Positions 1 to 64,000 of a DNA stretch of 64,000 bases are shown here, one piece after another. Under the pieces are notes generated by a model. That model did not search any database and was not told the origin of the DNA. It saw only the letters and a list, made by a program, of their open reading frames with translations. Position numbers and translations under genes: made by a program. Location: NCBI GenBank assembly GCA_016191875.1, contig JACPVG010000004.1, positions 1,832-65,831 on the forward strand, written 5' to 3'. Each line of letters opens with the position of its first letter. The stretch's first letter is position 1. This DNA comes from Chloroflexota bacterium (GTDB lineage Bacteria; Chloroflexota; Anaerolineae; Anaerolineales; UBA11579).

Positions 1-971
1 ACCTCGCCGAGAGCGCCGCCGCGGCGCGCCGCGAGGCCCTGCACGCCTTCGGCGATGACCGCCTCATCCTCGAGAAATACCTCGCCCACAGCCGCCACAT
101 CGAGTTCCAGATTCTCGCCGACCGGCACGGCAACACCCTGCACCTGTTCGAGCGCGAGTGCTCCATCCAGCGCCGCCACCAGAAGGTCATCGAGGAGACC
201 CCCTCACCCCTGCTGGACGATGCCCTGCGCCGGGCGATGGGCGCGGCCGCCGTGGCCGCCGCCCGCGCCGTGGATTACACCAACGCCGGGACGGTCGAGT
301 TCATCGTCGACCCGGATACGCGCGCCTTCTACTTCCTGGAGATGAACACCCGCCTTCAGGTCGAGCATCCCATCACCGAAGCGGTGACCGGCCTGGACCT
401 GGCCCGCTGGCAAATTCGCATCGCCGCCGGGGAGCCGCTGCCGTTCACCCAGGACAACCTGCACCAGCGCGGCCATGCCATCGAATGCCGCCTGTACGCC
501 GAGGACCCCGCCAGCGGTTTCCTGCCCGCCGCCGGCCGCCTGCTGCACTTCCAGCCGCCCTCCGGCCCCGGCGTGCGCGTGGATAGCGGCGTGCAGACCG
601 GCAGCGAGGTCGGCGTGCACTACGACCCGCTGCTCGCCAAACTCATCGTCCACGCCGAAGACCGCCCGGCCGCCCTCCAGCGCATGCAGACCGCCCTGGC
701 CGAGACCATCGCCCTGGGCCTGGCCACCAACCGCGAGTTCCTCCAGGATGTGCTGGCGCACCCGGTCTTCATCGCCGGGCAGGCCGCCACCCGCTTCATC
801 GAAGACCATCTGCCGGACTGGCGGCCGCAAGAGATTCCCGCCGCGGCGCTCATCGCCGCCGCTCTGGCCGAACTGCATGCGTCCGTGGTTTCCGGGCGCC
901 CACCCGCCGATTCCGACCCGCACTCGCCCTGGGCGCGGCCCAGCAGCTTCCGGCTGGGAGGCGGCCGATGA
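1..971 (+). CDS. Biotin carboxylase domain of a biotin-dependent acyl-CoA carboxylase alpha subunit (5' partial, MCCase/ACCase-like)
   Basis: Frame 3 is open from the window edge. Motifs present: LFERECSIQRRHQKVIEE, NAGTVEFIVD, EMNTRLQVEHPITE. ORF track 237..971 is the M-started tail of this frame. Confidence 0.9.
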   Translation, partial: LAESAAAARREALHAFGDDRLILEKYLAHSRHIEFQILADRHGNTLHLFERECSIQRRHQKVIEETPSPLLDDALRRAMGAAAVAAARAVDYTNAGTVEFIVDPDTRAFYFLEMNTRLQVEHPITEAVTGLDLARWQIRIAAGEPLPFTQDNLHQRGHAIECRLYAEDPASGFLPAAGRLLHFQPPSGPGVRVDSGVQTGSEVGVHYDPLLAKLIVHAEDRPAALQRMQTALAETIALGLATNREFLQDVLAHPVFIAGQAATRFIEDHLPDWRPQEIPAAALIAAALAELHASVVSGRPPADSDPHSPWARPSSFRLGGGR

Positions 972-1450
972 AATTCGCCTACCGCGTCGACGGCCGGGAT
1001 CTGACCCTCACGCTGGAGAAGACCCCCTCCGGCTACCGCGCCCGCCTGGGCGATGCCGTCCATGAGGTCGAGTTCATCGGCGTCGAGGGCGACCAGATTC
1101 ACTTCCGGCTGGACGGCGAAAGCGTACGCGCCCGCGCCGCCGCCGGCCCGGGGGATCGCTGGGTGGCGCTCGGCGGCCGCACCTGGCGCATCGAAAAGGC
1201 TCAGGCCGCCCGCCGCGCCCACGACGCCGGCGCGGGCGGCGGGCAGGTGGCCGCGCCCATGCCCGGCCAGGTGCGCGCCGTGCTGGTGGCCGAGGGCGAC
1301 GAAGTGACCCAGGGCCAGCCCCTGCTGCTGATGGAAGCCATGAAGATGGAAATCCGCATCGCCGCGCCGCGGGCGGGCCGCATCGCCGCCCTGCGCGCCG
1401 CCGAAGGCGCGACGGTGAATAAGGATGATATTCTTGTGGAGATAACGTGA
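968..1450 (+). CDS. Biotinyl carrier (BCCP-like) domain protein, the C-terminal part of the carboxylase alpha subunit encoded as a separate ORF
   Basis: EAMKMEI biotinylation motif near the C-terminus. ATGA start/stop overlap with the upstream ORF. Confidence 0.85.
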   Translation: MKFAYRVDGRDLTLTLEKTPSGYRARLGDAVHEVEFIGVEGDQIHFRLDGESVRARAAAGPGDRWVALGGRTWRIEKAQAARRAHDAGAGGGQVAAPMPGQVRAVLVAEGDEVTQGQPLLLMEAMKMEIRIAAPRAGRIAALRAAEGATVNKDDILVEIT

Positions 1451-1460
1451 ACCGAGAGCC

Positions 1461-1564
1461 GAAATTCGTTATTCGATATTCGAGATGGGGGTGTGGCTCC
1501 TGATGACGGCGCACGGATACTGTGTCCGGAAAACGGTTCACGAATAACTATTCACGATTCACGG
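1461..1564. repeat. Opposed arms of phased 7-nt words (GWWATTC x3 / inverted GTGAATM x3-4) around a ~52-nt spacer
   Basis: 1461-1484 reads GAAATTC GTTATTC GATATTC GAG. The reverse complement of 1537-1564 reads CC GTGAATC GTGAATA GTTATTC GTGAA. Confidence 0.6.
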
Positions 1565-1571
1565 AGTCCCC

Positions 1572-2024
1572 ATGCCCGGCAAAACCTACGATGACCTGCA
1601 CGTCGGAATGAAGATAGCCCACAGCCGAGCGCGCACCGTCACTGAAACGGACAACGTGCTCTTCAACGCCCTGACGATGAACGACCAGCCGCTGCACATC
1701 GACGAGCATTTCGCCGCCCAGACCGAGTTCGGCCGCCGCATTGTCAACGGCATCTTCACGCTCGGACTGGTGGTCGGCATCAGCGTCCCGGACCTCACCG
1801 CCGGCACCATCGTCGCCAACCTGGGCTACGAGAACGTGCGCCACCCCGCGCCGGTCTTCCACGGCGACACCATCTCGGTCGAGACCGAAGTGCTGGAGAT
1901 GCGTGAGAGCCAGTCCAAACCCGACCGCGGCGTCGTGCGCCTGAAACACACCGGCCGTAACCAGGATGGCGTGGTGGTCGTTGAAGTGGAAAGAAGTGTG
2001 TTGTTTCTTAAGAAGTCGACTTAA
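1572..2024 (+). CDS. MaoC-like (R)-specific enoyl-CoA hydratase/dehydratase
   Basis: 150 aa hot-dog fold signature (NALTMNDQPLHIDEHFA, GRRIVNGIF). GGAG RBS upstream. Confidence 0.8.
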   Translation: MPGKTYDDLHVGMKIAHSRARTVTETDNVLFNALTMNDQPLHIDEHFAAQTEFGRRIVNGIFTLGLVVGISVPDLTAGTIVANLGYENVRHPAPVFHGDTISVETEVLEMRESQSKPDRGVVRLKHTGRNQDGVVVVEVERSVLFLKKST

Positions 2025-2027
2025 TAG

Positions 2028-2478
2028 TGTCATTCCGAGCGAAGCGAGGAATCTGGCGATAGGCAGGCACTTTCGCGCACTTCCCTCGCCGGACCCATCA
2101 ACCCTATGAGCAAGCGCAGTTATTTCGTCTACATCATGGCAAGCGCTTCCGGCACGCTTTACACCGGCGTGACCAACAATATCCATCGCCGGGTGCTTGA
2201 ACACCGTGCCGGGAAGAACAACGGTTTTACCAGCCGTTACAACATCACCAAACTCTGGTATCTTGAAGAAACGGACGACATTAGCGCTGCGCTTGAACGC
2301 GAGAAACAGATAAAGGGCTGGCGTAGAAGCAAGAAGATTGAATTGATTCGATCGCTGAACCCCACTCTCAAAGATATGAGCAAAGAGTGGCTTCAAGAAT
2401 AGGATGGTGTTCCGGCGCGGCAGTGATGTGCAGTCAGTCAACTCTTTCGCGAGATTCCTCGCTGCGCTCGGAATGACA
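2028..2478. mobile_element. Compact GIY-YIG cassette bounded by ~34-nt inverted hairpin repeats
   Basis: Left end 2028-2059 is TGTCATTCCGAGCGAAGCGAGGAATCTGGCGA. Right end 2445-2478 is TTTCGCGAGATTCCTCGCTGCGCTCGGAATGACA, its near-perfect reverse complement. The element begins 3 nt after the MaoC stop and ends just before the RBS of the next gene. Confidence 0.55.
2106..2402 (+). CDS. GIY-YIG nuclease family protein (small UPF0213/COG2827-like type)
   Basis: YFVYIMASASGTLYTGVTNNIHRRVLEH followed by REKQIKGWRRSKK, the classic GIY..YxG..R..E layout. 98 aa. Confidence 0.85.
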   Translation: MSKRSYFVYIMASASGTLYTGVTNNIHRRVLEHRAGKNNGFTSRYNITKLWYLEETDDISAALEREKQIKGWRRSKKIELIRSLNPTLKDMSKEWLQE

Positions 2479-2489
2479 TGGAGACTAAG

Positions 2490-3353
2490 ATGACCCACCG
2501 CCCCCGCCGCGCCCTGCTCTACATGCCCGCCACCGACTGGCGCAAAATCGAAAAAGCCGCCACCGAACTGGTGGTCGACAGCGTATGCATCGACCTGGAA
2601 GACGGCGTGGCGCTCAACCGCAAGGAAGAAGCCCGCGTCGCCGTCGTCAAGGCGCTGGGCTCACTGGACTTCGGCCCACGCGAACGCCTGGTGCGCATCA
2701 ACCCGGTCGGTTCCGGCCTGGAAGCCGACGACCTCAAGACCGTCGTCCCCGCCCGGCCGGACGGCATCGTCGTCCCCAAAGTGAACGACGCCGATGAAAT
2801 CCGCTGGGTGAGCAAAACCGTGCGCCGCCTGCAAAACGAACATGGCCTGCCGTCCATCGGCCTCATCGCCATCGTCGAGAGCGCCCGCGGCATCGTCAAC
2901 CTGCGCGAGATCGCCGCGGCGGATGCCCGGCTGGAAGCGCTCATCTTCGGCGCCGAAGATTTCGCCAGCGACATCGGCGCAGTGCGCACGGAAGCCGCCA
3001 TGGAGGTGTTCTACGCCCGCAGCGCGGTCGCCGCGCACGCCGCTGCCTTCGACTTACAGGCCATCGATCTGGTGCGCACCGACTACAAGGACATGGACGC
3101 GCTGGCGCGCGAAGCCCGCCAGGGGCTGGAGATGGGCTTTAGCGGCAAGCAGGTCATCCACCCCGCCCAGGTGCCGGTGGTGCAGGTGGCCTTCACCCCC
3201 ACCGCCGAAGAAGTGGCCTGGGCGCGTAAAGTGGTGGAGGCGCACGCCGAGCACCAGAAGAAGGGCGCCGGCGCGTTCGCCATTGACGGCAGGATGATCG
3301 ATATGCCGGTCGTCAAAGCCGCCGAGCGCGTGCTGGCGCGGGCGAGGCGGTAG
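2490..3353 (+). CDS. HpcH/HpaI aldolase / citrate-lyase beta (CitE)-like acyl-CoA lyase
   Basis: CitE-like sequence (RALLYMPA, IDLEDGVA, FGAEDFASD, GKQVIHPAQV). ATG at 2490 has GGAG 6 nt upstream. The track start at 2478 lies inside the repeat. Confidence 0.8.
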   Translation: MTHRPRRALLYMPATDWRKIEKAATELVVDSVCIDLEDGVALNRKEEARVAVVKALGSLDFGPRERLVRINPVGSGLEADDLKTVVPARPDGIVVPKVNDADEIRWVSKTVRRLQNEHGLPSIGLIAIVESARGIVNLREIAAADARLEALIFGAEDFASDIGAVRTEAAMEVFYARSAVAAHAAAFDLQAIDLVRTDYKDMDALAREARQGLEMGFSGKQVIHPAQVPVVQVAFTPTAEEVAWARKVVEAHAEHQKKGAGAFAIDGRMIDMPVVKAAERVLARARR

Positions 3354-3444
3354 AATCAGCATTAACCACAGAGACGCGGAGGAAACCTTGAACCTCTTTC
3401 TTTGCGTTCTTGGCGTGAGCCGCCTTTGATTTTTCCGCGCCCCA

Positions 3445-4389
3445 GTGACCCACCTATCCCCTGACCCCCTCGGCCCCACTCAGCCCTCTCAGCGGCCCGC
3501 GCCACCGTCAACCCCGCCCGCGCCTGACCCGCTTTCCACCTTCCAGCCCATCCCCGTCGACCGGCGCGGCCGCGGCCGCCAGCGGATGCGCGCCCAGCGC
3601 GGCGGCTGTTTGCTGGCCGGGCTGCTCGTGCTGGCGGCCTACTTCTTCGCCCCCGGCCGCGCCGTCATCCTGGTCCTCGGCATCGACCGCGCCCCGGAGG
3701 GCACCGCCGCCGGCCGCAGCGATACCAATCTGCTCGTCTCCGTGGAGCCGCTCAGCGGCGACCTGCGCCTGTTCTCCATCCCGCGCGACCTGTGGCTCGT
3801 CATCCCCGGCTACGGCGAACAGCGCATCAACGCCGCCCACTACTTCGGCGAACTCAACGAAGCCGGGAGCGGCCCGCAGGTCGCCATCGCCACCATTGAG
3901 CACAACTTTGGCATCACACCGGACCGCTACGTCCGCATCCAGTTGGAGAACTTCCCGCGCGCCATCGACGCGCTGGGCGGCGTGACCGTGAACCTGCCCT
4001 ACAAGATGGGCGGCCTGCCCAAAGGCCGCCACCACCTGAACGGCGACCAGGCGCTGGCCTTCGCCCGCGACCGCAGCATCGACGATTTCGAGCGTACCCA
4101 GCAGGGGCAGGTGCTGGCCGCCGCCGTGCTGCGCAGCCTGTTCAACCCGCTCAAGTGGATTCGCCTGCCGTTCTTCCTTTTCGCCCTCAATGCTGTGGTG
4201 GACACCGACATCCCGCTCTGGCAGTGGCCGCGGCTCGGCCTGGCCCTGGCGCGCGGCGCGCTCGGCAGCCCCGAGTCCTACGCCGTCAAGCGCACCATGG
4301 TCACCCCCAGCGTCACCAGCGACGGCGCACAGATTCTCCTGCCGCGCTGGGAGCTGATTGCGCCGGTGGTGGCGCAGTTCAGCAGGTAG
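3445..4389 (+). CDS. LytR-CpsA-Psr (LCP) family protein
   Basis: GRSDTNLLVSV, SIPRDLWLVIPG and GDQALAFARDR motifs with an N-terminal TM helix. Start is uncertain (GTG 3445 or ATG 3586). Confidence 0.8.
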   Translation: MTHLSPDPLGPTQPSQRPAPPSTPPAPDPLSTFQPIPVDRRGRGRQRMRAQRGGCLLAGLLVLAAYFFAPGRAVILVLGIDRAPEGTAAGRSDTNLLVSVEPLSGDLRLFSIPRDLWLVIPGYGEQRINAAHYFGELNEAGSGPQVAIATIEHNFGITPDRYVRIQLENFPRAIDALGGVTVNLPYKMGGLPKGRHHLNGDQALAFARDRSIDDFERTQQGQVLAAAVLRSLFNPLKWIRLPFFLFALNAVVDTDIPLWQWPRLGLALARGALGSPESYAVKRTMVTPSVTSDGAQILLPRWELIAPVVAQFSR

Positions 4390-4458
4390 CGGATAGTAGG
4401 CAGCAGAGAGCAGAAAGGCAGCTCTTCAATCGTGGAGTCGAGGCTTCAGCCGAAACCA

Positions 4459-4497
4459 AAGCAAACAGGCCGCCCGGCGTAGGCAGCCTGTTTGCTT
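4459..4497 (-). terminator. Hairpin between convergent genes (12-bp stem AAGCAAACAGGC/GCCTGTTTGCTT)
   Basis: Perfect 12-bp stem. A U-rich run follows on the minus strand (TTTGGTTT). Confidence 0.4.
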
Positions 4498-4514
4498 CAT
4501 CAGCATTGTGCGGT

Positions 4515-5507
4515 TCAGTCTCCGGAAACAGGCGTCGCCGGGGCCGGCTTGCCCTCCAGCAGGCGCTTCAGCCAGCGGCCCACCAGCAGCAGCGGCAGCC
4601 CGAAGATGACGACCACCGGCAGCAGGTACACCGTCGCCCAGATGGCGGCCGTCGCCAGCCCCCGCAGCACCTCCAGCAGTTCACGGAAGGCTTCCTGGGC
4701 CACGCCCTGCGGCGTCCACCCGGCAATGGTCACCACCGGCTGCTCCAGCGTGGCCTTGTCGATCAGGTTCAGGCTGATGGCCGAGAACGAGGCGGCTTCC
4801 TCGTAATACTGGATCTGGCCCTTCAGCACTTCGATCTGCTCGGTCACGGCCACCAGTTGGTGGTAGACCTGGAGCACTTCGTCGGTCTTGTGCGCCTCGG
4901 CCATGATGGCCCGCAACTGGCTGGCGGCGTCTTCCAGGTTGCGCAGGCGGGATTGCAGGTCGGTGTAGGCCTGGGTCACGTCCTGGCCGGAGATGTTCTT
5001 GTGCTGCACCTCCACGGCGCTGCCCTCCACCTGCGAGAGCGCCGCCCCAAATTGCGCCGAGGGCACGCGGATGGTGAGCGTGGCATTCTTCACCAGCTTG
5101 CCGTCGTAGGTCTGCACTTCGTAGAGATTGCTGTTGACCACGAAACCGCCCATGCCTTCCGCCATGCGGATGATGGCATCCAGCGAGGCGATCGGGTCGT
5201 TCACCACCACGGCCATGTCGGCAGTCTTCAGCACTAGGCGCTCGCCCGCCACCGGCACGCTGTTGGCCGCTACCGGCTCGCCCGCGCCGCTGCCTGTGAG
5301 CTGGAGTTCAGCCTCGACCGCCGGCGCGCCCAGCGCGACGATGCCCACGCCCTCCGAGGGCGCGGTCGTATCGGTGGCGCCGGCGAACTCCTCCCGGTAG
5401 TCCGGCTCGGCATAGATGGTCGGTTCTTCCTGTACCGCGGCCGCGCCGCAGGCGCTCAGCAGCAAGGAAGCGGCGATGATGAGAGGCAGGGATTTGGGGG
5501 TTTTCAT
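4515..5507 (-). CDS. DUF4349-like lipoprotein with a C-terminal TM anchor
   Basis: Lipobox LLLSACG, central coiled-coil-like region, C-terminal TM helices. GAGGAG RBS lies 7 nt before the ATG at 5507. Confidence 0.55.
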   Translation of the reverse strand: MKTPKSLPLIIAASLLLSACGAAAVQEEPTIYAEPDYREEFAGATDTTAPSEGVGIVALGAPAVEAELQLTGSGAGEPVAANSVPVAGERLVLKTADMAVVVNDPIASLDAIIRMAEGMGGFVVNSNLYEVQTYDGKLVKNATLTIRVPSAQFGAALSQVEGSAVEVQHKNISGQDVTQAYTDLQSRLRNLEDAASQLRAIMAEAHKTDEVLQVYHQLVAVTEQIEVLKGQIQYYEEAASFSAISLNLIDKATLEQPVVTIAGWTPQGVAQEAFRELLEVLRGLATAAIWATVYLLPVVVIFGLPLLLVGRWLKRLLEGKPAPATPVSGD

Positions 5508-5578
5508 CGTTCTTCTCCTCAAGGTACTGGTTTGAGGAGAAGACGCTGAAGGCCGCCATTTGGTTCCCGCTGAAACGG

Positions 5579-6403
5579 CTAGAGTCCGGACAGCTCCGCA
5601 CTCTCCCGCAGAATGCCTGGGAACAGCCGGGCGGCCAGCCGCCAGTCGCGGCGCGCTTGCCAGCGGTCGTCGTAGCGGATGGCCGCATGGCGCTGGCGGT
5701 CGCCCGCCATCGGGTTGCCCCAGAACACGTGGCTGCCGGTGTTGGCGGGCGAAAGCATCCCCGGGTGAAACTCAAGGCCCAAGAAATCGCAGATTCCCCG
5801 TAGGGCGGCCTCCGGCTCCAGGCACAGGCGGTCGTAACTCACCACATAGTGCGCCAGCCCGCCGCGGGCGCAGAAACGGGCGATGGCCCGGTTTCTTAGA
5901 TGCCACTTCCAGAACAGGTAGGCCGGCTGGCGAGTGGTCAACCGGTGGGCGGCGCGCGCCAGGCGGCCGCGCCCGCGCTCTTTTTCCAGCGCGTCGCGCT
6001 GCGAGACGACGAACGACCGCACGTCCTTGATGACGTGCAACACCCGCACCGAAACCCCCGGCGCGTCCAGCCAGCGTTCCAGCGCGGGCAGGTACTTGGA
6101 CGAATCGACCGGCATCGCCTCCGGCCCGAAGACCGCCGCGAAATGCGCCAGCAGCGGCGCGGCGCGCTGCCCGGCAGGCAGGCCGGGCAGCGCGTCGAAC
6201 GCCCCCGCCCAGAAAGCGCATTCGCTCACCGGCCGGCCGCAGGTGCACGGCATCACCCGTTCCTCGGCGTATTGCTCCGGCGTAAAGGCCAGCACCTTGT
6301 CCAGTTCGCCCAGGCCTGTCAGGCGCGGGTGCGCCCCCAGCAATAGATCAAGCAGAGTGGAGCCGGAATGCGACAGCCCGGCGATGAAGACGATTTCCGT
6401 CAC
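5579..6403 (-). CDS. Sulfotransferase family protein
   Basis: N-terminal PAPS-binding loop IAGLSHSGSTLL. Size and layout are typical of bacterial sulfotransferases. Confidence 0.7.
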   Translation of the reverse strand: MTEIVFIAGLSHSGSTLLDLLLGAHPRLTGLGELDKVLAFTPEQYAEERVMPCTCGRPVSECAFWAGAFDALPGLPAGQRAAPLLAHFAAVFGPEAMPVDSSKYLPALERWLDAPGVSVRVLHVIKDVRSFVVSQRDALEKERGRGRLARAAHRLTTRQPAYLFWKWHLRNRAIARFCARGGLAHYVVSYDRLCLEPEAALRGICDFLGLEFHPGMLSPANTGSHVFWGNPMAGDRQRHAAIRYDDRWQARRDWRLAARLFPGILRESAELSGL

Positions 6404-7731
6404 GCGGCCTGCCCCCGGCCGATGATGCGTTGGGTGAACCCGGCCGCCGTCAATTCAGCGGGCGTAAACAGGCCGCGCCCATCCACAAACACCGGCAGGC
6501 GCAACGCGCCCGCCAGCGCCGCCAGGTCGAGCGTTTTGTACTCGCTGTGCTTCACCAGCAGCACGGCTGCGTCGGCCCCCTCGGCCATTTTCAACGCGTC
6601 GCCCTGGTAGCCCTCCACGAATGGGTCGTGGACGCGCGCCGCCGCCCCGGCGGTCTCCAGTGCGGCCAGGAACGCCGCCGTCGGGCTGTTGCGGGTGTCG
6701 TCCGAATCTTCCAGGTAGGCGTAGCCCAGCGCCAGCACGGTCTTGCCCTTCAGGGCTTCGCCGCGTTCGGCCAGCGCCCCGGCCAGCAGGTCGAGGATGT
6801 GGCGCGGCATGGCGTCGTTCACCCGCCGCGCTGATGGAATCAGGCTCAGGTTCAGGTCCGTGCCACGCGCGCCGTAGGCCAGCAGCCAGGGGTCTTTGGG
6901 GATGCAGTGCCCGCCCACGCCCGCGCCGGGCAGCAGCACATTGCGTCCCGGCGATTTGTTGACCAGTTCGCGCACCTTCCACACGTCGCCGCCGGCCGCC
7001 TCGCACACCAGCGCCAGCTCGTTGGCGAAGGCGATCTGCACATCGCGGTAGGCGTTCTCGGCCGTCTTGACGATCTCGGCCGTGATGCAGTCAGCCGGGT
7101 CCAGGTCGGCCTGAACGATGTGGCGGTACAGGGCGATGAGCGCCGCGCTGGTTTCGGGCGTCATCCCGCCGCACACCCGGCTCAGGCCGCGCAGGTTGGC
7201 GAGCAGCTTGCCGGGCATCACCCGCTCCGGGCAGTTCCCGGCGTGGAAGCCTGCGTTCAGCCGCCGCCGGCTGTGTTCTTCCAGTTGGGGGATGACCACG
7301 TCGCGCATCGTGCCGGGCGCGAGGGTCGATTCGACGATGACCAGCGCGCCTTCCTTCAGCACCGGCCCCAGGCTGGTGAGCGCGCTGTACAGGGCGCGGT
7401 AGCGCGGGATGTTGTGCTCGTCCACCGGCGTCTCGACGTCGATGAGAATCACATCCCGGTCGCGCAGGTCTGCGTAGTCAGTGGCGGCCCGCAGCCGCCC
7501 ACCGCCGATGACCTCTCTCAGCAGCTCAGCCAGACCGGGTTCATTCCCCTCGATGGGCGAAACGCCCCGGTTGATTTTTTCCACCCGCTCGGCGAGGATG
7601 TCCACGCCCAGCACATCGAAGCCCGCCCGGGCGAACTCGCACGCCACCGGCAGGCCCACGTAGCCCAGGCCGATGACGGCCAGCCGGGCGGATTTATCTT
7701 CGATTCGTGTGGTCAGTTCTTGCAATGACAT
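6400..7731 (-). CDS. Nucleotide-sugar 6-dehydrogenase (WecC/WbpA-like UDP-N-acetylhexosamine dehydrogenase)
   Basis: LAVIGLGYVGLP Rossmann motif and the catalytic GGHCIPKDP motif. 4-nt overlap with the downstream sulfotransferase gene. Confidence 0.8.
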   Translation of the reverse strand: MSLQELTTRIEDKSARLAVIGLGYVGLPVACEFARAGFDVLGVDILAERVEKINRGVSPIEGNEPGLAELLREVIGGGRLRAATDYADLRDRDVILIDVETPVDEHNIPRYRALYSALTSLGPVLKEGALVIVESTLAPGTMRDVVIPQLEEHSRRRLNAGFHAGNCPERVMPGKLLANLRGLSRVCGGMTPETSAALIALYRHIVQADLDPADCITAEIVKTAENAYRDVQIAFANELALVCEAAGGDVWKVRELVNKSPGRNVLLPGAGVGGHCIPKDPWLLAYGARGTDLNLSLIPSARRVNDAMPRHILDLLAGALAERGEALKGKTVLALGYAYLEDSDDTRNSPTAAFLAALETAGAAARVHDPFVEGYQGDALKMAEGADAAVLLVKHSEYKTLDLAALAGALRLPVFVDGRGLFTPAELTAAGFTQRIIGRGQAA

Positions 7732-7843
7732 AGGTTCTTTTCCCAATCCAATGAAGCGCCGCAGATTGTTGTGGGGGCGCAAGAGTTGCTGTGCAATTCC
7801 GCTGCGCCCCTGCCGCCTGCCGGGTTGCGAGACGCGCCACGGC

Positions 7844-8839
7844 TTATACCGTCACCGCCTCGTTCTTCTGCCCGCTTTCGATGAGCATCAGCGCCAGGCG
7901 CAACGCCTGCAAGCCGTCCTCGCCGCCCACCGGTACGGGCCGGTCGTTCAGCACCGCCTCCACGAACGCCTGCAACTCCAGTTTCAGCGGCTCCTGGCGG
8001 GCGACGGCGTAGCGCACCATCCGGCCCTCGCTTACGCCTTTGATGGCCTGCAGCGCCCCCCACAGGTCGCCTTCGGTCTCGGCGTTCTCGAAGAAATACA
8101 GATCCTGGGTCAGGTCGTCCACCCGGAACATGCCGCGCTCGCCCAACACCAGCACCTCGCGCATCTTGGTGGGCGTGAGCCAGTTGATCTCCAGGTGGCC
8201 GATGACGCCGTTGCCGAAGCGCACCAGCCCCAGCAGCAGGTCTTCGTGGTCGGTGTGCACCCGCCGCTCGATCTCGGCGTACAGCCGGGTCGGCTCGCTG
8301 CCGGTCAGGAAGCGCATCACGTCCAGGTCGTGCGGGGCCAGGTCCACCACCACGCCCACATCGCGGATGCGGGCCGGGAACGGGCCGGAACGACGGCAGA
8401 CGATCTGGAAGATGCGCCCCAGTTCGCCCGCCTCCAGTTTCTGTTTGAGCATCTGCAGGGCCGGGTTGAAACGCACGATGTGCCCGACCATCAGTTTGCG
8501 CTCGCGCTCGGCTGCCATGGCGATCAGCCGTTCGCCCTGTTCCAGCGTGGCGGCGATGGGCTTTTCCACCAGCACGTGCGCGCCGGCTTCCAGGGCCATC
8601 CGGGCGGCCTCTTCGTGCAGGGCGGTCGGCACAGCGATGCTCACCGCCTCCGGCCTGGTCTCTTCAAGTAGATCGCGGATGTCCGTAAAGGCGGGAACGC
8701 CGAACTTCTGCCCCACCGCCTCGGCGGCGGGCGGGCTGGCATCCGCCACGCCCACCAGGCTCACGTTCGGCATCTCGGCATACACACGCACGTGGTTGCG
8801 CCCCATCGCGCCCACGCCGATCACAGCGGTTTTCAGCAT
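7844..8839 (-). CDS. Gfo/Idh/MocA family oxidoreductase (WbpB-like sugar-nucleotide dehydrogenase)
   Basis: MLKTAVIGVGAMGRNH N-terminus. GGAGG RBS lies 5 nt upstream of the ATG at 8839. Confidence 0.75.
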   Translation of the reverse strand: MLKTAVIGVGAMGRNHVRVYAEMPNVSLVGVADASPPAAEAVGQKFGVPAFTDIRDLLEETRPEAVSIAVPTALHEEAARMALEAGAHVLVEKPIAATLEQGERLIAMAAERERKLMVGHIVRFNPALQMLKQKLEAGELGRIFQIVCRRSGPFPARIRDVGVVVDLAPHDLDVMRFLTGSEPTRLYAEIERRVHTDHEDLLLGLVRFGNGVIGHLEINWLTPTKMREVLVLGERGMFRVDDLTQDLYFFENAETEGDLWGALQAIKGVSEGRMVRYAVARQEPLKLELQAFVEAVLNDRPVPVGGEDGLQALRLALMLIESGQKNEAVTV

Positions 8840-8893
8840 TCGGCCTCCAAGAGTATTATGGTGCATAGCCCCTTGCGGGCGTGTAACACGGCG

Positions 8894-9544
8894 CTAGTCC
8901 TCTTCGCAGCAGTCGTCTTCCATCCCTTCAGCCTTCTCAAAGGCTTCCTTCCCCTCGCTGACCGAGAAATAGATCAGGCCGACTGCGCCGAGGCTGTCCA
9001 CAAAGCCGAAGCCGGTGAACTGGTAGATGAGGCTCGATGCCAGCAATACGACGGACATATAGATGCACACCATCGTGCAGTTGGCATCCGCCAGGATGGG
9101 CGCCGAATTGAGGGCGCCGCCCACCTTACGCTTGCCCGCCACCAACGCCCACATCACCGCGATGGAGATTAACGAAATGACCAGCCCCGGCAGGGTGGTT
9201 GCGGGCTTGTGGCCGGTGAGCAGGTTGTAGATGGCCGTCGCGGCCAGCCCGGCGGCCAGCAGGTAGAAGGCTCTGCCGGTAATGCGCAGGGCGGCGCGCT
9301 CGAACTGCGAACGCGGCGTATCCGGGTTGTGCCGGATGCGCAGCACCATGGCCAGAATGCCGATGCCGGACATGACCTCGATGAACGAGTCGATGCCAAA
9401 GCCAAACAGCGTCAGCGCCTCGTCTTCCACGCCGAAATAAATTGAGATGATGCCCTCAGCGAAGTTGTAGAAGATGGTGAACAGCGCCAGCCACAGGGCG
9501 GCCTGCCAGTATTTGCTTGCGGATTCCTGCGCCAACGTCGTCAC
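8894..9544 (-). CDS. Cation-efflux-like polytopic membrane protein with an acidic Cys-rich tail
   Basis: Six predicted TM helices, CDF-like TM region, C-terminal EDDCCEED. GTG start. Confidence 0.5.
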   Translation of the reverse strand: MTTLAQESASKYWQAALWLALFTIFYNFAEGIISIYFGVEDEALTLFGFGIDSFIEVMSGIGILAMVLRIRHNPDTPRSQFERAALRITGRAFYLLAAGLAATAIYNLLTGHKPATTLPGLVISLISIAVMWALVAGKRKVGGALNSAPILADANCTMVCIYMSVVLLASSLIYQFTGFGFVDSLGAVGLIYFSVSEGKEAFEKAEGMEDDCCEED

Positions 9545-9599
9545 GGCGCGGCCATTATAGCCGATGGCGCCGCGGAGATTCCCACGCGCCGCTCGAAAT

Positions 9600-10166
9600 T
9601 CAGATGTACCGCTTCACCCGCCTGCAATAGTCCAGGTATTCCTGGCCGTAGTGCTGCTTCAGATAATCTTCTTCCCGCAAGACCTGGCGGTGGAACAGCC
9701 ACACCGCGCCGGCGAGGTACACAAGGAGGATCCAGTTCGGGAAGATGAGGAACTGGCCCAGGAGGACAAGAGCGAAGGCCACGTAGATGGGGTTGCGGCT
9801 GAACGCAAAGACGCCGGTTGTAATAAGTTTGTCGGGATGCTCGGTGTCGATGCCCACGCGAAAACTCTGCCCGAACGAAACCAGGCTCCACAGAAGCAGC
9901 GACAGCCCCGCCAGGCAGAACAGCACGCCGGCCCAGGCGACGCCCTCGGAATCGAAGAACTGTTGGGCGCTGACGGTGGGCAGGCCGAAGGCATGGGCGA
10001 AGATCAGGTAGAACAGGAAGAGGGCGAACGGCGGAATCAGGAAGTCGGTCTTGTCCAGTTTGCCGAAGTGCAGGGCGTCCACGCCTTTCCTTCTCAGCAA
10101 GAACACGCGGGTAATGACCATCCCCATCAGGAGAACGATAGTGAGGGCGGCAAGGGTTTTGGGCAT
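9600..10166 (-). CDS. ICMT/PEMT-family membrane methyltransferase
   Basis: TTGVFAFSRNPIYVAF and REEDYLKQHYGQEYLDY motifs. The start lies 4 nt after the kinase stop. Confidence 0.7.
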   Translation of the reverse strand: MPKTLAALTIVLLMGMVITRVFLLRRKGVDALHFGKLDKTDFLIPPFALFLFYLIFAHAFGLPTVSAQQFFDSEGVAWAGVLFCLAGLSLLLWSLVSFGQSFRVGIDTEHPDKLITTGVFAFSRNPIYVAFALVLLGQFLIFPNWILLVYLAGAVWLFHRQVLREEDYLKQHYGQEYLDYCRRVKRYI

Positions 10167-10170
10167 GTTG

Positions 10171-12126
10171 TTATCCCAGCGCGGCAACAAACTCGGTTGC
10201 AGAGTCAAACCGGTCGGCGCGTTCCTTGGCCATGGCGCGCTGGATGGCGCGAGCGGCGGCTGCGGGGCAATCCGGGGCGTGGTCGCGGGCATTCGGCGGC
10301 GGCTGGGTGAGATGGGCCATCAGCAACGCCCCGGCATGGCCGGGCTTGAACGGCAGTTCACCGATGAGCATCTGATAAGTCATCACGCCCAGCGCGTAGA
10401 TATCGGCGCGGGCGTCAATATCCGCCGCGGCGCGGATTTGCTCAGGGGCCACGTAGTCCAGCGTGCCGAGGAAACCGGAGCGCGTCATGCTCGTGAGGCC
10501 GTCCAGAATCTTGGCAATCCCGAAGTCCATCAGCACCGGGCGCATCTGGGCCGGGCGGTCATCCAGCATGATGTTGGAGGGCTTGATGTCGCGGTGGATG
10601 ATGCCGCGGCTGTGCGCCAGGTCCAGCGCCGCGGCAATGGGCTGCAGGATGGACAATGCATCGGCGAGCGGCAGGCGGCCCACCCGCCGCAGGTGTTCGG
10701 CCAGGTCGTGGCCGGGGATGTATTCCATCAGGATGAAAGGCTGGCCATTGTGCTCGCCGGTTTCGTGGATGCGGACGATGTGGGGGTGCTGGAGGGCCAT
10801 CACGGTGTCGGCTTCACGCCGGAAGCGGCCGCGGAAAGCCGGGTCATCGGCGGCGGCGCGCGGCAGCACTTTGAGCGCCAGGGGTTCGCTGCTGCCGGGG
10901 CGGACCGCGCGGTACACCTCCGCCATGCCGCCGCGGCCGATGAGTTGAAGGTCGCGAAACTCGCCGAAGGCGGTTTGCCCGGCCGCGGGTTCCGGGCGCG
11001 GCGGCGCGGGCGTGCGCTGGTAGTCAATCTCGATGCCGTAGAAGCGCCGGTCCACAAAGCGCTGGATGTTGCGGCGCAGGGGTTGGAAGGCCGCGCCAAA
11101 CACGCCTGCCGAAAGCACCCCGGCCATCAGCATGCGGTTGTCGTTCATCTGCAATACCTGTGTGATGAACAGCAGGATGCCGCCAAAGGTGGCGGCCAGC
11201 AGCAGGGTGAGGGCGGCGTACACACTGCCGCGCTGGATGACGAGGTCAATGTTCCACAGTTTGTAACGCAGGATGGAAAATGTCAGGCTGACGGCCAGCA
11301 GCAGGCCGGAGAGGTAGAACGCGGGTATGAAAAACATCCTGAAGTTCAATTCCGGCAGGCCGGGTTCAATGGTGGCGAGGACCACGCGCACGATGGCGAC
11401 CATGAGTCCGGTAAAGGCGACGCTGACCAGCACCCAGCGGATTTGCTGGCGTTCCTGCAACCCGGAATGTTTGCGGTAGCGGTCCAGCAGCGAACCAAGC
11501 ATGACAAAGATCATTGAAATGCCGACCGCGTTGGAAGTCTGCACCGGCCAGCTCCAGAAATCCAGCGGTGAGCCGGGGAAGAAATGGGCGATGAAGGTGA
11601 GCGCCAGCCAGAGGCCCGCACCCCACTTCGCCCACGGCTGGAGGATGCGCCCCGTTGGAAATGCCAGCCACACCACCACCAGCGACTGCCCGACCCAGCT
11701 CATCAGGTTTTCCAGCCATTCCAGCCCCGGGAACGCGTACAGGAATGAGCCGAGGATTCCGGAGTCCAGCGCCGTGATGCCCAGGGTGACCAGCATGCTG
11801 GCGAATATCACTTCATAGGCGTTGTGGCGCCGCTGCCAGAACACAAATGCCCCGGCGATGATGAGCGGCAGGATTTCGATGGTGATGCCGATGGGTAGGG
11901 TGATGGCATTGAAGCGGTTGGTGAGGCCGTAGGTGTTGAAGGCTTCTTCCGTGGCCTGACAGTAGGCGTTTTCGCCGCAAGGCGTACTCCAGCCCACATA
12001 CAGGCCGGCGGCGGCGCCCACCAGCACGAAGAGCGAGGCGGCAAACAAAAAAACCCACCCGATTTGCAGGGCGCGCAAAAGGAGTGGGTAGGTTGCAGGC
12101 TGTGATTTATCCGTGGTTGACGGCAT
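10171..12126 (-). CDS. Hanks-type Ser/Thr protein kinase with an N-terminal ~10-TM sensor-like module
   Basis: C-terminal kinase domain (GRGGMAEVY, ALKVL, HRDIKPSNIML, DFGIAK, APE). The N-terminal polytopic region ends in LRYKLWNIDLVIQR...PLRRNIQRFVDRRFYG. An alternative TTG start lies at 12132. Confidence 0.85.
   Translation of the reverse strand: MPSTTDKSQPATYPLLLRALQIGWVFLFAASLFVLVGAAAGLYVGWSTPCGENAYCQATEEAFNTYGLTNRFNAITLPIGITIEILPLIIAGAFVFWQRRHNAYEVIFASMLVTLGITALDSGILGSFLYAFPGLEWLENLMSWVGQSLVVVWLAFPTGRILQPWAKWGAGLWLALTFIAHFFPGSPLDFWSWPVQTSNAVGISMIFVMLGSLLDRYRKHSGLQERQQIRWVLVSVAFTGLMVAIVRVVLATIEPGLPELNFRMFFIPAFYLSGLLLAVSLTFSILRYKLWNIDLVIQRGSVYAALTLLLAATFGGILLFITQVLQMNDNRMLMAGVLSAGVFGAAFQPLRRNIQRFVDRRFYGIEIDYQRTPAPPRPEPAAGQTAFGEFRDLQLIGRGGMAEVYRAVRPGSSEPLALKVLPRAAADDPAFRGRFRREADTVMALQHPHIVRIHETGEHNGQPFILMEYIPGHDLAEHLRRVGRLPLADALSILQPIAAALDLAHSRGIIHRDIKPSNIMLDDRPAQMRPVLMDFGIAKILDGLTSMTRSGFLGTLDYVAPEQIRAAADIDARADIYALGVMTYQMLIGELPFKPGHAGALLMAHLTQPPPNARDHAPDCPAAAARAIQRAMAKERADRFDSATEFVAALG
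10176..10259. repeat. 84-bp direct repeat, copy A (3' end of the kinase gene)
   Basis: 82/84 identical to 16288-16371, same orientation. Confidence 0.9.
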
Positions 12127-12151
12127 GCCCAATTTTACATGATTTGCCGGG

Positions 12152-12358
12152 TCACGCGGTTTCCGGCGGCACGTTCTGGTTCAGCCGGAACAGGTTATCC
12201 GGGTCGTATTTTGCTTTGATGGCCGTCAACCGTTCCCAATGCGCCGGCGGGTAGGCATCCCGCACTCGGGCCGGGCCTTCGTCGTTGATAAAGTTCACGT
12301 AGGCGCTGGCATCGCCCTGGTCCAACGCCGCGGCAAAGTCTTTGATCCATGCCGCCCT
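12152..12358 (-). pseudogene. C-terminal (BBE-type) fragment of an FAD-linked oxidase
   Basis: The minus-strand frame reads AAWIKDFAAALDQGDASAYVNFINDEGPARVRDAYPPAHWERLTAIKAKYDPDNLFRLNQNVPPETA*. This frame is closed by a stop just upstream (~12381). Confidence 0.6.
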
Positions 12359-12359
12359 T

Positions 12360-12482
12360 GTCGGTGTGGATGCTCAACAACAGGGAGCCATCACCGGCTT
12401 TGACTCCGGCGCTGAGGCCGCCCTGGGCGGGATTGTGATACACCTCGTTCGACTGACACTTGGGACAGGTTCCGCTGCGCAT
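12360..12482 (-). pseudogene. 5' fragment of a zinc-ribbon ORF running out of frame into the oxidase fragment
   Basis: MRSGTCPKCQSNEVYHNPAQGG... has one CxxC only and no second metal-binding pair. Track ORF 12195..12599 is the resulting chimera. Confidence 0.35.
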
Positions 12483-12652
12483 GAATTCTCTCCGATTGGG
12501 GGCCCGGCCAGCTGGCTGGTGGGGGGATACAAGGCCGCGAATTGCTGCAACCCAGCGCGGCTCTCGCGAACATGCGGCATACTTCACAAACTTGCCCATG
12601 CCGTTTTCTAATCACTCTGCCGTATAATGAATCTTATTAAGAGAAACGTCAG

Positions 12653-15600
12653 ATGCTTGCTGAACTGAATCCCGGTGACATCATCAATGAACGCTATCGC
12701 CTCGATGTGCTGATAGGCCGCGGCGGAATGGGGGTGGTTTACCGCGGCCACGACATTCTGTTGGAGCGTGAAATCGCTCTGAAGCTGATGGCATACACCA
12801 GTATGGGGGATGACGTTCGACAACGCATGCTGCGGGAAGCGCAGCTCGCCGCCCAACTCACACACCCGAATATTGTCGCCGTCCACGATGCCGGCCAGGT
12901 GAACGGAACGCCATACATCGTCATGGAACTGGTGGAAGGTCACACCCTCAGGCAGTTTAAAGGCGAGTCGCTGGACCAGGTCATCGCGGTAGCCGAGCAA
13001 ATCTGTCTTGCACTGTCCCATGCCCACCAACATGGCGTGGTGCATCGCGACCTCAAGCCGGAGAACATCATCATCGGCTCCAACGGCAACGCCAAATTGA
13101 TGGACTTTGGCCTGGCCCATTTGCATGCCAGTAACCTGACCACCACCGGCGTCATGCTCGGCACCGTCAACTACATGGCCCCCGAGCAAATTCGCGGCGA
13201 TAAGCTCGACCCGCGCACGGACCTCTATGCGCTGGGCGTGATGCTGTATGAAATGTTGACGGGTTCCGTGCCCTTTGAGGCCGATACAGCGCTTGCCGTT
13301 ATCACTCAGCATCTCTATGCGCCGCCCGTGCCGGTCTGTGCCCGGAATGCTCAAATTCCCGCCATGTTGGATGGGCTGATCAGCCAGTTGTTAAGCAAAG
13401 AGCCGGATGAGCGCCCCAACTCAGCCGAAGTGGTGCGTGCTGCGTTGCTGGCTTCGATTTCCGCCCCCTCGCAAGAGCAACCCGCGGACGTGCCAGCCCT
13501 GGAACGCATCGCCCGCGGTCGGTTGATTGGCCGCCGGGAGGAAGTGCAGCAGGTTCGCGCCCATCTGCGTCAGGCAATAGGTAGCAAAGGCAGCCTGGTA
13601 CTGATCAGCGGCGAGCCGGGCATTGGCAAGTCCAGGCTGGCACAGGAAGTGATGGCGGAAGCGGACGCAAGCGGCGGGTACGTACTCAGGGCGTTGTGCT
13701 TTGAAGAAGGCGGCGGCCCCTATGATGTCTTCGCCCAACTTCTGCGCAAAGTCCTCCTGGAGGATAAGGCCCTCCCGGAACTGCCCGAGTTCGTCCTAAG
13801 CGACCTGCTCACCATCGCCCCGGACCTGCAACCTGCTTTTCCAAACCACCTGCCCCAGCCGGTTGGAGACAGCCAGTTTCAACAGCAGCGACTTTTGCAA
13901 AGCGTGAATACTTTTTTTCAAAAACTTGCTGCCCAACGACCGCTGGTGGTTGTCATCGAAGACCTGCACTGGGCCGATGCAAGTACCCTGATTCAAATTG
14001 GGCACCTGGCGCGCCATCTTGTCCACTGGCCGCTGTTGCTCTTAGCGACCTATCGTGAGGTGGAACTAACGTACAACCCGGCGTTCCAACGTCTGCTCGC
14101 TGGGTTTAACCGCGAACGAGTAGGGACGCGCATAAAAATCGCGCGACTTGGTCTCGATGAAACCCGAACCCTGCTGGCAAGCATGTTTGCCGAGGAAATC
14201 ACCGATGATTTTCTGGAAGGCATCTATAAGGAGACCGAGGGCAATCCTTTCTTTATAGAAGAGATTTGCAAAGCGCTTCTGGAGAGCGGCCGGCTTTACT
14301 ACCAGGAAGGGCAGTGGCACCGTCCGAGCATCGCAGAGCTGCGTATCCCTCAGGGAATCCGGGTCGCCATAGAAGAACGCGTGGGCAAACTTCCCGACGA
14401 ATGCCAGGAAGTGCTCAACATGGCAGCGATATTCGGCCAACGGTTTTACTATGACGCCCTGCAATTGGCTTCCGGAATGGAAGATGAGCAGGTATTGCTG
14501 GCGCTGGAACAGGCGGAAGACGCGCAGTTGATTCATGGTTCCAGCGATAATTACGGCGTCTCGTTCACGTTTGCACATGCGCTCATCCCTTCTTCACTGG
14601 CGGAAAATCTGAATATCCTTCGCCGCCAGCGAATGCATGCTCGCGCCGCCGAGGCGCTTCTCCAGGTGCGTCCTGATGACTTCGAGACATTGGCTCACCA
14701 CTTCTCATCCGCCGGAAATCTGGACCGGGCCATTGAATACTATCGGATGGCCGCAGCGCGAAGCCGGAGCGTATACGCTTATGCCCTGGCTCTTGAACAG
14801 ATTCAGACCGTCATTGACCTGGTCAAAATGGATTCACAGTCGGCCATCCGGGTGGATGTTTACGAAGAGCTGGCCGATGTGCAAACCATCTATGGGCAGG
14901 CCGATTTAGCTATCGAGAACTACCGCCATGCCCTTGATTTGCTGGCCAGCGCGAAAGACCCCGACAGGTTGACAGTTATTCGCCTTCATCGCAAGTTGAT
15001 CGACTCGTTGACGCGTGTGCTGTGGTTTGAGGATTTGGCCCGCGTTCAGCATCTGGTCGATCGCAGCCTGCGCGAGGCCCCTCCGCTGGCGGAGGAAGTG
15101 CCACCCCACGCTGAAGTTGTGTTTCTCTATCAGGCACTGGGGTCAACCATCGGGCGAGACCCGGTGCTTGCAACGAAATCAATTGAAGAATATTCCCAAA
15201 AAGCCCTGGAGATTGCCCAACAGCTTGGCGAGCCAAGAGTTAAATCGGCCGCTCTTGGCGCCATGGCAGTCATGCAGTTGGTTATGGGAAATCCACAGTT
15301 AAGCCGCGGCTATTCCGAACAACGCCTGGCGCTGATTGAAGAACATTTGCCGGATGATCTGGTTGAGCGAATTGATGTCTTGCGACTGCTCACGCAAAGC
15401 CTGATGCAGATGGGCGAATTTCCGCGCGCCATGGAACTGTCGCGCGAGGCGTACCAACTTGCCAGCCGTGTTCATCATGTCAACCTGATGTTGTTTTCCC
15501 TCGTCCGCCAATCGGTATGCGAGTTTTCAATGGACCGTTGGGACAACGTGCTTGCTTTGGAGAAAAACATCATATCGCTTGAACGCGAGTACGAAACTAT

Positions 15601-15766
15601 CTTTGAAGGTCAGCGCGCTTCCTGTTTCCACATCGGACTGATGGCCGCAATTCATATATTTCGAGGAGACGCGGAAAAAGCTGGTGAGCTGACCAGACGG
15701 TCCCGTGAAATCATGATGAGCATCAATGGTCCTGAGGAACATTGGGATCGCTCCAGCCGGTATTGA
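12653..15766 (+). CDS. Ser/Thr kinase - AAA/STAND ATPase - TPR multidomain regulator (PknK-like architecture), ending at an in-frame TGA
   Basis: N-terminal kinase (GRGGMGVVY, HRDLKPENII, DFGLA). Walker A GEPGIGKSRL, followed by long helical-repeat/TPR-like sequence. Confidence 0.85.
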   Translation: MLAELNPGDIINERYRLDVLIGRGGMGVVYRGHDILLEREIALKLMAYTSMGDDVRQRMLREAQLAAQLTHPNIVAVHDAGQVNGTPYIVMELVEGHTLRQFKGESLDQVIAVAEQICLALSHAHQHGVVHRDLKPENIIIGSNGNAKLMDFGLAHLHASNLTTTGVMLGTVNYMAPEQIRGDKLDPRTDLYALGVMLYEMLTGSVPFEADTALAVITQHLYAPPVPVCARNAQIPAMLDGLISQLLSKEPDERPNSAEVVRAALLASISAPSQEQPADVPALERIARGRLIGRREEVQQVRAHLRQAIGSKGSLVLISGEPGIGKSRLAQEVMAEADASGGYVLRALCFEEGGGPYDVFAQLLRKVLLEDKALPELPEFVLSDLLTIAPDLQPAFPNHLPQPVGDSQFQQQRLLQSVNTFFQKLAAQRPLVVVIEDLHWADASTLIQIGHLARHLVHWPLLLLATYREVELTYNPAFQRLLAGFNRERVGTRIKIARLGLDETRTLLASMFAEEITDDFLEGIYKETEGNPFFIEEICKALLESGRLYYQEGQWHRPSIAELRIPQGIRVAIEERVGKLPDECQEVLNMAAIFGQRFYYDALQLASGMEDEQVLLALEQAEDAQLIHGSSDNYGVSFTFAHALIPSSLAENLNILRRQRMHARAAEALLQVRPDDFETLAHHFSSAGNLDRAIEYYRMAAARSRSVYAYALALEQIQTVIDLVKMDSQSAIRVDVYEELADVQTIYGQADLAIENYRHALDLLASAKDPDRLTVIRLHRKLIDSLTRVLWFEDLARVQHLVDRSLREAPPLAEEVPPHAEVVFLYQALGSTIGRDPVLATKSIEEYSQKALEIAQQLGEPRVKSAALGAMAVMQLVMGNPQLSRGYSEQRLALIEEHLPDDLVERIDVLRLLTQSLMQMGEFPRAMELSREAYQLASRVHHVNLMLFSLVRQSVCEFSMDRWDNVLALEKNIISLEREYETIFEGQRASCFHIGLMAAIHIFRGDAEKAGELTRRSREIMMSINGPEEHWDRSSRY

Positions 15767-16249
15767 ATATGCCAGCCGCTTAAAGCACAGGGCGAGTTCG
15801 CTCTGGTCAAGGAACACATCGTGAAAGCCCTGCAAGTGCCCTCTTCCCTATTCTTTGAATTGGAGCTCATCGGCCTGCTGGTGGATGCGGCGGCTGAAGC
15901 CCAGAACAGGGAGGTATTACAGGAATATCTCGCCAGAGTTGAGGCGCTGGCGCAGGGCTTGAACAATCATCTATATTTGGGAATCGCCCATCGAGGTTTT
16001 GCGGCACTACTATCCCTGGATGGAAATTTTGCCGCCGCTCTGGAGCGCCTTGACCAGGCCATTGAAAGTTTTACTTTTCTTGGCCTTGCTTACCAGCTTG
16101 GCAGGAGCCATGCCCAGCGAGCAAGTGTGCTGGCGATGCTTGGCCGGAACGAGGATGCCCAACAGGCTCTTCATCAGTCGCTTGATTATTACAATCGTCT
16201 TGGAGCAACCCTCGCCATCGAGAAGACCAGACACATGCTCGACATGTGA
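15767..16249 (+). CDS. TPR-like C-terminal segment in the same frame as 12653..15766 (a continuation, or a separate GTG-started ORF at 15821)
   Basis: (15821-12653) is divisible by 3. There is no stop between 15767 and 16249. The helical-repeat sequence continues the upstream domain. Confidence 0.5.
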   Translation: MCQPLKAQGEFALVKEHIVKALQVPSSLFFELELIGLLVDAAAEAQNREVLQEYLARVEALAQGLNNHLYLGIAHRGFAALLSLDGNFAAALERLDQAIESFTFLGLAYQLGRSHAQRASVLAMLGRNEDAQQALHQSLDYYNRLGATLAIEKTRHMLDM

Positions 16250-16279
16250 AGACTTGCACGGCTGGGTGCTGAGTCTGGA

Positions 16280-16555
16280 TTAATTCTCCAGCGCGGCAAC
16301 AAACTCGGTTGCAGAGTCAAACCGGTCGGCGCGTTCTTTGGCCATGGCGCGCTGGATGGCGCGGGCGGCGGTGAGGCCGGTTTCGCGCGCCACGTCTGCC
16401 GCGCCCGCAGGGCGCAGGATGAGGGCCGGGCGGCGGTCGATATCGCCCAGGAAAACGGTGCGGGTGGTCTCATAATCGACGTGGTCGGGGGTGAGGATGC
16501 GGCCGGTGAAGGCGGGGCGCAGGGCGGCGAGCGCATCGGACAGGGTGGTAGACAT
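16280..16555 (-). pseudogene. Chimeric remnant: N-terminal ~61 aa of an FAD-linked oxidase fused to the duplicated kinase C-terminal tail
   Basis: MSTTLSDALAALRPAFTGRILTPDHVDYETTRTVFLGDIDRRPALILRPAGAADVARETGLT (FAD_binding-type N-terminus) is followed by AARAIQRAMAKERADRFDSATEFVAAL, identical to the end of the 10171..12126 kinase. Confidence 0.6.
16288..16371. repeat. 84-bp direct repeat, copy B
   Basis: 82/84 identical to 10176-10259. Confidence 0.9.
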
Positions 16556-16702
16556 TAAGGACTCTCCTTGGTGTGAATTAGAACAAATGTGCGATAAGAG
16601 TATACTGCGGTTGGGGAAATCTGGGTAGGATTTGGGGGAATTGGGCAATGGAATTTTTCACGCAGTTTCGTGATACACTTAATTACGTGAAAGGGCACCC
16701 GT

Positions 16703-16945
16703 ATGAAGACTCAAAACATTACGCTGGCGATTGACCGAGAATTGCTCAAGAAGGCGAAGCTCTTGGCGGTGCGCAAGGATACCTCGCTCTCCGGCCTGCT
16801 GGCGCGGACGCTGGAAGCGATTGTGACCCAGGAAGAGGGCTTTGAAAGCGCCCGCCAGCGCAGCCTGGTGCAACTGGCGCGCGGGCTGAACCTGCAAACC
16901 AAAGGGCGCATTCGCTGGGGGCGCGAAAGTCTGCATGAGCGTTGA
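16703..16945 (+). CDS. vapB: VapB-like antitoxin (ribbon-helix-helix type)
   Basis: 80 aa. N-terminal ITLAIDRELLKKAKLLAVRKDTSLSGLL. Overlaps the downstream PIN gene by 11 nt. Confidence 0.6.
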   Translation: MKTQNITLAIDRELLKKAKLLAVRKDTSLSGLLARTLEAIVTQEEGFESARQRSLVQLARGLNLQTKGRIRWGRESLHER

Positions 16946-17369
16946 AACCATTCAGTTTGAATTTGTGGACACCAATATCCTCGTCTATGCGTTTGATAAC
17001 AGCGCAGGAAAGAAACGGGATGCAGCGCGGGCGTTGGTGGAGACTTTATGGCAGGAGCAGCGCGGCGCGCTGAGCGTGCAGGTTTTGCAGGAGTTCTATG
17101 TGACGCTGACCCGCAAACTGCCCCAACCGCTGCGCCCGGAGCAGGCCCGGCCGCTGATCGCTGACTTTGCTACCTGGAAGATCTACAGCCCAACGGCCGA
17201 AGATGTGCTGGCGGCGATTGACGTGCAGCAGGCGCATGGCGTCTCATTCTGGGATGCGATGATTTTGCAGGGCGCGCAGGCGTTGGGCTGCACGCAGGTG
17301 TGGTCAGAAGACCTGGCGCATGGGGAGATGTACGCCGGGGTGCAGGTGCTCAACCCGTTTGCGGGTTAG
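16935..17369 (+). CDS. vapC: PIN-domain ribonuclease toxin VapC
   Basis: FVDTNILVYA (first acidic residue), VLQEFY and FWDAMIL motifs. 144 aa. Confidence 0.8.
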   Translation: MSVETIQFEFVDTNILVYAFDNSAGKKRDAARALVETLWQEQRGALSVQVLQEFYVTLTRKLPQPLRPEQARPLIADFATWKIYSPTAEDVLAAIDVQQAHGVSFWDAMILQGAQALGCTQVWSEDLAHGEMYAGVQVLNPFAG

Positions 17370-17379
17370 AATCGCACCC

Positions 17380-18807
17380 ATGTCCGACTTGTTTGACTAT
17401 TCCATGAAGCAAAGCCTGAAGACCGAAGCGCCGCTCGCCGCGCGCATGCGGCCGCGCAACCTGGGCGAGTACATCGGCCAGGAGGAGATTCTGGGCGAGG
17501 GGCGGCTGCTGCGCCGCGCCATCGAGGCCGACCGGCTGTTCTCGTCCATCATCCTCTGGGGGCCGCCGGGGACAGGCAAAACCACGCTGGCCATGGTCAT
17601 CGCCGCGCACACCGAAAGCCACTTCGAGACCCTCTCTGCCGTGCTGGACGGCGTGGCGCGCCTGCGGGATGTGGTGAACGATGCCCTCGAACGCCGCAAA
17701 CTGTACACCAAGCGCACCATCCTGTTCGTGGACGAGGTGCATCGCTGGAACAAGGCCCAGCAGGACGCGCTGCTGCCGCACGTGGAGAACGGCACGGTCA
17801 CGCTCATCGGCGCGACGACCGAGAACCCCTACTTCGAAGTCAACAGCGCGCTGGTGTCGCGCTCGCGCGTCTTCCAACTGCGCCCCCTGCTGGATGCCGA
17901 CGTGGCCAAAATCCTCGCACAGGCCCTGGCGGATAAAGAGCGCGGGCTGGGTGGGTATACCGTGAACCTGCACAAGGATGCGGAGGAGCACCTGATTCAC
18001 GTGGCGGGCGGCGATGCCCGCAACGCGCTGAACGCCCTGGAACTGGCGGTGCTGTCCACCCCGCCGGACAAAGACGGCGTGGTGCAGGTGACGCTGACGG
18101 TGGCGCAGGAGAGCATCCAACGGCGGGCGGTGCTGTACGACAAGGACGGCGACGCCCACTACGACACGATTTCGGCGTTCATCAAGAGCGTGCGCGGCTC
18201 CGACCCGGATGCGGCCCTGTACTGGCTGGCGAAGATGCTGTACGCAGGGGAAGACCCGCGCTTCATCCTGCGCCGCCTCATCATCCTCGCCGGCGAGGAT
18301 ATCGGCCTCGGCGACCCGCTCGGCATGGTGGTGGCTTCGGCCGCCGCGCAGGCCTTTGACTATGTCGGCCTGCCGGAGGGCATCTACCCCCTGGTGCATG
18401 CCACCCTGTACCTGAGCACCGCGCCGAAGTCCAACACCGCCAGCGCCTATTTCAAGGCCTTCGAGAAAATCGAGAAAGACGGCTTGGTCGAAGTGCCCGA
18501 CCATTTGAAGGACGGCAACCGCGACGCCCGCGCCCTCGGCCACGGCGAAGGCTACGACTACCCGCACGCCTTCGAGGGCCACTACACCCCCCAGCAGTAC
18601 CTGCCCGACGAACTGCGCGGCACGTATTTCTATTTGCCGAGCGATCAGGGCTACGAGCAGCAAGTGACCGAGCGCCTAGAACGCTGGCGACGCGCCCAGC
18701 GGGCGGCCCTGGGCATCACGGAGACGGCCGAAATCCCCGACTTGAGCGAAGATGAGATCAAAGACATCAAGCAGCGCCACAAGCCGACCGGCGGCAAGGG
18801 CGGGTAG
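17380..18807 (+). CDS. rarA: Replication-associated recombination protein A (MgsA/RarA AAA+ ATPase)
   Basis: LAARMRPRNLGEYIGQEEILG, GPPGTGKTTLA, LFVDEVHRWNKAQQDALLP, GATTENPYFE. Confidence 0.9.
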   Translation: MSDLFDYSMKQSLKTEAPLAARMRPRNLGEYIGQEEILGEGRLLRRAIEADRLFSSIILWGPPGTGKTTLAMVIAAHTESHFETLSAVLDGVARLRDVVNDALERRKLYTKRTILFVDEVHRWNKAQQDALLPHVENGTVTLIGATTENPYFEVNSALVSRSRVFQLRPLLDADVAKILAQALADKERGLGGYTVNLHKDAEEHLIHVAGGDARNALNALELAVLSTPPDKDGVVQVTLTVAQESIQRRAVLYDKDGDAHYDTISAFIKSVRGSDPDAALYWLAKMLYAGEDPRFILRRLIILAGEDIGLGDPLGMVVASAAAQAFDYVGLPEGIYPLVHATLYLSTAPKSNTASAYFKAFEKIEKDGLVEVPDHLKDGNRDARALGHGEGYDYPHAFEGHYTPQQYLPDELRGTYFYLPSDQGYEQQVTERLERWRRAQRAALGITETAEIPDLSEDEIKDIKQRHKPTGGKGG

Positions 18808-18874
18808 AGATAGGAGTCGCACGAAAAAAGCCCAACCAGGGGTTCTAAGGGATACTTCGACTTGAAAATAATCC

Positions 18875-18928
18875 TGTCATTCCGAGCAAACCGACGCTGC
18901 GAAGCAGCGTTCGGTCAAGCGAGGAATC
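18875..18928. repeat. Solo copy of the 34-nt hairpin-repeat family with an extra hairpin inserted in its loop
   Basis: TGTCATTCCGAGC [AAACCGACGCTGCGAAGCAGCGTTCGGTC] AAGCGAGGAATC. Confidence 0.7.
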
Positions 18929-18993
18929 CCGTTCTACACCCTTCTTTCAGACCGGCCCACTGGTAATCGACCCCGACTCGCGACCCTTCGCTG

Positions 18994-19060
18994 GCAAATG
19001 CCGGAGGCATTTGCTTAGAGTTGGGGAAAGCCCAACTCCATTCGCTCAGGGTGACAAGCC
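18994..19060. repeat. Two-hairpin repeat element, copy 1
   Basis: GCAAATGCC-GGA-GGCATTTGC, then TAGAGTTGGG-GAAAG-CCCAACTCCAT. The homologous copy is at 40362-40410. Confidence 0.7.
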
Positions 19061-19104
19061 CTCAAATATCGGCATCCTTGCAGCAGAGCATGATGGAATA
19101 GCCT

Positions 19105-19536
19105 ATGGATTTTGAAGAATACAAACGCCGTTACTACGCCGACCCGCAACCCGCGCCGCGCTTCGCGTTTGAGGGCATCGCCGGCGTGGCGATCTATATA
19201 GAAGACTACGTTGCCGCCGTCCGCTTCTATACCGAAGTGCTCGGCCCACCTGCGTATATAGAAGGAGACAACACGCACGGCTGGCGCATCGGCGATGCCT
19301 GGTTGACCGTGTTCCCGGCCAGGGCCGGCGCGCCCGCCAACGTGGATGTCACCTTGATGATGCACTCGCCCGCCGCGGCGGAGGCGTTGCAGGCCGCTTT
19401 CCTCGCCGCCGGTGCCACCGGCCAGCCGCCCAGCAACCAGCTGATGTATGAACCCTTGCGCTATTGCGGCGTCACCGACCCCTTCGGCACCCAGATTCTC
19501 ATCGTAGCGCGTCTGGGGAATCAGTCAACGAGTTGA
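19105..19536 (+). CDS. VOC (glyoxalase/bleomycin-resistance) family protein
   Basis: 143 aa with paired beta-alpha-beta-beta-beta style sequence (GVAIYIEDYVAAVRFYTEVLG ... DPFGTQILIV). Confidence 0.7.
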   Translation: MDFEEYKRRYYADPQPAPRFAFEGIAGVAIYIEDYVAAVRFYTEVLGPPAYIEGDNTHGWRIGDAWLTVFPARAGAPANVDVTLMMHSPAAAEALQAAFLAAGATGQPPSNQLMYEPLRYCGVTDPFGTQILIVARLGNQSTS

Positions 19537-19590
19537 CGAGGCATGCGGCAACGCGGAATACTGACTTCAATAGCGCCGCTTCGACACCCA

Positions 19591-19622
19591 CAGACCACAA
19601 GACCACCCGACTTCAAGACTTC
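19591..19622. repeat. Phased 8-nt word tract (CAGACCAC AAGACCAC CCGACTTC AAGACTTC)
   Basis: Exact 8-nt register. Overlaps the stop codon of the ABM gene. Confidence 0.6.
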
Positions 19623-19951
19623 TCTTGCTTGTGCCCGTAGGCGCGCTCCACCCGCGCCACGCGGATTTCGTAATGCGAATACCATTCCTCGCGCCCGCGC
19701 TGCTGGGCTTCGCGGTGCTCGGCCACTTTCTTCCAGGCCCGCGCCGCCTCATCATCCACCCAGTAGGAGACCGTGATTTCCAACCCATCCGCCTGCTCCG
19801 CGGATTCATGTCCAAGGTAACCGGGCTGCTGCATCGCCAGCGCCACCATCGCGTCAGCGGTTGCGTCGTAACCCTGGTATTTCTTCGAACGGCGGGCGGT
19901 GAAAATCACCGCCGTGTAGGGCGGCTCCGGCAACTTCGCGATTCCATCCAT
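19613..19951 (-). CDS. Antibiotic-biosynthesis-monooxygenase (ABM) domain protein
   Basis: YTAVIFTARRS...GYLGHES...ITVSYWVDDEAARAWK pattern. AGGAG RBS. Confidence 0.75.
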   Translation of the reverse strand: MDGIAKLPEPPYTAVIFTARRSKKYQGYDATADAMVALAMQQPGYLGHESAEQADGLEITVSYWVDDEAARAWKKVAEHREAQQRGREEWYSHYEIRVARVERAYGHKQEKS

Positions 19952-20080
19952 TGAAATCTCCTGTTCTCGCCATCTTTCTCTACGCTTGACAGTATTCTAT
20001 TGCCTTTCTTTGCGCTCTTGGCAAGGCTATTCTTATCGCCCACTTTGCGTAAGATGTTTTCTTCCCCCCACTGATACAAT

Positions 20081-20120
20081 CCGACCACAAGACCACAAGA
20101 CCATTAGACTCCGGGACTCC
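20081..20120. repeat. Phased 8-nt word tract (CCGACCAC AAGACCAC AAGACCAT TAGACTCC GGGACTCC) abutting the start codon at 20121
   Basis: Five words in exact 8-nt register. Same word family as 19591-19622. Confidence 0.6.
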
Positions 20121-20741
20121 ATGACAACGCTCTACCTCGTTCGCCACGGTGAAAACGACTACGTCAAAAAGGGCAAACTGGCCGGCCGCCTGCCCGGCAT
20201 CCACCTCAACGACAAAGGCCGCGCCCAGGCCGCCGCGCTGGCCGCCTGGTTCAAGGAGAAACCGGTGAAGGCGGTGTACGCCAGCCCGCTGGAGCGCACC
20301 CTCGAGACCGCCGCGCCCATCGCCGCCGCGCTCGGCCTGAAGATCATCGAACGCCCCGGCCTGCTGGAGATGGAGATCGGCGACTGGACCGACAAGAGCC
20401 TCAAGCGCCTCGCCCTGCGCAAGGACTGGCGCATCGTCCAGCGCCACCCGTCGCGCTTCCAGTTCCCCAACGGCGAAACCTTCGCCGGCGCGCAGGCGCG
20501 CATCGCCGCAGAAATCGAATCGCTGGCCGCGCGTTACAAGAACCCCAAACATGCCATCGTCTGCGTCTTCCACAGCGACCCGATCAAGCTGGCGCTCTCG
20601 CACTTCCTCGGCCAGCCGCTCGACCTCTTCCAGCGCATCATCGTCGCCCCCGGTTCGGTCAGCGCCATCCATCTGGGGCCGGGCGGCGGGGCAGCGGTCT
20701 CGGCCGTGAACTTCGTCCCCCCGCCGGTCCCCGACGCGTGA
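20121..20741 (+). CDS. Histidine phosphatase superfamily protein (MSMEG_4193-type putative phosphomutase)
   Basis: LYLVRHGEN catalytic motif, followed by SPLERTLETA. Confidence 0.8.
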   Translation: MTTLYLVRHGENDYVKKGKLAGRLPGIHLNDKGRAQAAALAAWFKEKPVKAVYASPLERTLETAAPIAAALGLKIIERPGLLEMEIGDWTDKSLKRLALRKDWRIVQRHPSRFQFPNGETFAGAQARIAAEIESLAARYKNPKHAIVCVFHSDPIKLALSHFLGQPLDLFQRIIVAPGSVSAIHLGPGGGAAVSAVNFVPPPVPDA

Positions 20742-20763
20742 GCCTGTACCGCGCATCCTCCCT

Positions 20764-20791
20764 ATCACGTCTCACGTATCACGCATCCCAC
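20764..20791. repeat. Phased 7-nt word tract (TATCACG TCTCACG TATCACG CATCCCA)
   Basis: Lies in the spacer between the phosphomutase and DUF3090 genes. Confidence 0.5.
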
Positions 20792-20836
20792 AGGGGCCTT
20801 CCAGCCCGCCAGACCCCGAATGGTATACTCCCCCTG

Positions 20837-21394
20837 ATGGAGCAGCCGGTCGAGATTACCTTCAAGCCCGTCACGCATCTGACGGCCGACGCCATCGGCC
20901 CGCCCGGCCAGCGCGTCTTCTACCTCCAGGGCTGGAAAGGTGACCGCTCCGCCACCCTCATCATCGAGAAGTTCCAACTGCAGCAACTCGCCATCGGCGT
21001 CGAGCAGTTCCTGGCAGAGTTGAGCCAGCGCCTGCCCATGCTGGCGGGCGCCAGCAACGACTACCAAGAAGAGCGCATGCGCATCCACCCGCCGGTGGAG
21101 CCGCTCTTCCGCGTGGCCGAGTTCGGCCTGGCCTACGACCCGGAAGAAGACCTGATGGGCCTGATCGCCCGTGAGACCCCCAGCGCCACCCTGCTCGACC
21201 CCGAAGCCCAGCCCGAGACCGAAGAGCCCCCCGGCGGCGTCGTGCGCTTCTGGGGCACCCGCCACCAACTGCGCGCCCTCGTCCATTGGGGCATCGAACT
21301 CACCCAGCGCGGCCGCCCGCTGTGCGAACAGTGCGGCCAGCCCATGGACCCGGAAGGCCATTTCTGCGCCCGCAAGAACGGCCACCGGCGCTGA
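20837..21394 (+). CDS. DUF3090 family protein
   Basis: TADAIGPPGQRVFYLQG, FGLAYDPEEDL and a C-terminal CEQCGQPMDPEGHFCARKNGH zinc-knuckle-like tail. Confidence 0.7.
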   Translation: MEQPVEITFKPVTHLTADAIGPPGQRVFYLQGWKGDRSATLIIEKFQLQQLAIGVEQFLAELSQRLPMLAGASNDYQEERMRIHPPVEPLFRVAEFGLAYDPEEDLMGLIARETPSATLLDPEAQPETEEPPGGVVRFWGTRHQLRALVHWGIELTQRGRPLCEQCGQPMDPEGHFCARKNGHRR

Positions 21395-21410
21395 CCCACG
21401 GACTGCCGCC

Positions 21411-22148
21411 ATGCAGCCCGACGACCCCATCCTCCACCCCGAAACCCTGGCCGCCCTGCAAACCGGCGAGTTCACGGTGCAGGGTCAGTTCATGTGGGGC
21501 TCCAACCACACCTTCCTGGCCGATGTGGCCTGCGCGGGCCGCGCGCTCAAAGCCGTTTACAAACCCACCCTGGGCGAGCGGCCGCTGTGGGATTTCCCGG
21601 TCGAATCGCTGGCGGGGCGCGAGGTGGCCGCCTACCTGGTGAGCGAGGCGGGCGGCTGGCACATGGTGCCGCCCACCGTCTTCCGCGCCGACGGCCCGGC
21701 CGGGCGCGGGTCGCTCCAGCTCTACGTCGAGCATGACCCCGAACTGCACTACTTCAACTTCACGCCCGAGCAGCGCGCCCGCCTCATGCCGGTGGCGCTG
21801 TTCGACGCCGTAGTCAACAATACCGACCGCAAGGGCGGCCACGTGCTGGTGGGGCCGGACGAACGCTTCTGGCTCATTGACCACGGTATCTGCTTCCACG
21901 TCCAGCCCAAATTGCGCACCGTCATCTGGGACTTCGCCGGGCAGGCCATCCCGGAGGACGAGATCGAGCGCCTGAAAGCCCTGCGCACCCAGCTGGCCGG
22001 CGAGGCGAGCCTGCGCCGGGACCTGGAACCGCACCTCTCTGAAGCCGAGGTTGGCGCCACTCTGGCGCGCATCGACGCCTTGCTTGCCGCCCGCCGCTTC
22101 CCGCGCCCCACCAACGACCGCTACTCCTACCCCTGGCCGCCCGTATGA
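21411..22148 (+). CDS. SCO1664 family protein (PI3/PI4-kinase-like fold)
   Basis: GSNHTFLA, AVYKPTLGERPLWDFP, NNTDRKGGHVL, WLIDHGICFH. Confidence 0.7.
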   Translation: MQPDDPILHPETLAALQTGEFTVQGQFMWGSNHTFLADVACAGRALKAVYKPTLGERPLWDFPVESLAGREVAAYLVSEAGGWHMVPPTVFRADGPAGRGSLQLYVEHDPELHYFNFTPEQRARLMPVALFDAVVNNTDRKGGHVLVGPDERFWLIDHGICFHVQPKLRTVIWDFAGQAIPEDEIERLKALRTQLAGEASLRRDLEPHLSEAEVGATLARIDALLAARRFPRPTNDRYSYPWPPV

Positions 22149-22237
22149 AGAAAGTTCTGAGGTGTGGAAGTGCTGAAGCGCTACTTCTCCCCGTCGCCTC
22201 ATCCACTCGTTGACCCATTGACCCTTATAATCCCTTC

Positions 22238-23257
22238 ATGACCCACTACAAACTCGCCTTCATCGGCTTCGGCAACGTCGGCAAAGCGCTGGCGCGGCTG
22301 CTATTAGACAAGCAGGCCGAGATTCAGGAGAAGTACGGCATCACCTGGTCGGCGGTCGGCATCGCCACCGGCCGGCACGGCATGGCTCTCGACCCGGACG
22401 GCATCGACCTGGAAGCCGCCATCGCCGCCGCCGACCTGGGCGCTCTCTCGGCCCGTCCCGCCCCGGCCGGCATCCGCAACTTCATCAAGACCTGCAACGC
22501 AGACGTGCTGTTCGAGAACTCGCCGGTCTCCTACGCCGATGGCGAACCGGCTCTCGACCATTTGCGCGCCGCGCTGAGCGCCGGCATGCACGCCTTCACC
22601 GCCAACAAGGGGCCTGTGGTGCACGGCTACCACGAACTGCGCGCCCTGGCCGAAGAGAACGGCGTGCGCTTCTACCACGAATCGACCGTCATGGATGGAG
22701 CGCCGCTCTTCAGCACTTTCCGCGCCGCCCTGCCCGCCGCCCGTCTGCTGGCCTTCACCGGGGTCCTCAACTCCACCACCAACCTGATTCTCAGCCGCAT
22801 GGAGAACGGCGAATCGTTCGACGCTGCCGTGGCCTACGCCCAGCGCATCGGCATCGCCGAGACTGATCCGAGCGGCGACGTGGACGGCTGGGACGCGGCC
22901 ATCAAGGTCTCGGCGCTCGCCACCGTGCTGATGGATATCCCCCTCAAGCCGCAGGACGTGGAGCGGGCAGGCATCCGCGCCATCACCCCGGAACAGATCG
23001 CCGCCGCCCGCGTCGAAGGCAAACGCTGGAAACTGCTCTGCCGCGCCGAGCGCACGGCGGATGGGGTGAAAGCGAAGGTCGCCCCGGAAATGGTCGGCCC
23101 GGAAACGCCTTTCTACAACATCGAAGGCACCACCAGCATCGTCCAGTTCGAGACCGACGTGCTCGGCCTACTCTCCATCATCGAGGAGAACCCCGGCCCG
23201 CACACCACCGCCTACGGCCTGCTCGCCGATTTCCTCAATGCTGTGAGAGAAAAATAA
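22238..23257 (+). CDS. hom: Homoserine dehydrogenase family protein (no ACT domain)
   Basis: KLAFIGFGNVGKAL Rossmann N-terminus. Sequence is homoserine-dehydrogenase-like throughout. Confidence 0.65.
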   Translation: MTHYKLAFIGFGNVGKALARLLLDKQAEIQEKYGITWSAVGIATGRHGMALDPDGIDLEAAIAAADLGALSARPAPAGIRNFIKTCNADVLFENSPVSYADGEPALDHLRAALSAGMHAFTANKGPVVHGYHELRALAEENGVRFYHESTVMDGAPLFSTFRAALPAARLLAFTGVLNSTTNLILSRMENGESFDAAVAYAQRIGIAETDPSGDVDGWDAAIKVSALATVLMDIPLKPQDVERAGIRAITPEQIAAARVEGKRWKLLCRAERTADGVKAKVAPEMVGPETPFYNIEGTTSIVQFETDVLGLLSIIEENPGPHTTAYGLLADFLNAVREK

Positions 23258-23312
23258 AGGCCAACGCGTTCCAGTAGTCCTCGTAGCGGGCGATGGCCTT
23301 ATCCAGCACCCC
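23258..23312 (-). pseudogene. Short relic homologous to the interior of the M16 peptidase gene
   Basis: 50/55 nt identity to 39500-39554, including a 31-nt exact run (23282-23312 = 39524-39554). The minus-strand reading GVLDKAIARYEDYWNALAF compares with GVLDKAIARYGGYWNAMTY. Confidence 0.5.
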
Positions 23313-23351
23313 CGACTTCCCGACTTCCAGACCTCAAGACTTCCAAACTTG
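23312..23351. repeat. Phased 8-nt word tract (CCGACTTC CCGACTTC CAGACCTC AAGACTTC CAAACTTG)
   Basis: Exact 8-nt register. Same GACTTC word as at 19607-19622. Confidence 0.6.
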
Positions 23352-23353
23352 CC

Positions 23354-24766
23354 CTACGGCAGCCACTGCGGGCTGTAGGCGTTGCTCACCAGTTGCAGCA
23401 CCTCCCCCGTCCCGGGCTGGATCAGCACGATCTCCGGCGGCAGGGTCAGCGCCGCGGCATTGAAACGCACCGCCGCCAGCCAGGTTCCCTCCGGGTGCCA
23501 GACCAGCGCCGCGTGGCGGTTCTCCGGCGAGTTGGTCAGCGCTCGCAGTTCGCTGCCGTCCGGCCGCATCAGCCACACCTGGCGGCCGGTGGTAAAGCGG
23601 TCCTCGTCCAGGTAGCGGCGGGCGAAGGCCAGCCACAGGCCGTCGGGCGACCAGGCCGGGGCGGTATCTTCCAACACATCGGCCAGGGTCAGGTCACGGT
23701 ACGCGCCGCCATCGGCCGGGTAGCGCAGCAGGTGGCTGGTGAGCACCTGCACCCGGTCTTCGTTCTCCGGGTCGTCCGGCTGGTTGGCGAGTTCGCCGAT
23801 CGGCCCCTGCAGCGTCTCGGTCAATTGCACGAACAGTTCCGGCGCCACGAAGAACTCGCCCTCCGGCGACCAGGCGCCCTGTTCGCCTGTGCCGTTCGGG
23901 AAGCGCGCCAGCGCCGCGCCGTCCGTACCCATCAGTTGATAAGCCAGGTCGTCGGCGTCGTAGTACAGTAGGCCGCCCAGCGGTGACCATTGCGGCAGGC
24001 GGGCGCGGCCGTCCTCCGGGCTGATGCGCTGCGTCTCGCCGCTGTTCAGATCCAGCAGCCAGACCTCCAGCGCCTCCGAACTCAGGCCGCCGCGGTCAAG
24101 CAGGCGAGTGTAAGCCAGCCAGCCGCCGTCGGGCGACACCTGTACGCCCGCACACAGGTCGGCCCCGCAGTCCAGCAGCATTGCTGAACTCTCAGTCGCG
24201 CGCTGAACCACGTACAGGTCCGCGCCGCCCCGGCCGTTGCGCGCCGCATAATAGATGTGCTCCCCATCCGCCGCCGCATCGAAATCCAGCACCGCGGACC
24301 CGGCGGTCAACTGGCGCACGTTCCCGCTCTCCATGTCCAGCGCATACACCTGCGCCGGGCCGTCGGCCGGCCACAGGTAGGCCAGCTGTACCCGGCGGAT
24401 GGTGAATTGCCAGGAGTAGCCATCGCCCAGCCTCAGGCCGAGCGTTGAACGCGCCCCGGCCGCCAGGCGGATGGTCACCTGCGTGCCGCGCGGCCACGGG
24501 CTGGCGGGCGTAAAGGTCAGCCGCCGCTCGTCCGTCCACTCGAGTTCGCCGGAGACTTCCGGGCTGGCGCTGAAACGCTCTTCCACGCTGCCGGGTTCCA
24601 TCGGCTGGCTGAATTCCAGCGCCACCGCCGTCTGCGGGGCCAGGTCGGCCGCCCCGGCCTCGGGCGCAAAGGCGGCCAGGCGCGGGGCCAGGCGGGCATA
24701 CCCGGCCGCCAGGGCGACGGCCAGCAACAGGGGCAGGGCGAGTAACAGCCAGCGGCGGTTGCGCAT
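23354..24766 (-). CDS. Membrane-anchored TolB-like beta-propeller (PD40 repeat) protein with an N-terminal Ig-like domain
   Basis: N-terminal TM helix (RRWLLLALPLLLAVALAA). Repeated W/PD40-like segments (WSPDG, YVVQRA, SPDGGWLAY). Confidence 0.6.
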   Translation of the reverse strand: MRNRRWLLLALPLLLAVALAAGYARLAPRLAAFAPEAGAADLAPQTAVALEFSQPMEPGSVEERFSASPEVSGELEWTDERRLTFTPASPWPRGTQVTIRLAAGARSTLGLRLGDGYSWQFTIRRVQLAYLWPADGPAQVYALDMESGNVRQLTAGSAVLDFDAAADGEHIYYAARNGRGGADLYVVQRATESSAMLLDCGADLCAGVQVSPDGGWLAYTRLLDRGGLSSEALEVWLLDLNSGETQRISPEDGRARLPQWSPLGGLLYYDADDLAYQLMGTDGAALARFPNGTGEQGAWSPEGEFFVAPELFVQLTETLQGPIGELANQPDDPENEDRVQVLTSHLLRYPADGGAYRDLTLADVLEDTAPAWSPDGLWLAFARRYLDEDRFTTGRQVWLMRPDGSELRALTNSPENRHAALVWHPEGTWLAAVRFNAAALTLPPEIVLIQPGTGEVLQLVSNAYSPQWLP

Positions 24767-25033
24767 ACGCGCATTATACGCCGCCGTTGGTGAAAACCCT
24801 GACCAGTGGTAAGCATAGGTGAACCGGGGTTTTGTCTTACTCAGACTACTGCAGGCCCCCGATCCATTCATCAGCCGCGGCTGTGTCTCCGGACCGGTTC
24901 ATCTGCCATCTGTGCGCATCCGTGTCCATCTGTGGTTTGCTTTTGGCTTTCTCCATGCCTCCGTGTGGAATTCGCTTTCCTCATAGATTCTATGATTGCC
25001 CCTTACTGGCTCCGCCGGTACAGTTAATGGCTG

Positions 25034-27841
<2,808 letters not shown>

Positions 27842-28210
27842 TACAATTCCTGCACTCTGTCGGTGCAATCCGGCAGCCCTGGAGCGCTCCGGCCCGTATT
27901 TGGGCGTGCCTGAGTAGCCCACCGAAAGTTTTTTTGCAGAGGCGTCCGACCTTCCAGCGCGAATCCCCTCGCAAGATGCCTTTGGGCTACTTCAATAGTT
28001 GGCCGCAAGAGTTTTGAACTCCGTCGGAGAGGAACAGCGGCCAACTGCCCAGCCCCGCACCCGGCCGCATAGCAGCCGCCGGAGTTCCGGTTTCCAACCA
28101 CATTTTCGTTCATCGCCATCCTGCGTGCACCGGCGCTAGGATAGTGCGGTGCATCCAGCAGAGAGCCAGAGGCGCCTGTGCACGGCCTGCCTGCGTGAAA
28201 AGGAGACAAC

Positions 28211-29557
28211 ATGCTGACAAAACCCAGACCCATCCAACGGCTGACGACTCCCTTTCAGGAATTCTTCCATGCCGAAACCTCCAGCGGCATCCTGCTCATC
28301 GCCGTCACTTTCCTGGCTCTCATTTGGGCAAATTCGGCCTGGGCCGATTCTTACACCGCCCTCTGGCAAACCCGACTCACCTTCGCCATCGGCGGGTTCG
28401 AGATATCCAAGGCCCTGCTGCTGTGGGTCAACGACGGCCTGATGGCGGTGTTCTTTTTCGTGGTCGGCCTCGAGATCAAGCGCGAGATCAAGGTCGGCGA
28501 GCTTTCCACGCCGCGCCAGGCCTTCCTGCCCATCGCCGCCGCCCTGGGCGGCATGCTGATGCCGGCATTGTTCTATACCCTGCTCAACGCCGGCGGCCCG
28601 GCGGCCGCCGGTTGGGGCGTACCGATGGCGACCGACATCGCCTTTGCCCTCGGCTTGCTCGCCCTGCTCGGCCGCCGCGCCCCACTTGGCCTCAAGGTGT
28701 TCCTCACCGCCGTTGCCATCGTGGACGACATCGGCGCGGTGCTGGTCATCGCCTTCTTCTACACCGAGCAGATCCTGTGGAACTGGCTGCTGCTGGGCGC
28801 GCTGGTGCTGGCGCTGCTCTTCGTGTTCAACCGCCTGGGCGTGCGCGGCCCGCTGCCGTACAGCCTGTTGGGCATTCTCCTGTGGGTGGCGTTCCTCAAA
28901 TCCGGCGTGCACGCCACCATCGCCGGGGTGCTGCTGGCGCTTACCATCCCGGCCCGCGTGCTCATCGATGCCGACGGCTTCGTCAGGCGCAACCGCGAAT
29001 TTCTGGAACGATTCGAGAAGGCTGCCCGGCCGGGCGGGGGGATCCTGCCCAACCGCGGCCAGCGCGGCGCCCTGCAGGCCCTGGAAAACGCCGTCCACGC
29101 CGCTCAGGCCCCCCTGCAGCGTCTGGAACACATGCTCCACCCCTGGGTGGCATTCTGCATCATGCCGATATTCGCTCTTGCCAACGCCGGGGTGCCCCTC
29201 ACCGTCGATCTCGGCAATCTCCTGACCCAGCCGCTGGCCCTTGGCATTTTGCTGGGGTTGGTGTTTGGCAAACAACTGGGTATCTTTGCCTTCGCCTGGC
29301 TGGCGACCAGGACCGGCCTGGCCGCCCTGCCGCGCGGCGTGTCCTGGGCGCACGTGTATGGCGCCGCCGCCCTGGGCGGCATCGGCTTCACCATGGCTCT
29401 GTTCATCGCCAACCTGGCCTTCCCTGCGCCGGAAATGCTGGAAACCGCCAAGATCGGCATCCTGGCCGCCTCTCTGGCCGCGGCGCTGTTCGGCTGGGCC
29501 ATTCTCAGCCTTGCCGGCCGTCGCACGCCCAGGCCGGCCCCCGGCTCTCAAGTGTAG
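28211..29557 (+). CDS. nhaA: Na+/H+ antiporter NhaA
   Basis: FFHAETSSGILL, NDGLMAVFFFVVGLEIKRE, PMATDIAFALG. AAGGAG RBS. Confidence 0.9.
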   Translation: MLTKPRPIQRLTTPFQEFFHAETSSGILLIAVTFLALIWANSAWADSYTALWQTRLTFAIGGFEISKALLLWVNDGLMAVFFFVVGLEIKREIKVGELSTPRQAFLPIAAALGGMLMPALFYTLLNAGGPAAAGWGVPMATDIAFALGLLALLGRRAPLGLKVFLTAVAIVDDIGAVLVIAFFYTEQILWNWLLLGALVLALLFVFNRLGVRGPLPYSLLGILLWVAFLKSGVHATIAGVLLALTIPARVLIDADGFVRRNREFLERFEKAARPGGGILPNRGQRGALQALENAVHAAQAPLQRLEHMLHPWVAFCIMPIFALANAGVPLTVDLGNLLTQPLALGILLGLVFGKQLGIFAFAWLATRTGLAALPRGVSWAHVYGAAALGGIGFTMALFIANLAFPAPEMLETAKIGILAASLAAALFGWAILSLAGRRTPRPAPGSQV

Positions 29558-29619
29558 TGGCCCGCCAGTCCTCGATCACCCACCTGCAACATGCCCCTTG
29601 CGGGCGTATCGGGCACAAC

Positions 29620-29650
29620 AAAAAACGGCCCGGCGACGAATGCCGGGCCG
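29620..29650 (-). terminator. Intrinsic terminator for the GAF gene
   Basis: 9-bp GC stem CGGCCCGGC/GCCGGGCCG with a 7-nt loop, followed on the minus strand by TTTTTT. Confidence 0.6.
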
Positions 29651-29675
29651 CAGAATGAAAGGGAATGAATAGGGC

Positions 29676-30284
29676 CTACTGGCCCTGCGCTCGTTCAGCC
29701 GCCACGATGGCCATCGAAGCCAGCTTGCCCACCAGCGTCATTAATTCCAGGTCGGCCTGGCCGAACGGCCGGCCGCTGCGGGTGTTCACCACTTCCAGCG
29801 TGCCCAGCGGGCGCTGGCCGTCCAGCAGCGGCACGCAGATCAGCGAGTTGGTTTGCAGGCCGGTCATCTTGTCCACCTGGGGGGAAAAAGCCTGTTCTTT
29901 GCGGCTGTCTTCCACCATGCGCGGCTTGCGGTTCACCACGCACCAGCCTGCCACGCCCTGGTTGGCGGGCATGCGGAAATTGAGCAGTTTGTCGCGTGCC
30001 GTGCCGATGACTTCCACGAACACCAGCTGCTTGCTCTCCTCGTCCAGCAGCGCCAGCGAACCGTCCTCCGATTCGACCGCCGCCAGCGCCGCTTTGAGGA
30101 TGGTTTGGATAAGTTCGAACACGTTGGTGTCCGAACGGATGATATCCAGCTGGTGCTGCAGGGCCGTCAGCGCCCGGATGGCGTTCTGCAGGCGCGCCAC
30201 ATAATCCTTCAACGAGTTGTTCTCGGCGCGCAGGCGGATGTTCTCTTGCTGCAAATGGCGGATGGTATTGGTATCTGCAGTCAT
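29676..30284 (-). CDS. GAF domain protein with an N-terminal coiled coil
   Basis: GAF-like core (GVAGWCVVNRKPRMVED ... LICVPLL). GGAGGAG RBS. Confidence 0.7.
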   Translation of the reverse strand: MTADTNTIRHLQQENIRLRAENNSLKDYVARLQNAIRALTALQHQLDIIRSDTNVFELIQTILKAALAAVESEDGSLALLDEESKQLVFVEVIGTARDKLLNFRMPANQGVAGWCVVNRKPRMVEDSRKEQAFSPQVDKMTGLQTNSLICVPLLDGQRPLGTLEVVNTRSGRPFGQADLELMTLVGKLASMAIVAAERAQGQ

Positions 30285-30424
30285 GCGGATTTACTCCTCC
30301 AACCAGACCTTGCAAAAACCTTGCAATGGACTAATTATACAGGTTTTTGGCGCACGGACGCGCTCTCAGACTATGAGGGGAGTATACCGGGGCCCTCCGC
30401 CGGGGCTGGTAAAATGGTGCGATT

Positions 30425-31774
30425 ATGCCTGAGACGAACCTGAAACCGGCTCGCGTGGCCGCCCTGGTGGCCGTCGCCGCGCTGCTGCTGGCCGCCTGCG
30501 GCCCCGCCCCGGCGCCCACCCCGCCGGCCCTCCCCACCCTCGCCGGCGAAGAGTCGCTCGGCCCGGGGCCGGCTTCATGCACCGCCGTCAGCCAGGCCGG
30601 CGAACGTCCGGCCAATCCGTTGATGGAGCCCCAACCCGGCGATTGGAGTCTGGGGCCGGAGGAGGCCGTCCTCACCATCATTGAATACGCCGACTTCCAG
30701 TGCCCCTATTGCGCCGCCCTGGCCCCCACCCTGGCGCAGATTCAGCAGGAACACCCCGAAGACATCCGCATCGTCTACCGCAACTTCCCGCTCATCGGCA
30801 CGCCGGATGAGCCGCTCTACGACAAGGCCGCCCTGGCGATGCAGGCCGCCGAGGCCGCCGGCCGGCAGGGCAGGTTCTGGGAAATGCACGACCTGCTCTA
30901 TGGCCGCTTCGCCGAATGGGCCCCGTCCTCCGCCGGGCTCAACCCGGAGACCTTCACTGCCTGGCTGGTGGAACGCGCCGCCGAGCTTGGCCTGGATGCC
31001 GCCCGCTTCCAGGCCGACCTGACCGACCCCGCCCTGGCCGCCCAGTCCCAGGCCGCCTGGGAAAACGGCGTGGCGCTTGGCCTGCCGAATACCCCCTTCG
31101 TCGTCCTCAACGGCCAGACCCTCAACCTCGGCGAGCAGATGGATATCCTCCTCGACCAATATTACGGCAACAACCAGGCCGGCTTCACCTCCGCCCAGGT
31201 GTCGGCCTTGTTCTACCTCATCCTTGATTACACCGTGCGCCTCGGCCTGCTGGAGCCGCGCCAGTTCCACGAATGCCCGACGATCACCGTGAATCCGGCC
31301 GCCACCTATCTGGCGACCATCCGCACCGAAAAGGGCGACGTCGTCCTGCGCCTGTTCCCCGACCTGGCGCCCCTGACTGTCAGCAGTTTCGTCTTCCTGG
31401 CCCGCAACGGCTGGTACGACGACATCACCTTCCACCGCGTGCTGCCCGGCTACATTGCCCAGGCCGGGGACCCGAGCGGCACCGGGGCGGGCCACCCCGG
31501 CTACTTCTTCAGCCTGGAGACCAGCCCGGGCGTGACCTTCGACCGGCCCGGCCTCCTGGCGATGGCCCATCAGCCCCACGACCCCAACACCAACGGCAGC
31601 CAGTTCTTCATCACTCTTGCGCCCGCCGAGAGCCTCAACGGCCAGTACACCATTTTTGGCGAAGTGCTCGAGGGTCTGGAGATTCTGATGGCGCTCACCC
31701 CGCGCGACCCGGCCGGCAACCCGGCCGCCCCGCCCGGCGACCGTATTCTGACCATCACGGTGACTGAAGAATGA
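30425..31774 (+). CDS. Lipoprotein fusing a DsbA-like thioredoxin domain to a cyclophilin-type peptidyl-prolyl isomerase
   Basis: Lipobox LLLAACG. The CPYC active site sits in a DsbA-like half. C-terminal FHRVLPGYIAQAGDP...TNGSQFFIT...GQYTIFGEV. Confidence 0.8.
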   Translation: MPETNLKPARVAALVAVAALLLAACGPAPAPTPPALPTLAGEESLGPGPASCTAVSQAGERPANPLMEPQPGDWSLGPEEAVLTIIEYADFQCPYCAALAPTLAQIQQEHPEDIRIVYRNFPLIGTPDEPLYDKAALAMQAAEAAGRQGRFWEMHDLLYGRFAEWAPSSAGLNPETFTAWLVERAAELGLDAARFQADLTDPALAAQSQAAWENGVALGLPNTPFVVLNGQTLNLGEQMDILLDQYYGNNQAGFTSAQVSALFYLILDYTVRLGLLEPRQFHECPTITVNPAATYLATIRTEKGDVVLRLFPDLAPLTVSSFVFLARNGWYDDITFHRVLPGYIAQAGDPSGTGAGHPGYFFSLETSPGVTFDRPGLLAMAHQPHDPNTNGSQFFITLAPAESLNGQYTIFGEVLEGLEILMALTPRDPAGNPAAPPGDRILTITVTEE

Positions 31775-33042
31775 CCGCGCCTGCCGCGGCTCAGCCACCC
31801 GGGGCGCACCTGCCCAGCGCGCTGCAATTGGCCCTCAGCGGGCTGGCCGTGGCGTCGCTGGCCGGCACATCCCTGGCCTTGCTGTTCCTCGCTATCGTGC
31901 AGGCCCTCGAGCCTTCCGCCGGACCGGAACTGGCCGTCTCGACCCTGTTGAACGCCGCCGGGCTGTTCCTGGCCGCCCTGTTGGTGGCCCCTTCCGCGGT
32001 CTTCGCCCTGCTGCGCCTGCTCGGCCGCCGCGTCGCGCCGCCCGCCGAAGGCTCGCTCTGGCATCGGCTCTACCGGCCCGGGTTGTGGCTGCTCCTGCTG
32101 CCGGTTGTGCTCGGGTTGGGCTACGCCGCCAGCCTGGTCCCGTGGGCCGCCTTGCTCGTGCTGCCGCCCCTGCACCTGCTGGGGATGAGCCTGCCGGTCT
32201 TCTGGCTGGCCTGGCTGGCGCGCCGCCGCCTGGTGAATGAAGCCCCCCAGCGCTTCTGGGGCGTGCTGGCCGCCAGCCTCACGCTCGGCCCGCTGCTCAT
32301 CCTCATTCTGGAGATCGCCGCGCTGGCAGCCCTGGTGGCCGCCGCCACTTTCTACGTGCTCAGCAACCCGGGCCTCATGAGGCATGTGCTGGCCCTCAGC
32401 CAGGCCGCCGAGCGCGGCAGGGTGCTCGACCCCCAACAGTCCCTGGACCTGCTGGCGCCCTTCTTCGCCGATGGCGGCCTGGTGTTCCTGCTCTTTCTTG
32501 CCCTCACAGTCGTCACCCCGCTCATCGAAGAGGCGCTCAAGCCCATCGGGGTGTGGCTGCTGGCTGGCCGCCGTCTGACCGGAGCCGAAGGCTTCGCCGC
32601 CGGCGCGCTCAGCGGAGCCGGTTTTGCCCTGTTTGAAAACGTGACCCGCGGCGTTCCGGCCGAAGGCTGGGCGTTCCTGGTCACCGCTCGCGCCGGCACG
32701 GCCCTGCTGCATGTGCTCACCAGCGGCCTGGTGGGCTACGCCCTGGCGCTGGCCTGGCGCGAAGGCCGCTGGCTGCGGCTGGCCGCCGCGTACCTGGCGG
32801 CTGTGGCCCTGCACGGCTTGTGGAATGGCGCCGTCATCGCTGTTTCCCTGGTCGCCCTTCAGGCAGAAACAGGCATCCAACTCCCCCTGCCCGCCTTCTG
32901 GCTGGTCATCGGCGCCGGCCTGGTGCTGATCCTCTCGATAGGCTTTCTCGCCATCCTGCTGGCCGGCAACCGCCGCCTGCAAGCCCTCCCTGGGCGCGGT
33001 CGCAGGGCCGCCCCAGGAGCCCCATCCCCTCAAGAGGAGTAA
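31771..33042 (+). CDS. PrsW-family intramembrane protease
   Basis: Polytopic, with IEEALKP and ALHGLWNG motifs. 4-nt overlap with the upstream gene. Confidence 0.7.
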   Translation: MTAPAAAQPPGAHLPSALQLALSGLAVASLAGTSLALLFLAIVQALEPSAGPELAVSTLLNAAGLFLAALLVAPSAVFALLRLLGRRVAPPAEGSLWHRLYRPGLWLLLLPVVLGLGYAASLVPWAALLVLPPLHLLGMSLPVFWLAWLARRRLVNEAPQRFWGVLAASLTLGPLLILILEIAALAALVAAATFYVLSNPGLMRHVLALSQAAERGRVLDPQQSLDLLAPFFADGGLVFLLFLALTVVTPLIEEALKPIGVWLLAGRRLTGAEGFAAGALSGAGFALFENVTRGVPAEGWAFLVTARAGTALLHVLTSGLVGYALALAWREGRWLRLAAAYLAAVALHGLWNGAVIAVSLVALQAETGIQLPLPAFWLVIGAGLVLILSIGFLAILLAGNRRLQALPGRGRRAAPGAPSPQEE

Positions 33043-33051
33043 CCCAAACTG

Positions 33052-33708
33052 ATGGAGTTCATCAAGTTCCTGATCGATTTCATTCTGAACATCGACGAGC
33101 ACCTGGCGGTGCTGATCGCCAGTTACGGCGTCTGGACCTACGGCATCCTGTTCCTGATCGTCTTTGCCGAGACCGGCCTGGTGGTGACCCCCTTCCTGCC
33201 CGGCGATTCGCTCATCTTCGCTGCCGCCACCTTCGCCGCCCGCGAGGTGCTTGACCCCTGGCTGCTGTTCGCGGTCATGGCGGCCGCCGGCATCATCGGC
33301 GACGGCGTGAACTACGCCGTGGGCCATTACATCGGCCCGCGCGTCTTCCGCGAGGGCGAGCAGATTCGCTTCCTCAAGCGCGAATACCTGGATAAGGCCC
33401 ATGCCTTCTTCGAGAAGCACGGCGGCAAGGCGGTCATCCTGGCGCGCTTCGTGCCCATCGTGCGCACCTTCATCCCCTTCGTCGCCGGGGCCGGGTCGAT
33501 GACCTACCCCAAGTTCGCCGTGTACAACGTGACCGGCGCGCTCTTGTGGGTGGGGCTGTTCACCTTCCTGGGCTACAACTTCGGCAACATCCCGGCTGTC
33601 GAGGAGAACTTCACCCTGGTGATTCTGGGCATCATCTTTCTCTCCATTCTGCCGCCCATCATCGAGTGGTGGCGCGAACGGCAGAAGATGAAACGCGAGG
33701 CAGCCTGA
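33052..33708 (+). CDS. DedA family membrane protein
   Basis: VTPFLPGDSLIF and KAVILARFVPIVRTF motifs. Confidence 0.85.
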   Translation: MEFIKFLIDFILNIDEHLAVLIASYGVWTYGILFLIVFAETGLVVTPFLPGDSLIFAAATFAAREVLDPWLLFAVMAAAGIIGDGVNYAVGHYIGPRVFREGEQIRFLKREYLDKAHAFFEKHGGKAVILARFVPIVRTFIPFVAGAGSMTYPKFAVYNVTGALLWVGLFTFLGYNFGNIPAVEENFTLVILGIIFLSILPPIIEWWRERQKMKREAA

Positions 33709-33728
33709 GAAACTGCATGCAACGTAAA

Positions 33729-33754
33729 AGCGAGGCTCATCGCCTCGCTTTTTG
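33729..33754 (+). terminator. Intrinsic terminator after the DedA gene
   Basis: AAGCGAGGC-TCATC-GCCTCGCTT followed by TTT. Confidence 0.65.
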
Positions 33755-33770
33755 ATTCGTCACGGCGCGC

Positions 33771-36296
33771 TCACGGCACCAGCTGCAAATGCCCTTCGCT
33801 CACGCCCTGGATGGTGCTCAGGTCCCATTGCAGCGGCAGATATTGCAGGCTGGCCCACAGCGGCGCCAGGTCGATGTAATGCGGGTGGCCGGGATGCCCC
33901 GACTGGCCGGTGGGGTGCGCGAACCACGAATTGGTCAGCTCGCTCAGGTCGTACACCGCCCGGAACGACGGCGACGAACCCGACACGCCGAAATGGTCGT
34001 TGCCGGTGTTCCAGTTCGTGGCGTTGACGAGGTCCGTCCCGCCCGAAACTGCGAACGGCCCGGCGTTGAACAGGCTGTTGATGAGCGGGAAACTGTCCAT
34101 CACCTGATGCTTGAACGCGATGGTGTGCAGGCTGCCCCATGCCCAGCGCGCCGGGTCCTTGCCCAGCCGGTCTTCCAGTTCGGCCACGGCCGCGGCAAAG
34201 GCTCGGTTGAAGATCTGGTCGCGGGTTTCGGCTTCCGGCGTGCCGCGGTCATCCCACCAGAAGTTGGTCTCGTCGGCCAGGATGTTGCCCACCACAGTGG
34301 ACCAGCGGTCGCCGCCGCCCGGGGCAAAACCTTCCGGCAGGTTGTCTATGAAGGTCTCAAGCAGCAGGTGTTTCCAGAACGCCGCGTACAACGCCGCGCC
34401 GGCGCTGTCCTGGTCAAAGCGGTAGTCCCAGTTCGCCAGCGCCTGGGCGCGCACCGATTCGAGGTGCTCGTTCTCCAGCGCCACACCCAGCAGGACCGGA
34501 GTGAACCGCTCGGCGTTCAGGCTGAACGTATCGCCCTGCATCTCCTGTAGGTAGACCACGTCGATCGGCCTGCCCGCGGTCAGGATGAGGTCTTCGATGC
34601 GTTGGGCGCGGCTGCCGTAGGCCCACGTATCGGCGATCGGGTAGCCGTAGGCCGCTTCGTCCACCACGGCGTTGTTGGCGGTCACGATGTAACCTTCCGG
34701 CGGGTTGTAGGCCCACGGCAGTTCCTCGAAGGGGATGAACCCCTCCCAGTCATATTCGCCCGTCCAGCCCGGCACGGGGTAGCGCCCGTCCGCCCCGCCG
34801 CCGCGCACCGGGATCAGCCCCGGCATCTGGTAACCGATGTTGCCCTCCACGTCGGCGTACAGCAGGTTCTGGGCCGGCACGGCGAACAAACGCGCCGCTT
34901 CCCGGAACTCCTCGAAGTTCTGGGCGCGCGTGAACGCGAACACCGCCCGCCAGGTCTCGGTGGGTTGTAGCGCCGTCCAGGCCAGGGCCAGGCCATAGTT
35001 CTCCGGCAGGTCCAGCGGCGTATCCTCGTGGAAGGTGTCCAGGCCGTACAGGTCGTTGATCAGCACGCCGTGATGGGTCTCGCGCACTTCCACTTCCACC
35101 GGTTCGCCGCCCGCCACCAGGATGGTCTCGGTGACCACATTCATATCGACCCACTCGCCCTGGAACTCATATTGATACGGGTTGTCCGGGTTGATCTTTT
35201 CGATGAACAGGTCCATCACATCCGGTCCGACGTTGGTAAAACCCCAGGCGATGCGGTCGTTGTGGCCCAGGATGATTGCCGGTACGCCGGGGAAGGAAAA
35301 GCCAACCATATCCACGGCGCAGTCCGGCCCTTTGGGGCGGCAGTGCAGGCCCACCTGGTACCAGATGTGCGGGATGTTGGCATCCAGGTGCGGGTCGTTG
35401 GCCAGCAGCGGCAGGCCGCTGGCGGTGCGCGACCCCGCCACCGCCCACGAGTTGGAACCCACGCTCTCATCCGGCAGCCCGCCCAGCAGGCCATCCAGCG
35501 CGCCGGACTGCGCCCGCGCCGCCCGCAAAGCCGGGGCCAGCGCGGTTTGCAGCGCCGGGTTCAATTCGGCAGCCAGCAGCCCGCCCGACGTGTTGAAGGG
35601 CGTCAGGTCGTTGACGATGAAAGGCCGGTCGGCCGGGTAGGGCGGGTACAGTTCGGCGATTCGTTCCGGCGTGAGCATCGCCAGCAGCAGCGCCCGGTCG
35701 ATCTCGGTATCCATGTTGTCGCGCAGGTCCCAGGCCATCGCCTTGGCCCAGGTGAGCGTGTTGAGCGGCTCCCACGGCGGGGGTACATAACCGGCGTTCA
35801 GCAGGTTGAGGAACAGGTATTCCAGCCCCAATTGCGCCCCCCTGCGGCCGCTCATGTAGGCGTTCACACCTTCGGAATAGGCATCCAGCACGGCCCGCGT
35901 CTGCGGGTCGAGCAGCGCCAGCTCCTGGCGCGAGACGCGTTCCCAGCCCAGTGTGCGCAGGAAGATGTCGGTATCGACCGTATTGCCGCCCAGCAGTTCG
36001 GAGAGACGCCCGGCGCTGGTGTGGCGCTGGAAGTCCATCTGCCAGAAGCGGTCCTGGGCATGCACGAAACCCTGCGCCATGAACAGGTCATGCTCGGTGC
36101 TGGCGTAGATGTGCGGCACGCCGTTGGCGTCCCGGTACACATCCACGGGCCCGTCCAGCCCCGGCAGGCTGATGCTGCCTTCGATCTGCGGGAAGGATGC
36201 CTTGCGCATCTGTCCCAGCCAGTACGCGCCGACCAGAGCCAGCGCGAGGATAACCCCCACGGTTCCAATGAGTATGCGACGAAGTCTAGGGGACAT
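33771..36296 (-). CDS. Penicillin/acyl-homoserine-lactone acylase family (Ntn hydrolase)
   Basis: The GSNSWAV nucleophile site, N-terminal TM/signal and overall family similarity. AGGAGAAAGG RBS before the ATG at 36296. Confidence 0.85.
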   Translation of the reverse strand: MSPRLRRILIGTVGVILALALVGAYWLGQMRKASFPQIEGSISLPGLDGPVDVYRDANGVPHIYASTEHDLFMAQGFVHAQDRFWQMDFQRHTSAGRLSELLGGNTVDTDIFLRTLGWERVSRQELALLDPQTRAVLDAYSEGVNAYMSGRRGAQLGLEYLFLNLLNAGYVPPPWEPLNTLTWAKAMAWDLRDNMDTEIDRALLLAMLTPERIAELYPPYPADRPFIVNDLTPFNTSGGLLAAELNPALQTALAPALRAARAQSGALDGLLGGLPDESVGSNSWAVAGSRTASGLPLLANDPHLDANIPHIWYQVGLHCRPKGPDCAVDMVGFSFPGVPAIILGHNDRIAWGFTNVGPDVMDLFIEKINPDNPYQYEFQGEWVDMNVVTETILVAGGEPVEVEVRETHHGVLINDLYGLDTFHEDTPLDLPENYGLALAWTALQPTETWRAVFAFTRAQNFEEFREAARLFAVPAQNLLYADVEGNIGYQMPGLIPVRGGGADGRYPVPGWTGEYDWEGFIPFEELPWAYNPPEGYIVTANNAVVDEAAYGYPIADTWAYGSRAQRIEDLILTAGRPIDVVYLQEMQGDTFSLNAERFTPVLLGVALENEHLESVRAQALANWDYRFDQDSAGAALYAAFWKHLLLETFIDNLPEGFAPGGGDRWSTVVGNILADETNFWWDDRGTPEAETRDQIFNRAFAAAVAELEDRLGKDPARWAWGSLHTIAFKHQVMDSFPLINSLFNAGPFAVSGGTDLVNATNWNTGNDHFGVSGSSPSFRAVYDLSELTNSWFAHPTGQSGHPGHPHYIDLAPLWASLQYLPLQWDLSTIQGVSEGHLQLVP

Positions 36297-36420
36297 AGGG
36301 TTGTACCTTTCTCCTATCCAATTGCGCAGGATTATACAACTCAACTTCCCACAGCCTCTTGAAATTCCTAGAACTCTATTTCGAACTTGTTCTGTTGCAA
36401 GGGCGCACAAGGGCAGGAGT

Positions 36421-36747
36421 TGTCATTCCGAGGAAGCGGTCAGCCCGGCTTTGAACCTGCGCTCAACCCACCCCGCGACCGAGGAATCTCGCGAACGACT
36501 CCACGGTGGCGGCAATGAATCAGCGGAAAAGAGACATGGCGGTCAAGATTCTCTTCAGCTTCGCTCAAGACAAGCTCTCAGTCGGGTTGGAAGAAGAGTA
36601 TGAAGTAGAGTGAGATTGACCCTCCTTCTTGCTCAATCAACGCCGCACCCGATTGAAGAATCTCGCATAGGTGGCACTGCACCGGCGAGATTGATGCCGC
36701 AGCGCCGATCGCCTTTCGCGAGATTTCTGGCTGCGCTCGGAATGACA
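36421..36747. mobile_element. ORF-less 327-bp element bounded by the same inverted hairpin repeats as the GIY-YIG cassette (MITE-like derivative)
   Basis: Left end is TGTCATTCCGAG[49-nt insert]CGAGGAATCTCGCGAA (36421-36495). Right end is TTTCGCGAGATTTCTGGCTGCGCTCGGAATGACA (36714-36747). Confidence 0.5.
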
Positions 36748-36788
36748 ATTCGTGATCAACTTTCGCTGAAACCCATGCGTGGCGCGGC

Positions 36789-37154
36789 TCAACCCTTCTG
36801 CGCCACCACAAAGGCGATAGCGTGGGCATGGGTGTGGCTGATACTCAGCGACCAGGCCGTCAGCCCCTTCTGCTCGGCCAGCGCCTTCGCCTTGCCGTGC
36901 AGCGTGAGCAGCGGCTCCTTGCTCGGCCCGCGCAGGATCTCGATCTCCAGCCATTCCACCTCGCCGATGCCTGTCCCCAATGCCTTGGCGACCGCCTCTT
37001 TGGCCGCCCAGCGCGCCGCCAGCGAGCCAACGTTCTCGCCGAACAATTCGATTTCGCGCGGCGTGAAGATGCGGCGGGTGAAATGCTCGCCGTGCCGGTC
37101 AATGGCTTCGGCGATGCGCACGACTTCGATGAGGTCTACACCGGTGCACAGCAT
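36789..37154 (-). CDS. acpS: Holo-[acyl-carrier-protein] synthase
   Basis: GVDLIEVVRI, FTPREIE and AAKEAVAKALGTG motifs. 121 aa. Confidence 0.85.
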   Translation of the reverse strand: MLCTGVDLIEVVRIAEAIDRHGEHFTRRIFTPREIELFGENVGSLAARWAAKEAVAKALGTGIGEVEWLEIEILRGPSKEPLLTLHGKAKALAEQKGLTAWSLSISHTHAHAIAFVVAQKG

Positions 37155-37176
37155 GGAGCTATTATGCCACGAAGCC

Positions 37177-38448
37177 TCAACGCGGCGGCCCGGCGGCGGC
37201 GATGGCCAGCCGTTCCGGGTCCAGGTAACGCCGCGCCGCCGCTAGGGCGTCTTCGCGCGTCACCGCCCGCACCACGGCCGGGTAGCGCTCATAGTAATCC
37301 AGACCCAGGCCGTGTTTTTCGATGTTCACCAGCGCCCCGGCCACCCCGCCGTTCGACTCCATCGAAAGCGGCAGCCGGCCGATGGCCGCTTCCTGGCTGT
37401 CGCTCAACTCCTCGGTGCTCACCGGCTCCTCCACCAGCCGCCGGATCTCCGCCAGCATCAGGTCGATGACCTTCTCTTCGTTCTTCGGGTCCACCCCGGC
37501 CGCGGCCGACCACGGGCCGGGGCCCAGGCTGCCGCCCAGGCTGCTGCCGGCGTAGTAGGCCAGCCCGGCCTTCTCGCGCACCGCCTCGCCCAGCCGCCCC
37601 ATCATCCCGAAACCGCCCAGTACGTCGTTGGCGAGCGCCGCGGCCATGTAATCCGGCGAACTGCGCGCCGGGCCGGGCGCGCCCAGCACCACGTCGCTCT
37701 GCGATTTGCCCGCCACCTCGACGCGGGCGCGCCGTTCGGCCGCGGCCGGTTCCAGCGGCGGCAGGGCGGCCGGTTCCGGCTGCTCCGGGTTGTCCCAGTC
37801 CCCCAGCGCGGCCCGCACCGCCGCGATGGCCGCCTGCGGTTCGACCCCGCCCACCACGGCGATGATCAGCCCGCGCGGCCCGTAGTGCCGGGCGTGGAAG
37901 TCGGCCAGGTCCCGGCGGGTGATGGTGCGCACCGTCTCCGGCTGGCCCTCGTCCGGCAGGCGGTAGGGGTGGCCGGGGTACGCCAGTTCGTCGAACAGCA
38001 TACCGGCCCGGTCGCCGGTGTCCTGGTCGCGCAAGGCCAGGCCGGTCAGGATCTGGGCGCGCAGTTTTTCGATTTGCTCGGCCGGGAAGGCAGGCTGGCG
38101 CAGCACTTCGACCAGCAGGCCCAGCAGCAACGGCAGGTCTTCAACCAGGCTCTTGCCGTGGAAGCCGGTGGTGTGCGTGCCGCCGCTCACGCCCAGGCTG
38201 GCGCCGGCGCTCTCCAGCGCGTCGTACAGCGCCGTCATGCCGCGCGCCTGCGTGCCGCGCATCAGCGCCGCGGCGGTGAAGTCCGCCAGACCCAGTACGC
38301 CGGGTGGGTTGGCCAGCGCGCCCACGGCCAGGCTGCCCGTGAGGGTCACCGACGGGCTGGCCGGGTTGGCGCGCGCCAGCGCCACAATGCCGTTGGGCAG
38401 TTCGGCGCGCAGGGTGTCGTCCGGGCCGGGGATGGCGGTGCGGCTCAT
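37177..38448 (-). CDS. M16 family peptidase, non-catalytic-type subunit
   Basis: Pitrilysin-family sequence without HxxEH. 4-nt overlap with the upstream partner. Confidence 0.8.
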   Translation of the reverse strand: MSRTAIPGPDDTLRAELPNGIVALARANPASPSVTLTGSLAVGALANPPGVLGLADFTAAALMRGTQARGMTALYDALESAGASLGVSGGTHTTGFHGKSLVEDLPLLLGLLVEVLRQPAFPAEQIEKLRAQILTGLALRDQDTGDRAGMLFDELAYPGHPYRLPDEGQPETVRTITRRDLADFHARHYGPRGLIIAVVGGVEPQAAIAAVRAALGDWDNPEQPEPAALPPLEPAAAERRARVEVAGKSQSDVVLGAPGPARSSPDYMAAALANDVLGGFGMMGRLGEAVREKAGLAYYAGSSLGGSLGPGPWSAAAGVDPKNEEKVIDLMLAEIRRLVEEPVSTEELSDSQEAAIGRLPLSMESNGGVAGALVNIEKHGLGLDYYERYPAVVRAVTREDALAAARRYLDPERLAIAAAGPPR

Positions 38449-39740
38449 TCGGGCGGCTCCTCCGGCAGCGGCTCGCCGGTGGGCAGGTACACGCCCAGCA
38501 CGCGCCGCTCCGGGGCCAGGTACTCGGCCGCCACGCGCTGCACGTCTTCCGGCGTCACCGCCGCCAGACGCTCCAGATAATCCTCGAACCAGCCGTAGCC
38601 GCCCAGCCGTTCGGCGAACCCCAGCCAGAAGGCCTGGTTGGTGATGCTCTCGCTGCCGTAGGCGAACAGCGCCCGCGCCTGCTTCACCGCCCGCGCCAGT
38701 TCGGCCGCCTCCGGCGCACGGGCGCGCGCCCGGGCGATCTGCTCGTCCAGCGCGGCCTCGGCCTCGGCCGGGTCCCGCTCCGGGTGCAGCGTAAGGTGGA
38801 GGGTGTACAGGTAGGGGTCGAGCGTGGCCTGCAACCCGCCAGCGATGTTCACGGCGATGTCGCCCTCGATGAGCGTCTGGTACAGGCGGCTGGTCTTGTT
38901 GGAGATGCCGCCGCCGAAGAAGTTGAGGTTGCTCGGGCCGGTGAGCAGGCTGTCCAGCGCCATGAAGGCATGGAAGTCCGGGCTGTCTGCCGCCGGGGCG
39001 CGGTAGGAGGCATGCAGGAAGGTGGTCTCGCCCGGCCCTTCCACCGTCAGGCGGCGCTCGGCGCTCGGCGGCGGTTCCGGCCGCACGGGCCGGGGCGGCG
39101 GCGGCCCGGCCGGGATGCCCTCGTAGAGCGGCCGCAGCCGCGCCAGCATCTCGTCCGGGTCGAAGTCGCCTGCCAGCGCCAGCACGGCGTTGCCCGGCGC
39201 ATAGTAGGCCCGGTAATGCTCGTAGAGATCGGCGCGCGTCATGCGCTCCAGGTCGGCCATATCGCCGATGACCTCGTGGTGGTAGCCATGCACCTCGAAG
39301 GCCGCGTTCTGGATGGCCTCATCCAGCAGGAAGAGCGGGCTGTTCTCGTTGCCCTGCCGCTCGGAGATGATGACCGTGCGCTCGGAGTCGACGTCCTGCG
39401 GCGCGAAGGCCGCGTTCTGCAGGCGGTCGGCCTCCAGTTCCAGCGCCAGGCCGATGTGCTCGGCGGGCATCGTCTCGTAATAGGCGGTCCAGTCGATGTA
39501 GGTCATCGCGTTCCAGTAGCCGCCGTAGCGGGCGATGGCCTTATCCAGCACCCCGGCCGGGAAGCGCGGCGTGCCTTTGAATAGCATGTGCTCCACCCAG
39601 TGGCTGGCCCCGGTGCGGCCGCCGGGTTCGTCCCGCGAGCCTACCCCCACCCACAGCCACTGGCTGATGAGCGGGGCGGTGCGCATCTCCTTCAGCAGGA
39701 TGCGCAGACCGTTGTCGAGCGTGGCACGGGTGAGGCTCAT
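38445..39740 (-). CDS. M16 family zinc peptidase (pitrilysin-like)
   Basis: The HWVEHMLFKGT inverted zinc motif (HxxEH). Confidence 0.85.
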   Translation of the reverse strand: MSLTRATLDNGLRILLKEMRTAPLISQWLWVGVGSRDEPGGRTGASHWVEHMLFKGTPRFPAGVLDKAIARYGGYWNAMTYIDWTAYYETMPAEHIGLALELEADRLQNAAFAPQDVDSERTVIISERQGNENSPLFLLDEAIQNAAFEVHGYHHEVIGDMADLERMTRADLYEHYRAYYAPGNAVLALAGDFDPDEMLARLRPLYEGIPAGPPPPRPVRPEPPPSAERRLTVEGPGETTFLHASYRAPAADSPDFHAFMALDSLLTGPSNLNFFGGGISNKTSRLYQTLIEGDIAVNIAGGLQATLDPYLYTLHLTLHPERDPAEAEAALDEQIARARARAPEAAELARAVKQARALFAYGSESITNQAFWLGFAERLGGYGWFEDYLERLAAVTPEDVQRVAAEYLAPERRVLGVYLPTGEPLPEEPPE

Positions 39741-39790
39741 GGTGGGCGATTGTACCGCGCCACGGATTGTTGATTGAAGATTGGAGATAG

Positions 39791-39818
39791 TTGATTTGCC
39801 CGTTCGCGCCGCTATAAT
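39791..39818 (+). promoter_or_regulatory. Sigma-70-like promoter TTGATT-16-TATAAT at the edge of the AT-richer island
   Basis: -35 at 39791-39796 and -10 at 39813-39818. An ATG lies 6 nt after the -10. Confidence 0.45.
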
Positions 39819-39824
39819 GGAACC

Positions 39825-39890
39825 ATGCGGCCGGGCGATTTTACAGAGCGTTTACAGGTGCAGGAAAAAGTGCGCCAAGAAAGCATCTAG
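39825..39890 (+). CDS. Possible leaderless 21-aa micro-ORF (MRPGDFTERLQVQEKVRQESI)
   Basis: The ATG sits exactly where the transcription start of the 39791-39818 promoter is expected. There is no other support. Confidence 0.2.
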   Translation: MRPGDFTERLQVQEKVRQESI

Positions 39891-39902
39891 ACCATAGAGT
39901 TT

Positions 39903-40238
39903 GTGCTAATGAATATCAGTGTCGTATTGTCTGGTGCTTTGATAGTAATCACTATGCTAGCGGGTCTAGCAGGTTATTATGATAGAAGGAAACGAAAACT
40001 CTCATTGCTCTCGTTGTTTCTGGGCGGTTTTCTCATTTCGCTGTTCAACTATGATTCTAATCAATCCTTTGTGATATTAAGGGCTTTAGAGTATGGCGTC
40101 ATCGGAACAATTACTGGTTTGATTTTCGTGTTCGCCGGTACTGCAACCTTTGCTGCACTCAAGTGGCAGGTTCCTGTAATCAGCGGCCCGAGGAATTTCA
40201 TCAGATCGGTTTTACAAAGGATTCGACGCGAAAAGTAA
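39903..40238 (+). CDS. Small AT-rich hypothetical membrane protein (3-4 TM)
   Basis: 111-aa ORF whose codon third positions are mostly A/T, unlike every neighbouring gene. Hydrophobic segments and a basic C-terminus. No clear RBS. Confidence 0.4.
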   Translation: MLMNISVVLSGALIVITMLAGLAGYYDRRKRKLSLLSLFLGGFLISLFNYDSNQSFVILRALEYGVIGTITGLIFVFAGTATFAALKWQVPVISGPRNFIRSVLQRIRREK

Positions 40239-40361
40239 GCCCGCATCTGAGTAGGAAAGCCCGTAAAATCCCGTTTACATAGATTTACACGGGTTTTACA
40301 CGCGGGTGATTCGGGACGAACAAGCGAGGGGCAAGATAGGGCTGGCGCCCCCTGCAAGACG

Positions 40362-40410
40362 GGCGAATGCCTTTGGCATTCGCCTAGAGTTGGGCAAAGC
40401 CCAACTCCAT
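40362..40410. repeat. Two-hairpin repeat element, copy 2
   Basis: GGCGAATGCC-TTT-GGCATTCGCC, then TAGAGTTGGG-CAAAG-CCCAACTCCAT. Confidence 0.7.
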
Positions 40411-40765
40411 CGTACAGCATCTGGCGGCCGTGTGGCGAGCCTTTGCTTGTTGCCGTGACCGCGTGATTTAGGTTGCAGCGCAGGGTTACCGCGCCAAAAA
40501 TGGGGGTTCCAGCCAGGGAAAGTCCATTCACCATCAGCGGTAATCGCCCACCAGGGCGTCTTTCCACCTGCTTGTACATTGACATTTGCCCTCTCTCGCT
40601 TTCCCTCCCCGCCTCCCGGTGGTATCCTCCCCATCCGGGGGCTTCCCATCCATGTCTATCTGTGTTCATCTGTGGTTATATTCTCTCCTCCGCCCACCAG
40701 CCCGCTCATCCTGCGCAATCTGCGCCTTCTGCGCAATCTGTGATTCCGCGCCCAGCAGGGCAGGC

Positions 40766-41039
40766 GAATGCTACACGAATGCTACACGATGGGGACAGAT
40801 GCTACACGGATGCTACATGGATGTGACATACATACGACACGGATGTGACATGGATATGACAGAAATGTTAACAGGTGTGTCGCGCCATGTCACATTGTCA
40901 CATCCGGAGCCACCAGGGACATTCACACCGGCTCAAGCCCCGCTCAGGGACATGAAAGGACATCAAAGGGACATGCGAGGGACATGGAAAGGACAGAATT
41001 GTTAACAGGTGTGTCGCGCAATGTCCCTTTGTCCCATCC
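40766..41039. repeat. Two tandem modules: phased ~11-nt word arrays plus a bulged hairpin with a conserved 24-nt loop
   Basis: See the first finding. The identical 20-mer TGTTAACAGGTGTGTCGCGC occurs at 40866-40885 and 41000-41019. Confidence 0.75.
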
Positions 41040-41195
41040 CAAAAGACAGCCGCCCTCTCCCGTGGACGGCCAGGACATCTTGAAGACGCACCGAAGACAC
41101 CTTCAGGACGGGGGGTATCTTGTCCCCAAATCCTTCGCCGCCCACCCGGCCATGGGCAACGGACGAATCAGACCATTCAGACGATGGAGACGAAC

Positions 41196-42350
41196 TTACA
41201 ACGCCCCCGCCAGCGCCGTGCACACAGCCGCCGCCTGCCCCTCCGTCATCACGCTGCTGAACGGCAGCGCCAGGCCGCGCGCCCCCAGGTCCTCGGTCAC
41301 CGGGAAATCGCCCGCCCGGTAGCCGAAGCGTTCGACCATGAACGGCTGCAAATGGATCGGCGCGAAATACGGCCGGGTCGGGATGCCCTCCGCCTCCAGG
41401 CGTTTCATCACGCCATCGCGGTCGCTGCCCTTCGGCAGGCGCACCACATACACGAACCACGACATGCGCGTCGTGCTGGCCGCAATGAACGGCTGCTCGA
41501 TCTCCGGCAGGCCCTCCAGGTGCGTGGCATACCAGTTGGCGACCCGCTGGCGTTTGGCCAGCAACTCCTCCAGGCGGCCCATCTGCGCCCGGCCCAACGC
41601 CGCGCTCAGTTCATCCAGCCGATAGTTGTAGCCCAGGTAGGTGTGCTCCAGCCAGGTATCGCCGGGGGCCCGCCCCTGGTTGCGCAGGGCGCGCATGAAG
41701 TCCGCCGCCGCGTCATCATCCGTCACGATCAGCCCGCCCTCGCCGGTGGTGATCTGCTTGTTCGGGTAGAAAGCGAACACGCCGTAGTCCCCCAGCGTGC
41801 CCGCCGGTCGCTCCTGGTAGGCCGCGCCCAGCGATTCGCACGAATCCTCGATGACCTTCAGGCCATGCGCCCGGGCGGTCTCCAGCAGCGGGTCGTAATC
41901 GGCGGGCTGTCCGAACACATCCACCGCCAGCAGCGCCTTCAACGCCGCAGAGCCGGATGCGCCGCGCCGCGGTAGCCAGCGCCGGGCTGCCGCCCCGCCG
42001 CTCGCCAGGTCGGCCGCCGCCTGCGCCGCCAGCTCCGGGTCGATGTTGCCCGTCTGCGGCTCCACATCCACGAACACCGGCACGGCCTGCTCGTAGAGCA
42101 GCACGTTGCTGGAGGCCATGAACGAGAACGGCGTCGTCAGGGCCAGGTCGCCCGGCCCCAGCCCGGCAGCCCGCACGCACAGGTGCAAGCCGGCCGTGCC
42201 GGAATTTACCGCGATGGCGTGCCGTGCGCCGGTCAGTTCGGCGATGGCCCGCTCGAAGGCCAGCGTCTGCGGGCCGAAACTCAGCTGCGGCGTGTGCAGC
42301 ACCGCCTGCACCGCGGCGCGTTCGGCGTCCGTCAGGTCCGGCGCGGACAT
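41196..42350 (-). CDS. DegT/DnrJ/EryC1/StrS family PLP-dependent sugar aminotransferase
   Basis: AIAVNSGTAGLHL, FSFMASSN and FYPNKQITTGEGG motifs. Confidence 0.85.
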   Translation of the reverse strand: MSAPDLTDAERAAVQAVLHTPQLSFGPQTLAFERAIAELTGARHAIAVNSGTAGLHLCVRAAGLGPGDLALTTPFSFMASSNVLLYEQAVPVFVDVEPQTGNIDPELAAQAAADLASGGAAARRWLPRRGASGSAALKALLAVDVFGQPADYDPLLETARAHGLKVIEDSCESLGAAYQERPAGTLGDYGVFAFYPNKQITTGEGGLIVTDDDAAADFMRALRNQGRAPGDTWLEHTYLGYNYRLDELSAALGRAQMGRLEELLAKRQRVANWYATHLEGLPEIEQPFIAASTTRMSWFVYVVRLPKGSDRDGVMKRLEAEGIPTRPYFAPIHLQPFMVERFGYRAGDFPVTEDLGARGLALPFSSVMTEGQAAAVCTALAGAL

Positions 42351-42453
42351 GGGGATAAGAGGCTCAGGCAAGGGATGTCCTTTCAACTCAATGCAGGCGA
42401 GAACAACTGGCAATGATACCGAGAAGGCGGCTTTCGCTCAAGCCGCTTCCACC

Positions 42454-43557
42454 TCACCCCCCGCCCGGCGCGCCCTTCCCCGCCCCGGCGTCGTCCGCAT
42501 CCTCGCGCCAGTGGTGCACCACCCGCTGCGGGAACGGGATGCTGATGCCCTCGCGCTGCAAGGCGTTGTAAATGGCCGTGTTCACCCGGTCGTAGAGGAT
42601 GCGCGTGTCGATGAAATGCTTCACCCACCAACGCACCCTGAAATCCAGGCTCGACTCGCCGAACGCCAGCAGCAGCGCCTGCACCGGGTGCTCTGGCATC
42701 ACGCCCTCCACAGCCTGCACCGCTTCGATCAGCGTCTGGCGCACGCGCTCCAGGTCGCTGCCGTAGGCCACGCCGATGTCGGTCTGCAAACGGTAGGAAG
42801 CGTCCGGGTACGAATGGTTGACGATCAGGCTCTTGCCGATCAGCGAATTGGGGATGACCACCATGCGGTTGTCGCGCGTCTGAATGCGCGAACTGCGCAG
42901 ACCGATGTCGATCACGTCGCCCCAGGTATCCAGGTCCAGCAGTTCGATGCGGTCGCCGATGCGGAACGGCCGGTCCACCATGATGACGAACCCGCTGATG
43001 GTATCGGCCAGCACCGCCTGGGCCGCCAGGGCGATGGCCAGCGAACCGATGCCCAGCGTGGTCACCAGCGCGCTGACCTCCACGCCGAAATGGTCCAGCA
43101 GGATGATGAGCGCCACCGCCGCCAGCAGCAGCAGGCTCACCCGCCGGGTGAACGGCAGCACCTGGGCGTCCAGCAGCCCCTGGGCGCGGGTTGTCGTCGC
43201 CCGGCTGTACCACAGCGAGAAATGGTTCACCAGCCGCCAGAGCGCCAGGAAACCCAGAACCACGAATGATACAAAAAATAGATTGTCGATGCTGAACGAC
43301 AGCGTCAGCGGCACAAAATCCAGCCGCCGCACCGCCGCCTGCACGCCCAGCAGCGCCACCAGCCCCGCCAGCGGCGGGCGCACCGCCTGGATGAACAGGT
43401 CGTCCGTCTGGGTGCGGGTCAGCCCGGCGACCCTTGCCAGCACGCCCGTGAGGATGAAATTGACCAGCGGGCGCGCCAGCAGCAAAGCCAGCGCCGCCAT
43501 CCCTGCCGATATCCCCAGATCCAGCCATTGCTGCGAGGTCAATTCCAGGAAGGCCAT
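42454..43557 (-). CDS. Mechanosensitive ion channel (MscS) family protein
   Basis: MVDRPFRIGDRIEL... motif with N-terminal TM helices. AAAGGAGGAGG RBS. Confidence 0.85.
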   Translation of the reverse strand: MAFLELTSQQWLDLGISAGMAALALLLARPLVNFILTGVLARVAGLTRTQTDDLFIQAVRPPLAGLVALLGVQAAVRRLDFVPLTLSFSIDNLFFVSFVVLGFLALWRLVNHFSLWYSRATTTRAQGLLDAQVLPFTRRVSLLLLAAVALIILLDHFGVEVSALVTTLGIGSLAIALAAQAVLADTISGFVIMVDRPFRIGDRIELLDLDTWGDVIDIGLRSSRIQTRDNRMVVIPNSLIGKSLIVNHSYPDASYRLQTDIGVAYGSDLERVRQTLIEAVQAVEGVMPEHPVQALLLAFGESSLDFRVRWWVKHFIDTRILYDRVNTAIYNALQREGISIPFPQRVVHHWREDADDAGAGKGAPGGG

Positions 43558-43719
43558 GGCCTCCTCCTTTTGGATGAATTCGCCTGCCGCCCAACTGCCC
43601 GGATTATACCGGCAGGCGCGGATGTTATAATCCCGCCACTGGCGCACGGGCCCCGCCCGGCTGTTCCGGGCCCGCCTCCGCAGCTGTCTGGCGCCGCCTT
43701 CACCGTGGAGCAAGAACGC

Positions 43720-44529
43720 ATGAAAAAGGCATTTTCTCTGCTGGGGTGCGCCCTGCTGGCCGCGCTGGCGTTGGCCTGGGTCGGGCAGCCCCCGGCGGCC
43801 CTGGCCGGCTACCAGCTCACGCCCTTCCCCACGCCCACCCCCGGCGACGACGGCCGCATCCTTTATGTCGTCCAGCCCGGCGACACCTGCTGGCGCATCT
43901 CGGCCGTTGCTGGCGTCAGCCTCGACCAGCTGCGTGCGCTCAACAACATCGGCGCCGACTGCGTTCTGCAGGAAGGCCAGACCATCCTGCTCGGCCTGGC
44001 CGGGCCGGCCCAGGCCACACAGGCTCCCGTGGAGACCGCCCCGGCGGCCGGATTCACGCCCTCCCCCACACCCGGCCAGAATTCAGGCACGCTCTGCGTG
44101 CTGCTCTACAACGACCTGAACGGCGACGGCATCCGCCAGGAAGAAGAACTCCCCATCTCCGGCGGCGAGGCCAGCGTCACCGAACGCGCTGCGCTCTACT
44201 CCGGCACGCAGAACACCACCGTCCTCCTGCCGGACGGCACGGAAAGTTTCCCTTGCTTTGCGGACATCCCGGTGGGCAACTACAATATCACGGTCGCCAT
44301 CCCGGATGGTTACAACGCCACCACCGCCCTCAACGTCGGCATCGAACTGCTCCCCGGCGATACCACCCAGCTGAATTTTGGAGCCCAGTTGGGCAGCCAG
44401 GCCGCCGCTCAGATCCTGCCGCCCGCCGAAGGCGGCCGCTCGCCGGTGCTGGGTCTCCTGGGAATTGCCCTGCTGGTGGTGGGCATCGGCGTCGGCGTCT
44501 ACAGCCTGCGCCTCGGCCGCGGCGGCTGA
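43720..44529 (+). CDS. Secreted LysM-domain protein with an SdrD-B/Cna-B-like domain and a C-terminal TM anchor
   Basis: Signal peptide. LysM (YVVQPGDTCWRISAVAGVSLDQLRALNNI), LYNDLNGDGIRQEEE, and a C-terminal hydrophobic tail. Confidence 0.7.
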   Translation: MKKAFSLLGCALLAALALAWVGQPPAALAGYQLTPFPTPTPGDDGRILYVVQPGDTCWRISAVAGVSLDQLRALNNIGADCVLQEGQTILLGLAGPAQATQAPVETAPAAGFTPSPTPGQNSGTLCVLLYNDLNGDGIRQEEELPISGGEASVTERAALYSGTQNTTVLLPDGTESFPCFADIPVGNYNITVAIPDGYNATTALNVGIELLPGDTTQLNFGAQLGSQAAAQILPPAEGGRSPVLGLLGIALLVVGIGVGVYSLRLGRGG

Positions 44530-44734
44530 CGCCTCGCAACCGAACAGTCTTGCCCCTCCTTGCGCTAGCCCGCCGCGACTCATCATCCCCACCACTGCCT
44601 GAGAGTTGGGAGTGTCCAGGTCTGGTGGGGTGGGAGTCGACGCTTTAGCGGAGAGCTCGCCAATCACTCGGCTAAAGCCTCGACGCCGATGCAATACCCA
44701 CGCGAAGGTGGACACTGCCCGAGAGTTTTTTGCT

Positions 44735-44763
44735 TTGACTTCCCGCCGCATCTGTGATAAGAT
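44735..44763 (+). promoter_or_regulatory. Sigma-70-like promoter TTGACT-17-TAAGAT upstream of RNase J
   Basis: -35 at 44735-44740 and -10 at 44758-44763. Implies a ~195-nt leader. Confidence 0.5.
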
Positions 44764-44966
44764 GCACGGGTTGAACGATGATTGAACCTGGCCCCCTGGC
44801 CGTTGAAGGAACTCTGGACGTATTGATCTGTTTCCCGCACAGCATACGCACGTAGAACTCAGCAGCCCCGGCCGTCATTTTCACGCCGGGGTTGCACGTT
44901 TAATCTTCTGAACCCAACAGGCACAGCCTGTTAAATATAGTAAGCGTTTGAAAGGAAAAACTGAAT

Positions 44967-46607
44967 ATGCCGAAACTAAGAATTGTTCCCCTGGGGGGGC
45001 TCGGGGAAATCGGTAAGAACATGATGGTCTACGAATATGGTGATGACATCATCATCGTTGACGCTGGCATCATGTTCCCCGAAAACGACATGCTGGGAAT
45101 CGATTACATCATCCCCGATTTCCAGTACCTGAAAGACAAGACCCACAAAGTGCGCGGCATCATCATCACGCACGGCCACGAAGACCACATCGGGGCCGTC
45201 CGCCACGTGCTGGAAGAGATCAACGCGCCAGTCTACGCCACGCCGCTCACGCTTGGTTTCATCGAGGGCAAACTGGCGCGCGACGGCAACCTGGATACCG
45301 CCCAGCTGGTCACCATCAATGCCGGCGACACGTTCCAGGTCGGGCCGTTCAAGATCGAGTTCGCCCACGTCTCTCACTCCATCCCGGACTGTGTGGCCCT
45401 GGGCATCGAAACGCCCGAGGGCCTCATCGTCCACACCGGCGACTACAAGTTCGACCACACGCCGGTGGATGGCTGGCCGACCGACTACGCCAAGCTGGCG
45501 GAATGGTCATCGCGCGGCGTGCTCGCCATGCTGGGCGATAGCACGAATGCCGACAAGAAGGGCTGGACGCCCTCTGAGCGCGTCATCGACGACGCCTTCG
45601 ATAAGGTCTTCCGCGACGCCCCCGGCCGCATCATCGTGGCCTCGTTCGCCTCGCTGGTCTCGCGCATGCAGCAAGCTGCCGAAGCCGCTAGGCGCTACGG
45701 GCGCAAAATGGCTTTCGCCGGCACCAGCATGCGCGAGAACGCCAAGATCGCCATCCGCCTCGGCTACCTGGATCTGGACGAAACGCTCATGATCCCCATC
45801 GAAGAAGCCCTGAAGCTGAAGCCCAACAAAGTGGTGTTGATGGCGACGGGCACCCAGGGCGAACCTTCGTCCATTGTCGGCCGCCTTTCGGTCGGCACCA
45901 ATCGCGCCTTCGACATCAAGGAGGGCGACACAGTGGTGCTCTCCTCCCATCCCATCCCCGGCAATGAGGAGATGGTCTCGCGCACCATCAACCGTCTGTT
46001 CCAGCGCGGCGCCAACGTAATCTACGACCCGATCGCGCCGGTGCACGTCTCCGGCCACGCCGCCCAGGAAGAGATGAAACTCATGCTGCACCTGGTCAAG
46101 CCCAAATACCTGATCCCGGTGCACGGCGAACTGCGCCACCTGCGTCAGCACGCCTGCCTGGCCGAGGAACTGGGCATCCCGCGCGCGAACATCGCCGTGG
46201 TGGAAAACGGGCGCGTCATCGAGTTCGAAAAGGGCAAAATGAAACTGGCCGAGCGCGTGCCGGGCGGTTACGTCTTCGTGGATGGCACCCGCGTCGGCGA
46301 GGTGAGTTCGGCGGTGGTGCGCGAGCGCGAGCAACTCTCGCGGGATGGCGTCGTGTTCGTCAACCTGGTGGTGAGCCACAAAGACCGCCGCCTAATGGAA
46401 GAACCGGAGATCATCACGCGCGGCTTCATCCACGCCGAAGACAGCGAATCGGCCGAAATGCTCAGCCGGGCGCGCCAGCACATCACCGACCGGGTGGCCT
46501 CCGCCAACGGCGACCTGCGCAGCGGATTGGAAACCAGCCTGGCTTCGTACCTGCACCAGCAGACCCGCCGCCGCCCGATGGTGTTCGTGGTGGTCAACGA
46601 GGTCTAG
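44967..46607 (+). CDS. rnj: Ribonuclease J
   Basis: LGGLGEIGKNM, ITHGHEDHIGA, beta-CASP region, HVSGHA. Confidence 0.9.
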   Translation: MPKLRIVPLGGLGEIGKNMMVYEYGDDIIIVDAGIMFPENDMLGIDYIIPDFQYLKDKTHKVRGIIITHGHEDHIGAVRHVLEEINAPVYATPLTLGFIEGKLARDGNLDTAQLVTINAGDTFQVGPFKIEFAHVSHSIPDCVALGIETPEGLIVHTGDYKFDHTPVDGWPTDYAKLAEWSSRGVLAMLGDSTNADKKGWTPSERVIDDAFDKVFRDAPGRIIVASFASLVSRMQQAAEAARRYGRKMAFAGTSMRENAKIAIRLGYLDLDETLMIPIEEALKLKPNKVVLMATGTQGEPSSIVGRLSVGTNRAFDIKEGDTVVLSSHPIPGNEEMVSRTINRLFQRGANVIYDPIAPVHVSGHAAQEEMKLMLHLVKPKYLIPVHGELRHLRQHACLAEELGIPRANIAVVENGRVIEFEKGKMKLAERVPGGYVFVDGTRVGEVSSAVVREREQLSRDGVVFVNLVVSHKDRRLMEEPEIITRGFIHAEDSESAEMLSRARQHITDRVASANGDLRSGLETSLASYLHQQTRRRPMVFVVVNEV

Positions 46608-46630
46608 GATCTCCTCCCAAGCACGCGAAG

Positions 46631-46655
46631 GGCCGGCAGACATTGCCGGCCTTTT
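46631..46655 (+). terminator. Intrinsic terminator after rnj
   Basis: GGCCGGC-AGACATT-GCCGGCC followed by TTTT. Confidence 0.6.
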
Positions 46656-46722
46656 ACGATTCACCGGGTCCATTGACCGAAATCCGGTTTACCGTTATTA
46701 AGTACCCAGAAGGAGAACCATC

Positions 46723-47145
46723 ATGGCCGAACTGAAAACCAAACGAAACGATGCCAGCGTTGAGGAGTTCCTCAACCGCGTGAAGGATGAACGCAAGCAC
46801 GCCGATTGTTTTGAAATCCTGCGCCTGATGGAAGAAGCCACTGGCGCGCCGGCCGAGATGTGGGGCGCCAGCATCGTCGGTTTCGGCAAGTATCACTACA
46901 AGTACGCCAGCGGCCGTGAAGGCGATTGGATGCTCACCGGGTTCTCGCCGCGCGCCCAGAACATCACCCTCTACATCCTGGCCGGTTTCGACGGCTACGG
47001 CGACCTGTTGAAACAGTTGGGCAAGCACAGCACCGGCAAGTCGTGCCTGTATATCAAGAAACTCGCCGATGTGGACACGAAGGTGCTCAAGAAACTGGTG
47101 AAGCAGTCCGTGGCGCATATGAAGAAGACCAACCCGACCCCGTAA
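46723..47145 (+). CDS. DUF1801 (YdhG-like) domain protein
   Basis: SVEEFLNRV...MWGASIVGFGKYHYKYASGREGDW pattern. GAAGGAG RBS. Confidence 0.75.
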   Translation: MAELKTKRNDASVEEFLNRVKDERKHADCFEILRLMEEATGAPAEMWGASIVGFGKYHYKYASGREGDWMLTGFSPRAQNITLYILAGFDGYGDLLKQLGKHSTGKSCLYIKKLADVDTKVLKKLVKQSVAHMKKTNPTP

Positions 47146-47158
47146 ATACCGGATAACG

Positions 47159-47191
47159 AAGACCCCGACTTCTTGCAGAAATCGGGGTCTT
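47159..47191 (+). terminator. Hairpin terminator candidate between convergent genes
   Basis: 10-bp stem AAGACCCCGA/TCGGGGTCTT followed by GTTTC. Confidence 0.45.
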
Positions 47192-47211
47192 GTTTCAAAC
47201 GGGATTTATGC

Positions 47212-47982
47212 CTACGGCGTTGGCGTGGCGCTCGGCCCGGAAGGCACAGGCGTTATCGTGCTGCCCGAAACCGGAGAAGGCGTGGCCGATTGGAGCGGCA
47301 CAGGGGTCGGCGTGACCAGGCGGATGGGCACGCGCAGCTGTTGTCCAACAAAGATGGCGTTGGGGTCATCCAGGTCATTCTCGCGGATGATGGCATCCTC
47401 GGTGCTCAGGAACTTCTCCGCAATGCTGCGCACCGTGTCGCCGGGAAGTACCAGATACAGGATGACCGTCCCGGCGGGCAGGTTGGCCGGAATAGGCGTG
47501 GGCGAGGGCAGGCCGGTGTTGGGGTCAGGGATGATCAACTGCTGGCCGACGAACAGGACGCTGTCATTGTTCAGGTTATTCAACACCATGATGATCAGCA
47601 CATCCTGGACGGCGAACTTCTCGGTGATGCCGTAGAGCGTGTCGCCGGCTTCAACGATATAGATGAACGGCGCCGCGGCGGTGGGCGTATCTACCGGCAC
47701 GGTGGCGCTCGGCTCAACGGTATCGGTCGGTGAGCCGGTGGGTTCCGGCGTGTTGGTGGCCGTGCCGGTGCTGGTTGGGGTGGGCGTGTCCGTGCTCAGG
47801 AACGGAAGTGAGAAGTGTGCATCCTGAAGCCACAGGTAGACCAGCAGCAATCCAACGGCCACCAACAGAACGGCCAGTCCGCCGGTCAGCAGCATGCTCA
47901 TCCGCTGGCGGCGAGCCATGGCCTCTCTGGCTTTCTGATAGGAAGAGGGTTCCATAGTCATATTTGGGCACTCATCTGTCAT
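47212..47982 (-). CDS. Membrane-anchored protein with two LysM domains
   Basis: Single TM helix followed by a Thr/Pro-rich linker. Two LysM repeats (YIVEAGDTLYGITEKF..., YLVLPGDTVRSIAEKF...). Start is uncertain (47982/47961/47955). Confidence 0.7.
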   Translation of the reverse strand: MTDECPNMTMEPSSYQKAREAMARRQRMSMLLTGGLAVLLVAVGLLLVYLWLQDAHFSLPFLSTDTPTPTSTGTATNTPEPTGSPTDTVEPSATVPVDTPTAAAPFIYIVEAGDTLYGITEKFAVQDVLIIMVLNNLNNDSVLFVGQQLIIPDPNTGLPSPTPIPANLPAGTVILYLVLPGDTVRSIAEKFLSTEDAIIRENDLDDPNAIFVGQQLRVPIRLVTPTPVPLQSATPSPVSGSTITPVPSGPSATPTP

Positions 47983-48126
47983 TCCCCCGTTTATTTACCG
48001 GTAAGGGGGCACTCCGATTCTACCTGATTTTGATGCTCTCAGAAAATACCAGAGTTTCAGCATCCTTTCCTCCCTCGAAAGTATGGAATATCTGTTCCGG
48101 TTGGCGATGCAGACGACCGAGATCCT

Positions 48127-49038
48127 TTATCCGCTCTCAAACTGGGCGTAGAGTTCTTCCAGGCGCTGGCTGCTCAGAAAGCCCTCCGAGGCGGAGCGCG
48201 CCCCTACCTTGTAACCCGCGAACACCAGGCTGCGCTTGAGCGCCGCGTGGGGGTCCTGGCTTGCAAAATAGTAATGCACGAAAGCCGAGAACAGCGCGTC
48301 TCCGCCCCCGATGGAGTTGACCACCGGCCGCACATCCACCGCCGGATAGGTGTAGGATTGCTCGTCGTCCCGCAGGCGCATCAGGGCGCCCTGTTTGCCC
48401 AACCCGACAACCAGCACGCGCGGTTTGTAGCGCTTCATCACCTCTGCGGTGAACTCCCTTGGCGGCGCCGGCAGCAATTCGTGCGACATGAAGAGGATAT
48501 CGGCGGCCGCCATGAAATCGCGGTCGTACTCGTTTTCCAAGTCGGAAATCGTGTGCACGTCGGTGGCGATGGGTTTGCCGGCCTTCGCCGCGGCCGAAAG
48601 CATGGGCCGCGAGAAGTTGATGTTGCACAGGACCGCCAGGTCGGCGCTGGGGATGGTGCGCTCGAAGATATCCATCGGATAGCGCTGTTCCTGCATGTCC
48701 TTCAGGTCCACCAGGATCTTGCGGCGGCCTTCCTTGTCGAAGAAGATCACCGAGCGGGCGGTCTGGGCGGCGACCTCCAGCACATATTCATCGCTGAGAT
48801 AATTGGCGGCAAACTCTGCTCGAACTGAAGCCACAGCCAGATCGCGGCCGATGACGGAGAGGAAAGACACCCGGTCACCCAGGCGGGTGAGCGCCTTGCT
48901 CACGTTGTAGCCCACGCCGGAGACGGTGGCATCCACGCCAAAAAAGTTGTACTCCACCGGCGAGTAGGGGATGGGGAACTCTTCCACCCCCACGGTGGTC
49001 TCGATGTTAATCAATCCGGATACCAGTATGTTGACCAT
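48127..49038 (-). CDS. PfkB-family carbohydrate/nucleoside kinase
   Basis: C-terminal NSIGGGDALFSAF motif and ribokinase-like sequence. The track ORF is extended upstream; the ATG at 49038 fits. Confidence 0.75.
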   Translation of the reverse strand: MVNILVSGLINIETTVGVEEFPIPYSPVEYNFFGVDATVSGVGYNVSKALTRLGDRVSFLSVIGRDLAVASVRAEFAANYLSDEYVLEVAAQTARSVIFFDKEGRRKILVDLKDMQEQRYPMDIFERTIPSADLAVLCNINFSRPMLSAAAKAGKPIATDVHTISDLENEYDRDFMAAADILFMSHELLPAPPREFTAEVMKRYKPRVLVVGLGKQGALMRLRDDEQSYTYPAVDVRPVVNSIGGGDALFSAFVHYYFASQDPHAALKRSLVFAGYKVGARSASEGFLSSQRLEELYAQFESG

Positions 49039-49131
49039 GAACAGCACGCTCCAATGACGGTACAATCGGCGGCATCCAGGCCGAAGGCCTGCCGCCCGAT
49101 TCAACACCTCGATTATACAAAGGACACGCCC

Positions 49132-49932
49132 GTGCCCGCACACCCGCTCTCCCGCCAGGCCCTGCTGGATGCGCTGCTGACAGCCCTCGCGCCCCTCCCC
49201 TACGTGCATGCCGCCTGGCAGGGCGGCGCGGCTGCCTTTGGCCGCGCCGACGAGTACTCCGATATTGATCTGCACGTCATCGCTGGCGACGAGCGCGTCG
49301 AAGACGTCTTTGAAGCCGCCGAAGCCGCGCTGACCGGGCTTTCACCCATCCGGCACAAATACCGCCTGCCGGAACCAGCCTGGCACGGCATGTCACAGAC
49401 CTTTTACATCCTAGAAGCGGCCGGGCCGTACCGGATGGTGGACCTGGTAGTGGGCAAGTTCAACAGCGCCGGCCCGCGCTTCTGGGAGCCAGAGGTACAC
49501 GGCCATGCTATCGTCCACATCAACAAAGACAACACCTTCAAACCCCAGCTGCTGGATGCCGCCGCGCACCTCGAGACGTTGAAGGGAAAGGTCGAAGGGC
49601 TGCGAGCTTCCTTCCTCATCTTCCAGCCGCTGGTGGAAAAGGAAATCCTGCGCCGCCAGCCGATGGACGCCCTGCACTTTTACCTCGGGCGGACGCTGCG
49701 ACCCCTGATACAACTCCTGCGCACCCTCTATGCGCCCTGGCATTACGACTGGGGCGGCCGCTACCTCTACCGCGAACTGCCGCCGGAGCACGCCGCCCGG
49801 CTGGAGACGTTGAGCTTTGTGTGCGACGTGGACGACCTGCACACCAAACACGAGGAGTCGGTGGCCTGGTTCAACGAACTGGCGGAAAGCCTGGATTGGG
49901 GAGAAGTGGCGGCGCGGCTGGAGAAGAAATAA
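49132..49932 (+). CDS. Nucleotidyltransferase-domain protein
   Basis: GGAAAFGRADEYSDIDLHV (GS/G...DxD NTase motif). Start is uncertain. GTG at 49132 is preferred over ATG at 49054, which sits 15 nt from the divergent gene and upstream of a TACAAT box at 49061. Confidence 0.55.
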   Translation: MPAHPLSRQALLDALLTALAPLPYVHAAWQGGAAAFGRADEYSDIDLHVIAGDERVEDVFEAAEAALTGLSPIRHKYRLPEPAWHGMSQTFYILEAAGPYRMVDLVVGKFNSAGPRFWEPEVHGHAIVHINKDNTFKPQLLDAAAHLETLKGKVEGLRASFLIFQPLVEKEILRRQPMDALHFYLGRTLRPLIQLLRTLYAPWHYDWGGRYLYRELPPEHAARLETLSFVCDVDDLHTKHEESVAWFNELAESLDWGEVAARLEKK

Positions 49933-50188
49933 ATGCACCTTCTGACCTGAGGGGGGCAGGCCAGAAGATGCGCTTATAGTATAACCGGAATCTTGCCGAA
50001 TCGAAAGAAACGCAACCACCAGTGATCCCCTCGACTGGTGGCTGCCGGGAATGAGCGTAAGTAGGTACGTTGTTGTTTATAGCCAATCCGGCGGCGCACG
50101 TGAATAGACAATCGTCTTGTATTATCTATGCGCATTTTTCTTTGCGCCGCTTTGGTGTATCCTCTTCCTAAGCCCCCTCGGAGGTGCC

Positions 50189-50887
50189 ATGAACGCCGCC
50201 ATCACCGTCGCTATCCTGGATGATCATCAGATCGCCGTGGATGGCAGCCTGTTCCGCCTCAGCCATTCCCCTAACATCCGCGTCGTCAAGACCGCCGCGT
50301 TCTGGAGCGAGATGGATGCCTTCCTTCAGGAAGAGGATGTGGATGTGCTCATCCTGGATGTGGGCGTGCCGTCCTCGGCGGAAGACCCCACCTACTATCC
50401 GATTCGAAACGTGGTGACCGACCTGCTGGCGGCCAAACCGGAGATGGCGATTCTGGTCATCTCGATGTATGCTCAGCGGCCGCTCATCCAGGCCGTGATG
50501 CAGGCCGGGGCCAGCGGCTACCTGCTCAAGGACGACGTGGACGCCATCCTGAACCTGGCCAGCATCGTCGAGACCATCGCCGGGAAAGACGTCTATTACT
50601 CGCCCAAGACGCTGGAAGTCCTGCGCAAGAAACAGGGCGATGACGTGAAATTGACCAACAGTGAGCAGGAGGTCTTGTTCAGTCTGGCTTCGCACCCCAA
50701 CCTGACGACGAGCCAACTCGCCAAACTGCGCAACATCGCGCCTTCCACGTTCCGCAACCACCTTTCAGCCGCCTATGTGAAACTGAACGTGAACAACCGC
50801 GTGGCGGCCATCGAGCGCGCCCGCCAGCTGGGGCTGCTGCCCAAAGACATGCCTCCGCCGAAGGTGGACGAGGGCGAAGACGAGTAA
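50189..50887 (+). CDS. NarL/LuxR-family response regulator
   Basis: Receiver domain (VAILDDH, LILDVGVP) plus a C-terminal LuxR HTH (LTNSEQEVL...). GGAGG RBS. Confidence 0.85.
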   Translation: MNAAITVAILDDHQIAVDGSLFRLSHSPNIRVVKTAAFWSEMDAFLQEEDVDVLILDVGVPSSAEDPTYYPIRNVVTDLLAAKPEMAILVISMYAQRPLIQAVMQAGASGYLLKDDVDAILNLASIVETIAGKDVYYSPKTLEVLRKKQGDDVKLTNSEQEVLFSLASHPNLTTSQLAKLRNIAPSTFRNHLSAAYVKLNVNNRVAAIERARQLGLLPKDMPPPKVDEGEDE

Positions 50888-50897
50888 GGCCAGCGAC

Positions 50898-51869
50898 TTA
50901 TCCAGCGCCGCCCGCTGCCAGCACTGCGGCCACCTCGGCCTCCGGCGCGCCGGTCAGTTGCAGCAGGGTCTGCACCGGGCGGGCGGTGTTATCCAGCATC
51001 TCGGCCAGCCTCTCCGGGCGCGCCAGCGGGATGTCTGTCAGAAGCGCGCGCGCGGCTTCGTAACGCTTCCAGATTTCGCTCAGGCAATAACTCACCGCGC
51101 CGCACTCCAGCAGGATGCGCTGGGCTTCCTCCAACGCGGCGGGGTCGTGCGGCCGCTTGCGCAGCACCTCGAAGCGCGCCTGCTGCGGGTGGCGAACCTG
51201 GCTGGCGAACAGAATCGGCAGCGGCAGGCGGCCCAGCAGCCAATCCGGCTCGACGGGCGAGGCCAGGCAGTCTTTCAGGTCGTCGTGAATCTGGATGATG
51301 ACCCCGTACTGGCCCCACAGGCGGCGCAGGGCCTCGGCGGTCCCCGCCGACGCGCCACCCAGACGCGCCCCGAGGTAAAAGGTTTCTCCGTAAAACGTGG
51401 CGCTCTTGCGCGCCACCATCTGCCAGTAGGCCGCCTCGTCGGAGGGATTCTGAGCATCCAGGAACTGCCCATGCGCCGTGCCGCCCAGCAACCGGGCGTA
51501 ACTGGCCTGGAGGTCGCGCGTCGTTTCTGCGTCTTCGCCGCCCTCTGCCAGCATCTGGCCGCCCAGGGCCTGGAAGGCCGAGGCCAGGTTGGCGGCCGAG
51601 CCTGCGCCGACCTCGTGGTGCAGGCCGTGGGGGTCTTCGTCCAGCAGGTCGTCGATGAGCGTGATGGCGATCTGGGCGCAGGCCGCCGCGCCCACGGCGG
51701 ACAGCACGCCTTCCAGGTCTGCGCCAACCGCCTGAGCAGCCTGGAGTGGCAGTTTCCACACCTGCGGCCCGCCGGCCGCCACCCGGCGCAACGTGACCGC
51801 CAGTTCCGGCCATTCCCGGATGGCGTCTTGGGCCTCAAAGTAGGTCACTACGTAGTCATGGAATTCCAT
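50898..51869 (-). CDS. Polyprenyl (isoprenyl) diphosphate synthase family protein
   Basis: Two Asp-rich motifs (IDDLLDED and IHDDLKD). AAGGAG RBS. Confidence 0.8.
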   Translation of the reverse strand: MEFHDYVVTYFEAQDAIREWPELAVTLRRVAAGGPQVWKLPLQAAQAVGADLEGVLSAVGAAACAQIAITLIDDLLDEDPHGLHHEVGAGSAANLASAFQALGGQMLAEGGEDAETTRDLQASYARLLGGTAHGQFLDAQNPSDEAAYWQMVARKSATFYGETFYLGARLGGASAGTAEALRRLWGQYGVIIQIHDDLKDCLASPVEPDWLLGRLPLPILFASQVRHPQQARFEVLRKRPHDPAALEEAQRILLECGAVSYCLSEIWKRYEAARALLTDIPLARPERLAEMLDNTARPVQTLLQLTGAPEAEVAAVLAAGGAG

Positions 51870-51923
51870 GTCCGGCTCCTTAATCACGAACCGGCCGGCA
51901 GATGCCGGCCGGTCCTGGTGGTC

Positions 51924-52076
51924 TCAGTCCTGCTTTTCGACCCACCAGGATTGCCAGTCGGCCAGGTCGCCCTCCAGGGCGCGGGCCTGCTCCAGCGAGA
52001 GTCCGGCAGCCTGAAGCGGCCAGGCAGGGGCCTCTTCATCCGGGTTGGCGATCAGAGTGTCGTAGAAGGTCTGCAT
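51924..52076 (-). CDS. Unlisted 50-aa ORF (MQTFYDTLIANPDEEAPAWPLQAAGLSLEQARALEGDLADWQSWWVEKQD) directly upstream of the polyprenyl synthase gene
   Basis: ATG is preceded by AAAGGAAACGAC. It is below the track length cutoff. Codon usage is GC3-rich like its neighbours. Confidence 0.3.
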   Translation of the reverse strand: MQTFYDTLIANPDEEAPAWPLQAAGLSLEQARALEGDLADWQSWWVEKQD

Positions 52077-52177
52077 GTCGTTTCCTTTCTAGTTCGTACG
52101 GGTTGGTAAAATATGATGGAGACACTTTCTGGTACTATCAGACAGGCAATCACCTCCTTTCAACGAGTAGGTGCACT

Positions 52178-54433
52178 ATGAACGTTCGCAGGCTGGCCGG
52201 GCTCCGGCCATTCGAACACTTGGCCTTGTGGGGCACGTTGGCCATGCTGGTCTTCTACAGTTACGGCTTTCTGTTCTACACCCCTTACGCCGGCTTCAAC
52301 TTCGAAAACGCCGACGGCACGGTCACCCGGCTGTATCTCTCCGGCGGCCAATTAGGCGACCTACAGGTAGGCGACCGCCTGATTCAGGTGGGAGACGTGG
52401 ATATGGCCGAGTTCACCCGCGACATCACCCTGCCGATCTTCGTCGGCGCACAGGCGGGCGACGAAATAGACGTGCTGGTGGAACGCAACGGGCAGACCAT
52501 GGATATCGCCTACATTTATCCGGGCCGAACGCGGGTCGAGTTCCTGGAACGCCTTCCCAGCCAGTGGTGGCTGGCGTTCGCCTTCTGGCTGTGGGGGGCG
52601 CTCACGATGGTGTGGGTGCGCCCGCACGACGCCCGCTGGCGGCTGATGCTGGCCTTCAACTTCGTAATGGCTCTGTTCTGGGCCGCCGGCAATGGCTCCG
52701 GCCACTGGCATTATGGGTATTCGGCATACCTCGTGCGCGGCCTGATCTGGCTGGTGCCGCTGGTCTACCTGCACCTCAATTGGGAATTCCCGACCCCGCT
52801 ATATAAGTTGCCCAAAACGTTATGGACAGGCTTGTATGGGCTGGTCGCGCTGTTCATGCTGGCCCAGATTCTAGATTGGCTGCCCTTCACCGCCGCCTTG
52901 CTGGCGCTGCTTGCCGGGCTGGCAGGCAGCGTAGCCTTTGTCTTCCTGCATATTCGCCGCCACACCGGCTCGGCCCGGACAAGCGCCCGGCTGCTGGGCT
53001 ATGTTTCGTTCCTGGCGGTCCTGCCGGCGGTGCTGGCCGGCGTGGGCGTGGCGATGGACGCTTTGCCCAGCAACGCCTTCGCCGGCGGTCTGCTGGCCCT
53101 GCCGCTGCTGCCGGGGGTGTACTTCTACGCGCTGGCGCGCTCGCGCCTGGGCGGCCTGGAACTGCGCGCCACCCAGGTGGTGGTCTCCATCACCTATCTC
53201 ACCCTCACGCTGGCGGGCGCGGTGCTGCTGGCGCTGGCCGCCGCGCTGCTCGGCCTGGGCAGCCCCGGCCTGGCGGCCATCTTCTTCGCGTTCTTCGGCG
53301 CGCTGGCGGCGCTGGCGCTCTACCCGCGCTACGAACGCTGGTTCCAGGCCCGCTACCTGGGCATGCCCCTGCCCCCGGAAGGGCTGGAACGCCAGTACGC
53401 CGCCCAGATCACCACCAGCCTGGATATCCCCGCCCTGCTCGATACCCTGTGCGGGAAAGTGCTGCCCTCTCTGCTCATCCGCCAATCCGCCCTGCTGCGG
53501 CGCACCCCGGAAGGCCACTGGCGGCCTATCTACAACGAAGGCGTCCCGCCGGAGGATCTAGCACTCACCGACCCGGACGCCCACCTGTCGCCGTTGGGCG
53601 CGTTCCGCCCGAAGGACCCGGATACGCCCGACGCCCCGCTCGGCTGGGTGCGGCTGGCCCTGCCCCTGCGGATCGGCGGCGAACTGACCGGCCTGTGGCT
53701 GCTGGGCCGCCGCGATCCGGACGACCACTACCACCCCCTGGAACTGGATTTCTTCCAGCATCTGGCCGACCAGACCGCCCTCGCCCTGGTTAACATCGAT
53801 CAGTCCGCCCAACTGCGGGCTTTGTACCAGGCCAACGTGGACAACCACGAGCGTGAACGCGAACGGCTGGCCCACGACCTGCACGACGACATCCTCAACC
53901 GACTGGCGCTCCTGCTGCCAGAAGCGCATGACCCCGGACTGGTGGAGGAATTGCAGGGCCTCATCGCCAGCCTGCGCCAGACCGTCACCGGCCTGCGCCC
54001 GGCTATGCTCACTTACGGCCTCCAGACCGCCCTGGATGAATTGACCGACATCCTTGAGGACCGCCCCGGCCTGGCCACGCGCATCGAATTCGACATCCCA
54101 CCAACTTCTGCGCGTTTTGACCCGGCTGTGGAACTGCATTTCTTCCGCATCGTCCAGCAGGCCTGTGAAAACGCCCTGCGGCATGCCCAGGCGAACACCC
54201 TGGGCATCCGCGGCCGAATCGAGGCTGAGCAGGTGGAACTGTACGTGGAGGATGATGGGCGCGGCTTCGTGCCGGAGAAGAGCCTCAACCTGGTGGAGTT
54301 GCTGCAGGGCGGCCACTTTGGCCTGGCCGGGATGCTGGAACGCGCCGGGCTGGTAGGCGCCGACCTGCAGATCCATTCGGCCCCCGGCGCAGGCACGCGC
54401 ATTTCAATCCTGTGGGAGCCGAAACCGTCATAG
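52178..54433 (+). CDS. Polytopic sensor histidine kinase (HisKA_3/NarX-type) with PDZ-like and GAF-like regions
   Basis: ERERLAHDLHDDILNRL H-box and a C-terminal HATPase (GRGF...GLAGMLERA). N-terminal multi-TM region. The start was moved from the track's 51902 to the ATG at 52178. Confidence 0.8.
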   Translation: MNVRRLAGLRPFEHLALWGTLAMLVFYSYGFLFYTPYAGFNFENADGTVTRLYLSGGQLGDLQVGDRLIQVGDVDMAEFTRDITLPIFVGAQAGDEIDVLVERNGQTMDIAYIYPGRTRVEFLERLPSQWWLAFAFWLWGALTMVWVRPHDARWRLMLAFNFVMALFWAAGNGSGHWHYGYSAYLVRGLIWLVPLVYLHLNWEFPTPLYKLPKTLWTGLYGLVALFMLAQILDWLPFTAALLALLAGLAGSVAFVFLHIRRHTGSARTSARLLGYVSFLAVLPAVLAGVGVAMDALPSNAFAGGLLALPLLPGVYFYALARSRLGGLELRATQVVVSITYLTLTLAGAVLLALAAALLGLGSPGLAAIFFAFFGALAALALYPRYERWFQARYLGMPLPPEGLERQYAAQITTSLDIPALLDTLCGKVLPSLLIRQSALLRRTPEGHWRPIYNEGVPPEDLALTDPDAHLSPLGAFRPKDPDTPDAPLGWVRLALPLRIGGELTGLWLLGRRDPDDHYHPLELDFFQHLADQTALALVNIDQSAQLRALYQANVDNHERERERLAHDLHDDILNRLALLLPEAHDPGLVEELQGLIASLRQTVTGLRPAMLTYGLQTALDELTDILEDRPGLATRIEFDIPPTSARFDPAVELHFFRIVQQACENALRHAQANTLGIRGRIEAEQVELYVEDDGRGFVPEKSLNLVELLQGGHFGLAGMLERAGLVGADLQIHSAPGAGTRISILWEPKPS

Positions 54434-54694
54434 TCTCCGCTGGCGTTGTGCTGCCGCCGCACGATATTCACAACTATTCAATTGTTAATGTACAGATACA
54501 CATGCCTCCAACGTACAACGCGACGGAGGCGCCAACGTGGCGTCTCCGTGCGATTCTGTGCGCGGCGCGGGCGGCAGTCCGCCGGCCGGGCGACCTAAAC
54601 GTTTTGAAAGCTTTCTGCATTGTTAGGTCGCAGCCGGGCGCGGCCCACTATAATTTGGTCAGTTGAATGGCCTTTTTTGATTGGAGAAACAACC

Positions 54695-54847
54695 ATGGCA
54701 TATCATTTACTGAACCTGGAATCCAAGCCGATTAAAGCGGTTCAGGAACCGCATACAAAACCGGCCGCCAAAGAAGGCGTCAGTTCGCAGTTAATTGCCA
54801 AGATCCTGGCCGGGCAGACAGAAACGCAGCCGGGACGAACGAGCTGA
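54695..54847 (+). CDS. Small hypothetical ORF (50 aa) with a good RBS
   Basis: GGAG lies 8 nt before the ATG. The region is AT-richer than its surroundings. No recognisable motif. Confidence 0.3.
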   Translation: MAYHLLNLESKPIKAVQEPHTKPAAKEGVSSQLIAKILAGQTETQPGRTS

Positions 54848-54876
54848 CCAGCCAACCCGGACACGTTAGACACTAC

Positions 54877-54912
54877 AGCGACAAACGGCGGCGCCCCCCG
54901 CCGTTTGTCGCT
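54877..54912. terminator. Perfect 15-bp hairpin between convergent genes
   Basis: AGCGACAAACGGCGG-CGCCCC-CCGCCGTTTGTCGCT. There is no U-tract on either strand. Confidence 0.5.
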
Positions 54913-54973
54913 TAAATCAACGAGCGCTCCCTGGTCAGGGGCCGCTCGTTGCATCAGATTACAGGCCGTCCGT

Positions 54974-56524
54974 CTAGGGCGTGGACCAATAGGCGATCTC
55001 TTCAAGATAAACGGTGAAGTTCTTCGTATCCTGAGCGGCGATGAACGGACCAAACCGGCCGCCGCCATAGATGGGCTTGGCCTTGTCTGTGACGGTGGCC
55101 TGCAACTGGCCGTTGACGAAGAGGCTCAACGTATTGCCCGACATCACCACCACGACATGGTTGGTCTGATCGGGCCCGGTATTGATGCCCACCCCGAGGG
55201 TCCAGGGGGCCAGCATTTCCCATTTTCTCCCGTTCCATTGGCGGATGGAGAAATAGCCGTTGCACGAGATTCCCAGGAAGTAGCCGGTGTTGATCGTCTC
55301 CGAGCGCACGATCAGCCCGTAGCGGTCGTAGCCTGAGCAAGCCGGGCCGGTGGTAAAGATCGCCTCGATGGTGGCGTCGCCCAGGGTGCCGGCGGTGACC
55401 GTCCAGGAGTCAAACCCGATGGTTTCTTTGCTGGTGAGCGTGATGTGGCCGCCTTCCAGCGTCATCGCCGCATGCTTGTCTTCAAACAGGTTCCAGCGGT
55501 CGTCCGCGTCCAGCGTGTCGCGCAGGGTGGGGGCGCCCAGCGCCGCGCTGGTGAGCAGTTCCGGGATGACGCGGATGCTCAGGGTCAGGGCGATGTTGGA
55601 TTGCTCCCCGGCCCCAAAGGTGAAACCGCGTTCGTTACGCAGCAGCCACACGCCGCTGTGTTCGCCCGGCTCGGCCGGGCTGGTAAGCGCCAGAGCCAGG
55701 TCGACCTCTTCGCCCGGGGCCACGCTGCGGCCAAGCAGGATGCTGGTGGTTTCAGTCATCGCTTCGCCATCGGCGTGTACCAGGGCATAGTCCGGCCCCC
55801 AGGTACACTCGCCGGCGTTCTTCAACCGCCAGACGCGGGTGAATTCAACGCCCGCTCCCATACTCCAGCCGTCCGGGGTGCGCGGGACCTCCACCACTTC
55901 CAGGCGGTCAATACAGTCTTTGGCCGAAGAGGGCAGCAGGTCGTAATCCCAGCCGAAGTTCACGTCGCCAATGTGCTGGCCTTCCTGCAGGCCGAGCGTG
56001 GCCTGACCGCCGCGCGGCACACTGAATCGGCCGGGCAGCATGGCGGGCTCCAGGCCGGCGTTGGCAGTCGGGTCGACCGTCACACAATAGATGCCGCTGG
56101 CGAGTTCCGCAAAGGCGTAGAAGCCCTGGTCGTTGGTGGTCGTCTCTGCCAGACCGAAGGCCGGGCACGCCCCCGCGCCCAGGAAGACGCGCACACCCGC
56201 CAGCGGTTCATCCTGTTCGGTGAACTGGCCGTCCGCCGCGCCGTCCACACAGCCGGCCCCGCCTGTCTCCAGGTTGGCGCACACATCGTGGAACACCAGG
56301 CCGATGATCGCGCCAGTAGGCGGCACGGTAGCGGAAGGCTCCGGCGCGGGGGCGGTCGTCGGGCTTTCGGTGGGCGGGGGTTCGGGCGTCGCGGTCGGTT
56401 CGGCAGGCACAGGCGAAGGCAGCGCCGCTTCCGTGGGAGTCGGCTCGGGCTGAACGCGGGCGCCGAGTTCACAGCCGCTTAGAATCAGGGTGGAAAGCGC
56501 CAAAAGCAGCCAGATCTTTTTCAT
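54974..56524 (-). CDS. Secreted lipoprotein with SdrD-B-like, NBR1-Ig-like and LamG/concanavalin-like regions
   Basis: Lipobox LILSGC with a Pro/Thr linker. VWRLKNAGECTWGPDYALV is an NBR1-like segment. Confidence 0.6.
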   Translation of the reverse strand: MKKIWLLLALSTLILSGCELGARVQPEPTPTEAALPSPVPAEPTATPEPPPTESPTTAPAPEPSATVPPTGAIIGLVFHDVCANLETGGAGCVDGAADGQFTEQDEPLAGVRVFLGAGACPAFGLAETTTNDQGFYAFAELASGIYCVTVDPTANAGLEPAMLPGRFSVPRGGQATLGLQEGQHIGDVNFGWDYDLLPSSAKDCIDRLEVVEVPRTPDGWSMGAGVEFTRVWRLKNAGECTWGPDYALVHADGEAMTETTSILLGRSVAPGEEVDLALALTSPAEPGEHSGVWLLRNERGFTFGAGEQSNIALTLSIRVIPELLTSAALGAPTLRDTLDADDRWNLFEDKHAAMTLEGGHITLTSKETIGFDSWTVTAGTLGDATIEAIFTTGPACSGYDRYGLIVRSETINTGYFLGISCNGYFSIRQWNGRKWEMLAPWTLGVGINTGPDQTNHVVVVMSGNTLSLFVNGQLQATVTDKAKPIYGGGRFGPFIAAQDTKNFTVYLEEIAYWSTP

Positions 56525-56607
56525 CAGGTTGTCCCTTAAAACGCAGTGGTCAGGCATTCGACCTGACCACTATTATAGATGAGCCGGGCGGGATGCGCCC
56601 GTTCCGG

Positions 56608-57810
56608 TCACGCCATATTCAGCACATCGCGGATGCTGGGCAGCGCCCAGTCGATCGTTTCTTTGTCGATGACCAGCGGCGGCGCAAAGCGGATGACGTT
56701 GTCATGGGTCTCTTTGCACAGGATGCCCTTGATCTTCATGGCTTCGCAGAAACGCCGCGCCCCGCCGGCTTCCGGCTTGAGTTCCACGCCGATCAACAGT
56801 CCCTTGCCGCGCACTTCCTTCACGTGCGGGCTGGGGATCTCGGCCAGTTGCTCCATGAAATACTCGCCCAATTCGGCCGAACGCTGAACAAGATTCTCGT
56901 CGCGGATGACGGCCAGCGCCGCCCGCGCCACGGCCGCGCCCAGCGGGTTGCCGCCGAACGTGCTGCCATGCTCGCCGGGCTGGAACAGTCCCAGAATCGG
57001 CTTGTCGGCCAGCACGGCCGAGACCGGGTAGAACCCGCCCGCCAGCGCCTTACCGATGATGACCACATCGGCGCGTACGCCTTCGTGTTCCATGGCGAAC
57101 ATTCGCCCGGTGCGGCCGAGGCCGGTCTGGATCTCATCGGCCATGAACAACACGTTGTGCTTCGTGCACAGCTCGCGCACCGCCTTCAGGTAACCGGCGG
57201 ACGGCACGATGACTCCGCCCTCGCCCTGAATCGGCTCGACCATCACCGCCGCCGTGTTGGGCGTGATGGCGTCTTCGATGGCTTTAGCGTCACCATAGGC
57301 CACGACTTTGAAACCGGGCGTGAACGGCCCGAAGTCGTCGCGGTAGAGCGGCTCGGTGCTGAAGGTGATGATGCTGATGGTGCGCCCGTGGAAATTCCCG
57401 GCGCAGACGATGATCTCGGCCTCTTGGCGCGGCACGCCCTTGACACGGTAGGCCCACTTGCGCGCCAGTTTGAGCGCCGTCTCAACCGCTTCGGCGCCGC
57501 TGTTCATCGGCAGGCTCATGTCGTAGCCGGTCATCTCGCTCAGTTCCTTGTAGAACAGCGGCAACTGGTCGTTGCGGAAGGCGCGCGAAGTCAGGGTGAC
57601 CTTTTTGGCCTGCTCGATGAGCGCGTCCACAATGCGCGGGTGGACATGCCCCTGGTTCAACGCGGAGTAGGCGCTCAGGCAGTCGAGGTATTTGTTGCCT
57701 TCTGCATCCCACACCCACACGCCTTCGGCCTTCGTCACCACCACATCCAGCGGATGGTAGTTGTGCGCGCCGTATTTTTCTTCGAGTGCAATGTATTCTT
57801 GTGTGTTCAT
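56608..57810 (-). CDS. rocD: Ornithine--oxo-acid aminotransferase
   Basis: YGAHNYHPL, LSAYSALNQGH, TLTSRAF.ND and MNSGAEAVE closely follow the RocD pattern. Confidence 0.85.
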   Translation of the reverse strand: MNTQEYIALEEKYGAHNYHPLDVVVTKAEGVWVWDAEGNKYLDCLSAYSALNQGHVHPRIVDALIEQAKKVTLTSRAFRNDQLPLFYKELSEMTGYDMSLPMNSGAEAVETALKLARKWAYRVKGVPRQEAEIIVCAGNFHGRTISIITFSTEPLYRDDFGPFTPGFKVVAYGDAKAIEDAITPNTAAVMVEPIQGEGGVIVPSAGYLKAVRELCTKHNVLFMADEIQTGLGRTGRMFAMEHEGVRADVVIIGKALAGGFYPVSAVLADKPILGLFQPGEHGSTFGGNPLGAAVARAALAVIRDENLVQRSAELGEYFMEQLAEIPSPHVKEVRGKGLLIGVELKPEAGGARRFCEAMKIKGILCKETHDNVIRFAPPLVIDKETIDWALPSIRDVLNMA

Positions 57811-57815
57811 CGAAT

Positions 57816-57915
57816 AGTCCTTAGTCCCTGGTCCAGTGTCCAGTGTCCAAGTCCATCATGCTTCGCCAGATGATTGCACCTGCAATCAGGACAGAGGACA
57901 GTGGACAATGGACTG
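57816..57915. repeat. Opposed arms of phased 7-nt words in the argF-rocD spacer
   Basis: 57816-57857 reads AGTCCTT AGTCCCT GGTCCAG TGTCCAG TGTCCAA GTCCATC. 57888-57915 reads AGGACAG AGGACAG TGGACAA TGGACTG. A small GATTGCA/TGCAATC hairpin lies between them. Confidence 0.65.
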
Positions 57916-57926
57916 TAGTTCTTCGG

Positions 57927-58844
57927 CTATCCCAGCAACTTCACCAGAATCGCCTTCTGGGCGTGCAGGCGGTTGTGCGCCTGGGGGAAGAGCCGTGAAT
58001 GCGGGCCATCCGCCACCTCGTCGGTGATCTCCTGGCCGCGGTGCGCCGGCAGGCAGTGCAGCACGATGGCGCGTTTGCTGGCTTCGCTCACCAGTTGGGG
58101 ATTCACCTGGTAGGGCGGGAAGACCGCCTCGCGCTTCCTGGCTTCTTCTTCCTGGCCCATGCTGGTCCAGGTGTCAGTGTAGATCACGTCGACATTCTTC
58201 ACCGCCGCGTGCGGGTCTTCGATGAAGGTCAGGGCGCTGCCGCTCTCGGCGGCGAACTGCTTCGCCAGGTCTACCGCCCCCGGCACGATGGCATAGCCCG
58301 CCGGGTTGGCAATGGTGAAATTCGCCCCCAGTTTGGCGCAAATGTGCATCAGTGAGACGGCCACGTTGTTGCCGTCGCCGATGTAAGTCACGTTGATGCC
58401 TTTGAGCGCGCCAAACTCTTCCTGGATGGTTAGCGCGTCGGCCATGCCCTGGCACGGGTGGTTGTAGTCACTCAAGCCATTGATGACCGGCACGCCGGCC
58501 CACTCGGCCAGTTGCAGCACGTGGGCGTGGTCGAACACGCGTGCCATGATGGCATCCACGTAGCCGGAGAGCACGCGCGCCACATCGGCAATCGATTCGC
58601 GCTGGCCCAGCCCGATCTCGGCCGGCGAGAGGTATAGGGCATCGCCGCCCAGATGGCGCATCGCCATATCAAAGGAAACACGCGTGCGCAGGCTCGGCTT
58701 CTGGAACACCATCGCCAGGGTCTTTCCCTGTAACCGGGGCTTGTTGCCGCCTGCCTGATGTTCTTTCTTTAGTTCGACCGCCAGATCGAGCATGGCCTGA
58801 AGGTCAGCGGGAGAATGGTCGGCAATGCCAATGAAGTCCTTCAT
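57927..58844 (-). CDS. argF: Ornithine carbamoyltransferase
   Basis: [16 protein letters not shown] and HCLPA motifs. AAGGAG RBS. Confidence 0.9.
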
Positions 58845-58973
58845 GGGGGCAGCGCGCTCCTTGATAGACGTCGCCCGAAGCGGGCGCAGGCGCGAGTATA
58901 ACATCACCGGCGAAGCGCCCAAAGAAACAAAAAACGCCCCGGTTGCCCGGGGCGTTCGCTTACATGCTCGTGA

Positions 58974-59144
58974 CTACATGCCCTTGACCAGGATGCCGAG
59001 AAGTAGCAGCACCCAGGCAACGATCAGCAGCCAACTGGCGAACGCAGCCAGGGCCGGGACAATGCCGAACGTGCCGAGCACGCCGAGCACGCCGACCACG
59101 ACGCTGATCCAGAACGTGAGCATGGTGGGGGAACTGAGTTTCAT
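58974..59144 (-). CDS. Unlisted 56-aa two-TM membrane protein (MKLSSPTMLTFWISVVVGVLGVLGTFGIVPALAAFASWLLIVAWVLLLLGILVKGM)
   Basis: GGAGAGAAGCA precedes the ATG. Two clear hydrophobic helices. Below the track cutoff. Confidence 0.45.
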   Translation of the reverse strand: MKLSSPTMLTFWISVVVGVLGVLGTFGIVPALAAFASWLLIVAWVLLLLGILVKGM

Positions 59145-59243
59145 TGCTTCTCTCCTTATACGGTGATGGACAGCTTGCTAACCTATTAAACACCCGTTCT
59201 GGGAAATAGTTGCCGTTTTGGCAGGGCAGTTCTCATGCGGGTT

Positions 59244-60281
59244 CTACGGAGCAGGCACTTCCACCGGTTCGGGCGTCGCGTCGGTGATCTCCACCGTCAC
59301 GACGTCGCTTTCCAGGCGCGGGTTGAAGGTCACGCTGTATACCTCCCACAGGCCCGGCCCGGCCGGGATATTGAAGGCGCCCTCGGCGCCGGTCACGCCA
59401 TAACTGAGTGCGCCGTCGTCGCGCACCGCCTGCACCTGGATCCCAACCACCGGCTTGCCGTTGCCGTCCACCACCGTGCCACTGATCTCGGTCGTGGCGA
59501 CCTCGTACTGGAGGAGCAAGGGCGCGCGCTGAGGAATGAGCACGAAACTGCGCCAGGCCAGCTGGAAGTAGCCGCGCATCTCACAATCCACATCCATCAC
59601 CGGGCTGGTGCATTCGTGGCCCACGATCTGGACGTCCAGCGTGCCAAGCAGGTCCGGCGGCAGGTAGGTCACCGCCACCCCCTGGTCGGTGGAAATCGAG
59701 TTGTTGCGCAATTCATCCGTACCATCGCGGTAGATGAAGGCCACCACCACGCCGGGGATAGGGTTGCCTTCAGTGTCCTGCACCGTAGCACGCACCTGCT
59801 GGTCGAGTGGAAAGGCCACGACAGGCAAGAAGTTTGGGTCGCCCTGAAACTGGATGAACACCGAAGCGAACCAGCCCAGGGTCTTCTCTTCGTCCTCCTG
59901 CTCCCCGGGGATTTCCACCTGCACCCACTCACCGGATTCATCGCGGCCGGTGGCGAGCAGTTGTGTGCCCTCGGGAAACGACTCCAACACCTCGAAGAAG
60001 GTGCTGGGCCCGGCGCGCAGATTCAGCGCCGCCACAAACACCGTGCCGGTGACCGGCCCGCTGGGGGTGGCCGTGGCGGTGGGGGCCAGGGTGCGGGTGG
60101 GCTCCGGCGTGTTGGTCTGGGTCGGCGGCACAAAGGTGTTGGTGGCCGTTGGGCGGGCCGCCTCGGTCTGGGCGATGGCGGTCTGAATGTCTTCGACGCG
60201 CGGCGTGGGCGGCGCCTGCCGCCCGGCGCAGGCCGCCAGCAGCAGGGTCAGCATCAGGATTAGGGAAATCGTTCGCATCAT
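59244..60281 (-). CDS. Lipoprotein with a bacterial SH3 domain and carboxypeptidase-regulatory-like beta-sandwich regions
   Basis: Lipobox LLLAACAG. SH3b-like LNLRAGPSTFFEVLESFPEGTQLLATGRDESGEWVQV. Confidence 0.6.
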   Translation of the reverse strand: MMRTISLILMLTLLLAACAGRQAPPTPRVEDIQTAIAQTEAARPTATNTFVPPTQTNTPEPTRTLAPTATATPSGPVTGTVFVAALNLRAGPSTFFEVLESFPEGTQLLATGRDESGEWVQVEIPGEQEDEEKTLGWFASVFIQFQGDPNFLPVVAFPLDQQVRATVQDTEGNPIPGVVVAFIYRDGTDELRNNSISTDQGVAVTYLPPDLLGTLDVQIVGHECTSPVMDVDCEMRGYFQLAWRSFVLIPQRAPLLLQYEVATTEISGTVVDGNGKPVVGIQVQAVRDDGALSYGVTGAEGAFNIPAGPGLWEVYSVTFNPRLESDVVTVEITDATPEPVEVPAP

Positions 60282-60390
60282 GGGTGTCTGCCTTTACACG
60301 CGGGTTGGCGCCTCCATTATAGCGTCCAACCGGCCTGCGCGGCCGTCGCGGTATAATCGCTTCAGCCCACACCATCATTGAGGAGTACGC

Positions 60391-60798
60391 ATGGCAGAGC
60401 AAAAAATCCGGGTCATCGTCGCCAAGCCCGGCCTGGATGGCCACGACCGCGGCGCGAAGGTTGTTGCCCGCGCCCTGCGGGACGCCGGCATGGAAGTCAT
60501 CTACACCGGCTTGCGCCAGACTCCTGAAATGATCGCCGAGGCCGCCCTGCAGGAAGACGCCCACGCCGTGGGCCTCTCCATCCTTTCGGGCGCCCACATG
60601 GAACTGGCCCCGCGCATCCTGGAACTACTGAAAGCCAACGGCCAGGAGAACGTCAAGGTGTTCATCGGCGGCATCATCCCGGACGAGGATGTGCCGCGCC
60701 TGCTGGAACTGGGCGTGGCGGGCGTATATGGCCCCGGCACGCCCACCGACCAGATCGTGAAAGAGATGCGCGCGGCCGTGGCCGGCGCGCAGGGTTGA
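60391..60798 (+). CDS. Cobalamin-binding small subunit of a split acyl-CoA (methylmalonyl-CoA-type) mutase
   Basis: [18 protein letters not shown] (DxHxxG B12 motif). 135 aa. GAGGAG RBS. Confidence 0.85.
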
Positions 60799-60807
60799 CC
60801 CTGGCGC

Positions 60808-61812
60808 ATGCTCGACCTGCACGCCGTGTTGGACGGCCAGCGCCTGGCGCTCACCCGCCTGCTCACCCAGATCGAAAACCAGACCGAAGCCGGGCAGCAC
60901 GCCCTGGCTGAACTCTTCCCCCACACCGGCCGTGCCCACCTCATCGGCGTCACCGGCGCGCCGGGAACCGGCAAATCCTCGCTCGTCAATCAGCTTGCCC
61001 TGGGCTACCGCAAAACGGAAGCGCCAAAAAAGGTTGCCATCCTGGCGGTGGACCCCAGCAGCCCCTTCACCGGCGGGGCGGTGCTGGGTGACCGCATCCG
61101 CATGGCGGCCCTCAGCGGCGACGCGGGCGTGTTCATCCGCAGTATGGCGACGCGCGGCTCGCTGGGCGGGCTGGCGCACGCCACCGCCGGGATGGTGCAG
61201 GCCTTCGACGCCGCTGGCTACGAGATCATCCTCATCGAGACCGTGGGCGCGGGGCAGTCCGAAGTGGATATCGCCCGTCTGGCGCACACCACCCTGGTGG
61301 TGGAAGCACCCGGCCTGGGCGACGACATCCAGGCCATCAAGGCCGGCATCCTGGAGATCGCCGACATCCTGGTGGTGAACAAGGCCGACCGGCCGGGCGT
61401 GGAAACCACCGAGCGCGCCCTGCGCAGCATGCTGCAACTGGCGCATCCGGTGGCGCACGTCTTCCGCCATCACGGCCAGGCGCTGGATGTTCAGGCCACC
61501 GCGCCGGAAAGCGAGGCCCTGTGGCTGCCGCCCATCCAGCGCACAGTGGCCGCCGACGGCCAGGGCGTGCCCGAACTGCTGGCGTATATCGCCGCCCACC
61601 GCGTCCACCTGGAAGCCAGCGGCGACCTGGCGCGCCGGGAGCGCGCCCGCCTGGCCGCCGAACTGGACCAGCGCCTGCAGGATGCCCTGGTGGAACACTG
61701 GCGGGCTGGCGCGCAAGCCGGCGAGCTTGAGCAGGCCCTGGACGCCCTGCTGGCGCGCCAACTCAGCCCGCAGGAGGCCGTCCAGCGTCTGTTGAACGGC
61801 AGAAAGGGTTAG
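60808..61812 (+). CDS. meaB: Methylmalonyl-CoA mutase-associated G3E GTPase MeaB
   Basis: GVTGAPGTGKSSL P-loop, ETVGAGQSE and NKADR motifs. Confidence 0.85.
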   Translation: MLDLHAVLDGQRLALTRLLTQIENQTEAGQHALAELFPHTGRAHLIGVTGAPGTGKSSLVNQLALGYRKTEAPKKVAILAVDPSSPFTGGAVLGDRIRMAALSGDAGVFIRSMATRGSLGGLAHATAGMVQAFDAAGYEIILIETVGAGQSEVDIARLAHTTLVVEAPGLGDDIQAIKAGILEIADILVVNKADRPGVETTERALRSMLQLAHPVAHVFRHHGQALDVQATAPESEALWLPPIQRTVAADGQGVPELLAYIAAHRVHLEASGDLARRERARLAAELDQRLQDALVEHWRAGAQAGELEQALDALLARQLSPQEAVQRLLNGRKG

Positions 61813-61815
61813 CCC

Positions 61816-62358
61816 ATGTACGTCGCCGAACGTGTGCGCCTGCGGCGGGTGGAAAAAGACGACCTGCCGCGCTACGTGGAATGGCTGAACGACGCCGAGG
61901 TGCGCCGCGGGCTGATGATCTTCCTGCCCCTTTCGAACGTCGAAGAGGAGCAGTGGTTCGAGGAGATGAACAAGCGCCCGCCACTGGAACGGCCCTTCGC
62001 TGTGGACGCCAACTCGTCCAATGGCTGGCAGCACATCGGCTCGGCTGGCCTGTTCGATTTCGACCACGTAGCGCGCCACGCCGAATTGGGCATCGTCCTG
62101 GGCGACAAGGAATTCTGGGACAAGGGCTACGGTAGCGATACGATGCGCCTGCTGCTCAAGGTGGGTTTTGAAACGCTCAACCTCGACCGCATCCACCTGC
62201 GCGTGTACGGCAACAACCCACGCGCCCTGCACGTCTACGAGAAAGTGGGCTTCAGCCTGGAAGGCACGCTGCGCCAACACGTCTATCGCGAAGGCAGGTA
62301 TTACGATGTGCACGTCATGGGCGTGCTGCGCGCCGAGTGGCAGAAGAATCAGAAATGA
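61816..62358 (+). CDS. GNAT family N-acetyltransferase (RimJ/RimL-like)
   Basis: Acetyltransferase core (GDKEFWDKGYGSDTMRLLL, NPRALHVYEKVGF). Confidence 0.8.
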   Translation: MYVAERVRLRRVEKDDLPRYVEWLNDAEVRRGLMIFLPLSNVEEEQWFEEMNKRPPLERPFAVDANSSNGWQHIGSAGLFDFDHVARHAELGIVLGDKEFWDKGYGSDTMRLLLKVGFETLNLDRIHLRVYGNNPRALHVYEKVGFSLEGTLRQHVYREGRYYDVHVMGVLRAEWQKNQK

Positions 62359-62391
62359 TGTAAGTTAACGTTGGACGAGGAGCGACCTGGC

Positions 62392-63390
62392 ATGGCACGA
62401 GGCATCCGGCGCGGCCGGAACATCAAGATCTACGGCGACATCAAGCTCTATGCCTGCTCCGGCAACCCGGAACTGGCAGGGGCGATCGCCCGCTACCTGA
62501 AGCAGCCCCTGGCGGGGCGCGACATCCTGCACTACCCCAACGACAACATCGGGGTGCGCCTGCACGACAGCGCCCGCGGCCAGGATGTATACGTCATCCA
62601 GTCCACCTCCCGGCCGGTCCACTACAACATCTTCGAACTGCTCATCCTGTTGCAGACTCTGCGGCTCGATTCGGCCGGGCGCATCACGGCCGTACTGCCT
62701 TACCTGGCCTATGGCCGCTCCGACAAGAAAGACCAGCCGCGCGTGCCCATCGCAGCGCGGCTGATGGCCGACATGATCGAAGTGGCCGGGGCCGATCGTT
62801 ACATGACGCTCGACCTGCACGCCGGACAGTTGCAGGGCTTCTTCTCCATCCCCGGCGACGTGCTGACTGCCTTTCACATCATCGTGAACCACGTCAAAGA
62901 GCGGCTCAAGAAGATGACCGACCCCGTGGTAGTGACCACCGACCTCGGATTTGCCAAGCGTGGCCGCAACTTCGCCGAGCAGATCGGCACGCCGCTGGCG
63001 CTGATCGAGAAACGCCGCCAGATCAAAACCGGCGTGGGCACCGAGGCGCTCAACCTGGTGGGTGAGGTGAAGGGCCGGGACGTGCTGCTGTTGGACGACG
63101 AGGTGGATACCGCCGGCTCGGTGAGTGAAGCCGTCAACCTGCTCAAGGCCGAAGGCGCCAACAGCATCACCCTGGTTTTCGTCCACGCCGTACTGTCCGA
63201 CCCGGCCGCCGACCGCCTCTCCAGCCTGCCGCTGAAAGAGATCATCACCACCGACACAATCGCGATCCCCGAAGAAAAGCGCACCAGGCTGGGCAGCAAA
63301 CTCACCGTGCTCTCTGTCGCCCCCCTGCTGGGCGAGGTCATCCTGCGCGCCCACGAGGGCCGCAGCGTAGGCCAGATGTTCAATGAGTAG
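62392..63390 (+). CDS. prs: Ribose-phosphate pyrophosphokinase
   Basis: YLAYGRSDKKD, DLHAGQLQGFF and LLDDEVDTAGS motifs. GAGGAG RBS before the ATG at 62392. Confidence 0.9.
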   Translation: MARGIRRGRNIKIYGDIKLYACSGNPELAGAIARYLKQPLAGRDILHYPNDNIGVRLHDSARGQDVYVIQSTSRPVHYNIFELLILLQTLRLDSAGRITAVLPYLAYGRSDKKDQPRVPIAARLMADMIEVAGADRYMTLDLHAGQLQGFFSIPGDVLTAFHIIVNHVKERLKKMTDPVVVTTDLGFAKRGRNFAEQIGTPLALIEKRRQIKTGVGTEALNLVGEVKGRDVLLLDDEVDTAGSVSEAVNLLKAEGANSITLVFVHAVLSDPAADRLSSLPLKEIITTDTIAIPEEKRTRLGSKLTVLSVAPLLGEVILRAHEGRSVGQMFNE

Positions 63391-63511
63391 GTAGCAGGGA
63401 GCAGACAAAAGGAAGCAGAGAGCAGTAAGCGGCAACTGGTAATTGCCCTGTCGCCTACATCCTCATCAAGCCATCCCGGCCCAAGCGGGGAAGCTGGCAA
63501 CCGACGGCAAT

Positions 63512-64000
63512 TCAGGAGCGCAGAAGGTAGAACGAATCGCCGGGGGCGAACTTCTCTTTTACCAGCGTGTAATACAACAGGCGGCCTTCTTCCAACGGCT
63601 CTTCCCGTTCAAGGCTAAAGCCAAGCTTGTCAAGCACACGGCTTGAAGCCGTGTTGGCATCCACCACCCGGGCAGTGAGGCGCGGCACGCCGGCGCCCTC
63701 GAAGGCGTAGCGCACCGCCGCCCGCACGGCCTCGGTGGTGTAGCCTTTGCCCCAGGCGCGCGAGATGAGGCCGTACCCGATTTCGAGTTCGTGGGTGTCA
63801 TCCAAAGGCTCAATGTTGATCGCGCCGAGAAACATAGGATTGGCCTTGTGCGCAATCACCCAGCCGCCGATGCTGCGAGCGGCCCATGTCGCGCGCGCCA
63901 CTTGCAGGGCGCGTTCGGCGCGCTGCATCGGCGTGAGCGGCCGCTTGGAGATGTAGCGCGCCACCTGCGTATCAGCAAAAAACTCCTGCGCCCAGGCCGG
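63512..64000 (-). CDS. GNAT family N-acetyltransferase (5' end beyond the window)
   Basis: The frame stays open to position 64000. WGKGYTTEAVRAAVRYAF and NTASSRVLDKLGF motifs. Confidence 0.75.
   Translation of the reverse strand, partial: PAWAQEFFADTQVARYISKRPLTPMQRAERALQVARATWAARSIGGWVIAHKANPMFLGAINIEPLDDTHELEIGYGLISRAWGKGYTTEAVRAAVRYAFEGAGVPRLTARVVDANTASSRVLDKLGFSLEREEPLEEGRLLYYTLVKEKFAPGDSFYLLRS

Follow-up and report, generated by a model that had tools for sequence, protein, structure and literature searches.

A locally amplified array of short words in a Chloroflexota chromosome resembles phage and plasmid protein-docking repeats

What is the function, if any, of a stretch of about 350 non-coding bases in a Chloroflexi chromosome that contains some 24 copies of an approximately 11-base word and two similar hairpins? 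The initial annotation regarded the conserved loop and covarying stems of these hairpins as pointing to a selected nucleic-acid structure. Here the locus was analysed within 64,000 nucleotides of surrounding DNA (hereafter ‘the window’). This structural case proves weaker than had been stated, and the locus most resembles the protein-docking repeat arrays of phages and plasmids, by analogy with which a putative function can be proposed.

The arrays are located in an essentially non-coding, low-GC island of 1.45 kb, with a GC content of 45–58% as compared with 67–72% in the flanks. The immediate neighbours are a gene for a DegT-type sugar aminotransferase and an orphan membrane ORF. In relatives whose DegT proteins are 82% and 79% identical, the gap between the DegT and M16 genes is 209–256 bp and the island is missing. 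At this locus the relatives carry, in the same orientation, a promoter, an RNA of ∼ 130 nt and a terminator. The left edge of the island displays a σ70-like promoter (TTGATT-16-TATAAT, 39791–39818, plus strand, 10/12 matches) at a position and in an orientation equal to those of the relatives’ sRNA promoter; however, alignments of the window with the relatives’ sRNA were unconvincing. Between this promoter and a small ORF, two TTTACA words are located 11 nt apart on the plus strand (39840–39856; starts at 39840 and 39851). The ORF itself (39909–40238, plus strand) is the only plausible gene of the island, and encodes a hydrophobic, low-GC orphan protein of 109 residues, annotated as hypothetical, for which a homology search returned only the self match. 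Three further TTTACA words follow on the plus strand (40263–40300; starts at 40274, 40284 and 40295, with a spacing of 10 and 11 nt), preceded by an inverted GTAAAA, and then a double-hairpin dispersed repeat, GGCGAATGCC-TTT-GGCATTCGCC TAGAG TTGGGCAAAGCCCAA (40362–40410, plus strand), of which a second copy is present at 18993–19041. On the minus strand a weak terminator-like hairpin lies 3′ of DegT (41047–41072). No gene for an initiator, integrase, terminase, partition protein or OmpR-type regulator was found in the island or among the window ORFs examined, and the only regulator noted in the window has a LuxR-like sequence (50117–50887).

The words are organised into three head-to-tail arrays on the plus strand. 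Array 1 (40766–40862) comprises nine words with the consensus G-r-A-T-G-y-k-A-C-A-y, in which the ACA triplets are spaced at 11, 11, 9, 11, 11, 11, 11 and 11 nt. Array 2 (40913–40998) comprises six (A/G)GGACA(T/G) words, spaced at 10–11 nt from 40946 onward, and array 3 (41064–41110) has five RGAC(A/G) words at a spacing of 9/11/11/11 nt, with no core following; the latter resembles an incomplete third copy of a 134-nt higher-order unit. Tandem Repeats Finder returned period-11 arrays at 40765–40861 and 40946–40995, and the sequence reads as the initial annotation had described it, so that the phased word arrays upstream of the hairpins are confirmed. Their extent had been underestimated, since further words are present at 41065–41109, 40645–40680 and 40711–40740 and at the TTTACA sites. 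The second of these segments holds three inverted array-1-type words of the ACAGAT type on the minus strand (CCACAGATGA, ACACAGATA and GACATGGATGG), and its CATCTGTG word array is also present at 24906–24934; the third is a 9-nt tandem array of CTGCGCAAT on the plus strand (3.3 copies by Tandem Repeats Finder). Phased ACA triplets reach a density of 8 per 120 nt in the arrays as compared with at most 2 elsewhere in the window. The array words are nevertheless degenerate (69–77% matches by Tandem Repeats Finder), which counts against their being binding sites when set beside the near-identical iterons of phages.

A coding function had been excluded at the outset, and this conclusion holds. The core copies described below are 134 nt apart and so fall in different reading frames, and the GC3 of the overlapping ORFs (0.53–0.56) is far from that of real genes (0.85–0.9). 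No ORF over the region had a Pfam or PHROG match; the only match of a 176-residue minus-strand ORF, to a cadherin-like repeat protein via eight weak stretches, was judged to be spurious.

Each of the two hairpins is an inverted repeat built from the array words. In module 1 (40841–40905) a 26-nt centre separates two direct words from two inverted words 9 nt apart, and module 2, which had been taken to extend to 41036 but as written ends at 41035 (40979–41035), has the same layout. The centres contain an identical 20-nt core, TGTTAACAGGTGTGTCGCGC, at 40866–40885 and 41000–41019, copy 1 being located within a 24-bp quasi-palindrome, GACAGAAATGTT|AACAGGTGTGTC. The reported pair of identical cores 134 nt apart was borne out: the 20-mer occurs exactly twice in the window, with no other occurrence at up to three mismatches, and two matches were obtained in 0/100 shuffles. 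The aligned copies differ, however, at 17 of 81 bases, and an identical run of 20 nt among so many shared positions has a probability of 0.07–0.14, so that the loop identity is compatible with chance.

The pairing itself was only partly as proposed. Both modules fold, but the bulged form common to the two is predicted on the minus strand only, where the A.C mismatch becomes a G.U pair; the plus-strand fold of module 1 is a different one, and the z-score of module 2 on that strand (-1.25) is not significant. Moreover, the stem differences had been called fully compensated because the outer stem of module 2 was trimmed to 6 bp. Module 1 has an outer stem of 11 pairs; in module 2 four of these are broken, and three pairs are compensated. 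In a shuffle control 67/500 sequences scored as high for covariation, a non-significant outcome that reflects the availability of only two copies, although changes on the two arms do coincide above chance (P = 0.009). The module-specific change of T to G (GTGACA to GGGACA) is found in every module 2 word, paired or unpaired. Indeed, the ‘covarying’ substitutions are common to all the words of a module, also to the four to five upstream ones that lie outside the stem, which suggests that homogenisation of the iterons within each module explains them without recourse to base pairing. Compensated differences between two tandem copies built from iterons are no evidence of a selected fold, and the step from conserved loop and covarying stems to a selected structure is not supported in the form given.

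The initial annotation had further stated that the element would be reduced to decayed repeat debris if no other copies existed and close relatives lacked it. Both situations were encountered in the window, the relatives’ loci and the public collections searched. The exact 20-mer core gave only chance matches, inside unrelated coding DNA, in viral contigs, and the same was true of an exact 18-mer in GTDB genomes and JGI metagenomes. A single Logan contig was found, and its sequence stops at the border of core 2. Searches with a covariance model built from both hairpins brought up no additional copy, whether in the 64-kb window or among six relatives’ loci, blastn against plasmids gave no match, and the matches in phages were to the iteron word itself only. 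Nor did the window match any Rfam family at the gathering threshold, and a search for tRNA and tmRNA genes found none.

Several familiar classes of element were considered. A dispersed repeat of the REP or MITE type would have many copies per genome; no other copy was found in the window, the relatives’ loci or the public collections searched, which do not include this MAG. Other classes were rejected. An oriC is excluded by the lack of a DnaA box (TTATCCACA) at up to one mismatch in the island and by a cumulative skew that falls on both sides with no switch. A tyrosine-recombinase att site lacks its tRNA and integrase here, although the locus has repeats and a quasi-palindromic core. The copies do not form a TR/VR pair of a diversity-generating retroelement (DGR), as the differences involve all bases and no reverse transcriptase was seen; there is no IntI gene, and the stems, read directly, are without the RYYYAAC/GTTRRRY of an integron attC. 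A parS site was likewise rejected on reading the sequence.

A further comparison came from viruses. The words ATGTGACA and AGGGACAT cluster in viral contigs with 11-bp spacing and with inverted copies. The pair AGGGACAT-N3-AGGGACAT was found at 31 viral loci, with at least four words in 14 and inverted copies in 11, and ATGTGACA-N3-ATGTGACA at 98 loci, of which 80 were fetched; among the 85 strand-level matches in these, 39 had at least four words and 39 had inverted copies. The only control word, GAGCAGTA, gave 18 loci, with at least four words in two and inverted copies in none. Arrays are located directly 3′ of primase-helicase genes (viral loci L012, L015, L034, L037 and L040, of which L037 is mycobacteriophage Patt), adjoin terS-terL (L072, L084 and L110) or lie just after integrase genes (L113, L083, L070, L108 and L119). 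The arrays of the primase-helicase group are unannotated, and an array after the primase gene is not described in the cluster K mycobacteriophage paper. The layout of two direct words, a centre and two inverted words, with unequal spacing and a bulged hairpin, recurs in L015 and L110; no TGTTAACA centre was found in the phage arrays. L032 and L084 look homologous and differ at the same G/T position of the word. In SaPI and SCCmec elements, the origin consists of iterons directly 3′ of a helicase gene, and these are bound by the C-terminal domain of the helicase (PMC7581432). BLAST revealed no C-terminal domain common to the primase-helicases beside the AGGGACAT arrays except in the pair L015–L037, which suggests that the shared word is not tied to one protein family. 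Together, the same words at the same spacing beside replication, packaging and integration genes give support, by analogy, to the initial idea of flanking protein-binding iterons.

Our preferred reading, offered tentatively, is that the locus is an orphan array whose head-to-tail words serve as sites for a DNA-binding protein of winged-helix type, the hairpins being a by-product. The array would be a locally amplified set of short candidate binding-site words (‘iterons’) acting on double-stranded DNA. Each module presents head-to-tail words ∼ 11 bp apart, all with ACA and usually GACA, a spacing that would place them on one face of the helix, although arrays of period 7, 8, 9 and 10 nt elsewhere in the genome indicate that the 11-nt period may not be helical phasing. 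The words lead to a 24-bp quasi-palindrome that is relatively rich in A+T and has GTT|AAC at its middle, followed by two words in the opposite orientation. A sequence-specific protein, whose winged-helix fold would be of the sort found in OmpR/PhoB regulators, in phage and plasmid initiators, in the arm domains of integrases and in small terminases, may polymerise head-to-tail along the direct words, and opposed subunits could then meet across the centre, where the DNA would be bent, paired or opened. The hairpin potential and the ‘compensated’ differences would arise because each module holds inverted copies of its own word, so that selection for pairing need not be invoked. Historically, a higher-order tandem duplication of the 134-nt unit would have produced about 2.5 copies. 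The processes served could be those of a replication origin, a recombination or packaging site, a centromere or an operator; with no cognate gene adjacent, the site would be an orphan, either a relic or one used in trans.

This protein-docking model can be set against known systems. The SaPI origin, the putative SCCmec origin, the P4 ori and crr and the phage arrays also comprise direct and inverted words of 6–11 bp that are ∼ 11 bp apart. The P4 crr consists of two direct repeats of ∼ 120 bp, each with several iterons, as at the present locus. The resemblance to the phage arrays extends to literally the same words, AGGGACAT and ATGTGACA, and to the recurrent order of direct pair, centre and inverted pair. 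In primase-helicase systems, in contrast, the array is directly 3′ of the helicase gene, whereas the present locus is beside a sugar aminotransferase with no replication gene, and its words are much more degenerate than the iterons of mobile-element origins. Thus the cluster of direct and inverted short repeats expected of an iteron origin is present and the adjacent cognate initiator or helicase is not; the A+T-rich stretch beside the iterons is limited to the ∼ 12-bp centre, GAAATGTTAACA, and the lowest GC of the island coincides with the ORF.

Boxes of the OmpR/PhoB type offer a second parallel. The E. coli Pho box is CTGTCAT-N4-CTGTCAY, the B. subtilis PhoP box is TT(A/T/C)ACA-N5, and in Streptomyces the boxes are direct repeat units of 11 nt. 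These and the locus have in common head-to-tail, ACA-containing hexamers or heptamers with an 11-bp periodicity. The sequence CTGTCATATCCATGTCAC (minus strand, 40862–40845) matches the E. coli Pho box at 15/18 positions, and TTTACA-N5-TTTACA at 39840 and 40274 is like the B. subtilis PhoP box. However, known boxes hold from 2 to ∼ 9 units just upstream of the -10 element, whereas the locus has ∼ 24 units and no sensibly placed gene, as well as inverted units, which are absent from the known OmpR/PhoB box architecture. Direct repeats with a periodicity of 10–11 bp are shared with this class, and a regulated promoter with its cognate regulator is missing.

The locus can also be compared with recombination and packaging sites. 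In the phages, ATGTGACA pairs 11 bp apart flank a core beside integrase genes, as arm-type sites do (L113, L083 and L070), or precede terS in the manner of small-terminase pac/cos sites (L084 and L110), and the quasi-palindromic centre of the locus, with its 6-bp GTTAAC spacer, resembles a core-type site. Unlike att and pac sites, the locus is without an integrase, tRNA, terminase or prophage gene and has many more words.

The strongest competitor, which we regard as possible but doubtful, is neutral or selfish repeat turnover, in which a minisatellite-like tract with no sequence-specific function has grown in an array-prone genome. Slippage would account for the 11-nt words, template switching for the inverted ones and tandem duplication for the 134-nt unit, while quasi-palindrome correction and array homogenisation would yield the hairpins and their ‘compensation’. 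The wider window is consistent with this. About ten intergenic regions carry tandem words of 7–11 nt, each region with its own word, and turnover appears to be fast, given that one relative, at 94% identity, has the array of the rocD leader and another, at 93%, lacks it. Heterocystous cyanobacteria carry comparable short tandemly repeated repetitive (STRR) heptamers. STRR arrays draw on a few fixed heptamers that recur genome-wide as families, whereas in this genome almost every locus has a word of its own, and the one studied has inverted copies and a duplicated core in addition. One further word, GTCCAGT at 57831, resembles the STRR heptamer CCCCAGT. The absence of the island from relatives and of any other copy from the collections searched, the degeneracy of the words and the non-significant loop identity all favour turnover as well, as does the observation that words in the 3′ arm have their perfect complements in words further upstream and not in their proposed stem partners. 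On the other hand, the array types share almost nothing apart from ACA, which is retained in 19/20 direct words over the three arrays and in all five TTTACA words, whereas ACA has a probability of 0.13 in a random 11-mer. The coincident arm changes are likewise unexpected under turnover, and bacterial deletion bias makes it unlikely that a diverged junk array of 350 nt would persist for long.

A structured minus-strand RNA is an unlikely alternative. The hairpins would be transcribed with or after DegT, in a 3′ UTR or by read-through, or from internal extended -10 sites, and could act as stabilisers, processing sites or protein-binding stem-loops presenting the conserved 26-nt loop. It is on this strand alone that both modules form the same bulged hairpin, with z-scores of -3.6 and -2.9 and with G.U in place of A.C. 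The modules are immediately 3′ of the weak DegT terminator, module 2 starting directly after its T-tail, and in module 1 core copy 1 supplies the spacer and extended -10 (TGTTAACAT) of a promoter-like site, 17 nt after GTGACA (GTGACA-17-TGnTAACAT). Three stem pairs are compensated, and the rocD-leader array provides a precedent: it forms a word-built hairpin within an operon, and a compensatory change in an ortholog keeps the pairing, which points to RNA-level roles for such structures; this hairpin seems to be kept by selection. Against a minus-strand RNA, the four broken pairs and the two-copy covariation signal have already been described, the hairpins have no Rfam match even at E ≤ 10 save for one 16-bit chance match to a miRNA, no T-run follows either hairpin, and the covariance model found no other copy. 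Nor does pairing explain why unpaired upstream words carry the module-specific word.

A plus-strand RNA is quite improbable. It would be an expanded body or 3′ part of the relatives’ sRNA, rich in GGA and ACA, that titrates a GGA-binding protein such as CsrA. The plus strand has 16 GGA triplets, 15 of them in the form A(N)GGA, as compared with 5 on the minus strand and 7.3 ± 2.3 in shuffles, and this abundance on one strand recalls CsrB and RsmZ. The CsrA SELEX consensus is RUACARGGAUGU, with invariant ACA and GGA (PMC4347634), and the array-1 words match it at 9–10/12 positions, the bulge of both hairpins being ACA-UGG-A. Reports of csrA and flagellar genes in Chloroflexota MAGs (PMC11650866), the relatives’ promoter, RNA and terminator in the same place and orientation, and the promoter kept at 39791–39818 are also compatible with such an RNA. 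However, the motifs are not exposed (mean unpaired probability 0.34 as compared with 0.41 for the whole region), and, unlike in CsrB and RsmZ, GGA is not preferentially unpaired, no promoter and terminator bracket the region, and no Rfam family matches. The nearest plus-strand promoter is ∼ 950 nt upstream of the arrays, the only terminator-like site, at 41100, is weak, and the alignment with the relatives’ sRNA does not convince. The same words fit an E. coli Pho box about equally well (15/18), which indicates that motif matches of this kind arise easily.

It is also conceivable, though something of a long shot, that the two modules form a functional element specific to this Chloroflexi lineage, either an orphan decoy or origin-like site or an expanded regulatory RNA. 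As a decoy or origin-like site it may capture a protein of invading phages that rely on GTGACA/GGGACA iterons, be it their initiator, integrase or terminase. As an RNA it may have grown from the relatives’ sRNA gene at the same spot, and the twin identical 26-nt loops, with their self-complementary GUUAAC, may serve loop–loop pairing or protein capture.

Least probable is that an HUH-type enzyme acts here on a hairpin of single-stranded DNA (as at a rolling-circle origin, oriT or IS200/IS605-like end), with the nick site in the conserved loop and the enzyme bound to the iterons: the hairpin with its identical loop and nearby 11-nt direct repeats is reminiscent of the pMV158 origin, which has a nick-site hairpin and three 11-bp direct repeats, the loop contains GTGTGT, as at the MobM nick site, and minus-strand folds with DNA parameters are stable (z-scores of -2.9 and -2.3), but there is no Rep, relaxase or TnpA gene in the island or window ORFs, no plasmid match and no phage match beyond the iteron word, the 26-nt loop is partly self-paired, and two tandem copies with nothing between them are a poor fit to a transposon.

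Overall, many unrelated phages have GTGACA/GGGACA at 11 bp beside genes for replication, packaging and integration, a word pattern that could aid the annotation of phage cis-acting sites. Should repeat turnover be responsible for the chromosomal locus, this Anaerolineae-like genome would be one that builds word-based hairpins in its intergenic DNA. If instead the words are true protein-docking sites, the locus would be an iteron-type chromosomal site with no partner gene, and could either be left over from an element since lost or serve a mobile element or regulator in trans.

The sequence of the region matches its transcription in the initial annotation exactly. The 20-nt core shared by the loops of module 1 (40841-40905) and module 2 (40979-41035), TGTTAACAGGTGTGTCGCGC, is found at 40866 and 41000 only, even with up to three mismatches allowed across the 64-kb window, and two matches were reached in 0 of 100 shuffles. 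Tandem Repeats Finder placed period-11 arrays at 40765-40861 and 40946-40995 (69-77% matches), and when the 64 kb were scanned for ACA trinucleotides with 10-12-nt phasing, this locus proved unique. The two arrays first described are thus present, but the repeat system extends well past them, with five RGAC(A/G) words forming a third array at 41065-41109 (spacing 9/11/11/11), three inverted-orientation words at 40645-40680, a 9-nt array at 40711-40740, and TTTACA words, 10-11 nt apart, on both flanks of a small ORF (39840/39851 and 40274/40284/40295). Both modules and the sequence downstream form a 134-nt higher-order tandem repeat of ~2.5 copies, in which CCAGGGACAT 3' of module 1 is the counterpart of CCAGGACAT 3' of module 2.

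The feature lies inside 39741-41195, a 1.45-kb island bounded by the 3' end of a minus-strand gene for a DegT sugar aminotransferase and by the start of an operon for an M16 peptidase on the same strand. The source is a metagenome-assembled genome of an Anaerolineae-like member of the Chloroflexi, and the DegT protein has a database match at 100% (P0001). The island has a GC content of 45-58%, against 67-72% in its surroundings, and its sole plausible gene is a hydrophobic orphan ORF of 109 aa. In relatives whose DegT is 82% and 79% identical, the DegT-M16 gap is 209-256 bp (L006:7170-7379 and L010:7179-7435) and holds a conserved TTGACA-17-TATAAT promoter followed by a ~130-nt putative small RNA, which is C/U-rich, carries CCUCC motifs and is followed by a strong intrinsic terminator. 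These elements are opposed to the DegT and M16 genes, the minus strand of both relatives corresponding to the plus orientation of the window. The spacer RNA had no Rfam match. The window retains the promoter at the corresponding place (39791-39818), and no convincing alignment of the window with the relatives' spacer RNA was obtained; other relatives carry different genes after DegT. A conserved TACAAT stands ~10 nt 5' of the M16 operon start codon in the window (39741-39760) and in a relative (L010:7435-7460), which makes the operon independent of the island and suggests a leaderless or very short-leader mRNA. To the left of the arrays, both strands of the non-coding segment 40240-40760, which includes a purine-rich/C-U-rich stretch at 40590-40650, fold better than shuffles (z about -3). 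In the closest DegT relative an intergenic 41-nt tandem repeat (L005:8687-8846; 3.9 copies, 94% matches), each unit with a short inverted repeat, lies ~1.5 kb beyond DegT. At L010:5031-5065, tandem AGTTATCCAC (3.4 copies, with a DnaA-box-like TTATCCAC) stands between bPH_5 and DUF92 genes.

The exact core was absent from viral contigs as a 20-mer and from GTDB species representatives and JGI metagenome contigs as an 18-mer, these searches, in collections that did not return the source genome itself, giving only four chance matches in unrelated sequence. A covariance model built on both hairpins found nothing further in the window or in six relatives' loci, and no Rfam family, tRNA or plasmid match was found for the feature. 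The only other assembly of the organism found, a Logan contig (L008:3440-3625), terminates right at the boundary of core copy 2 (...GGGACATTGCGCGACAC). A shared stretch of 20-21 nt is too short to break a k=31 graph, so the cause may be heterogeneity among strains or low coverage in the repeats.

When phage genomes were searched with blastn, array 2 (40913-40998) alone matched, and the targets were cluster K mycobacteriophages. In phage Patt (L037, 46365-46600), the AGGGACAT word occupies an intergenic position directly after the primase-helicase gene in four to six copies, spaced 10-12 bp, with three inverted copies ~100 bp further on; such arrays are not described in a paper on the cluster K mycobacteriophages. 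IMG/VR was scanned for word-N3-word patterns, and the loci were scored for at least four words within 300 nt and for inverted copies. The pattern AGGGACAT-N3-AGGGACAT gave 31 hits, 14 with at least four words and 11 with inverted copies; ATGTGACA-N3-ATGTGACA gave 98 loci, 80 of which were fetched (85 strand-level hits), with 39 on each count; the control word GAGCAGTA gave 18 hits, with two and none, respectively. Arrays of AGGGACAT lie directly downstream of primase-helicase genes, which have three different architectures, in five contigs. Those of ATGTGACA lie upstream of terS-terL or right after integrase genes, and in one case the words flank a tRNA-like core, as in a typical attP. In L015 and L110, two direct words are followed by a centre and two inverted words, unequally spaced, which is the geometry of the bulged hairpins in the window. 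Two apparently homologous terS-side sites (L032, L084) differ in the word position, G or T, at which module 2 departs from module 1. Words of both types, 11 bp apart and with inverted copies, occur in many unrelated phage contigs (L012-L140; e.g. L015, L034, L037, L040, L084, L110, L113), their positions including the flanks of attP cores beside integrase genes.

Published work locates the origins of SaPI and SCCmec elements in iterons that immediately follow a helicase gene and to which the helicase binds through its C-terminal domain (PMC7581432). BLAST detected no common C-terminal domain among the primase-helicases beside AGGGACAT arrays, one pair excepted, so this word does not mark one protein family alone. 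Our tentative reading, possible but far from secure, is that the feature is an orphan array of candidate binding sites, ordered head to tail, for a DNA-binding protein of the winged-helix type. The non-coding island would have come by horizontal transfer or by local expansion, and the capacity to form hairpins would be incidental. The flanking protein-binding iterons first proposed are supported by analogy, as phased words with parallels in phage arrays. The analysis shows the anatomy of the feature, its uniqueness, its context and these phage parallels, whereas we infer that a protein binds, what type it is and what role the arrays may have.

The DNA-binding reading is weakened by many further intergenic tandem-word arrays in the window, with periods of 7, 8, 9 and 10 nt. 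Locus-specific words of 7-10 nt were found at 1460-1563, 19583-19608, 20083-20112, 20763-20787, 23314-23350, 24906-24934 and 63391-63440, and functionless repeat turnover is a rather unlikely but serious explanation of the feature. The words in those arrays are ATTCG-type, GACCACAA, TATCACG, GACTTCC, CATCTGTG and AGCAG; GACCACAA stands on both sides of the gene at 19613-19951 and CATCTGTG recurs within the island (40658-40680). A ~50-nt double-hairpin repeat, GGCRAATGCC..GGCATTYGCY TAGAG TTGGGSAAAGCCCAA CTCCAT, has two copies in one orientation (18993-19041 and, in the island, 40362-40410), whose first hairpins show one compensated change, A-T to G-C; in this genome the repeat is probably a dispersed element of REP-like type. 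A GIY-YIG-like ORF (~2108-2400, assigned by eye) is flanked by 35-nt inverted repeats (TGTCATTCCGAGCGAAGCGAGGAATC...) at 2028-2062 and 2444-2478. Five copies of the GTCATTCCGAG motif are present in the window (sites include both of these repeats, 18876, 36422 and 36736), pointing to a small family of mobile or dispersed repeats. The 19-nt motif CTTTCTTTGCG(T/C)TCTTGGC was found in two intergenic regions unrelated to each other (3396-3414 and 20004-20022), two matches being reached in 0 of 100 shuffles.

A bulged hairpin common to both modules is borne out on the minus strand, where a single fold (outer stem, 3-nt bulge, 8-bp inner stem, 26-nt loop) has z-scores of -3.6 and -2.9 and the plus-strand A.C mismatch becomes a G.U pair. 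It is not borne out on the plus strand, where module 1 favours another pairing and module 2 folds no better than shuffles (z -1.25). A functional pair of minus-strand RNA hairpins is nonetheless doubtful. The initial annotation held every stem difference to be compensated; in the two-sequence alignment three pairs are compensated, but four outer-stem pairs are broken in module 2, and the shuffle control for covariation, with two sequences only, was not significant (67/500). Changes in the two arms coincide above chance (hypergeometric P = 0.009), so the pattern of stem changes is not random. The changed positions are those that separate the module words (module 1, GTGACA; module 2, GGGACA), and the module 2 substitution is also present in every non-stem upstream word of that module (40915, 40946, 40967 and 40978). 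In the 3' arm, moreover, the words are perfectly complementary to words lying farther upstream and match these better than the stem partners proposed for them. Read parsimoniously, each module carries inverted copies of its own iteron, for which selection for pairing is not required. The observation is real and non-random, but a selected fold does not follow from a conserved loop and covarying stems, given that the word-specific changes also occur unpaired upstream and that a 20-nt identical run is unremarkable when 17 of 81 aligned positions differ (P = 0.07-0.14).

A plus-strand GGA-rich RNA would account for the 16 GGA motifs on that strand (15 as A(N)GGA), compared with five on the minus strand and 7.3 +/- 2.3 in shuffles. 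It would also fit the array-1 words, which agree at 9-10 of 12 positions with the CsrA SELEX consensus RUACARGGAUGU, including its invariant ACA and GGA (PMC4347634), the ACA-UGG-A bulge sequence of both hairpins, and the report of csrA among Chloroflexota MAGs (PMC11650866). This RNA was nevertheless rated low and is very unlikely, as the GGA motifs show no preference for the unpaired state (mean unpaired probability 0.34, against 0.41 overall), no promoter lies near the arrays and the terminator-like site is only weak. The array-1 words fit an E. coli Pho box about as well, which was also counted against it. A site for a single-stranded DNA enzyme is less likely still, and the remaining probability was assigned to none of these readings.

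The leader of rocD (57811-57926, minus strand; rocD 56608-57810) is a 116-nt intercistronic spacer, with the OTCase gene on one side and the ornithine aminotransferase gene on the other. It consists of 7-nt words (GTCC four times, a centre, and GGAC six times reaching into the start codon) and forms a strong hairpin (z -3.5). Two relatives were compared (L159:9890-10001 and L160:6842-6912). The hairpin is orthologous in a relative with RocD 94% identical, in which GTCC/GGAC has become GCCC/GGGC with the stem kept, whereas in another, at 93% identity, the array is missing and a simple hairpin stands instead. Together with the many other arrays, this comparison indicates that word-built hairpins are a habit of this genome, turn over fast and can occupy transcribed, possibly RNA-functional positions, and hence that the 11-nt period may not reflect the DNA helix.
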